Of a stretch of DNA of 39,607 nucleotides, positions 1-39,607 are shown piece after piece. Position 1 is the stretch's first letter. Each line of letters opens with the position of its first letter. The notes under the pieces are model-generated. The model worked only from the letters and a program-made list of their open reading frames with translations. It ran no database searches and was not told the origin of the DNA. The stretch lies in the sequence record SRR22947725_6258, one strand, 5' to 3'. The translations under genes and the position numbers were made by a program.

Positions 1-281
1 GGATACATTTCCCAGCGCTCCACTGGCATCTCCACCCGTTCTGCCAATTCCCGCTTGAGGCGCTTGATGGGCTCCCACTCAAAATGGGCCTGCCAGGCCA
101 CCCTCGACTCCCATTCTTCCCACAAAACCAGTCGTCCGGTGACCTCCTGGAAAAGCTCGTATCGAAGACAGCCCGGCCCCGCCACAATGGCGGGGATGAC
201 CTCCTCAAGGATCCCTATTACTACCTCGCCCTGTCCTTCCAGGGGGTGAAGGGGAACCATCACGGTGCAGGTCTGTGTCAT
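1..281 (-). CDS. Antibiotic biosynthesis monooxygenase (ABM) / putative quinol monooxygenase family protein, 3' end beyond window
   Basis: Not in ORF track. Manual translation MTQTCTVMVPLHPLEGQGEVVIGILEEVIPAIVAGPGCLRYELFQEVTGRLVLWEEWESRVAWQAHF... has the ABM pattern PGCLxYEL...E.W.S..A..AH. TATCGT -10-like hexamer 6 nt before the ATG. Confidence 0.8.
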   Translation of the reverse strand, partial: MTQTCTVMVPLHPLEGQGEVVIGILEEVIPAIVAGPGCLRYELFQEVTGRLVLWEEWESRVAWQAHFEWEPIKRLKRELAERVEMPVERWEMY

Positions 282-443
282 CCCCTCACGATAATCGAGA
301 TGGTCCCCTCGATCTATTTCCCGTGCTTCGGAGCTAAAGTTTAGGGTTGACGCGACGGGTAGGGGCGGACTATCCACAGCCAAGCCCTCTAGAGTGAGGC
401 AATCCAGGTTGCAGGGTCGCAGCCAGGAGCAAAGGAGGCTCTG

Positions 444-542
444 ATGCCAGATTCTGAATACTGCGTGCACTGCGACGCGCCACTGTCCATGGGTTCAAGT
501 TCCTGCCCAGCGTGTGGGAAGCCCGCCGGCGACACACACTAG
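444..542 (+). CDS. 32-aa zinc-ribbon microprotein (CxxC-x10-CxxCG)
   Basis: AAAGGAGG SD at 431-438, ATG 444, MPDSEYCVHCDAPLSMGSSSCPACGKPAGDTH*. TAGAGT -10-like at 390-395. Confidence 0.65.
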   Translation: MPDSEYCVHCDAPLSMGSSSCPACGKPAGDTH

Positions 543-582
543 GAAGCGCAGCCACGCTGCCCGTGGCGCACGCTCCCTCTCT

Positions 583-1591
<1,009 letters not shown>

Positions 1592-1773
1592 GCGCTTTAG
1601 CGTAGGCGGGGAGAGCAATAATCGGCGGATTGGCGCGCTGTCTAGGCCAACTACCAGCCCCGGGCTCTGGCATAGCGCGGCACCGAGTTGCCGATGCTCC
1701 CACAGCACGTGTCGCTGCCAACTGCGCTACTGGCCTTAAGCAGCCCCCAAAATCCACTACCCAGGCGGTTAGG

Positions 1774-2421
1774 TTAGGCCAGCGGATTCCTCGCCTTGAC
1801 CCAATCCAGTTCAGGAATCGCAGCGAGGCCTTCAGGAACGCGTCCCTCTTCAAACCTTTTCACAATGCCGCCGCGCACTTCTTCCTGAACCAGGGCAAAG
1901 CAGAAATGATCCGCCCACTTGCCATTGATGTGAATATAGCGTCGGCGAAGTCCTTCGTAGCGAAACCCCAGTTTCGCCACCACCCGCAAGGAGGCTGTGT
2001 TTTCGGGACGAATACACACCTCCATGCGGTGGAGACCCTTCTCAAAAAAAAGGTAATCCGTGGCCATCCCCACGGCCAGTGTGGTGAAGCCTTGGCCTGC
2101 TGCGGGTTCCGTGACCCAGTAGCCCAGATTCGCGGAGGAAAGAGACCCATAGGTGATCTGGGACACATTCAACTGGCCCACCAAGTGACCCTCGGAGATC
2201 ATCACCAGAGGTAATCCGGTGCCATCTTTGGCAGCTTTCAGCAATCCGCGAATACTGGCTTTGGTGTCAGCGGGGGCCAGGCGGATGAGCGGGGTGGTGG
2301 CCTCCCAGGGCTCCAGCCACGCGCGATGCTGGGACAACGCCTTCTCCATATCTTTCGCATCGCGCATTCTTACCCCCCGCAACACAAGGGAGGGGTGGCG
2401 AAGGGTGGGAAGAGACATCAC
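1774..2421 (-). CDS. RimJ/RimL-family GNAT N-acetyltransferase
   Basis: WLEPWEAT, LGYWV, GQGFTT, GLHRMEVCIRPENTASLRVVAKLGFRYEG, INGKWADH motifs. Confidence 0.9.
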   Translation of the reverse strand: MMSLPTLRHPSLVLRGVRMRDAKDMEKALSQHRAWLEPWEATTPLIRLAPADTKASIRGLLKAAKDGTGLPLVMISEGHLVGQLNVSQITYGSLSSANLGYWVTEPAAGQGFTTLAVGMATDYLFFEKGLHRMEVCIRPENTASLRVVAKLGFRYEGLRRRYIHINGKWADHFCFALVQEEVRGGIVKRFEEGRVPEGLAAIPELDWVKARNPLA

Positions 2422-3303
2422 TTAGTTCTTGGCGAGGAAGTCTTTCAACCAGCTCAGAAGCTCTGGTCCCAGGTCTTCCCTGCTGGCAGCTACCTGAACG
2501 ATGGCCTTGAGGTAATCCAACCGGTCCCCTGTGTCATAGCGGCGTCCGGTGAAGATCACCCCAAAAACGCCGCCGCCTACCTCTGCTGCAGACATGGCAT
2601 TGAGAGCATCGGTCAATTGGATTTCACCGCCCGAACCAGGCTCGGTGGCTTCCAGGATGGGGAACACTTCGGGTTGCAAGATGTAGCGACCAATCACAGC
2701 CAAGTTCGAGGGGGCATTCTCGGGTGCGGGTTTCTCCACCAAGCCGTTGACCTTCACCACGTCATCCAGTTCGGTGGCCTCGACGGTGGCGATGCCATAC
2801 AGGTGGGTCTGCGACGGCTCCACTTCCATGAGCGCCACAACACTGGCCTGGCGAAGGTCATGAACCTGGATCATGCGAGAGAGCAACACATCGCGCTCAT
2901 CAATCAGGTCATCACCGAGCAATACCGCGAACGCCTCGTCGCCAACATGCATCTGGGCGCGGAGAACGGCATGCCCCAAACCCAGGGGGTCCCGTTGGCG
3001 CACGTAGTGCATGTTGGCGAGGTTCGTGGAACGCACCACCGCTTGCAATCTGGCTTGGTCTCCCTTGCGCTCGAGTAGCGCTTCAAGCTCGGGAACGTGG
3101 TCAAAATGGTTTTCCAACGCGTTCTTGTTGCGCCCGGTAATCATCAAGACGTCGTGAAGCCCAGCATTCACGGCTTCCTCCACCACGTATTGGATGGCTG
3201 GTTTATCCACCACCGGAAGCATTTCTTTGGGCATGGCCTTGGTGGCAGGCAAAAACCTGGTCCCCAACCCTGCGGCGGGAATCACTGCTTTGGAAATAGG
3301 CAC
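2422..3303 (-). CDS. galU: UTP--glucose-1-phosphate uridylyltransferase
   Basis: KAVIPAAGLGTRFLPATKAMPKEMLPVVDKP, LGLGHAV, VEKP, GEIQLTDAL. GTG 3303 preceded by TACGAT-N6. Confidence 0.97.
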   Translation of the reverse strand: MPISKAVIPAAGLGTRFLPATKAMPKEMLPVVDKPAIQYVVEEAVNAGLHDVLMITGRNKNALENHFDHVPELEALLERKGDQARLQAVVRSTNLANMHYVRQRDPLGLGHAVLRAQMHVGDEAFAVLLGDDLIDERDVLLSRMIQVHDLRQASVVALMEVEPSQTHLYGIATVEATELDDVVKVNGLVEKPAPENAPSNLAVIGRYILQPEVFPILEATEPGSGGEIQLTDALNAMSAAEVGGGVFGVIFTGRRYDTGDRLDYLKAIVQVAASREDLGPELLSWLKDFLAKN

Positions 3304-3337
3304 CTGCCTATCGTACAAGGCGCCCTACACTTGGGGC

Positions 3338-3931
3338 ATGACAGAGGGCGCACACCCCAGCAAACGCGCGCTGCGCGCCGAACTGCGCGAGCGCCGAAGA
3401 ATCATGACCAGCGTGGAACGGGACACCGCCGCCGAGGGACTTTTTCACCAACTCGTTGCGCTCACCGAGCGCTATGACGCCACCCGTATCGCCTGCTACC
3501 TCTCCACCGGGGATGAACCCACCACCAGAAATTTCCTGGAGTGGGCCCATCAACACGCCATCACGGCGATATTGCCGGTGTCGAGAGAAGACGGTCTAAT
3601 GGATTGGATTCCCTTTGCCCCAGGCTCTGAGTCGCTGGACTCAGCAGGGATGCCAACACCGGTGGGGGAAACCCTCGGTCCGATCGCACTGGCAGAAGTG
3701 GATGTCATCTTTGTTCCTGCCGCCGGGGTGTCCTCAAGCGGGATGCGTCTGGGCTGGGGGCGCGGGTATTACGACCGGGCATTGGGTTCACTCAATAACG
3801 CGGCCCCCGTGTATGCCGTGGTCTACGACCACGAAGTGTTGGAAGAAGTCCCCAGTGAGCCCCACGACCAACGGGTGGATGCTGTGGTGACCCCCACGCG
3901 TAGTATGACCTGTGACGGCTCTGCACTCTAA
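3338..3931 (+). CDS. 5-formyltetrahydrofolate cyclo-ligase
   Basis: KRALRAELRERR, RLGWGRGYYDR, EPHDQRVDAVVTP. ATG 3338 preceded by TACACT-N6; divergent from galU. Confidence 0.93.
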   Translation: MTEGAHPSKRALRAELRERRRIMTSVERDTAAEGLFHQLVALTERYDATRIACYLSTGDEPTTRNFLEWAHQHAITAILPVSREDGLMDWIPFAPGSESLDSAGMPTPVGETLGPIALAEVDVIFVPAAGVSSSGMRLGWGRGYYDRALGSLNNAAPVYAVVYDHEVLEEVPSEPHDQRVDAVVTPTRSMTCDGSAL

Positions 3932-3940
3932 AAGGATTTC

Positions 3941-4219
3941 ATGCCCACCTACTCGTACCGCTGCACTTCCTGCGACAACGCTTTTGATATTCAACAAGCC
4001 TTCACGGATGACTCATTGACGACCTGCACGGAATGCGGCAAAGCACTGCGCAAAGTTTTTAGCGCGATCGGGGTCACGTTCCAGGGCTCAGGTTTTTACC
4101 AAACGGACTCTCGCGCAGAAGCAAAGAAAAGCTCTACCCCCGCTAAAGAATCAAAAAGTGCGACGCCCGCAAAGAAAGAAACTCCCGCCGCTGCGTCGAC
4201 CACCAGCAGCACGACCTAG
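3941..4219 (+). CDS. FmdB family zinc-ribbon protein
   Basis: MPTYSYRCTSC...CTECG..LRKVF...FQGSGFYQTDSR with Lys/Ala/Ser tail; AAGGA SD. Confidence 0.93.
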   Translation: MPTYSYRCTSCDNAFDIQQAFTDDSLTTCTECGKALRKVFSAIGVTFQGSGFYQTDSRAEAKKSSTPAKESKSATPAKKETPAAASTTSSTT

Positions 4220-4368
4220 TAGTGGGGCGGTTTTTCCGCTTTCAGCCGTTCGTCATTAGACGCGTTTTCTTCCCGATCGGGCGGGGGCTCTGCTGATTGG
4301 CCAGCAACGGGCTCAGTTCGGACGCGCCTGGTTCCGATTTTGCGGGTGGGGGGCTTGTCCTCAGCCAT
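4216..4368 (-). CDS. Small hypothetical protein (50 aa, ends NDERLKAEKPPHY)
   Basis: ATG overlaps the end of the helicase-like gene (ATGGCTGA). The C-terminal D.RL..E.PPH pattern resembles small conserved actinobacterial proteins (recalled). Confidence 0.6.
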   Translation of the reverse strand: MAEDKPPTRKIGTRRVRTEPVAGQSAEPPPDREENASNDERLKAEKPPHY

Positions 4369-7300
4369 GAGCCTCAGTCGCGGCCTCGGGGGCAAGGCCC
4401 ACCAACGTGGCAATGCGTCCAGCAACCTGATCGGGGGCCGTGAATAGCTCTAGGGCGTGGGCTTTCACATGGTGCCAACCGGAGGCGGCCAACGCCTGCG
4501 GGCGCATCCGCAGGGCTTCCCGCACAGGAAGGTGCATCAGGGAGGTGTCCGTATCCAGGGCAATGCAGTAACCGCCGTAGCGGGCAACCAGAGGAATCTT
4601 CCCCTGGTAGTCCAATTCCACAGTCATCCCCCAGGCGCTCAATCGTCTGCCAAGGTCCACCAGCAAAGGATCATGGTCACCCCCTGCACGAGGTAGGTGC
4701 TTGGCGGAAGCTTGAGCCAGCACATCTCCCAACGCCCTCGTCGTGGGGCTCAATCTCTCATCGCGCAGATCCTGCTCCGCCACACAGGTCACCACGCGAA
4801 GGTGGCGACGGGCGCTGGTGAAGGCGGCCGCTATCAACCGTTCGCCGCCAGGCTTCGAAAGCGGTCCCAGATCACTGAGCACACGACCATGCGGTGTTCT
4901 GCCGTAGCCGAGAGAGAAAATTACGCGGTCCCTGGTTAGTGACGCAGCCTGGTCGAGGGTTGCCACGAGAAAACTTTCGCCCGACTTGGTGTCAAAAAAT
5001 TCGGCACTTTCGGGCTTGTTGACTATTGCCTCAGTGAGCGCCTCACGGACGGCGCGGGCATGGAGCGCGCTCGGGGTGAGCACCATCAGAGACTCATTGC
5101 TCCGGGCCATGGCATGGTCCATCACGTGTTGGACCACCACTCGCACCTCTCCTGCGACACCTTCCACGAGCCCGGTCGCTGAATCGGGCATTCCTTGGCC
5201 GTCTTCCACCCACTCCACAGCACACGAAGGGTGCCCCAGAAAGCTCCCTGCCCACGGCAGGGAGCTGAGTCCCTCGCTATAAAAGGTGCTGTTAGCCACA
5301 CTCGCAAGGTCATCGCCGGTGCTGCGGTAGCTCGTGGTCAGCGAAAACGAGGGCAGGAGGTCGCGCAGCTGGGCTAACAGGGATTCGTGGTGGAGGGCAT
5401 CCCGGTCATCAGGCGGGGTTTCCTCTGCGCTGCGCAGTCCCACGCTAAACGCCGTCGGTGTCTGCGTAACAGGGTCACCCATCGCGACGACCTGGCGGGC
5501 TCGGCGCACAGCGCCGAGTGTTTCTGCCACACGAAGCGAACCGGCGTCCAAGACGATTACCGTGTCAAAACGAACAGTATCGGGAAGTTCGTGGACGTTA
5601 TACGGAGTTGCCAACCATACTGGCGATAGTGCTTTCACCAGGTGTGGAGCTTGGTCGCTGAGTTGGGCAGCCGTCGCACCGCGACCCTTCAGCAGGGTCT
5701 TCAACGCAACAGCCTCTTCCGGCCAATCCATCAACCCCAAGCTCCACCGCTCGGCCAGCTGCCACGACAGTGCTTGAGCGTTACCAGCGCTGTGGGCTTC
5801 ATCAACCAGCCGGAAATCTGCTTCCAAACGCTCCAGAAGCGATTTTTCTGACCCCAGTAACGCCTCTTCCCGCTCCAAAATTTGCTCCAGCGCCCCTCGC
5901 CACCACGCAAGCTCTAATTCCACACCCACGTCTTCCGCTTCTACGTGTCGGGTGGCAAGATCTTCCACCAACGGGCCAAGATTCCACTGCGCTAACTGAT
6001 CTGCTACTTCTTGGCGGCGCTCCAGGCTCTGCAAGATTTCTGATTCCTGCGCCAACGTGGCAAGGAGCTCCACAAGTTCCTCGGTCACCATGTCCGAGAG
6101 ACGCCGACCCGGGCCGGTGCGACCGAGGACCCGGTCGAGGTCGCGCAAGTCCTCCTCCACCTGTTGAACCAGAACGTGCGCGTCGGCTAGGCCGGAAGGC
6201 ACACTGGGCTGGTGTCCGGTATCGACGTAGCGATTCCACAGGTCTCGTTGGCCGCCAATTTTCACTAACGATTCGTGCAGATCTCCCACGTGAACGCCCG
6301 GGCGAACGTGTTCCTTAGCAAGAGCCTTAAGGCGCCTGCGTTGCAAACGGGGCATCTCTTTCGAAAGTTCTGAGGATCCCGTGGCAGTGATGAGGTCTTT
6401 GACCGAGCGGTCAAAGACACTGGGTTGAAAACGATCCAGTGAATCTCGAAGGTCGACCAGGAGATGGATGAACACGCCCATCTGGCCAAGCGTTGCGGCT
6501 TCGGGGAGGGGAGTTTCGGACAGGATGGGAGCAATTTTGTCCATCAGACGCGGCACACTCTCGCTCGCGAGGCGCTGGGCTCGCTCGTGGGATTTCCTGG
6601 CATCCTCTAAGTTTCGAAAGTCCACGCCATACCAGGGAGTGTCCCCTGGCCCATATTTGAATTCACCCAGCGTTGCTGCCCGAGCCAACATTTCGGCGGC
6701 CTGCCCTCGCCCTGGTGCCAGCGCGACGAGCGCATCGCGCTCCAATCGCGCGGTGGTCTCGGGAGGTTTCTCTTTCAGCGACAGCGTGCCAAGGGTATGG
6801 AAGCATTCCATCGCACTCACCCCAAGGTCCTGGTCTTTCACCGCGAGCGCTTCGCGGTAGCGAAGAATGACGGTGCGCAAACGCGTCCAGGCTGAGTCAA
6901 CATCCCCGGTGGTGGGCTTTTTTGTTTTCTCGCTCCTCGTGAGCGCCTCGATCAGATCTTTCCCAGGGTTGTTGACCCGGGTGACTAAGCCTTTGAGCCC
7001 GGCGCGGGAGAGGCGATTCAACAAATCGTTGGTTTTTTCTGCGCCAGCGCTGACCACGAGGGTTCTTTTATTGGCCGAGGCAAGCGCACCGAGTGCGCCA
7101 GCGATGGTCTGAATTCCCCCCACTCCGGGTGCCGAGCGAATGGTGAGGGAGTTTCCTGCCAGCACATTGGCCACAATCGCGTCCTGAGCGCTATCCAGGT
7201 CGACCACTCCGCGGTCGCTCGCTGCGGAGCGAGAATCGGGGTGGGTGATTTCCACGGGATTGCGCGCATCGCGCAATTGCTGGATGGCATAGGTGTTGCC

Positions 7301-8083
7301 GCCCAGGGCGTCCAGAATCGGGTGCTGCAAATTCTGTGCATCGTCGAGCATGGCCTGGTTAAGGTCCGTGAAGCTTGAAATCAGGAGCCTGGCGGAGACA
7401 GCGACATCACCGCGGTGGGCGGTGAGATCGCGCAAGCGATCCAGGGCGGGGTTGGGTTTGAATGCTCCACCATCATCGGTCAGCGCCACAAAGGCTTCAG
7501 CGTCCAGGGTCACCTGAAGGTGTTCGGCAAAGGCGCGCTGCAACCCGGGGTTAAGCTCCACGCGGGATCGACCCAGCGTGATTTCACTATCCCCACCTTT
7601 CCGACGCAGGCTCACCTCGCGCAAAAGCAGCGGTCCGCAGTAGTCGACGTTGTCGTGTTTCCACTCCACTAAACCAATGCCTAGCGCCAGGGTCGCAAGG
7701 CCTCGAGTAGTTGCGAGCTCCTGGTCATGATCGATCAAACGCAACGCTGCTGTGGTCGCGGGACGCCTCGCGACATCGTCTCTGATCAAGTTGGCTAACA
7801 AGGTGGGAGATCCGGCGAGGAAGCGTGCTAATCCACCCGGGTGGCCGCGGGAAATATCTATTCTGTTTTCGCCCCGGTCCTGGAAGTGAATCAGGGGGCT
7901 TGCGCCACCGAGCGCGGCCAGACTTTCCCACCAGCCCGTCCACGCTTGTGCCGCCTCGTTCACGGGGGTGGCCCCGGCGTCATTGACGCTAACCTGGTGC
8001 GCCAAATCACTCGACCACCACGGGGTGGTATCGAGATTTTCCCCAAGGTTCGTGGGGGCATCATAATTATCGGCACGCCACAC
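4361..8083 (-). CDS. SF1 (DNA2/NAM7/UPF1-like) helicase-like protein with DUF4011-like N-terminus and C-terminal restriction-endonuclease-like domain; catalytic motifs degenerate
   Basis: LDSAQ Q-motif, SAPGVGGIQT at Walker A position, FDTVIVLDAG at Walker B position, MGDP, TSYRS, RDRVIFSLGYG, AFTSARRHL; C-terminal ALDTD...SGW. GTG preceded by TACGTT-N6. Confidence 0.8.
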   Translation of the reverse strand: MWRADNYDAPTNLGENLDTTPWWSSDLAHQVSVNDAGATPVNEAAQAWTGWWESLAALGGASPLIHFQDRGENRIDISRGHPGGLARFLAGSPTLLANLIRDDVARRPATTAALRLIDHDQELATTRGLATLALGIGLVEWKHDNVDYCGPLLLREVSLRRKGGDSEITLGRSRVELNPGLQRAFAEHLQVTLDAEAFVALTDDGGAFKPNPALDRLRDLTAHRGDVAVSARLLISSFTDLNQAMLDDAQNLQHPILDALGGNTYAIQQLRDARNPVEITHPDSRSAASDRGVVDLDSAQDAIVANVLAGNSLTIRSAPGVGGIQTIAGALGALASANKRTLVVSAGAEKTNDLLNRLSRAGLKGLVTRVNNPGKDLIEALTRSEKTKKPTTGDVDSAWTRLRTVILRYREALAVKDQDLGVSAMECFHTLGTLSLKEKPPETTARLERDALVALAPGRGQAAEMLARAATLGEFKYGPGDTPWYGVDFRNLEDARKSHERAQRLASESVPRLMDKIAPILSETPLPEAATLGQMGVFIHLLVDLRDSLDRFQPSVFDRSVKDLITATGSSELSKEMPRLQRRRLKALAKEHVRPGVHVGDLHESLVKIGGQRDLWNRYVDTGHQPSVPSGLADAHVLVQQVEEDLRDLDRVLGRTGPGRRLSDMVTEELVELLATLAQESEILQSLERRQEVADQLAQWNLGPLVEDLATRHVEAEDVGVELELAWWRGALEQILEREEALLGSEKSLLERLEADFRLVDEAHSAGNAQALSWQLAERWSLGLMDWPEEAVALKTLLKGRGATAAQLSDQAPHLVKALSPVWLATPYNVHELPDTVRFDTVIVLDAGSLRVAETLGAVRRARQVVAMGDPVTQTPTAFSVGLRSAEETPPDDRDALHHESLLAQLRDLLPSFSLTTSYRSTGDDLASVANSTFYSEGLSSLPWAGSFLGHPSCAVEWVEDGQGMPDSATGLVEGVAGEVRVVVQHVMDHAMARSNESLMVLTPSALHARAVREALTEAIVNKPESAEFFDTKSGESFLVATLDQAASLTRDRVIFSLGYGRTPHGRVLSDLGPLSKPGGERLIAAAFTSARRHLRVVTCVAEQDLRDERLSPTTRALGDVLAQASAKHLPRAGGDHDPLLVDLGRRLSAWGMTVELDYQGKIPLVARYGGYCIALDTDTSLMHLPVREALRMRPQALAASGWHHVKAHALELFTAPDQVAGRIATLVGLAPEAATEAHG

Positions 8084-8150
8084 TCTCCTAACGTAGGGCG
8101 CAGGGCCCTACAGGGCACCTATCCCACGCCGTTACAGGGCTTGGGCCGAT

Positions 8151-8430
8151 TTAGACCACGCGGGCAGCATTGGTCCAGACCTGCGCAAAGAACGGATTTT
8201 CGCCGGCCCACTCATCGCAATTCCACGGTGGTGCTTGGCATTCACGGCACCAGTGCTCGGCCGGCACTATCAGATACGGTGATGCGTCAGAGGGGTGACT
8301 CCTGGCACACGACCAGTGAAGCGGTATGTAAGCCTCCCCCACCTTCACCGTGTCCCTCGCCAGTGTTCGGCCACGAAACTCAGCCCCTGGTAGTGCCTGC
8401 TCCAGGCAGTGTGTCATCACAGTCGCGGCA
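8151..8430 (-). pseudogene. Eroded C-terminal remnant of a probable NAD(P)-dependent epimerase/oxidoreductase with C-terminal Zn-finger-like module
   Basis: AEFRG...LHWSCARSH..DASPYLI...HWCREC..PPWN.DE.A.ENPFFAQVW resembles, from memory, the C-terminus of this family; no N-terminal Rossmann domain upstream. Confidence 0.55.
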
Positions 8431-8632
8431 GGGCGAGACAGTCCATGGACCTTCTTTATTAGCTTGGCTGAATTATTTCAATGGTGAGCCCCAAAAAACC
8501 CTGCAAAAAAAGTGGTTGCCGACCATGAGGTACAAAAGTTATTTGAGAACGCGCCCCCTAGCTTGACCGCACGCTGGGAGAAGCAGGGCCCAGAAACCAC
8601 TGGCCCCACGAGCAGGGCTGGTGGGGGGAAAG

Positions 8633-8704
8633 TGCCCCTGGAGGGAGTCGAACCCCCAACCCTTTCCTTAGGACGGAACTGCTCTTCCATTGAGCTACAG
8701 AGGC
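8633..8704 (-). tRNA. tRNA-Arg(CCT)
   Basis: GCCTCTGTAGCTCAATGGAAGAGCAGTTCCGT-CCT-AAGGAAAGGGTTGGGGGTTCGACTCCCTCCAGGGGCA; cloverleaf with TTCGA T-loop; CCA not encoded. Confidence 0.95.
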
Positions 8705-8755
8705 TGAAGCCCACAGCATAGCGAGGCGACGAATGTCAGTAGGGAGGATTACGCT

Positions 8756-9973
8756 ATGCGAGTGAAGCTTTTTTTAGCAACTGTGGGGTCTCGAGGGGAT
8801 AACGAACCCTTCAAAGCCCTGGCCCTCGAAGCTGCAGCCGCGGGTCACGAAGTTTTTTTCGCCCACACCAACGACATTCCCTCGCAGCCGCAGGCCCCCT
8901 ACACCGATGTCGAGCTCCCCGGATCGATGGGGGAGGTGATTGCTGGTCAAGGGGTTTCTGTCTTGAAGGCGCTGAAGAATTATTCCTCCGTGATGAAACC
9001 CCTGATGGACGGTATTCTTGAAGAAACGACACAGCAGATTCTTGCTCTTAAGCCAGACGTCGTGGTGTATCACCCGAAGGTTCTCACCGCGGCCACCGCC
9101 GCCCACGCCGTGGGCGGGATTGCGATTCGTGCCGAAATGGTTCCGATACTGAATCCGACAGACGAGTTTGCCCCCGTCGGAATGCCGGCCTGGATTCCCG
9201 TCTCTTGGAATAAGGCGAGTTACCGAATCATTGATGCCTCACTGTCTGCGTTTGATGGCCAGGCCAAAAAGTTGGCCCGACGCCTGGGGGTGATTTCCAC
9301 CCAACCTGACCTCACCTTTGTCCCCGTGAGCCCCAGCATCATCTCTCCTCCCAAGGATTGGCCCGATGACGTCGTGATGACGGGTTCATGGAACACACCA
9401 GGGCACGGACAGCTCGATGAGGAACTCGCGCAGTTCCTTGAGTTTGGGGAGGTTCTTTACGCAGGGTTTGGTTCCATGAAGGACTCTCGCGGAGTTGCGC
9501 GCGCCGACGCTATTGTCCAGGCTGCGCGGTCTCTAGGGATGAAGACGCTGATGGTGACGGGATGGGGCGGACTTGTTCCAGGCCCTACCGATCATCTTGC
9601 CCCCGACATTTTGGTGAGAGAGTCCGTTCCCCACACCGAGGTATTGCCCCACTGCAAGGTGGCCATCCACCACGGAGGCGCTGGCACTCTCCACGCGATG
9701 CTGCGCGCGGGTGTTCCCAGCGTCATCATGCCTTTCCTCGCCGATCAACCGTGGTGGGCGAGGCATCTCCACCAGCAAAAATTGGGACCAGCAGGTCTTT
9801 CCCGCACGACAAAAACGCCCTCGGTTATCGCAGCCTCTCTGACGGCAGCGCTTTCCTATGAAGGGGTGACGAAACTCGCCGGGCTAAAAATGGCCACCGA
9901 GGACGGTCTCGCCAGAGCGGTAAGCGTCATCGAAGAAGCGGAAGCGGGCACCCACCCTCTGCGACCTGCCTAA
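8756..9973 (+). CDS. GT1 / GT28-N glycosyltransferase (sterol glucosyltransferase-like)
   Basis: GSRGDNEPF, YAGFGSM, IHHGGAGT, PFLADQPWWA; GGAGG SD. Confidence 0.9.
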   Translation: MRVKLFLATVGSRGDNEPFKALALEAAAAGHEVFFAHTNDIPSQPQAPYTDVELPGSMGEVIAGQGVSVLKALKNYSSVMKPLMDGILEETTQQILALKPDVVVYHPKVLTAATAAHAVGGIAIRAEMVPILNPTDEFAPVGMPAWIPVSWNKASYRIIDASLSAFDGQAKKLARRLGVISTQPDLTFVPVSPSIISPPKDWPDDVVMTGSWNTPGHGQLDEELAQFLEFGEVLYAGFGSMKDSRGVARADAIVQAARSLGMKTLMVTGWGGLVPGPTDHLAPDILVRESVPHTEVLPHCKVAIHHGGAGTLHAMLRAGVPSVIMPFLADQPWWARHLHQQKLGPAGLSRTTKTPSVIAASLTAALSYEGVTKLAGLKMATEDGLARAVSVIEEAEAGTHPLRPA

Positions 9974-10513
9974 CTAGGCAGCCTGAGCGAGGTAGCCCTC
10001 CCAGTGCGGCTGGGGACGCTCAATTCCCCGGACCAGCCATGCTGTTCCAAAAGGAGTTTTAGGGACAGAGTGCATTCGCCAGCCCATTTCTTGCGGCGTC
10101 CTATCGCTCTTGATGTTGTTGCAGGAAAGACAACAGGCCACCAAGTTCTCCCACTCGTCTTTCCCGCCGCGCGAGCGAGGCACAACGTGATCAATGGTGG
10201 TGGCCGACCGGCCACAGTAAGCGCATCTGTTGGAGTCTCGGCGCAATACCCCCCGGCGCGAAACAGGAATATGGCGATTGTGAGGCATCTTGACATATCG
10301 GGTGAGGACGATTACGGAGGGTCTCTCCCACGAACCATCCACACTTCTCACCGGGTAGCCTTGATCACTTTCGACCACTATCGCTCGACCGTTCATCACC
10401 AGCACGAGCGCTCGGCGAAACGACACCACGGACAGTGGCTCATATCCCGCGTTCAACACCAGCGTCCTGCTCGCTCCCCGCTCGGGGGCCACTACTTCAG
10501 CGACGCTACTCAT
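9974..10513 (-). CDS. HNH endonuclease (McrA-like, Rv2469c-type)
   Basis: TLVLNAGYEPL, RRDSNRCAYCG, TIDHVVPRSRGG..EWENLVACCLSCNNIK. Confidence 0.93.
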   Translation of the reverse strand: MSSVAEVVAPERGASRTLVLNAGYEPLSVVSFRRALVLVMNGRAIVVESDQGYPVRSVDGSWERPSVIVLTRYVKMPHNRHIPVSRRGVLRRDSNRCAYCGRSATTIDHVVPRSRGGKDEWENLVACCLSCNNIKSDRTPQEMGWRMHSVPKTPFGTAWLVRGIERPQPHWEGYLAQAA

Positions 10514-10677
10514 GCCCAGGCCCCGTTAACGCAAAAGACACCATCGAAAATCGATGGTGTCGAGAAATATCGCGACGTGGGACATCCCACAGAAGGTCGG
10601 ATGGCGAACAATATCCGAAAGTGAGCGCGCGCGTCTCGCAGTAGACGAGCTCTGTGCCTCATGATCCCACCCCTCAT
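10510..10677 (-). other. Candidate leader ORF (50-55 aa) / structured 5' leader of the HNH gene
   Basis: MRGGI-MRHRARLLRDARAHFRILFAIRPSVGCPTSRYFSTPSIFDGVFCVNGAWA*; stop overlaps HNH start (ATGA); TAACCT -10 at 10700-10705. Confidence 0.4.
10533..10561 (-). terminator. Intrinsic terminator/attenuator hairpin just upstream of the HNH gene
   Basis: Minus strand GACACCATCGA-TTT-TCGATGGTGTC (11-bp perfect stem) followed by TTTT. Confidence 0.7.
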
Positions 10678-10802
10678 TTCTTACGGGACGAACTCTCTTA
10701 GGTTATCCCTCCTCCCCCAACGTGCAATACCGCGGCACGCCGGGGCGAGCCCGCCACCCACAGCCCCGAATGGGTCAGAACCGGAACCTCTAGAATTGAG
10801 AC

Positions 10803-11915
10803 ATGGCGCCCCTTGAAATCCCCCAAGAATTACTCCCCGCAGATGGCCGGTTTGGCGCTGGTCCCTCCCGGGTTTCTCCCGCACAGCTTCAGCATCTGCT
10901 CGCCCACGCCGACATTGTGGGGACGTCTCACCGCCAAGCCCCGGTCAAAGACCTGGTTGCTCGGGTCCAGGGGATGCTGGCCGATTTTTTTTCCCTACCC
11001 GGGGGCTATGAAGTTGTTTTAGGAAATGGTGGGTCCACCGCTTTCTGGGACGTCTCAGCAGCCAGCCTTGCCCGCACTCGCAGCGCCCACCTGAGTTTTG
11101 GTGAATTTGGCAGCAAGTGTGTCAGCGCCCACACCACGCCGTGGCTCGAGAGTCCTGACGTGGTGTCCAGCGATCCGGGCACCAGGGGCGCACTGAGCGC
11201 AATCGCGGGAGTCGACCTCTATGCCTGGCCCCACAACGAAACCTCCACCGGGGTGTCGGCGCCGGTCAAGCGAGTGGCGGGCGCTGATTCCGATGCGCTC
11301 ATGGTGGTCGATGCCACCAGTGCTGCCGGTGGCATCGACTGTGACGTTCGCGAGAGTGACGTGTATTACTTTGCTCCCCAGAAGAACTTTGCCAGCGATG
11401 GCGGGTTGTGGTTCGCCCTGATGTCCCCTGCGGCTATTGCCCGGGCAGCAGAGATTGCCGACACGGATCGATACATTCCTGATTTCTTATCCCTCACCCA
11501 GGCGATCGATAATTCCAGGCTCCACCAAACTCTTAATACCCCCGCTCTCACAACCCTGCTACTGATGGAAGCACAGCTGGAATGGATGCTCAGTATCGGT
11601 GGTCTCACTGCCACCGCGGCGCACTGCGCTGCCTCTTCCGCTGTGCTCTATGACTGGGCTGACTCGCGAAGCGATGTCACCGCGTTTGTTCGAAACCCTG
11701 ACCACCGCTCTCCCGTGGTGGTGACGCTGGATATCGACGAAGCAATTGACGCCACAGCCATCACCTCCGTGCTTCGCGCAAATGGAATCGTCGACACAGA
11801 GCCCTACCGCAAACTGGGTCGAAACCAGATTCGCGTTGCCACTTTCGCTGGCGTTCCCCACTCAGATGTGGAGAAGCTGATTTCTTCTCTCGACTACGTC
11901 CTGGAAAATCTTTAG
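10803..11915 (+). CDS. serC: Phosphoserine aminotransferase
   Basis: DGRFGAGPS, GTSHRQ, HNETSTGV, DATSAAG, YYFAPQKNF (PLP lysine), YRKLGRNQIR. TAGAAT-N6-ATG. Confidence 0.96.
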   Translation: MAPLEIPQELLPADGRFGAGPSRVSPAQLQHLLAHADIVGTSHRQAPVKDLVARVQGMLADFFSLPGGYEVVLGNGGSTAFWDVSAASLARTRSAHLSFGEFGSKCVSAHTTPWLESPDVVSSDPGTRGALSAIAGVDLYAWPHNETSTGVSAPVKRVAGADSDALMVVDATSAAGGIDCDVRESDVYYFAPQKNFASDGGLWFALMSPAAIARAAEIADTDRYIPDFLSLTQAIDNSRLHQTLNTPALTTLLLMEAQLEWMLSIGGLTATAAHCAASSAVLYDWADSRSDVTAFVRNPDHRSPVVVTLDIDEAIDATAITSVLRANGIVDTEPYRKLGRNQIRVATFAGVPHSDVEKLISSLDYVLENL

Positions 11916-12442
11916 GGATTCGGCGTTTCGGGTTCTTCCCATTCGATGTGGTCTAACACATCGGTAGGTTCCTCGGGGACCTCCAGAGGAGCCGGGTCTA
12001 GACCGATGTCGAGCTGATCGATATCGACTCCGTCGACGTCGTCGTCAAAGTCGTCCTCATCCCCGTCATCGTCATCGTCATCGTCGTCCACCGCAGCGGC
12101 GTCTTTGAGCTCTTTTTCGTGCAGGAGGTATTCCTCCATGCGGTCAGCCCAGGGAACCCACGCAGGCGAGAGGAGAGCCTTTTCGCCGGGGATGAGTTCC
12201 ACCTCCAGCACGGTTGGTTCCTGACCTTCGCTGTGAGCAAGCGCCACGGTCCACGACCACCCCGGGTAGCCCTCCATGGTGGAGGGGAAGTGAGCAGAAA
12301 TAACACCCTCCTCCTTGGTGAAGGTTGGGGTAAGGGAATAGGTGCCCTCGCCAGTGACTTCTCGCAGAGCTGCCAAGGAGAGAGCGGTGAGAGTTTCCTC
12401 GCTGGGGTCTGCCAGAGACTTGGCTGGGGTTTTCCTAGGCAT
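11912..12442 (-). CDS. DUF3027 domain protein with acidic C-terminal tail
   Basis: GYPGWSWTVAL, EVELIPGEKALLSPAWVPWADR; start overlaps cold-shock gene stop. Confidence 0.85.
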   Translation of the reverse strand: MPRKTPAKSLADPSEETLTALSLAALREVTGEGTYSLTPTFTKEEGVISAHFPSTMEGYPGWSWTVALAHSEGQEPTVLEVELIPGEKALLSPAWVPWADRMEEYLLHEKELKDAAAVDDDDDDDDGDEDDFDDDVDGVDIDQLDIGLDPAPLEVPEEPTDVLDHIEWEEPETPNP

Positions 12443-12809
12443 CGAACTCGTCGGCAACCTTGCGCAAGAGTGCGGCAATTTTGCGGGCGTTGTCATCCGC
12501 GGGGTAACGGCCGTGGCGAAGATCCCCACTGCTGCGGTCCAAGAGTTTGATGAGGTCTTCCACAATGACCGCCATATCTTCAGCACCCTTGCGGCCAAAG
12601 CGACCGGTAGGAGTGTCCAGTACCCGAACGCTCAACGCTTGTGCTCCGCGCTTACCTTCGGCAACGCCAAACTCGACCCGGGAACCGGCCTTCACCACTT
12701 CGCCTTCAGGAAGCGCCGACGCATGGAGGAAAACCTCTTCGCCTTCATCAGTCTGGATGAAGCCAAAACCTTTTTCTTGGTCATAAAACTTGACCTTGCC
12801 GCTGGGCAT
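12435..12809 (-). CDS. Cold-shock domain protein with C-terminal helical extension (Rv0871/CspB-type)
   Basis: MPSGKVKFYDQEKGFGFI...EVFLHASAL (RNP1/RNP2); GAAAGG SD. Confidence 0.93.
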   Translation of the reverse strand: MPSGKVKFYDQEKGFGFIQTDEGEEVFLHASALPEGEVVKAGSRVEFGVAEGKRGAQALSVRVLDTPTGRFGRKGAEDMAVIVEDLIKLLDRSSGDLRHGRYPADDNARKIAALLRKVADEFDA

Positions 12810-12887
12810 AGGGAGCCTTTCTGTCGCGGGGTCACTTCGTCCCCGCTCCCCAGGATAGTCCCTCAAGGAACCAGGTATTCTGGAGGG

Positions 12888-13163
12888 ATGTCTTCTCTTG
12901 ATACTCCACCCCCCTCACGCCCTGAAAGGGTTATTGCTGCGGCTATTGCCGCGACGATTGGGCTCAGTATTGTGGCATTTTTTGCCATCATTATCGGCTC
13001 ATGGCAGGGCCTGCAACGAGAAGATTTCGCCGAAGGGCTGTGGCCCGTTATCGCGGTGATTCCCCTGATTGCGCTTCCAGCAGGTTTTATTCTGATCATC
13101 GTGCTACTGGTGCTTTCCACGAGGCGTCGACGCTCGTCAGGCGGCCATGCCTCTTCCGACTAA
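12888..13163 (+). CDS. Small two-TM membrane protein
   Basis: Two hydrophobic helices followed by RRRR; TATTCT-N6-ATG; overlaps next gene. Confidence 0.75.
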   Translation: MSSLDTPPPSRPERVIAAAIAATIGLSIVAFFAIIIGSWQGLQREDFAEGLWPVIAVIPLIALPAGFILIIVLLVLSTRRRRSSGGHASSD

Positions 13164-14895
13164 GAGCGCTCTGGTGTTGATCGGCTGGTTGGCTGATCAA
13201 GACGAATCCACCCTTCTTCAGGTTGCGAGTCTGCGGGGTCTCAAGCCCTCCGAGTGTGGAAGCCTCGCGGAAATGTCGCAGGCTCTCCTGGGCGAGGTCA
13301 ACACCCTCGCCACGCTGCGAGCACTCCCGAGAGAGCAGCTGCACAGCCTGCTGGAGCTGTCAAAGAATCATGCTCCCCGTGCCCACGGCGACGCTCTCGC
13401 CGCGTGCGGGTTATGGAATGGCGAGAGTGGCTCACCAACGCTGTTTCTCGACTCTGCAGGGTTAGCGGCTCTCGCCGGTATCGATTTTGGCAGCCCCGCC
13501 CCCGTCGTTCCTGATCACTTTCTCGATTCTCCGTCCCTTTCTCTGGCGGCAACGAGGGCCTGGGGAACCGTCTGTATGGTGGAGGACCTCCTCGATGTGC
13601 TCGGCGGTGCGAAATTGGGGGCCGGCCGGGAAAGCCTCCTTTCAGCGACCGCGCGAAAGACCCTGCTTCAGGAAGTGGGGGAAGGCTACAACCTTGACCT
13701 GCTTGCAGGCCTCGCCCAGCAAGCAGGGTTGATGGCTATCCGTTCCGGCCATCTTCTGCCCACCAAGCACGCACACGACTGGGCACAGCTCACCCCGGAT
13801 GCCCAATGGCAATGGCTCGCTACACGGTGGTGGGCAGATGCGCCGGCGTGGTTCACCGGGACAATTGCCCGCACCCCCGCGCTTCACTGGGATACCCAGG
13901 GTGAAGCACAGGCCAGCTATTCCTACCCCCTGGCCCAGCTTGAAGAGCTTGGCCGTATCCGAGAGAGCGCTCACGCGCTGGGCTTGTTGGAAGAAGGTCA
14001 GGCCACTACTTGGACGCAAGTCATCGATAACGGCGATGCCGCCGCAAAGCTCTTTCTTGGGTCTCTTCCCCCCGTCACAACCGGTGTTTTCGCGGGGGAA
14101 GACCTCACTCTTTTGGCAACCGGACCCTTGGGGAAAGGGCACCGTAGTTCTTTGAACAAGATTGCGCAGCGCGATTTGGGCGGACTCGTGCCCAGGTATC
14201 GCCTGAACCAGGCCTCCCTTCTGCGGGCGCTTCACCAGGGATATCCCGCAGAGAACCTGGTCAAAGATGTTAGAGACGCCTGCGCCAACCCGCTGCCCCA
14301 CGCGATGGAGTCGATGATTACCGACACCATTCGCCGGGCACAAGACATCATCCTTCGCTCTCACGAAGGGGGAACCATGATCACCACGGGCTCTTCCGAA
14401 CGCGCCACAGAATTACTCATCGACCCGAGACTCTCGATGGTGGGATTGAGCCAACACGAGGACACCATCGTGCTGTCACCCTGGCCGCTCGAGCGGGTTC
14501 ACACGGCTCTGAGTCAGGCCTCACATCCAGCACTCGTGGAAGAGGCTGAGCACACCGTGGAGCAGCCAGCCCCAGCGGAGCAAGCGCAGTGGTGGTCGGG
14601 AGACCCTGAGCCAGCGCCGTCTGTTGCCGAGACCATCACCACACTAGTTTCTGGTCTTCGCTCCGCAGCGTCCAAGGGGGTGCCCGCAGGGGTGGGAAGC
14701 ATGATCGAAGTGGCTGTAGCGGGGAAAGTCCACCTGGAAGTCGTGGTCGAAATGCCCGATGGTTCGCTGGTGACTTTTGTGATGGAGCCACGAGCGTTGG
14801 GCGGCGGACGACTGCGAGGAGTAGAGCTCAGCAATGCCACGGAGCGAACGCTCCCCGTGTCTCGAATTCGTTCCGTGCAACCAATCGAGTCCTAA
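13147..14895 (+). CDS. XPB-associated helicase C-terminal-like domain protein with C-terminal WYL-like domain (Rv0862c-like)
   Basis: DLTLLATGPL...YRLNQASLLRAL..G...PLPHAMESMI; C-terminal EPRALGGGRLRG...ERTLPVSRIRSV; directly upstream of XPB. Confidence 0.8.
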   Translation: MPLPTKSALVLIGWLADQDESTLLQVASLRGLKPSECGSLAEMSQALLGEVNTLATLRALPREQLHSLLELSKNHAPRAHGDALAACGLWNGESGSPTLFLDSAGLAALAGIDFGSPAPVVPDHFLDSPSLSLAATRAWGTVCMVEDLLDVLGGAKLGAGRESLLSATARKTLLQEVGEGYNLDLLAGLAQQAGLMAIRSGHLLPTKHAHDWAQLTPDAQWQWLATRWWADAPAWFTGTIARTPALHWDTQGEAQASYSYPLAQLEELGRIRESAHALGLLEEGQATTWTQVIDNGDAAAKLFLGSLPPVTTGVFAGEDLTLLATGPLGKGHRSSLNKIAQRDLGGLVPRYRLNQASLLRALHQGYPAENLVKDVRDACANPLPHAMESMITDTIRRAQDIILRSHEGGTMITTGSSERATELLIDPRLSMVGLSQHEDTIVLSPWPLERVHTALSQASHPALVEEAEHTVEQPAPAEQAQWWSGDPEPAPSVAETITTLVSGLRSAASKGVPAGVGSMIEVAVAGKVHLEVVVEMPDGSLVTFVMEPRALGGGRLRGVELSNATERTLPVSRIRSVQPIES

Positions 14896-14920
14896 GTTTG
14901 CCTCGCTAGACTGGTGGGCT

Positions 14921-16594
14921 ATGAATCCTGACGGTTGCCTCATTGTCCAGAGCGACAAGACGGTCCTTCTCGAGGTCGGACATCCTCACTCCAACGATGC
15001 CAGGCACGCCCTCGCGGTCTTTGCAGAGCTGGAGCGGGCCCCCGAGCACGTCCACACCTATCGGATTACCCGATTGGGGCTCTGGAACGCGCGAGCGGCA
15101 GGTCACACCAGGGAAGAAATTCTTGCCACACTCGAGCAATATTCCAAGTTTGCCCTTCCCCCAGGCATTGTCGAAGAAATCGAGGACACCCTGCGTCGGT
15201 TTGGCCAAATCGACATCACCCGCGAGGGCGACCAGCTGTACCTTTCCACCGCTAACGATGTGACCCGAGCAGAAATTATCCGCAACCCCAAGGTTCTCGA
15301 ACTTCTGGGCGAGTCTGACGAGGCCGGGCGTTTCCCGATTGCGGCATGGTCACGAGGCCTCATCAAGCAGGAATTGCTCAAACGCGGCTGGCCCGCGGCC
15401 GACCACGCCGGCTACACCGAGGGAACCCCCCACGCCATGGCGCTGCGAGAAGACTCCTGGGGCCTGCGGGAATATCAAAAAGAGGCCGTTGCGCGCTTTA
15501 CTGATCAGGGGTCCGGGGTTGTGGTGTTGCCGTGTGGAGCAGGGAAGACGCTTGTGGGGGCTGGGGTGATGGCGAAACTCGGCACATCCACCCTGATTCT
15601 TGTCACCAATACCGTCTCTGCCCGCCAATGGCGGGCAGAGCTCCTGGCGAGAACCGACCTCACCGAGGAGGACATTGGTGAATATTCGGGCTCCATCAAA
15701 GAGATTAAGCCCGTCACGATTGCCAGCTACACGATCATGGCCGCCAAGAGAAAAGGCGAATTCGCCCACCTGGGTATCTTGGATGCCAAGAACTGGGGAC
15801 TTGTGGTCTATGACGAGGTCCATCTGCTCCCCGCTCCCGTCTTCCAACTCACTGCTCAACTCCAGGCGAGGCGCCGCCTGGGGTTGACCGCAACGCTTGT
15901 CAGAGAAGACGGGCGCGAAGGCGATGTGTTTTCACTCATCGGCCCGAAGCGTTTTGATGTGCCCTGGAAAGACCTGGAAGCGGAAGGGTATATCGCCCCG
16001 GCCCGGTGTCTCGAAATTCGGGTGGACTTGCCCACTGGAGAGCGCCTGGATTACGCCGCAGGGAGCGATAAAGAACGTTTCCGCTTGGCTTCCACTAGCC
16101 CCACCAAGAGTGCTGTGGTGAAAGAGCTGCTCGCTATCCACAAAGACGACCCCACACTGATTATTGGGACCTACCTGGAACAAATCGAGCAGCTCTCCAG
16201 TGATCTTGATTTGCCCATGATTACCGGGGATACCCCGGTTCCCGTCAGGGAAGAGCTATATGCTGCGTTTCGCGCGGGGGAAATAACCCGTCTCGTCGTG
16301 TCGAAAGTCGCCAACTTCTCGCTAGACCTTCCTGAAGCGTCCGTTGCCATCCAGGTGTCCGGGTCGTTTGGCTCCCGCCAAGAGGAGGCGCAACGTTTGG
16401 GTCGGATTCTTCGACCCAAGGCTGACGGTGGCCCGGCCACCTTTTACACCCTGGTTGCCCGAGACACCGTGGACCAGGATTTTGCTCTGAATCGCCAGCG
16501 GTTCCTTGCCGAGCAGGGGTACGGGTACCGCATCATGGAGTCCACCGAAATCCCCCACACTCTCCCCCTCGTGCTTTCAGGAGACATTCAGTAA
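14921..16594 (+). CDS. DNA repair helicase XPB (ERCC3/Rad25-like, SF2)
   Basis: LIVQSDKTVLLE, LPCGAGKT, DEVH, GLTAT, QRLGRILRPK. Confidence 0.96.
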   Translation: MNPDGCLIVQSDKTVLLEVGHPHSNDARHALAVFAELERAPEHVHTYRITRLGLWNARAAGHTREEILATLEQYSKFALPPGIVEEIEDTLRRFGQIDITREGDQLYLSTANDVTRAEIIRNPKVLELLGESDEAGRFPIAAWSRGLIKQELLKRGWPAADHAGYTEGTPHAMALREDSWGLREYQKEAVARFTDQGSGVVVLPCGAGKTLVGAGVMAKLGTSTLILVTNTVSARQWRAELLARTDLTEEDIGEYSGSIKEIKPVTIASYTIMAAKRKGEFAHLGILDAKNWGLVVYDEVHLLPAPVFQLTAQLQARRRLGLTATLVREDGREGDVFSLIGPKRFDVPWKDLEAEGYIAPARCLEIRVDLPTGERLDYAAGSDKERFRLASTSPTKSAVVKELLAIHKDDPTLIIGTYLEQIEQLSSDLDLPMITGDTPVPVREELYAAFRAGEITRLVVSKVANFSLDLPEASVAIQVSGSFGSRQEEAQRLGRILRPKADGGPATFYTLVARDTVDQDFALNRQRFLAEQGYGYRIMESTEIPHTLPLVLSGDIQ

Positions 16595-16602
16595 TTTCCC
16601 AG
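16575..16602 (+). promoter_or_regulatory. Three 11-bp-phased direct repeats, candidate OmpR/PhoP/MprA-type binding site
   Basis: TTTCAG-N5-ATTCAG-N5-TCCCAG, ending 11 nt before the response regulator ATG. Confidence 0.5.
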
Positions 16603-16613
16603 ATAATAACTAC

Positions 16614-17306
16614 ATGACTACTGGACCCAAAGTACTTATCTGTGATGACGAAGCGAATATTCGGGATCTTTTGATGACGAGCCTGCGCTTTGCAGGTTTC
16701 TCTGTCCGGGCCGTTGCCACCGGAGCACAAACGATCTCCGCGGTGTTGGAAGAAGAGCCCGACATCATCATTTTAGACGTCATGTTGCCCGACATTAACG
16801 GATTCGGCGTAACCAAGCGTCTGCGGGCCAGCGGATACACCTGCCCTATCTTGTTCCTCACCGCCAAGGACTCCACCGAGGACAAAATCACCGGCCTGAC
16901 CGTGGGCGGCGACGATTACGTCACGAAGCCCTTCAGCCTGGACGAAATTGTTGCCCGAATTAAAGCCATCCTTCGCCGCACCATCGAGGACGAAGAAGAT
17001 GCCGTGTTGCGAATCGGCAACCTCGCAATGGATCAAGACACGCATGAGGTGTCGTTTGGACCCAACCACGTGGAGCTCTCTCCCACCGAATTCAAACTCT
17101 TGCGGTATCTGATGTTGAATCCCAACCGCGTCTTGTCCAAAAATCAGATACTGGACCACGTCTGGGAGTACGACTTTAACGGGGATGCAGGGATCGTCGA
17201 AAGCTACGTGTCCTACCTGCGTCGCAAACTTGATCCCTTGACTCCCGAGCCTTTGATTCAGACCAAACGTGGCTTTGGTTACATGCTCAAAACCGACAAA
17301 GCCTAA
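16614..17306 (+). CDS. OmpR/PhoP-family DNA-binding response regulator
   Basis: ICDDE, LDVMLPDING, FLTAK, DDYVTKPFS, LSPTEFKLL, IQTKRGFGY. Confidence 0.96.
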   Translation: MTTGPKVLICDDEANIRDLLMTSLRFAGFSVRAVATGAQTISAVLEEEPDIIILDVMLPDINGFGVTKRLRASGYTCPILFLTAKDSTEDKITGLTVGGDDYVTKPFSLDEIVARIKAILRRTIEDEEDAVLRIGNLAMDQDTHEVSFGPNHVELSPTEFKLLRYLMLNPNRVLSKNQILDHVWEYDFNGDAGIVESYVSYLRRKLDPLTPEPLIQTKRGFGYMLKTDKA

Positions 17307-17311
17307 GCCTC

Positions 17312-18805
17312 ATGCTGCAACGTCTGCAGGAATGGTGGGAAGCCACCTCCTTGCGGACCAAAATCACCGGCGCAAGCGTTCTGGTGATAGCCGTGGCGCT
17401 CACGGGTATTGGCGTGGGCACCATCATGGGGTTGCAGCGCTACCTCATGGCCGAGGTCGACCGAAAAATCGATGCCGTTGCGCTCGGTCTCCCCCAGAGC
17501 CTCAGCACCCAAGATTTTGCCGACTTTGACACCACGGCAAGTACCGGGTCGACAAGCCGTTACTTTTTGGGAGCGGTTTCCGCCGAAGGTGAATTACTCG
17601 CGAGCAATGTCGCAAAAGGCGAGAGTGGCTACCAGCCGGATGTGTCTCTCTTCACCACAGGCTGGGTGCTGAACAACACCCACTCTGCCACCGCCCCCAG
17701 CGTCGATGGGGACACCGAATGGCGCGTCCATGTCTTCACGCTCAACATCGTGAGTGAAGCGGCTATGACAGAGAGCCCCGCGACGTTGATCGTCGGCGTC
17801 GATTTGCAAGAGTCTCGCCAAACCGTGGGGAGCTTTGCCTCGATATTTGTGTCCTTCGGGCTCGTTGCCACCATTCTCAGTGCGTTCCTCACTCGTCTCT
17901 TGGTGACCAGCACCCTTCGACCGCTGCGCGAAGTAGAAAGAACCGCCGCGCGCTTCGCGGGCGGTGATTTTTCTCAGCGCCTCGGTAACGCCTCTTCTCA
18001 TACTGAGGTGGGCCGCCTCACCCGAAGTCTTAACACCATGCTCTCCCGGATTGACCGAGCATTCGCAGATCGCGCCGAAACTATCGACAAAATGAGGCGC
18101 TTTATTGGTGACGCTAGCCACGAACTGCGCACGCCTCTCGTGTCAGTGCGGGGATATGCCGAGCTCTATCGGATGGGGGCCATTACGAAGAAGGCGGATG
18201 TCACCCAGGCGATGGGGCGCATCGAAAAGGAAGCCGAACGCATGACCGCTCTGGTGACCGACCTTCTCGAGCTCGCCCGACTGGATGAAGCGCAGCCCTT
18301 TTTGATTGTGCCGGTGGATTTGGGTTCCCTCGCGCACGATGCAGTTCTCGATGCCGGAGCCAGCGCGAAGGATCGAACCATCACGCTCTGGTCCGGCGGC
18401 GAACTGGTTCGAGACCCGCAGGCCCTTGAACCCGTAATGATTAAGGGTGAGGAGAACAAGATCCGCCAGGTGCTCGTCAACCTGTTGCAGAACGCCATCC
18501 GCTTCAGTCCTCCCGCCACACCAATCGAGGTCGTGTTTTCTCGTGACCGCAATCGCAGGGTGGGGGTGGTTCAGGTGGTGGATCATGGCGATGGGATTCC
18601 CCCGCAGGTTCGAGAGAAGATTTTTGACCGCCTCTGGCGGGCAGACAGTTCACGTGCCAGAGAGACCGGCGGGTCCGGCCTTGGCCTTGCCATCGTCCAC
18701 ACCATCGTCACCCGGCTCGAGGGCACCATTGACGTCGAAGAAACCCCCGGCGGCGGCGCAACCTTTGTCGTGTCCCTGCCCTGTGTCCCCAGGCAGGAAA
18801 GTTAG
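17312..18805 (+). CDS. HAMP-domain sensor histidine kinase
   Basis: Two TMs, HAMP, DASHELRTPL, NLLQNA, DHGDGI, GSGLGLAIV. Confidence 0.96.
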   Translation: MLQRLQEWWEATSLRTKITGASVLVIAVALTGIGVGTIMGLQRYLMAEVDRKIDAVALGLPQSLSTQDFADFDTTASTGSTSRYFLGAVSAEGELLASNVAKGESGYQPDVSLFTTGWVLNNTHSATAPSVDGDTEWRVHVFTLNIVSEAAMTESPATLIVGVDLQESRQTVGSFASIFVSFGLVATILSAFLTRLLVTSTLRPLREVERTAARFAGGDFSQRLGNASSHTEVGRLTRSLNTMLSRIDRAFADRAETIDKMRRFIGDASHELRTPLVSVRGYAELYRMGAITKKADVTQAMGRIEKEAERMTALVTDLLELARLDEAQPFLIVPVDLGSLAHDAVLDAGASAKDRTITLWSGGELVRDPQALEPVMIKGEENKIRQVLVNLLQNAIRFSPPATPIEVVFSRDRNRRVGVVQVVDHGDGIPPQVREKIFDRLWRADSSRARETGGSGLGLAIVHTIVTRLEGTIDVEETPGGGATFVVSLPCVPRQES

Positions 18806-18886
18806 ACCCCGCTCCACCGGTGGGGTCTCCAGAGGCCCTCGGTCTCGTGCCAGTCATAGAGTCATATTTCTCACGAAAGGACTCCC

Positions 18887-19177
18887 ATGACCCGTTACAC
18901 CGTCGACAGTGAAGCCGTCATGCACGCGGCCAACCAAGCCAGAGCGAGCATCGCTCGATTGCAGGGCGAAGTGCATAGCCTGAACGCGCACCTGCAGTCA
19001 CTGGGCGCCACCTGGAGCGGGCCGGCAGCAAGTGCCTTCATCGTCGTTCACGACACCTGGCGCGGCACCCAGCTACGCGTGGAAGAAAGCCTTCAGGGCT
19101 TAACAGAAGCGCTCGGCCACGCGGGACAGCATTACCAAGAAATGGAACTCGCGAACACCAGGCTCTTTCAGCGTTAA
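18887..19177 (+). CDS. WXG100 (ESAT-6-like) family protein
   Basis: 96 aa, central WSG, C-terminal HYQEME; GAAAGGA SD. Confidence 0.9.
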   Translation: MTRYTVDSEAVMHAANQARASIARLQGEVHSLNAHLQSLGATWSGPAASAFIVVHDTWRGTQLRVEESLQGLTEALGHAGQHYQEMELANTRLFQR

Positions 19178-19179
19178 CG

Positions 19180-19215
19180 AAGAAACGGGGCGCCCCGAAG
19201 GACGCCCCGTTTCTT
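19180..19215. terminator. Bidirectional intrinsic terminator between WXG100 and groEL
   Basis: AAGAAACGGGGCG...CGCCCCGTTTCTT inverted repeat between convergent genes. Confidence 0.85.
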
Positions 19216-19223
19216 GTGTGCTT

Positions 19224-20849
<1,626 letters not shown>

Positions 20850-20887
20850 CTATTCGTCCCTCCCGGACGTCTTGTGTGCCATAGCTA

Positions 20888-20914
20888 TTGGCACTCGCCT
20901 ATTACGAGTGCTAA
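20888..20914. promoter_or_regulatory. CIRCE element 1 (HrcA operator)
   Basis: TTGGCACTC-N9-GAGTGCTAA upstream of groEL. Confidence 0.92.
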
Positions 20915-20920
20915 TTGATT

Positions 20921-20947
20921 TTGGCACTCTCTGCCTGAGAGTGCAAG
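20921..20947. promoter_or_regulatory. CIRCE element 2 (HrcA operator)
   Basis: TTGGCACTC-N9-GAGTGCAAG, 6 nt from the first copy. Confidence 0.88.
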
Positions 20948-20967
20948 TACAGCAGTGGGTGTCGCGA

Positions 20968-22014
20968 CTAGTTAATGGTCACCACGGCAGGATCAACATC
21001 AGAGCTGTCGTTGGGAACCAATTCCAGCCAGGTGTTGCCCTGGCCCAAAAGCACTGGGTCGCCTGCTTGGGTGGACAGAACAATGGGGGATTCCACGGTG
21101 GCCTTGATCCAGTTGATTTCGATGTAAGAGCCTCCGGTGAAGACCCATCCGGTGCCCTGGTTGACCAGGCGCGTGGTGGGGATGTCCTCAACAACATCGA
21201 TACTGACATTCAAGATGATGACGTTGGTCGCGGAAATCTGGTTACCACTGGAGGCCGAATCGGCTGCTCCGTTGGTCTGGAATCGCAAGAAAGCGCCTTG
21301 GGTGCCATCCCACTCCCAGGTGGGGCTGGAAAAACCACTGAACCGCGCGTTGACCGAAGCCATCGCCATTCCGCTGGCAAGCGCGCTCGAGTTTTCGACA
21401 GTATCGGCATAGTCAAACATGCGCTGTGGAGCGGGAAGGTCGAGGTGGTCGTTGATCAGCTCGGGCGCTTTAACCAACACGTTGTGGGGTGCGACCTTGG
21501 CGCTGGTCCGGTAGAAAGTTTCTTCTGTGTCGGGCTGCCCGTGGATAGCGTTATAGACGGGAGCCTCCTGCATTGCCTGAATAAAGCGAACCTGACCGCC
21601 CGAATACGCGAAGACGCCACCGAAGGGGCTCACGATTTCAGGGTCCATCGGGCGAACCGAACGAACGGGTCCGATTTCTGCGGGTAAAACCGAGTGCCAT
21701 ATGGCGACGTAGCGGGTGATACCGCCCTCTACCAATTCTTCAAACACGATGTCTGCCTCGTCGAGTCCAACCTGGGGCCTGGCAGAAGGATGGTTATCAA
21801 CTTTGGCCCCCAAAGAGGGACGCGACAAGCTTCCTGCTTCGATGGGCTCACCGGTCAGGGCAGCAACGGTGGCGTCATCAACGATGGGGGCGGTTTCTTC
21901 GGATGTCTCTGCACCAGGAACCTCTTCGAGGGTCGCTTCTTCAGCAGCACAAGCGGTAAGGGCCAGGGCAGCGATGGCTGCGGTGGCGAAAAGAGATGCG
22001 AAGCGAATAGCCAT
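20968..22014 (-). CDS. DUF3048 domain lipoprotein
   Basis: Lipobox [52 protein letters not shown]. Confidence 0.9.
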
Positions 22015-22051
22015 GGGATGACGCCTTTCCTCGGGTGAGTGATGTCTAAAG

Positions 22052-22669
22052 TTAGGTCGACTCGGTGTCGACGTAGTCTGCTCCCAGAACAACCGTTATA
22101 CGGGCACCGGGATAAGCAGTGGTTTGGACGACGGCGTCCGCTTCAAGCCCCAGAAGCTGGGCAATGCCCAACGCGCTGGCTTTATCAGCGTCCTCACTAT
22201 ACGCCACAACACTTTGGGCGACATCGGTGGAATCAGCGTTTGTCGCTGTCGCTTCGGGCCACCCAATGTCCGACAAGCGCGAGCTAGCTCGTCCCGCCAT
22301 TCCCTGGGCGGCGGTGCCATTCAAGACGGTCAGCGTCAGCCCTTCGGTATCTATTTGAGTGGGGTCCGTCACGGGCAAAGCCTCTTCGATCACCGGCTCT
22401 TGGGCCACAACCGGCGCTTCTTCAGGCTGGGGGTCGAGTGCCCCATCAATGACCGGGGGCGCAGTGTCCTCAAGCGTGAGGTTCGATGCGCTGCGGTCGA
22501 CGAACCACAGCCCACCAAGAACAAGCAGAACAACCGCGCCTAAGGCGATACCAATGGGCGCAAATACGGAAGCGCTCGAGCGGGTACTGCGGTGGATTCC
22601 GACATATTTCTTGTCTCGTGGGACATCATCAAAACGATCTGGAAGAAAGGAGGGTGTGCGCTGAGCCAT
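22052..22669 (-). CDS. LytR C-terminal domain membrane protein
   Basis: One TM, VLNGTAAQGMAG, ITVVLGADY. Confidence 0.88.
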   Translation of the reverse strand: MAQRTPSFLPDRFDDVPRDKKYVGIHRSTRSSASVFAPIGIALGAVVLLVLGGLWFVDRSASNLTLEDTAPPVIDGALDPQPEEAPVVAQEPVIEEALPVTDPTQIDTEGLTLTVLNGTAAQGMAGRASSRLSDIGWPEATATNADSTDVAQSVVAYSEDADKASALGIAQLLGLEADAVVQTTAYPGARITVVLGADYVDTEST

Positions 22670-22941
22670 TAGTGGCTGTCCTCTCCGTCACTTCGGGTGG
22701 CGGACTGTCGCATCCGCGCTGCCTCTTGGATGTTTCTCACTAGGACAGCGTCATATTCCACCGCTTGTGGCAAAGCACAAATCGCATACACGCGCTGATA
22801 ATAGCGAGCCACAGACAGACCCAGGTGTTCCCTCACCGCAGATTCCTTATTGGGTATCGACCCCCAGTGTGCCCTTTCAAACTCGAGAATCTCGCGGTCA
22901 CGCTCGCCCAGCTCGAAGGCCTGGGGGGAAGAAGCACTCAT
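22669..22941 (-). CDS. DUF3263 domain protein
   Basis: RDREILEFER.HW....KESAVRE.LGLS.ARYYQ; TACGAT-N7 favours ATG 22941. Confidence 0.88.
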   Translation of the reverse strand: MSASSPQAFELGERDREILEFERAHWGSIPNKESAVREHLGLSVARYYQRVYAICALPQAVEYDAVLVRNIQEAARMRQSATRSDGEDSH

Positions 22942-23001
22942 TATCCCCATCGTATCCAGCCACAGCCCGTTTTAGGCACTGCGCCATAGGCTGGGAGCAC
23001 T

Positions 23002-24111
23002 GTGAGAGCACGCCTAAGAATCCAATCTCTCGCCGTGACCGGGCTTCTGATCACCGGGCTCTCGGCGTGTGCTCCGGCATCGTTTTCGACTACCCCGACG
23101 CTGCCCCCGGTGGCAGGAGAGCGGCTTGCGCTCAAGGACATCGAATTTCTTGCTGACCCTCTGAAGTACGAGGGGCCGAGCACTGCACTACTGTCGCGTG
23201 CCGAGATTGTCGCCCCGGCAACAGCGCCCCCACAAACCCTCCCTTCCACCGTCACCTCCGATGAGCTCGGCGAGCCCGTGTCTGTCGAAATTCCCTCCAC
23301 CGGGCGGGTGCTTGCCCTAGATATGTCGGGATCACTGGCCGCAACGGTGTGGGCGCTGGGTTTTGGCGAAACCCTGGTGGGGCGAGATATCTCGACCACC
23401 TTTCCCGGCGTTGAAGACCTGCCCGTCGTGACCGGAAGCGGCCACGCTATCTCGCCCGAAAGCGTTCTGGCGTTGCGTCCGGATCTGATCATCACCGATG
23501 GAACCATTGGCCCCCTCGATGTGGTGTTGCAATTGCGCGACGCCGGAGTGAGCGTGGTATTTGTTCGAGAGCCTGCTGGATTAAGCGCACCCGCAGCGAT
23601 GGCGCGATCTGTGGCAGCGATATTTGGAGCCCCCGATGCGGGCGAGCAACTGGCGAACACGCTTGGTGTGGAGATCGATGCCATCACGGGGACCATCGCA
23701 GGGAAAGCGCCCGTTCTTCGCGAGAACAAGCTGCGGATGGTGTTTCTCTATCTGCGCGGTGCCAACGGTATCTATTACCTCTTTGGTGAAGAATCGGGCG
23801 CCGGTGAGCTCATCGAAGCATTGGGTGGTGTCGACATCGCTACGGAAACCGGTTGGGTTGGCATGCGTCCCATGACCGACGAAGGCCTCATTGCCGCAAA
23901 CCCAGACCTGATTCTGGTGATGACCGATGGGTTAGTCAGTGTCGGCGGGGCCGAGGAACTCGTGAAGGAAAAACCGGCCATCGGGCTCACCCGCGCTGGC
24001 CAGAAACTGCGTTTTGTCGATATGGCGGATTCGCAGGTGTTGAGCTTTGGTCCAAGGACTCCCGATGTTATCGACGCCCTTGCGCGCGCGATTTACGCAC
24101 CCGAACAATAG
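23002..24111 (+). CDS. Heme ABC transporter substrate-binding lipoprotein (HmuT-like)
   Basis: Lipobox LSAC; LVGRD, SGHAISPESVLAL (candidate His ligand), YLRG..GIYYLFG (candidate Tyr ligand), LSFGPRT. Confidence 0.88.
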   Translation: MRARLRIQSLAVTGLLITGLSACAPASFSTTPTLPPVAGERLALKDIEFLADPLKYEGPSTALLSRAEIVAPATAPPQTLPSTVTSDELGEPVSVEIPSTGRVLALDMSGSLAATVWALGFGETLVGRDISTTFPGVEDLPVVTGSGHAISPESVLALRPDLIITDGTIGPLDVVLQLRDAGVSVVFVREPAGLSAPAAMARSVAAIFGAPDAGEQLANTLGVEIDAITGTIAGKAPVLRENKLRMVFLYLRGANGIYYLFGEESGAGELIEALGGVDIATETGWVGMRPMTDEGLIAANPDLILVMTDGLVSVGGAEELVKEKPAIGLTRAGQKLRFVDMADSQVLSFGPRTPDVIDALARAIYAPEQ

Positions 24112-24778
24112 CGAGCGCTGCGAGAGAAGAGCTCGCGGCAATTCCTGCAACACCGCCGACAACTCCCCAGGGCGAAAGTTTCTCTTGGAAGCACCCAGGG
24201 CTTGCCTGAAGAATGAAGTCCAGGGGATCCAGTTCTTCCCCTGCGGGATAGGTGCCAAAAGCCTGTGATCCGGCTTCGGTCAGCACCACCGTGGCATTAT
24301 CAACACCCCAGATTCCTGCGACCTGGTCAACATCGCTGGCACCCCAGGAAACGCTGGCGAAGGCGACGTTGTCTTCGCTAACACTCACTTCCTCCATGGT
24401 GTCTCCGGTCACATCAAGAAAAAGAGTGGCGGAGCGGGGATCGACGAATTCGACACGGGGGTTAGCGAGGGTGGTCTCCAGTATTCCGCCATGCCCTTCG
24501 AAGGCGAGAGACCCGGTGAAGCTCACCTCGCCCGCCGAGCGGTCCGGACTCACAAAGCCTTGACCATCGCTAAAACTAAAGGCCGGTGTTTCATAACCAA
24601 TATCGCCCTCCACAACCCACTGACCCTGGGCGATAGAACCAGAGATATAGGAGCGAAAAGACTCCTTGAAGCCCCAGCTGACCGTCATGCCCGACACCTC
24701 GCAGGCACCTGCGGGAACCGCGAGCGGGTTGAGCGACCCGACAGCAAGAACAGCAATCGCAGCGAGCTTAAGCATCAC
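24068..24778 (-). CDS. HtaA (CR) domain heme-binding protein, signal peptide plus C-terminal TM anchor
   Basis: WGFKESFRSYI, FEGHGGIL, AFGTYPAGEELDP conserved HtaA motifs. Confidence 0.9.
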   Translation of the reverse strand: MMLKLAAIAVLAVGSLNPLAVPAGACEVSGMTVSWGFKESFRSYISGSIAQGQWVVEGDIGYETPAFSFSDGQGFVSPDRSAGEVSFTGSLAFEGHGGILETTLANPRVEFVDPRSATLFLDVTGDTMEEVSVSEDNVAFASVSWGASDVDQVAGIWGVDNATVVLTEAGSQAFGTYPAGEELDPLDFILQASPGCFQEKLSPWGVVGGVAGIAASSSLAALAIVRVRKSRAQGRR

Positions 24779-25235
24779 TTCGTCGAACCATCAGTCGGTG
24801 GGCAATACCTGCTTCGGTAAACGTCTCGCCCACCGGAGTGAACCCCACCGAGGCATAGAGAGGCATGACGTATTCCTGGGCGTGGAGGTAGAGAGGTTTA
24901 TCCCCCATTATCGCGAGAGCTTCGAGAAGCAATTCCTTTGCCAAGCCCTGGCCCCGACAGTCTTTTCTCACAACCATCCGACCCAAGCTCCACGAAATGC
25001 CCTGGTGGGCATCAGCCACCGAGTCATCGTGGACGATGCGGAGATACCCCGTCATCCCCCGATCATCGCTTCGCCACAGGTGGAGAGTGTCCTCGTGGCG
25101 ATCAAGAGAATCGAGCTCTTCCTCGTCAATTTTTTGCTCGAGGAAGAAGATTTCGGTGCGAAGAACAGCCATCTCGAAAACATCGTCAGGTGTGAATTCA
25201 CCCCACGTTTTCACCACGGTGTCGCTCTTTGTCAT
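24768..25235 (-). CDS. ElaA-like GNAT acetyltransferase
   Basis: LRTEIFFLEQ, LGRMVV...RGQGLA, LHAQEY, EAGIAH; TAAACT-N7-ATG. Confidence 0.88.
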   Translation of the reverse strand: MTKSDTVVKTWGEFTPDDVFEMAVLRTEIFFLEQKIDEEELDSLDRHEDTLHLWRSDDRGMTGYLRIVHDDSVADAHQGISWSLGRMVVRKDCRGQGLAKELLLEALAIMGDKPLYLHAQEYVMPLYASVGFTPVGETFTEAGIAHRLMVRRSDA

Positions 25236-25287
25236 TCTGGCGAGTTTAATAGGGTTAACGAAGTTTCTCCTGGACAAAGGACTCACC

Positions 25288-25692
25288 ATGGTTGAAAAAG
25301 TCACCAAAGATAACGCCCTGTGGAAAGCAGAGCTTCCCCCCGAGCGCTTCGCCATCCTCCGCGAAGCAGCCACAGAGCCGCCCTGGAGTGGCGAGCTGCT
25401 GGGAGAGAAACGTGACGGGGTGTATTCGTGCGCCGGCTGTGGCCAAGCGCTCTTCACAAGCGACACCAAGTTTGAATCAGGCTCTGGCTGGCCATCCTTC
25501 TTTGATGCCATCGAACCAGGTGCCGTGATTCTGCATGAAGACCGAAGCCTGGGCATGTTGCGCACCGAAGTGTTGTGCGGGGCATGTAACGGTCACTTGG
25601 GTCACCTTTTCGATGACGCGGTGGGAACACCGACCGGGCAACGCTATTGCATGAACTCACTCGCCATGGAGTTTGACGAAAAAGATAACTAA
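25288..25692 (+). CDS. msrB: Peptide-methionine (R)-S-oxide reductase
   Basis: CAGC/CGAC Zn ligands, KFESGSGWPSF, GHLGHLF, RYCMNS; AAAGGA SD. Confidence 0.96.
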   Translation: MVEKVTKDNALWKAELPPERFAILREAATEPPWSGELLGEKRDGVYSCAGCGQALFTSDTKFESGSGWPSFFDAIEPGAVILHEDRSLGMLRTEVLCGACNGHLGHLFDDAVGTPTGQRYCMNSLAMEFDEKDN

Positions 25693-26633
25693 CGCTTTTT
25701 CGCCAGGGTCACCATCACCGAACCTGCGAGGGTGACCATCGCTCCCAGCACTGTGGCAAGATGCAAATCAGAGGTCTCCACTGGCGCGATGACGTCCAGA
25801 ATGACCGACCCCATCAACTGGCCGGTCACCAAGCTCACCCCCAGGCCTAGAACACCGATGATGGTGACAGCGGTGACTTGGATAGCAATAAAGAAAGCCC
25901 CCACTGCCCCGCCAACCCACAACCACCAGGTGTCAGGCCAAGCCACTGCGCCACCTGTGAACGGCAGTGCGAGGACAAAGAGGACTCCGAGCACGAGCGC
26001 TCCCGCAAGAAAATTTACAAATGTGGCACTCAGTGCTGACCCTGACACGGTGCGTACTTTTCCGTTAACGGCTTGCTGAAAACCAGTCCCCGCTCCGGCG
26101 AGAAGGGGCAATAAGAACAACACACCCGTCAGTTCTGTTTCTCCCGGCGTGAAATCCAGAGCAACAAAAACGCCTGTCAGTACGATCGCTGCGCCTGTAA
26201 TTCGCCAGAGATTCAACCGTACACGCGGTGCCCCGAACCAGCCGCGAGTATCAATCACCAGTGCACCCAGGGTTTGACCGGTAACCACCGCGATCGTGAA
26301 GAGCGCAACGCCCAGCACCCCAGCGCTCAACCCTTGAGTGAGCACCAAAAACCCGCCACCGGCACCACCAATGACAGCCCACCAGGGGACATCACCGGCT
26401 CGGATCGCCCGCGCCACCGTCACAACCCCCTGCCGGCCTTTCCGCCTGGTCAACATCACCGCCCCGAGAATGCTGAGGCCAATAGAAAATGACAACAACG
26501 CCGCCAAGAACCCGTTCCCCAGGGCCAGCCCAAATTCTCCGTTAATGCGAGATTGGAGCGCAACGAGCATTCCCGAAATAACGCTGGCAACGACAGCGAC
26601 AATCACTTTCAATCGCGAGGGGGAAGCCATCAT
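25689..26633 (-). CDS. DMT family transporter (two YdcZ-like repeats)
   Basis: ~10 TMs; duplicated ALQSRING / GFQQAVNG and GQ..G.L.ID motifs. Confidence 0.88.
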   Translation of the reverse strand: MMASPSRLKVIVAVVASVISGMLVALQSRINGEFGLALGNGFLAALLSFSIGLSILGAVMLTRRKGRQGVVTVARAIRAGDVPWWAVIGGAGGGFLVLTQGLSAGVLGVALFTIAVVTGQTLGALVIDTRGWFGAPRVRLNLWRITGAAIVLTGVFVALDFTPGETELTGVLFLLPLLAGAGTGFQQAVNGKVRTVSGSALSATFVNFLAGALVLGVLFVLALPFTGGAVAWPDTWWLWVGGAVGAFFIAIQVTAVTIIGVLGLGVSLVTGQLMGSVILDVIAPVETSDLHLATVLGAMVTLAGSVMVTLAKKR

Positions 26634-26658
26634 CAGGTCTCAAGGCTATCCTCCAAGC

Positions 26659-26826
26659 ATGAGGAACAGCATGCTCGGAGTCGGGTTTCTCGTGGTGTTT
26701 GGCATTGTGGTAATCACCTACCCTTCCTACGCCAACAACGATGTTGTCGTGTTTGCCGTGGTGGCAGCAATGCTCGCGCTGGGATTGGCAGGCATTGTGC
26801 TCTCGGGTCGACCGGGAAAAGACTAG
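26659..26826 (+). CDS. 55-aa two-TM small membrane protein
   Basis: MRNSMLGVGFLVVFGIVVITYPSYANNDVVVFAVVAAMLALGLAGIVLSGRPGKD; TATCCT-N6-ATG. Confidence 0.65.
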   Translation: MRNSMLGVGFLVVFGIVVITYPSYANNDVVVFAVVAAMLALGLAGIVLSGRPGKD

Positions 26827-26893
26827 GTCTTCAACAATGCCTGAGCTGGCACCTGTTCCCACCGGGCCGAGTGTAAAAACTCTCCCGGGACTG

Positions 26894-27826
26894 CTAAACA
26901 GTGGGTGATTCTTCATCCTTGTCGGGTTCGGTAATACCCGGAGACACGGTGGCGCGCGGCCCACTCACGTCGGTGACCTCCTGCGCAAGGGGTTCCCGCG
27001 CCGATAGACGCTCCACCTGGTCCGACAGGACCCTCCTAATACGGGCTACATCTGTCAGCGACCCACTGACATCCGAGAAGATGGTATTTACTAACCCCAA
27101 AGACTCTTCCACGTTCTTGCGGGCACTGCTCAACGCACGAGAAGTCGTATCGTGCGCAGCTCTTTTGGCCTGCAACACAATCTCTTCCGCCTGCTTTTCC
27201 AAATCAAGGGCGCGCTGCTCCGTGGTTTTGGCATACTGATCCGCTTCCCGTTGAACCCTCATGGCATAGCTTTCTGCCTGGTCCCGGACTTCTGCCTCTT
27301 GCCGGTCGAGCAAAGTTTTTTGCGCACGCAGTTCACTATCAATATCTTGCGCACGCTTCGCTGCCTCGGCTAGGACTTTCTTTGCCTCATCCTCGAGCTT
27401 TTCAGCCCTTTCTTGGGCGCTGGCCACAATTGCTTGCGATCGCTCCTCGGCTTGAGCCATAATTTCCTTCGCCGCGGCCTGCGTGCTGTCTTTTAGCTCC
27501 AAAGCCTCATCGTTCGCCGCTGCGGCTTTCTTGAGGAGGCCATCCGCAACCAGCTCCGCGTCGCTAATGATTGTGGCCGACTGAGTGGAGGCCGCTTCCC
27601 GAATCCTCGTTGCTTCGTTCCTGGAGTGTCCGAGGACTACAGCAGCTTCAGCGCTTGCCTCTTCTATCTGACGCCCCACGCTGAGCCGGAGTTCCGTGTT
27701 TGCGTCTGTGGCTTGCGCAAGTTTTCTAGCGCCCGTAGCAATCTCGCTCTTCAGCTCTGCGATTAGGGCATCTACGGCCCCTGTATCGTAGCCGCGCAAA
27801 ACCTTTGGAAGGGTGTCATTCATCAT
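26894..27826 (-). CDS. DivIVA-like domain coiled-coil protein
   Basis: N-terminal VLRGYDTGAVDALI, then Ala/Glu-rich heptad repeats; TAACCT-N6-ATG. Confidence 0.75.
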   Translation of the reverse strand: MMNDTLPKVLRGYDTGAVDALIAELKSEIATGARKLAQATDANTELRLSVGRQIEEASAEAAVVLGHSRNEATRIREAASTQSATIISDAELVADGLLKKAAAANDEALELKDSTQAAAKEIMAQAEERSQAIVASAQERAEKLEDEAKKVLAEAAKRAQDIDSELRAQKTLLDRQEAEVRDQAESYAMRVQREADQYAKTTEQRALDLEKQAEEIVLQAKRAAHDTTSRALSSARKNVEESLGLVNTIFSDVSGSLTDVARIRRVLSDQVERLSAREPLAQEVTDVSGPRATVSPGITEPDKDEESPTV

Positions 27827-27937
27827 TCGTCCAGGTTAACACGATGGGTGCTTGCATGCGCACACTCTGTTCAAGAACCTGGGAAAGTCTATGAAACCCG
27901 ATCGATTTCTCACTTCCCAGCTAGACTCAGGCTTGAC

Positions 27938-28013
27938 TGGGGCCACCTGAGAGAATTGAACTCTCGACCTTCTCATTACGAGTGAGACGCTCTACCAACT
28001 GAGCTAAGGCGGC
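27938..28013 (-). tRNA. tRNA-Thr(CGT)
   Basis: GCCGCCTTAGCTCAGTTGGTAGAGCGTCTCACT-CGT-AATGAGAAGGTCGAGAGTTCAATTCTCTCAGGTGGCCCCA; 76 nt with CCA; usual position downstream of holB. Confidence 0.96.
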
Positions 28014-28077
28014 TTGTCCCAAGGGGACTGCACCATGGTAACCGAAATCCAGATGTCGGCTTGCTGATTGGCAGGAT

Positions 28078-29217
28078 CTAAACGACCGCCGCTTTGCCAC
28101 TGAGCTCAATCAACAAGGCCTCCAGCACCAAGAGCGGTGGTGAATTTTGCGCCATCCGAGCTCTGGCCTGGTCGATGGCGTCGAGGCTTGACATAGTGAG
28201 CTCGGCCGTTGTGCCAGCGGCTCGCTCCGACAGAAGTTCTTGGTGCTTGACGTTAATAAGCCCCACTTCTGCGCCCACTTGGATCATCAAAACATCGCGC
28301 AGAAGGGACATCACATCAACGAGGACACGATCAACCGCATCCCTCAGGCTTCTCGTGGCGCGACGCTTTTGATCGTCCTCCATCGATTTCACGTGGGAGC
28401 GAACGGCGGCGGGCACTGCTCCCCCAGGCGCTATACCCAACGAGTGCAAGAGCGACTCCCGCTCCTTCGAGTCGAGGCGATCCACCAGTGCCGCTGCATC
28501 TTGTTTGCACAGCTCTAGCAACTCGGCAGCGGTTTTCACCGCGCCTGAAACAGAAACCACGTTCAACACCGCCTGCACCGAGGAATCACGTCGAGACCTG
28601 GCCTCGGGGTCTGTAGCCAACCGGGTGGCCATGCCAATGTGGTTTTGGGATTCGGTTGCCGCCATGCGGGCCACGTCTTCCTCGACACCCTCGCGCTGGG
28701 AAATCAGCCGCGCCACATCATCAACGGTCGGAACAACGAGATTTACACTGCGCATCCGCGAACGGATCGTAGGCAACACATCTGCCGGAGAGGGAGCACA
28801 CAAAATCCACACCGTCTGTGGCGGGGGTTCTTCTAAAGCTTTGAGCAACACATTCGAGGTTCGATCCGTCATTCGGTCGGCATCTTCAATGACCACCACG
28901 CGATAGGGCGCCTGCGAAGGAGAAAAATAGGAAAAAGACACCAACGCCCGGACTTCTTCGATGGTGATGGTCACGCGGTCCGTGGCAAGAATCGACACAT
29001 CCGGGTGAGCTCCAGCAATCACCCGTTTCCACCGAGCCGCATCGAGCCCGGCCCCCACCAGCTCGGCGGCAAAAGCATGGGCCAGGGTGGAACGCCCAGA
29101 ACCTGGAGGGCCAGTCACCAACCAGGCGTGGGTCATCGCTTGCGAACCCGGCTGCGCTGCTGCTTTCATCAAGGCGACGGCGGAGTCTTGGCCCACCAAC
29201 TCATCCCACAGCGTCAT
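28078..29217 (-). CDS. holB: DNA polymerase III subunit delta'
   Basis: HAWLVTGPPGSGRS, HPDV, NVLLKALEEPP, PTIRSR; follows tmk. Confidence 0.95.
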   Translation of the reverse strand: MTLWDELVGQDSAVALMKAAAQPGSQAMTHAWLVTGPPGSGRSTLAHAFAAELVGAGLDAARWKRVIAGAHPDVSILATDRVTITIEEVRALVSFSYFSPSQAPYRVVVIEDADRMTDRTSNVLLKALEEPPPQTVWILCAPSPADVLPTIRSRMRSVNLVVPTVDDVARLISQREGVEEDVARMAATESQNHIGMATRLATDPEARSRRDSSVQAVLNVVSVSGAVKTAAELLELCKQDAAALVDRLDSKERESLLHSLGIAPGGAVPAAVRSHVKSMEDDQKRRATRSLRDAVDRVLVDVMSLLRDVLMIQVGAEVGLINVKHQELLSERAAGTTAELTMSSLDAIDQARARMAQNSPPLLVLEALLIELSGKAAVV

Positions 29218-29226
29218 GATTCCAGG

Positions 29227-29847
29227 TTAGTCGAGGAGAGCAGACACCCTCTGGGTAATCAGCTGATGGATGTCCTCAATGGAGGCAGTGCCATCAATGA
29301 CTTCAAAGCGCCCAGGCTCAGCATGGGCTAGCCCCACATAGCTTTCGCGAACCCTTTCGTGAAAATCCAACGCTTCGGCTTCCAAACGATCGTATTGGCG
29401 CTCTCCGCTGGCCTGACGCTTCGCGCCAATACCCGCTGGGACATCCAACAAAATAGTCACCTCAGGCATCAGCTCCTCTGTGGCCCAGAGCGAGAGGTTT
29501 CTCACCTCGACCGGATCCAGCACGCGCCCAGCACCTTGATAGGCGACCGATGAATCGAGGTAGCGGTCTTGCAAAACGACTTCACCCCGCTGCAGAGCTG
29601 GACGAACAATCTCGTGAATGTGGTGGGCACGATCTGCGGCATAAATAAGTGCTTCGGCGCGGGGTGCGATGAAGCCTCGGCGGTGGAGAACTATGTCGCG
29701 CAATTCGTTCCCCAAATCGCTCCCACCAGGTTCACGGGTCACTAAGACTGTGTGACCCTTGCCCCTCAACCACTCCGCGAGCAAACCAATTTGGGTGGTC
29801 TTCCCCGACGCATCACCACCTTCAAAGGTGACAAACAGGCCCTTCAC
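29227..29847 (-). CDS. tmk: Thymidylate kinase
   Basis: FEGGDASGKTT, TREPGG, DRYLDSSVAYQG. Confidence 0.96.
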   Translation of the reverse strand: MKGLFVTFEGGDASGKTTQIGLLAEWLRGKGHTVLVTREPGGSDLGNELRDIVLHRRGFIAPRAEALIYAADRAHHIHEIVRPALQRGEVVLQDRYLDSSVAYQGAGRVLDPVEVRNLSLWATEELMPEVTILLDVPAGIGAKRQASGERQYDRLEAEALDFHERVRESYVGLAHAEPGRFEVIDGTASIEDIHQLITQRVSALLD

Positions 29848-32627
29848 TATGCCTCTTCCGTGATGGTGACACTCTTGGGAAGACCCGTCTTAGACGCTGT
29901 TTTCTTCGCTGGGGCTTTCTTCGCCGCGGGCTTTTTGGCAGCCGACTTTTTCTTCGCCGCGGGCTTCTTCTTGGCAGCGGGCTTGCGCTTAACAGCTGGG
30001 CCTTTTGCCCTGCGATCAGCAATCAGCTGGACGGCTTGCTCGAAGGTGAGATCATCCAGTGACATCCCCCGGGGAACAGTCGCATTGATTTCGCTATCGG
30101 TCACATAGGGGCCAAAACGGCCATCTTTGAGCAAAATGGGCTTCCCACTGACGGGATCTTCCTCAAACGTCTTCAGCGCGGAGGCTGTGCGGCGTCCAGC
30201 ATATTTGGGTTCGGCAAACCTGGCCACGGCCCCTTCGACATCGATCTCGAAGATTTTCTCTTCGCTGTCGATCGAGCGGGTGTCCGTTCCCTTTTTCAAG
30301 TAGGGACCATAGCGACCATTTTGGGCGGTAATCATCTCGCCTGACTCGGGGTCTGGGCCGACCTCACGAGGCAGGGCCAGGAGACGCAGGGCGGTTTCTA
30401 AGTCAATGGTGTCGATATCCATCGACTGAAAAATCGAGGCGGTTTTCGGTTTGGGTGCGGCCTTCTTCTTTTTAGGAGTCTCGCCTTCCACCACTTCTGG
30501 TTCGGGGAAAACCTCGGTCACATAGGGGCCAAAGCGTCCCTTCTTTGCGACAATATCGAGGCCTGAGTCAGGGTCTTGACCCAGCACCCGATCCACCACG
30601 GGCGGCTCATCGGCAAGCGCCTGAGCCCGCTCTGGCGTGAGCTCATCCGGTGCCAACTCCGGGGGCAAGTTCACATTGCGCACCTCACCGGTTTCCGTGT
30701 CGGTGACTTCCAGGAAGGGTCCATATTTGCCGACTCGAAGATTGATGGTGGGGGAAATCTCCAATGTGTTCAGTGCGCGCGCATCGATTTCGTCGGTAGC
30801 GGCGATGGCAACATCTCGAAGCCCCCGCTTTTCCCCTTCTCCGAAGTAAAACTTGTGAAGCCACTCGCCACGTTTGACTTCTCCGCGGGCGATGCGGTCC
30901 AAGTCTTCCTCGAGCTGGGCGGTGAAGTCATAATCGACCAGGTCCGCAAATCTCTCTTGAAGCAATCGGGTCACGGGAAAAGCGATCCACTGCGGAACCA
31001 GGGCGGTTCCCCTTCGCACCACGTATCCGCGGTCGATGATGACCGAAATGATGGAGGCATAGGTCGAAGGTCGACCAATGCCTCTTTCTTCGAGTGCTTT
31101 CACCAGGCTGGCCTCGGTGTATCGGGCAGGCGGCTGGGTAACGTGTGCTTTGGCCGTCACCTCTGACACATCGGCGGAGTCCCCTACCGTCATCGGGGGT
31201 AGGAGGGGATCCTTCTCGCTCACCGGCTGGTCTTCCGAAACCTCTTCGTCTTTGCCTTCTTGGTACGCCTGGAGGAACCCGCGCTCGCTCAGTACCGTGC
31301 CCGAAGCGCTAAAGTCTGCGGCGCTGAAGCTGAGGCCTTCTAGGGGCGGCAAAGGGTTAGCTTCCAGCGTTGCGGTGACGGTTTCGCCCTTCGCGTCGAC
31401 CATTTGGCTGGCGACCGTGCGCTTCCAAATCAGGTCATATAACTTCAACTCGTCAGAGCGAAGAACCGAGGACAGTTGTGACGGGGTGGGGAACGCTTCA
31501 CCCGCGGGACGCACAGCTTCGTGGGCTTCCTGAGCGTTCTTGGACTTGCCTTTGTAGAGCCTGGGCTCTGCCGGGACGGCACCCTGGCCATATAGCGCCG
31601 TTGCCGCGTTGCGTGCAGCCGTAACGGCCTGGCCAGAAAGCGACACCGAGTCGGTACGCATATAGGTGATGTGTCCGTTTTCGTAAAGACCCTGGGCGAT
31701 GCTCATCGTCTGCTGAGCAGAGAAACGCAATTTGCGACCCGCTTCCTGCTGGAGCGTTGAGGTCGTAAAGGGTGCTGCAGGACGCCTCGTGTAGGGCTTG
31801 GCTTCCACCTTGCTCACCTTCAGGCCCGCGTCTGACTTGTTGAGCGCGGCCGCCAACACGTGGGCGTCTGCTTCGCTGAGCAGGACGGCATCGGAGGTGA
31901 GTTCGCCCGATTCGGAAAAGTCTCGACCACTGGCAACCCGGGCGGCATCGAGTTTTGTCAACGAAACGGTAAAGGTCTCCCCTTTCGCCGTGGTGGCTTG
32001 GGCGTGGATATCGGCATAGGTTCCCGACACAAAGGCCCGGCGCTCCAATTCGCGATCCACGATGAGTTTCAAGGCTGGCGATTGCACGCGACCAGCGGAC
32101 TTTGCCCCGCTGACCCGGCGCCAGAGCACGGGGGACACTTCGAACCCATACAAACGGTCAAGAATCCGACGGGTTTCTTGCGCGTCCACCAAAGCCACAT
32201 CCAGGTCCCTGGTTTGTTCGGTGGCCGCAGCAATACTCTCTGGCGTAATTTCGTGGAACACCATGCGGGTGACGGGAACCTTGGGCTTTAATACCTCTAG
32301 CAAATGCCACGCGATGGCCTCGCCTTCGCGGTCCTCATCTGTTGCGAGCACGATTTCTGAGGCTGTTTTGGCAGCACGCTTCAGATCGGCGACAGTTTTC
32401 TTTCCGCGGTCGGTGGTGACATAAATGGGTTCGAAATCGTTTTCGATATCAATACCGAACTTACCTGCAGGCCCCTTCTTCATCGCGGGGGACAGATCCC
32501 TGGGGTGGGCAAGATCGCGGACGTGTCCGACGGAGGCCATTACCTCGTAGTCATCGCCCAAGTACTTGCCGATGGTCTTAGCCTTAGCCGGCGACTCGAC
32601 GATGACAAGCTTCTTACTGGTGGCCAC
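29847..32627 (-). CDS. topA: DNA topoisomerase I (type IA), actinobacterial C-terminal repeats and Lys-rich tail
   Basis: LVIVESPAKAKTI, ATDEDREGEAI, SAGRVQS, ITYMRTDS, GIGRPSTYA, four G[KR][FY]GP repeats. Confidence 0.98.
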   Translation of the reverse strand: MATSKKLVIVESPAKAKTIGKYLGDDYEVMASVGHVRDLAHPRDLSPAMKKGPAGKFGIDIENDFEPIYVTTDRGKKTVADLKRAAKTASEIVLATDEDREGEAIAWHLLEVLKPKVPVTRMVFHEITPESIAAATEQTRDLDVALVDAQETRRILDRLYGFEVSPVLWRRVSGAKSAGRVQSPALKLIVDRELERRAFVSGTYADIHAQATTAKGETFTVSLTKLDAARVASGRDFSESGELTSDAVLLSEADAHVLAAALNKSDAGLKVSKVEAKPYTRRPAAPFTTSTLQQEAGRKLRFSAQQTMSIAQGLYENGHITYMRTDSVSLSGQAVTAARNAATALYGQGAVPAEPRLYKGKSKNAQEAHEAVRPAGEAFPTPSQLSSVLRSDELKLYDLIWKRTVASQMVDAKGETVTATLEANPLPPLEGLSFSAADFSASGTVLSERGFLQAYQEGKDEEVSEDQPVSEKDPLLPPMTVGDSADVSEVTAKAHVTQPPARYTEASLVKALEERGIGRPSTYASIISVIIDRGYVVRRGTALVPQWIAFPVTRLLQERFADLVDYDFTAQLEEDLDRIARGEVKRGEWLHKFYFGEGEKRGLRDVAIAATDEIDARALNTLEISPTINLRVGKYGPFLEVTDTETGEVRNVNLPPELAPDELTPERAQALADEPPVVDRVLGQDPDSGLDIVAKKGRFGPYVTEVFPEPEVVEGETPKKKKAAPKPKTASIFQSMDIDTIDLETALRLLALPREVGPDPESGEMITAQNGRYGPYLKKGTDTRSIDSEEKIFEIDVEGAVARFAEPKYAGRRTASALKTFEEDPVSGKPILLKDGRFGPYVTDSEINATVPRGMSLDDLTFEQAVQLIADRRAKGPAVKRKPAAKKKPAAKKKSAAKKPAAKKAPAKKTASKTGLPKSVTITEEA

Positions 32628-32720
32628 ACTTCTCCCTGCGTTGAACCAAACGGCACGTTGCGCGCTGGCATAGTCATTCTGAGAATCACACTCTCAACGC
32701 CGCTCACGATACACAACAAA

Positions 32721-33065
32721 CTATTTCTGTCCACTCTGACCCACCCCAGCCCGCGCTCTCCTGGTCCATTCCACCCCGACATGGTTGCCCTGCCCAACAA
32801 CCCGGATGGAGTCTTCCTCCAGGGTGCAACCAACGAGCGCGAACCCTTCGGACTCCAAGAGATCCTGAGCGTGCTGGCAGGGGATTCCTGGGACCACTCC
32901 CCGTGCCACATCCGCTCCCGCAAGCGCTGATCGATCCACACTGCCCTGCAACCGGGCGTCCGTCACGATGGCGCTTGCGCCCACCATGACCGCTACTGAC
33001 GTCGTAACCAGGATGCAGAGGAAGCCCAGAACCCACACACTCGCACTGCCTCGATCAGAATTCAC
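32721..33065 (-). CDS. TadE/TadG-like pseudopilin (Rv3654c family)
   Basis: DRGSASV + TM, DRSALAGAD, two Cys, C-terminal ARAG. Confidence 0.8.
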   Translation of the reverse strand: MNSDRGSASVWVLGFLCILVTTSVAVMVGASAIVTDARLQGSVDRSALAGADVARGVVPGIPCQHAQDLLESEGFALVGCTLEEDSIRVVGQGNHVGVEWTRRARAGVGQSGQK

Positions 33066-33356
33066 GACCCACCGCGGGGTTCAAAGCGCACGCCTCGGCC
33101 GAGAGGGTGAGGGGTCGAAGTTTCCATAGCCCTTCCTCGAGCGTCCGAGTCTCGGTGACACACAACCATTCACCTTCCTCCCGAGCGGCAACTTCCCCTT
33201 CCAGGGAGGCCACGCGAGCATTCGCGTGGCCTCCTGCTGCAGGCGGTAGTGGACCATGCTGGCTTGGATCCCCAGGATCAGGGCGGAAAAAACAAGGACG
33301 ACCGCCGGTAAAACCATCATGGTTTCTGCCGTGATCGACCCTCTCTCAGCCTGCAA
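33055..33356 (-). pseudogene. TadE-like pseudopilin (Rv3655c-like) split by a 1-nt frameshift
   Basis: 5' frame ERGSITAETMMVLPAVVLV...RLQQEA; the other frame continues ANARVASLEGE...WLCVT...LTLSAEACAL..* and overlaps the next gene start. Span 302 nt = 3n-1. Confidence 0.75.
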
Positions 33357-33528
33357 AGGTGAGCGCACTGCGCACCAAATCCAGCAGGATTGTCCGCACT
33401 TCGTCGCTGCGCATTATCACCACAAGCAAGCCGGCAAATCCGACGGCGGCCATAGTGGCGATGGCATATTCCGCTGTCGCAGCACCCTCTTCTCCGGTTT
33501 CGTGCGAAAACTGGCCCGTGTTGTTCAT
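33346..33528 (-). CDS. Flp pilin-like protein (DUF4244)
   Basis: EEG|AATAEYAIATMAAVGFAGLL; GAAAGGA SD. Confidence 0.92.
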   Translation of the reverse strand: MNNTGQFSHETGEEGAATAEYAIATMAAVGFAGLLVVIMRSDEVRTILLDLVRSALTFAG

Positions 33529-33648
33529 ATGGTGTCCTTTCTCCCGATGGCCTCGTGGCCACGGGCACACCTTGGCAGGAAAAATGTTTGTACCCTCCCC
33601 GAACCCCACAACCGGCCACCAGGACCCCAACGATGGGGATGTGGACAG

Positions 33649-34575
33649 CTAGGTTGCTGTGGCCTGGGTCCAGAGCGCTAGCGCCATGGGAACGATCGCC
33701 ACCAACACAAATGCGGGCAACACGAGAACACCGAGGGGAATCACCATCGTCACCCCCAGGCGATTGACCGAAGCAAGAGCCTCACTGCGCCACCGGTGTC
33801 GGATCATTCGGGCGCGAGCTCGAGCCAAGCCGCTCACCGGAACCCCCACCCGCCGAGACAGGGCTGTCAGCGCTTCGCCTTCCGACCCGGTCGAACCCTT
33901 CAGGTCATATTTTTCCAGCGCCTCCTCTACGAGCGACCATGCCTGCTCGGGGAGCGCTCCCCCGGCGGTGGCAATAGAAAATAATTCCAACGCCAACTCT
34001 TCAGGATTCCGATCGGGTAGGGCATCGCGTTGCAGAATGCGCATCCACCACCAGGCGGCTCCCATGAGCACTATGGCGAGACCCAGGGCCATTAGGCCCA
34101 GCGGTGTCGCGAAAAGAATTCCCACGGTGTCGGCACCCGTCACAGCACCACCCCCCAGTGCGAGCAGCGGCAGTACCATCACCAGGCGCATCGTTGCCAC
34201 GGGACCTGCCAGGGTCGCAGCGATTTCTCGGCGAGTGTGGTCACGATCCATCATCGAGGTGGAAAGCGCCTCGAGGCTTGGGGCAAGAGGTGATCCGGAA
34301 TCTCTCGCGACGCCCCATGTGGCACCGAGCATGCGCCACTCGGGAGCAGCGTGAAGGGTGGCCCTCTCGATAGCGTCGGCAAGAGTGCCCGAATGCTGGA
34401 GTGCCTCCTGGATCGCCCTCAGCGGGCTCTCGGAGTCCAGGTTTCCCGGAATCTCTTGCCACGCAGAAGTGGCGGAAAGTCCCGCTTGCACAAAAGCCGC
34501 CAGATACTCCAGCGTCTCTGAGGGAATGTCCTCTCTAAGAGCGGCGTGTTTGGGCCATTTCTTCCACCACCACAC
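33649..34575 (-). CDS. Fused TadB/TadC-like (T2SS F family) pilus assembly membrane protein
   Basis: Two T2SSF-like halves (SGSPLA...LPLL; VGVPV...IPLGVLVLPAF). AAAGGAG SD before GTG 34575. Confidence 0.8.
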   Translation of the reverse strand: MWWWKKWPKHAALREDIPSETLEYLAAFVQAGLSATSAWQEIPGNLDSESPLRAIQEALQHSGTLADAIERATLHAAPEWRMLGATWGVARDSGSPLAPSLEALSTSMMDRDHTRREIAATLAGPVATMRLVMVLPLLALGGGAVTGADTVGILFATPLGLMALGLAIVLMGAAWWWMRILQRDALPDRNPEELALELFSIATAGGALPEQAWSLVEEALEKYDLKGSTGSEGEALTALSRRVGVPVSGLARARARMIRHRWRSEALASVNRLGVTMVIPLGVLVLPAFVLVAIVPMALALWTQATAT

Positions 34576-35530
34576 GAAGCACTCCTTTCTTATCCAGCAC
34601 GGGTTTCCCCACACTGATCGCGCGGCTGCCATCATCCGTGCGAGACAGGTGAAGAAACAGATCTATCGCTGACGCGGTGTGCAGGGCGACCTGTCTCGAA
34701 CCAAGCCCTGCGAGAGCGGCCAAAGAATCGAGCCTCAGGGGAATGTCCTCCAGCGACGTCGCATGAAGCGTTGTGGCACCGCCTCGATGCCCCGTGTGGA
34801 AAGCGCGCAACAGGTCCGCCAGTTCGGCCCCGCGACACTCCCCCACAATCAAGCGGTCCGGGCGCATCCGAAGCGCTTCTTTGACCAGCCTCGAAAGGGT
34901 CACTTCCCCCGCACCTTCCACATTGGCCTGTCGACACTCCAGGCCCACCACATGGGGATGATCAATGGACAGCTCTGCCAAATCCTCCAACACCACCAGC
35001 CTTTCGGTGGGGGCGGCGTGTGCCATCGCTGCGCCCAGCAGAGTGGTTTTGCCTGAGCCAGTTGCCCCACTAATCAACAATGTCTTTTTGTTCCTCACAG
35101 CGCGGATCAGAAAGGGGATAACGTGCTCGGCATCTTTCATAGCCAACTGATCCAGCTGGGGTTTCTGGTGACGGTGAATGCGCAACGAAATTTCTGGCCC
35201 CAACCGGGCAATCGGGGGTAACACCACGTGAACGCGAACGCCGCCGCCAAGATTCACATCGACCAGGGGATTCGCTTCATCAACGTGTCGTCCACCCCGT
35301 TCAATCAGACCCCGGGCAATATCTCTCGCGTGATCGGGGGCGAGGTGGACACCGTTGACACGGTAGGCCCCTTCGCCAGTGTCAACGAAAACGCGTCCGT
35401 CGCTCGTGAGGAAGACGTCACTAACTCGAGGATCATCCGCCACCTCTCCCAGAGGACCCAACGCGTCACGAAGGCCAGGGGTGATGCCCGTGCGAAGGGG
35501 TGGCAACAACCAGTGGGAGTCAGGCGACAT
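34535..35530 (-). CDS. tadA: TadA/CpaF pilus assembly ATPase
   Basis: ISGATGSGKTTLL, LEDLAEL, ALRMRPDRLIVGECRG, TGHRG..TLHA. Confidence 0.92.
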   Translation of the reverse strand: MSPDSHWLLPPLRTGITPGLRDALGPLGEVADDPRVSDVFLTSDGRVFVDTGEGAYRVNGVHLAPDHARDIARGLIERGGRHVDEANPLVDVNLGGGVRVHVVLPPIARLGPEISLRIHRHQKPQLDQLAMKDAEHVIPFLIRAVRNKKTLLISGATGSGKTTLLGAAMAHAAPTERLVVLEDLAELSIDHPHVVGLECRQANVEGAGEVTLSRLVKEALRMRPDRLIVGECRGAELADLLRAFHTGHRGGATTLHATSLEDIPLRLDSLAALAGLGSRQVALHTASAIDLFLHLSRTDDGSRAISVGKPVLDKKGVLRVVVEEMAQTRRS

Positions 35531-35689
35531 GGCCCCCAGGCTTACAGAGCCAGTCACGTCCGCGCAGAAGTTATCACCAGCCTGCACAGATGAGCGTTCG
35601 GCGCGCTCTGGCCCCTGTTCTACACTGGTTCGGTGTCGCCGATGACACGCCAGCCCAGGAACTGTGGGCCGATACCAACAAGGATGATG

Positions 35690-37648
35690 ATGTCTGAGTC
35701 CACCAATATTGATTCCCTTCTCCACGAAGAGCGCCAGTTTCCTCCCAGTGCTGACTTCGTCACCAACGCCGTGGGAAAGCCCGACCTCTACACGAGGGCA
35801 TCGAAAGACCGCCTGGGGTTCTGGGCTGACCAAGCGCGCGAGCTGCTCCACTGGCATACCCCGTTTACTCAAACACTCGACTGGTCAGGGGCCCCCGTTG
35901 CCCGCTGGTTTGGCGATGGTGCCCTGAATGTTTCGTATAACTGTCTCGACCGCCACGTCGAAGCAGGATTGGGTGACCGTGTTGCCCTGCACTTTGAAGG
36001 TGAGCCTGGCGACCAAAAAAGCATTACCTATGCCGAGCTGACCGAAGCAGTAAAAAAGGCCGCAAATGTGATGGCCTCCCGTGGTCTTCGCCAAGGCGAC
36101 CGGGTCATTATTTACATGCCCCTGATTCCCGAAGCGGTCATCGCGATGCTCGCAGTCGCGAGACTTGGCGCTATTCACTCGGTTGTTTTTGGCGGCTTTA
36201 GTTCAGAAAGCTTGCGGGCGCGCATCGATGACGCCCAGGCGACCATGGTGGTGACCGCCGATGGCGGACACCGCAAGGGCGCTGTCTTCCCCCTGAAAGA
36301 TGCTGTTGACCACGCCATCGCTGATGGTGCCAGCAGTGTCGAGAATGTTTTCGTGGTCAAGCGCGGCGGAAACGACGTCGAGTGGGTGGCGGGACGCGAC
36401 CTGTGGTGGCACGAAGAAATGGCGGGGGTATCGGCCGAGCACACCGCTGAAGCGTTTGAATCAGAAAATCCCCTATTTATCCTCTACACCTCAGGAACAA
36501 CCGGGAAACCTAAAGGGATTTTGCACACCTCCGGTGGATATCTCACCCAGGCGGCGTTCACGCACAAGAACGTTTTTGATCTGCATCCAGAGACCGACGT
36601 GTATTGGTGCACGGCCGATATTGGCTGGATTACCGGGCACTCATATGTGGTTTATGGACCGCTGGCCAATGGGGCAACGCAGGTGATTTATGAAGGCACC
36701 CCGGATACCCCGCATCCTGGTCGCTGGTGGGAGATTATCGAAAAGTACCGAGTCAGTATTTTTTACACCGCCCCCACCGCCATTCGCACGTTCATGAAAT
36801 TGGGGCGGGAAATCCCGCAGAAGTTTGACCTCAGCTCGCTTCGACTGCTGGGTTCGGTGGGAGAACCCATTAACCCCGAAGCGTGGATCTGGTATCGGGA
36901 GGTCATCGGCTCTGGGATCACCCCCATTGTTGACACCTGGTGGCAGACCGAAACAGGCGCCATCATGATCAGTGCTCTTCCCGGTGTGACGGCGACGAAG
37001 CCTGGGAGCGCGCAAGTGCCCCTTCCGGGCATCAGCATCGATGTGGTCGATGACGCGGGTGTTCATGTCGGCCCCGAGGCGGGTGGGCTTCTGGTCGTTA
37101 CGGAACCCTGGCCATCGATGCTGCGCGGAATTTGGGGCGATGAAGAGCGGTTCAAGGAGACATACTGGTCAACGTTTCCCAACACCTATTTCGCCGGCGA
37201 TGGCGCCCACCTCGATGCTGATAACGATGTGTGGCTGCTCGGTCGGGTAGATGACGTGATGAATGTCTCGGGCCACCGACTCTCCACCATGGAAATCGAG
37301 TCAGCTTTGGTCGCCCACCCCATGAGCGCGGAAGCTGCAGTTGTGGGAGCAAGCGATGACACCACGGGGCAAGCGATCGTAGCTTTTGTGATTCTCAAAT
37401 CCCGCTTTGTCGGGACAGAAACAGATGCCGAGCTAGAAGGTCAGCTCCGCACCTGGGTGGGGGAACAAATTGGAGCCATCGCCAAGCCACGCAAAGTGTT
37501 TATTGTCGCTGAGCTGCCCAAAACCCGCTCCGGCAAGATCATGCGCAGGCTCCTGCGGGATATTGCCGAGGGTCGCGAGGTGGGGGACACCACGACCCTG
37601 ACCGACACCACGGTGATCCGGACGATTAATACGTCCGTGAATGACTAG
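35690..37648 (+). CDS. acs: Acetate--CoA ligase
   Basis: YTSGTTGKPKG, DTWWQTETG, GRVDDV, LPKTRSGKIMRR; start is one of three tandem ATGs (35684-35690). Confidence 0.98.
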   Translation: MSESTNIDSLLHEERQFPPSADFVTNAVGKPDLYTRASKDRLGFWADQARELLHWHTPFTQTLDWSGAPVARWFGDGALNVSYNCLDRHVEAGLGDRVALHFEGEPGDQKSITYAELTEAVKKAANVMASRGLRQGDRVIIYMPLIPEAVIAMLAVARLGAIHSVVFGGFSSESLRARIDDAQATMVVTADGGHRKGAVFPLKDAVDHAIADGASSVENVFVVKRGGNDVEWVAGRDLWWHEEMAGVSAEHTAEAFESENPLFILYTSGTTGKPKGILHTSGGYLTQAAFTHKNVFDLHPETDVYWCTADIGWITGHSYVVYGPLANGATQVIYEGTPDTPHPGRWWEIIEKYRVSIFYTAPTAIRTFMKLGREIPQKFDLSSLRLLGSVGEPINPEAWIWYREVIGSGITPIVDTWWQTETGAIMISALPGVTATKPGSAQVPLPGISIDVVDDAGVHVGPEAGGLLVVTEPWPSMLRGIWGDEERFKETYWSTFPNTYFAGDGAHLDADNDVWLLGRVDDVMNVSGHRLSTMEIESALVAHPMSAEAAVVGASDDTTGQAIVAFVILKSRFVGTETDAELEGQLRTWVGEQIGAIAKPRKVFIVAELPKTRSGKIMRRLLRDIAEGREVGDTTTLTDTTVIRTINTSVND

Positions 37649-38109
37649 TCGCCAAACTCTAAAATAAGTTCGACCTCTACCGGGGCGTCCAGCGGCAAGA
37701 CCGCCACCCCTACGGCAGCCCTGGCGTGGGCTCCGATGTCACCAAAAACTTCACCGAGGAACTCGGAGGCGCCGTTGAGCACCTGGGGCTGAGCGATGAA
37801 ATCGGGTGTGGAAGCCACAAAACCATTCACCTTCACCACTCGGGTCACTCGGTCCAACGAGCCCAACACTCCTTTGGCTGCCGCCAAAGCATTGAGGGTG
37901 CAAATTCGGGCAAGCTCTGCAGCCTCCGTGGCAGAGACGTCGCTGCCGACTTTGCCGGTGGCGACCAGTTGCCCGTCAACGAAAGGCAGCTGTCCCGCGG
38001 TGTAGAGAAGGTTGCCCGTCGTCATCGCGGGGACGTAGGAAGCAACCGGCTTGGCAACGGCAGGAAGGGTAATACCCAATTCACTCAGTCGTGCATCAAT
38101 GTGACCCAT
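37645..38109 (-). CDS. RidA/YjgF family protein
   Basis: YTAGQLP, NGASE, HARAAVGVAVLPLDAPVEVE. Confidence 0.93.
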   Translation of the reverse strand: MGHIDARLSELGITLPAVAKPVASYVPAMTTGNLLYTAGQLPFVDGQLVATGKVGSDVSATEAAELARICTLNALAAAKGVLGSLDRVTRVVKVNGFVASTPDFIAQPQVLNGASEFLGEVFGDIGAHARAAVGVAVLPLDAPVEVELILEFGD

Positions 38110-38268
38110 TTAGGACTCCTCTAGGGGGCGTTTGAAATACGCCACGAGGCCGCCCTCGGGGCCGGTGACAACCTGAACTAACTCCCACCCTTGCTCGCCC
38201 CAGTTGTTGAGGATCGCAGCGGTGTTGTGAATAATGAGCGGGGTCGTGAAGTATTCCCACTTGGTCAT
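38110..38268 (-). CDS. DUF4177 domain small protein
   Basis: MTKWEY...LNNWGEQGWELV...YFKRP; GAGG SD. Confidence 0.88.
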   Translation of the reverse strand: MTKWEYFTTPLIIHNTAAILNNWGEQGWELVQVVTGPEGGLVAYFKRPLEES

Positions 38269-38321
38269 ATCTGTGCCTCGTTTCATCGAAATCCTAGGGC
38301 TCATCCTCTACCCTTGAAACT

Positions 38322-39607
38322 ATGTCTTCATCTGACCTACGCCCCAAAGGGCTCTTCCAGGCACTGGCCACGATAACCGGTTTTGGTGCTCTCGCGGGAG
38401 TGATGGTGACGGCCATGATTTCGCCGGCGCTAGCGGTTACCAGCGTCGGGGCAAACAGCGCCATTGGTGTCTTTGATGCCCTCCCTGAGTTTATTGAGCT
38501 CGGCGAGCAAGCACAAAAGAACACCCTGTGGGCCACCAGATCCTCTGACCCTGCCGATGGGTATGTGGCCTTCGCCGAGGTGTATTGGCAAGACCGGGAA
38601 GAAATCCGCCTGAGTCAAATGTCCCCTTACCTGGCCATGGCAGCCATCGCCGGGGAGGACCGTCGCTTTTATGACCACACCGGGGTCGATGTGAACTCAG
38701 TGGTCCGAGCAGCGCTCGGCAACGTGTTCTCCGGTGGAATCGAAAGTGGTGCTTCCACGCTGACGATGCAGCTAGTGAAAAACACCTACATCCAGCGGTC
38801 CCAATATTTGCCTACCGAGGAGGAACGCCAGGAAGCGTATGCCACGGCGATTGCCACAAGCTTTGAAAGAAAACTCAACGAGATGAAGCTTGCTATCGGT
38901 CTGGAAAAGCAATTTACCAAGGATGAAATACTCGAGGCCTATCTCAACATCACGGGCTTTGGCGGCAACACCTATGGCGTTCAGGCCGCCGCGCAGGAAT
39001 ACTTCGGTAAAACTGCGAAACAGCTTTCCGCTGCGGAATCTGCCAGCCTGATGGCGATCGTGCAATTTCCCACCACCAGAAGCTTGGGAGACCCTGCAAA
39101 CTACGCCGCCAATGAGGAACGCCGCGACATCATCCTCGCTGCCATGTTTGCGGAGGAATACCTCACCGAAGCGGAGTACACCACCGCCATCAACACTCCC
39201 GTGGATGACTCCTTCGTCACCATCTCCCCTCCCACTGCTGGTTGTCTAGCGGCAGACACCTACGCCCGCTTTTTCTGTGACTTCGTCGTTAAAAACGTGG
39301 AGAACTTCGACACGCTTGGGGCCACGCCGGAAGAGCGCAACACCCGGTGGCGCAAGGGGGGACTCGATGTGTACACCACCCTGAACATGTCCCTGCAAAC
39401 CACCGCCCAGGACCGCATCTGGGAATTGGTCCCGAATGACGAAGAGCGTCTGCAACTGGGGAGCGCCAGCACCAGCGTCGAGGTCGGCACGGGTCGCGTG
39501 TTGACCATGGCCCAAAACAAGATTTTTGACGACTCAGAAGAGGGTGGTGGAATTTCTACCACCGCCGTGAACTTCAACACCGACCGCGCATACGGGGGAT
39601 CCAGTGG
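38322..39607 (+). CDS. Class A penicillin-binding protein (transglycosylase/transpeptidase, PonA-type), runs off window
   Basis: Not in ORF track (no stop in window). N-terminal TM; GT51 motifs EDRRFYDHTGVD, GASTLTMQLVKN, RKLNE, KDEILEAYLN; TACCCT-N7-ATG. Confidence 0.95.
   Translation, partial: MSSSDLRPKGLFQALATITGFGALAGVMVTAMISPALAVTSVGANSAIGVFDALPEFIELGEQAQKNTLWATRSSDPADGYVAFAEVYWQDREEIRLSQMSPYLAMAAIAGEDRRFYDHTGVDVNSVVRAALGNVFSGGIESGASTLTMQLVKNTYIQRSQYLPTEEERQEAYATAIATSFERKLNEMKLAIGLEKQFTKDEILEAYLNITGFGGNTYGVQAAAQEYFGKTAKQLSAAESASLMAIVQFPTTRSLGDPANYAANEERRDIILAAMFAEEYLTEAEYTTAINTPVDDSFVTISPPTAGCLAADTYARFFCDFVVKNVENFDTLGATPEERNTRWRKGGLDVYTTLNMSLQTTAQDRIWELVPNDEERLQLGSASTSVEVGTGRVLTMAQNKIFDDSEEGGGISTTAVNFNTDRAYGGSS

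Follow-up and report, generated by a model that had tools for sequence, protein, structure and literature searches.

A conserved leader open reading frame entering an intrinsic terminator suggests ribosome-mediated attenuation of an HNH endonuclease gene in Microbacteriaceae

Why should the gene of an HNH endonuclease be preceded by a structured leader that holds both a short open reading frame (sORF) and an intrinsic terminator? The question arises from a locus of Pontimonas (Microbacteriaceae) within the window, that is, the whole stretch of 39,607 nucleotides that was analyzed (sequence record SRR22947725_6258). Two options had been proposed in an earlier note on this DNA: ribosome-dependent attenuation gating a potentially toxic nuclease, or a discrete non-coding RNA of about 165 nt co-expressed with the nuclease as an sRNA-nuclease module. 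The comparative data favor the attenuation of the first option. The HNH 5' leader is probably a coupling-type, ribosome-mediated transcription attenuator similar to that of pyrBI, supplemented in Pontimonas by translational coupling to HNH.

All leader elements lie on the minus strand, where the features named in the earlier note (TAACCT, the hairpins, the terminator and the ATGA overlap) were all found again. The hexamer TAACCT (10700..10705) resembles a -10 element of the actinobacterial TAnnnT type. It is followed by the SD-like GAGGGGTGGGA (10665..10675), which includes most of the first, SD-proximal copy of GTGGGAT (10664-10670), and by the leader sORF of 50 codons plus TGA, MRHRARLLRDARAHFRILFAIRPSVGC...VNGAWA (10510..10662). 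An in-frame ATG at 10677 would give an ORF of 55 aa (10510..10677) and had been taken as the start before; comparison with relatives favors the ATG at 10662 (50 aa, SD GAGGGGTGGG). Within the sORF, the hairpin P1, CGTCT-ACTGCG-AGACG (10632..10647, arms 10647-10643 and 10636-10632), forms the tip of a long 5' hairpin. The genus-conserved block GCGCGCTCACTTTCGGATA (10612..10630) codes for RAHFRI and contains an anti-SD-like CUUUC and a rare ATA codon, and the hairpin P2, TCGGAT/ATCCGA, occupies 10597..10618 (arms 10618-10613 and 10602-10597). The segment 10573..10590 comprises the second GTGGGAT (10590-10584) and GTCCCAC (10583-10577), with CGAC/GTCG flanks. The intrinsic terminator (10532..10561) consists of GACACCATCGA-TTT-TCGATGGTGTC (10561-10537) and a UUUUG tail; its 11-bp stem (6 G-C pairs) and 3-nt loop lie inside the sORF, the TGA of which overlaps the ATG of HNH in ATGA (10510..10513), as had been claimed. 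The regulated gene itself (9974..10513, ATG 10513-10511) encodes 179 aa. As only 23 nt separate the terminator stem from the HNH ATG, there is no space for a separate promoter, and every HNH mRNA therefore includes the terminator.

The leader of 184 nt folds with a minimum free energy (MFE) of -70 kcal/mol (z = -2.24; 5 of 200 shuffles were equally stable), and a simple scan found two terminator-like sites against a shuffle mean of 1.2, i.e., no excess. Because these single-sequence statistics are weak, the window alone is only suggestive, and the weight of the argument rests on conservation. Roughly 600 loci were reported for the family. A strict detector, which asked for a terminator 30-190 nt before the HNH core and an SD-led ORF starting 85-130 nt upstream and open to the terminator, was applied to 98 distinct Microbacteriaceae loci. 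The terminator was present in 82 of these, together with the SD-led ORF in 76 and with the P1 hairpin in addition in 57, against 128, 19, and 5 of 490 shuffles and 14, 3, and 1 of 98 reverse complements; since relatives are not independent samples, the contrasts based on shuffles overstate the significance. The aligned leaders share a purine-rich SD at fixed spacing before the start codon. The terminator covaries: among 21 Pontimonas leaders, whose stem sequences differ, 5 of the 11 stem pairs form without exception, and among 53 leaders from other Microbacteriaceae, 10 of 12 pairs form in 53/53, the pair types including GC32/AU17/GU4 and UG21/UA21/CG11. The element occurs as a single copy beside HNH, with a match in 25 of 38 genomes of the genus at one place each; at the HNH orthologues of other orders (39 loci, read without the detector), no comparable leader was found. 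Structure and peptide, on the conservation of which the earlier note had made its reading depend, are thus both kept in relatives, and the hairpin is not the remnant of a deleted gene, as that note had also considered, given its retention before HNH across the family.

The position of the sORF stop codon was analyzed in a curated set of 74 leaders, into which a locus was admitted if it had, at the right distance, an SD-led ORF of 20 or more codons; 32 of 107 loci, 7 of them from outside the family, were left uncurated. The stop never lies more than 2 nt before the terminator stem in any of the 74, an openness that is partly produced by the curation criteria, and start and stem are 92-112 nt apart (median 100). 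In this DNA of 59-70% G+C, the other frames likewise reach the terminator without a stop in 44 and 46 of the 74 leaders. Of the 53 leaders from outside Pontimonas, 29 have the stop in the loop, 11 directly against the stem and 1 in the 3' arm, and in the remaining 12 the ORF passes through. Between the stem start and the loop, the sORF frame has a stop triplet in 40/53 leaders vs 7/53 for each other frame. All 21 Pontimonas sORFs traverse the terminator and overlap the HNH start (15 ATGA, 3 GTGA, 2 TGATG, and 1 TAATG), and a stop/start overlap also occurs in both Leifsonia leaders.

The substitution pattern indicates purifying selection on the leader peptide within genera. Among codon differences of a single base, the synonymous fraction is 0.644 in the sORF frame vs 0.167 and 0.229 in the other frames for 12 Pontimonas leaders, and 0.449 vs 0.224 and 0.269 for 22 Microbacterium-type leaders; over the whole family (0.315 vs 0.221 and 0.395), the excess is not clear. 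The conserved part covers approximately residues 7-28, with cores such as ..PRDxRAHFRIQVSxRP.. in Pontimonas, where the sORF starts 13-14 codons before the conserved HFRI in the 21 leaders, and ..IRTMDALGRxVLRH.. in Microbacterium. The terminator sequence determines the C-terminal part, which is wholly different between Pontimonas subgroups (TPSxFDGVFCV vs TVPFFV), and the sORF length varies from 31 to 96 aa. Gene callers have annotated three clusters of relatives, two of them as 'hypothetical protein'. No protein family for the sORF was found in Pfam or NCBIfam (Pfam gave no match at E <= 1 for 8/8 sORFs), and an Atlas search with the sORF gave scores of 0.81-0.83, under the meaningful level. 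The peptide conservation is partly explained by RNA pairing: the anti-AUG 'CAU' is carried in an ATA or a CAT codon depending on the lineage, and pairs of amino acids co-vary in ways that preserve P1, e.g., Ile/Asp to Thr/Gly.

The codons of the sORF were also considered as possible sensors. The window sORF contains the rare codons AGG, AGA, CTA, and ATA; ATA makes up 5% of the Ile codons in the long ORFs of the window and occurs within codons 15-20 in 36 of the 74 leaders. A role of ATA as a hungry-codon sensor was rejected, as its conservation is at least partly due to pairing with the start-codon region. A link between tRNA-Arg(CCT) and the leader AGG was rejected as well; the synteny is real, but AGG occurs in Pontimonas and not in the Microbacterium or Pseudolysinimonas leaders that were read. 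A regulatory codon run was found neither in the window nor in the 21 Pontimonas peptides, and His-rich leaders are limited to two genera, Gryllotalpicola (L095 and L110, HHRHHLHHVHHF) and Leifsonia (L061 and L063, CRHH repeats).

Downstream codons of the sORF bury its initiation region. In the MFE fold, GUCCCAC pairs over a long range with the SD-proximal GUGGGAU and encloses the sORF SD and AUG; GTCCCAC can pair with either GTGGGAT, as had been noted, and it is the distant copy rather than the adjacent one that the fold uses. In 68 of 74 leaders, the SD region pairs with sORF codons further downstream, and the AUG has at least 2 nt paired in 57 of 74. Pairing of SD/AUG with their own downstream codons amounts to -20.9 kcal/mol; non-cognate partners give -17.0 and shuffled partners -17.4 (sd 4.2). 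In the 21 Pontimonas leaders, RNAalifold pairs the SD purines with CUUUC. When RNAalifold was run on a mixed alignment of 73 sequences, it gave a wrong register for P1; P1 was therefore defined by hand on an ungapped alignment of 51 sequences, and the groups were folded separately. In other genera, the P1 homologue GCATCC-N7-GGATGC (6 pairs, 50 distinct sequences) has 93% pairing and shows changes on both sides in 4 pairs, and 0/500 shuffles attain the observed values. Its loop, nnnCCnn, has two invariant C columns (51 sequences), and the flanking GCGCGC is conserved. A second conserved hairpin, P3, with an AGCCR loop, precedes the HNH SD in other genera, and this holds even for other orders.

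A competing structure that would hold the terminator open was sought in the pre-terminator folds of 75 leaders, and no conserved antiterminator helix was found. The 5' arm of the terminator is mostly paired in the pre-terminator MFE fold of 20 of the 75 leaders, among which no shared partner segment was recognized. The competition of GTCG and CGAC for this arm that had been suggested earlier comes down to merely 4 bp. At the upstream end, the consensus of the -10 position in 73 aligned leaders is TACCCT, in which conservation of the A, C, and T reaches 90% or more; a scan with the sigma-70 consensus found no promoter at the leader, and the hexamer itself is of the actinobacterial type. Contigs assembled from RNA libraries of two studies (Logan) extend from the HNH body across the terminator into the sORF (10123-10631 and 10328-10668). 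These are consistent with read-through RNA, as assembled contigs that carry no ends, strand, or level and may include DNA carry-over; gaps in their coverage have no meaning.

From these elements, a mechanism can be proposed. Transcription would begin a few bases past TAACCT, and the RNA would bear the SD and AUG (10662) of the 50-codon leader ORF, with the terminator about 100 nt further on inside the ORF. A ribosome that loads early and stays close behind RNA polymerase would occupy or melt the 5' arm of the terminator and thereby permit read-through; in Pontimonas, the same ribosome would finish on the UGA that overlaps the HNH AUG (AUGA), so that HNH translation would be coupled. If the leader ORF were left untranslated, the terminator would fold and no HNH would be made. 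Translation could fail by two routes, namely by locking of the SD and AUG in the long hairpin with codons ~13-24, or by stalling of the ribosome on the conserved peptide. Anatomy, conservation, stop-codon geometry, selection on the peptide, and the buried initiation region are observed. From them we infer that termination takes place at the terminator, that the ribosome serves as antiterminator, and that regulation acts on stalling or on failed initiation. With no conserved antiterminator recognized and no codon run outside two genera, no sensed signal can be named.

HNH is the sole domain in the 179-aa protein (Pfam HNH, E = 1.1e-13), and an AlphaFold2 model from a 10-sequence alignment had a mean pLDDT of 41.5 and was unusable. 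Of 41 relatives, 36 have an orthologue, and across the class the gene was found in 163 of 201 genomes, single-copy; a gene so widespread and single-copy lends no support to the 'toxic nuclease' of the earlier note. Similarity to IscB/Cas9 is confined to the level of the HNH domain, the score against NF040563 is 48.8 bits vs a cut-off of 175, and the RuvC plus HNH combination that defines IscB is absent. Rfam gave no match at E <= 1 on 9500-11500 and only two tRNAs at the gathering score in the whole window, and in the loci of 20 relatives, 11 matches at the gathering score included none on the leader, in agreement with the earlier remark that no named Rfam family was recognized. The leader shares with HEARO/omega-RNA and its IscB a structured RNA directly upstream of an HNH-domain gene, and membership of this class was rejected on the missing Rfam match, the 179 aa without RuvC, the single-copy chromosomal locus, and the spread of the gene across the class. 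The idea of an sRNA-nuclease module likewise gained nothing from an HNH-only protein of 179 aa and a single-copy element with no Rfam/HEARO match.

Other explanations have to be weighed against ribosome-mediated attenuation. The sORF may encode a functional microprotein, e.g., a partner or inhibitor of HNH in a pair resembling small antitoxins or immunity proteins, with the terminator only setting the product ratio. Purifying selection on the peptide within genera, annotation of three clusters by gene callers, the ATGA overlap that is also typical of co-translated pairs, and a partial terminator between two genes, which would leave the first product in excess, all suit this idea. It is nevertheless unlikely: conservation fails over the whole length, being confined to ~residues 7-28 before a C-terminal part set by the terminator, the length ranges over 31-96 aa, paired amino-acid changes maintain P1, none of the eight sORFs matches Pfam at E <= 1, and the 39 HNH loci of other orders (read without the detector) showed no comparable leader. 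We give the same low chance to the converse idea that the leader is mainly an RNA device, either an element binding a protein or ligand or a stable RNA of ~160 nt released at the terminator, in which translation of the ORF is incidental. Such a device would account for the conserved loop of P1 and its flanking GCGCGC, the enclosure of SD and AUG by the long hairpin, and the conserved P3 before the HNH SD in other genera and orders, and premature termination would free a discrete RNA; against it stand the coding-type substitution pattern in the sORF frame, the frame-specific stop at the terminator (40/53 vs 7/53), the fixed spacing of SD and start codon, and a single-copy element adjoining HNH without a match in Rfam.

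A classical attenuator of the trp/his type, sensing the charging of one tRNA, is very improbable here. The HHRHHLHHVHHF leaders of Gryllotalpicola, the CRHH repeats of Leifsonia, and the rare AGG, AGA, CTA, and ATA of the window sORF point in its direction, but Pontimonas and most other genera lack a codon run, no conserved 2:3 antiterminator was recognized in the 75 folded leaders, the stop is at or after the terminator and not ahead of an antiterminator, and HNH is not a biosynthetic gene. That a chance ORF merely meets the residual terminator of a lost gene, with no function, is hardly credible. The z of -2.24, the terminator-like sites that are no commoner than in shuffles, and the frequency of open frames in G+C-rich DNA would all be expected of it, yet the arrangement is conserved over many Microbacteriaceae genera, the terminator covaries, and the placement of the stop is frame-specific.

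Ribosome-mediated attenuation of the coupling type has its closest precedent in pyrBI/pyrE, where a ribosome near RNA polymerase blocks the terminator hairpin without a dedicated antiterminator helix. According to PMC4824070, a terminator placed a few bp past a stop codon in E. coli is almost fully repressed by the translating ribosome (terminator activity <10% at 5 bp vs ~90% at 28 bp from the stop), this repression is lost once translation is uncoupled, and the pyrBI attenuator sits within its leader ORF. E. coli pyrBI/pyrE and the HNH leader have in common that the structural gene is closely preceded by an intrinsic terminator which a leader ORF enters or traverses. Unlike pyrBI, the HNH leader is not connected with nucleotide pools, U-rich pause sites are not evident in it, its peptide sequence is under selection, a long hairpin buries the SD and AUG of the leader itself, and its stop overlaps the start of the regulated gene in Pontimonas and Leifsonia.

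Among actinobacteria, the whiB7 leader couples translation status to downstream transcription, and stalling in its uORF promotes read-through through an antiterminator. This mycobacterial 5' leader has a conserved uORF and an intrinsic terminator and is the subject of two reports (10.1101/2023.06.02.543512; PMC12121999). In the HNH leader, by contrast, stalling is predicted to favor termination, an antiterminator was not found, and gene and peptide are unrelated to those of whiB7. The attenuators of trp, his, and leu likewise share an SD-led leader ORF and an intrinsic terminator before a structural gene, whereas Pontimonas has no codon run and no recognized 1:2/2:3/3:4 helices and places the stop at or after the terminator instead of upstream.

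Conservation of a short upstream ORF at the amino-acid level is also known from arrest peptides (SecM, TnaC, SpeFL, and the Erm leaders), although the HNH leader peptide contains no recognized arrest motif; RTM...IRR may resemble SpeFL. It is conceivable, if rather doubtful, that the conserved peptide is a sensory arrest peptide on which a metabolite, a metal, or translation stress makes ribosomes stall, with the terminator exactly one ribosome length further on and the AUGA coupling switching HNH. If so, a new nascent-peptide sensor would link the condition of the translation machinery to a core actinobacterial HNH nuclease, and the His/Cys-rich variants of Leifsonia and Gryllotalpicola would be lineage-specific re-tunings of one switch.

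If the pyrBI-like attenuator is correct, an undescribed, family-wide leader-peptide attenuator would be added for Actinomycetota, in which, to our knowledge, few are known. A literature search found no paper on the HNH leader; 'Rv2469c' returned one unrelated preprint, and term look-ups in the searchable parts of PMC4833913 and PMC2965389 found neither HNH nor endonuclease, while their supplementary lists of leaders and attenuators could conceivably include the locus. As the element is missing from Rfam, these leader regions are currently unannotated. Three traits of the leader are unusual, namely that RNA and peptide are both constrained, that the initiation region sequesters itself, and that the stop has shifted in evolution between places next to the stem, within the loop, and across the start of the following gene and has always stayed within reach of a ribosome at the terminator. 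The condition that opens the leader would tell when the cell wants the HNH nuclease and would offer a handle on a widespread HNH protein. At the position of P2, other Pontimonas leaders carry a hairpin of different sequence, GGTCTC-CAC-GAGGCC.

In the window, the leader region is the gap between the HNH gene (9974..10513, minus strand; Pfam HNH, E = 1.1e-13) and a divergent phosphoserine transaminase gene (10803..11915, plus strand; NCBIfam serC_3). The earlier note had described a structured leader with a short ORF (sORF) and a terminator upstream of HNH, and all the elements it named are present on the minus strand. These are a -10-like TAACCT (10705-10700), an SD-like GAGGGGTGGGA (10675-10665), two in-frame ATGs (10677 and 10662), the hairpins CGTCT/AGACG, TCGGAT/ATCCGA and GTGGGAT/GTCCCAC, an intrinsic terminator located by a terminator scan (11-bp stem, 10561-10537, then UUUUG), and the sORF, which continues across the terminator to a TGA that overlaps the HNH ATG (ATGA, 10513-10510). 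Taken alone, this single sequence amounts to no more than a hint. The 184-nt leader folds at -70 kcal/mol (z = -2.24, matched by 5 of 200 shuffles), the consensus scan gave two terminator-like sites against a shuffle mean of 1.2, i.e., no excess, and a consensus scan of the leader found no sigma-70-type promoter. At position 10565, just 5' of the terminator stem and outside it, a strain difference was seen, the plus strand carrying A in the window and G in the three RNA-library runs (X1, X2 and X3) and the nearest genome (L001). In the stretch separating the -10 from the SD (10676-10693, minus strand), a small 5'-terminal hairpin appears possible by eye in most aligned leaders, such as CCCGTC...GACGGG in Microbacterium and CCCTCGA...TCGAGGG in Pseudolysinimonas, its 3' arm extending into the SD.

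Among the best 80 of 600 confirmed stretches, the closest relatives by named records belong to Pontimonas (Microbacteriaceae), and orthologues of the HNH protein occur in 36 of 41 related genomes. Upstream DNA was taken from the conserved RTLVLN core of HNH at 30 + 80 loci. Of the loci, 107 had 400 nt or more of upstream sequence, and from these 75 leaders (74 distinct) were curated as having one SD-led ORF that starts 92-112 nt before the terminator stem. The other 32 loci include 7 non-family ones, several Pontimonas duplicates and leaders ambiguous to the patterns, and their family members were counted by an unbiased strict detector run on 98 distinct Microbacteriaceae loci. The leader is real and conserved. 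The detector found the terminator at 82/98 loci (128/490 shuffled upstream regions, 14/98 reverse complements), the terminator with an SD-led ORF open up to it at 76/98 (19/490 and 3/98), and both together with hairpin P1, CGTCT-ACTGCG-AGACG at 10647-10632 in the window, at 57/98 (5/490 and 1/98). In 73 aligned leaders the -10-like hexamer has the consensus TACCCT, three of its positions reaching at least 90% conservation. A single copy of the element is present, next to HNH; a BLAST search of 38 genomes of the genus matched it in 25, at one place each, and the genomes without a match are incomplete or belong to the more divergent subgroup.

The position of the sORF stop is constrained as well. 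In none of the 74 distinct leaders does it precede the terminator stem by more than 2 nt; the other two frames are interrupted earlier in 30 and 28 of the 74. Among the 53 non-Pontimonas leaders, the stop falls in the terminator loop in 29, abuts the stem (2 nt before to 2 nt inside) in 11 and lies in the 3' arm in one; in the remaining 12 the ORF runs through the terminator, 8 of these ending 32 nt inside HNH. A stop triplet between stem start and loop occurs in the sORF frame of 40/53 leaders, against 7/53 in each other frame. All 21 Pontimonas ORFs run through the terminator with a stop overlapping the HNH start (15 ATGA, 3 GTGA, 2 TGATG and 1 TAATG). According to a study in E. coli, an intrinsic terminator of the same geometry is suppressed by the lead ribosome, termination being <10% when 5 bp lie between stop and stem and ~90% when 28 bp do; uncoupling translation abolishes the repression, and the pyrBI terminator is located inside its own leader ORF (PMC4824070).

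The leader peptides align without gaps across genera over their first ~22 codons. As a coding test, the synonymous fraction of single-base codon differences was compared between the sORF frame and frames +1 and +2. Substitutions within a genus follow the pattern of coding DNA, with 0.644 against 0.167 and 0.229 in Pontimonas (12 sequences) and 0.449 against 0.224 and 0.269 in the Microbacterium type (22 sequences), where codons 12 and 14 have invariant positions 1-2 and a free third position. Across the whole family (51 sequences) the signal fades (0.315 against 0.221 and 0.395). This pattern would suit a microprotein partner of HNH encoded by the sORF, one of the two main rival explanations, which we regard as unlikely: the C-terminal part is dictated by the terminator sequence and is wholly different between the two Pontimonas subgroups, and family searches matched the peptide to no protein family. 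Its relatives form only three database clusters, two of them named 'hypothetical protein'. In Leifsonia (L061, L063) and Gryllotalpicola (L095, L110), His/Cys-rich peptides (CRHHVEACHRHHVVCRHH; HHRHHLHHVHHF) replace the RAHFRI or ALGRLVLRH types and the ORF still reads through the terminator, with ATGA on the HNH start in the two Leifsonia leaders. They could reflect a His- or metal-related re-tuning, or be driven by the RNA (CACCAC/GUGGUG pairing).

Selection also acts on the RNA. Covariation in the terminator is strong, 10 of its 12 stem pairs being paired in 53/53 non-Pontimonas leaders, where the pair types include GC32/AU17/GU4 and UG21/UA21/CG11. P1 lies over codons ~6-12 (CGTCT/AGACG in the window, GCATCC/GGATGC elsewhere); across 50 distinct sequences its 6 pairs are 93% paired, and 4 of them have changed on both sides; none of 500 shuffles reached the observed values, and slid controls gave 28-49% pairing against 80%. 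Some of these changes replace two residues together (Ile/Asp to Thr/Gly), and the Pontimonas 5' arm lies in a different codon register, so that the P1 part is kept as RNA. In single-sequence folds, P1 caps a long hairpin formed by pairing of the sORF SD and AUG with codons ~13-24; two or more nucleotides of the AUG are paired in 57/74 leaders and the SD region in 68/74. The GTGGGAT/GTCCCAC pairing proposed in the earlier note belongs to this hairpin, the SD-proximal copy being the one used in the window fold. Its partner sequences are lineage-specific, e.g., AUGGUCGAG/UUCGACCA and AUGUCGAUG/CGUCGACAU, and cognate 5' and 3' strands pair at a mean of -20.9 kcal/mol, against -17.0 for non-cognate strands and -17.4 (sd 4.2) for shuffles. 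Depending on the lineage, the anti-start 'CAU' sits inside either an ATA or a CAT codon. Pairing of the SD and AUG with downstream sORF codons therefore accounts for some of the apparent peptide conservation. The other main rival, a mainly RNA-based device, nevertheless seems unlikely to us, given the coding pattern within genera. Single-sequence folds of the 75 leaders gave no conserved antiterminator, and in 20 of them most of the terminator 5' arm is already paired by the time its 3' arm is synthesized.

On balance, we favor the leader as a new member of the ribosome-mediated attenuators. Transcription from the putative TAACCT promoter would yield the leader, and the sORF would be initiated only when its SD and AUG are free. 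A ribosome loaded early and moving close behind the polymerase would reach the terminator region in time to prevent the hairpin, allowing read-through, and the ATGA overlap of Pontimonas would couple HNH translation to sORF termination. If initiation failed, the terminator would be left to fold; a ribosome stalled on the conserved peptide, its front still upstream of the stem, may likewise leave it free. Should the peptide prove to be a sensory arrest peptide, the finding would be of greater interest. The gap between the stem and the HNH ATG is only 23 nt in Pontimonas, too short for another promoter. Two assembled RNA-library contigs, in which ends, strand and level are not visible and DNA carry-over is possible, are consistent with read-through transcripts: one from X2 (10123-10631) and one from X3, another study (10328-10668), each running from the HNH body across the HNH start and the terminator into the sORF, most or all of which it covers.

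This leader is proposed to work like the coupling-type attenuators of pyrBI and pyrE, and it bears a looser resemblance to the actinobacterial whiB7 uORF leader. A trp/his-type attenuator is very unlikely, as a codon run occurs only in two genera and no alternative helices were recognized. A HEARO/IscB module was also rejected, the protein being 179 aa with an HNH domain only, the score 48.8 bits against a cut-off of 175, and the locus single-copy. The leader matches no Rfam family, and a literature search, including term look-ups in the main texts of two comparative papers, found no description of it.

The HNH gene itself occurs in 163 of 201 genomes of the class (E <= 1e-30), a tally that includes five unpublished genomes (G046, G054, G063, G071 and G075). 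On reading 39 upstream regions from other orders, a comparable sORF-terminator leader was not seen; many of these loci have an opposite-strand gene close upstream. In L124 and L150, from another family of the class, the orthologue apparently has, instead of a leader, a long N-terminal extension (MAHRKKGP.. or MAHAKKR..) preceded by a strong SD. P3, a short hairpin whose loop reads AGCC(A/G), recurs widely just ahead of the HNH SD (CCTGGA-AGCCG-TCCAGG, or CCCGGCGCG-AGCCA-CGCGCCGGG), ~15-25 nt before the HNH ATG in L035-L110 and also in L112, L120, L121, L123, L129, L142 and L143. It was found at 57/74 non-Pontimonas Microbacteriaceae loci (11/370 shuffles), 3/7 loci of other families of the order (0/35) and 7/39 loci of other orders (11/195), where stems reach 9 bp and the spacing is constant. 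P3 looks like an old 5'-UTR element of the HNH gene. In Pontimonas it occurs at only 1/27 loci, window included (6/135 shuffles), which suggests that P3 and the SD were traded there for the predicted translational coupling.

Downstream of HNH, a tRNA-Arg(CCT) gene (8632-8704, minus strand) is found in the window and at 10 of 16 relatives' loci checked, an arrangement that is conserved synteny. In the window, a glycosyltransferase-like gene (8756..9973, plus strand; Pfam EryCIII-like_C/UDPGT) lies between the two and converges on HNH without a spacer, its last base being 9973 and that of the HNH stop 9974. The tRNA is closest in the relative's locus L019, where it directly follows HNH, 37 nt after the stop.
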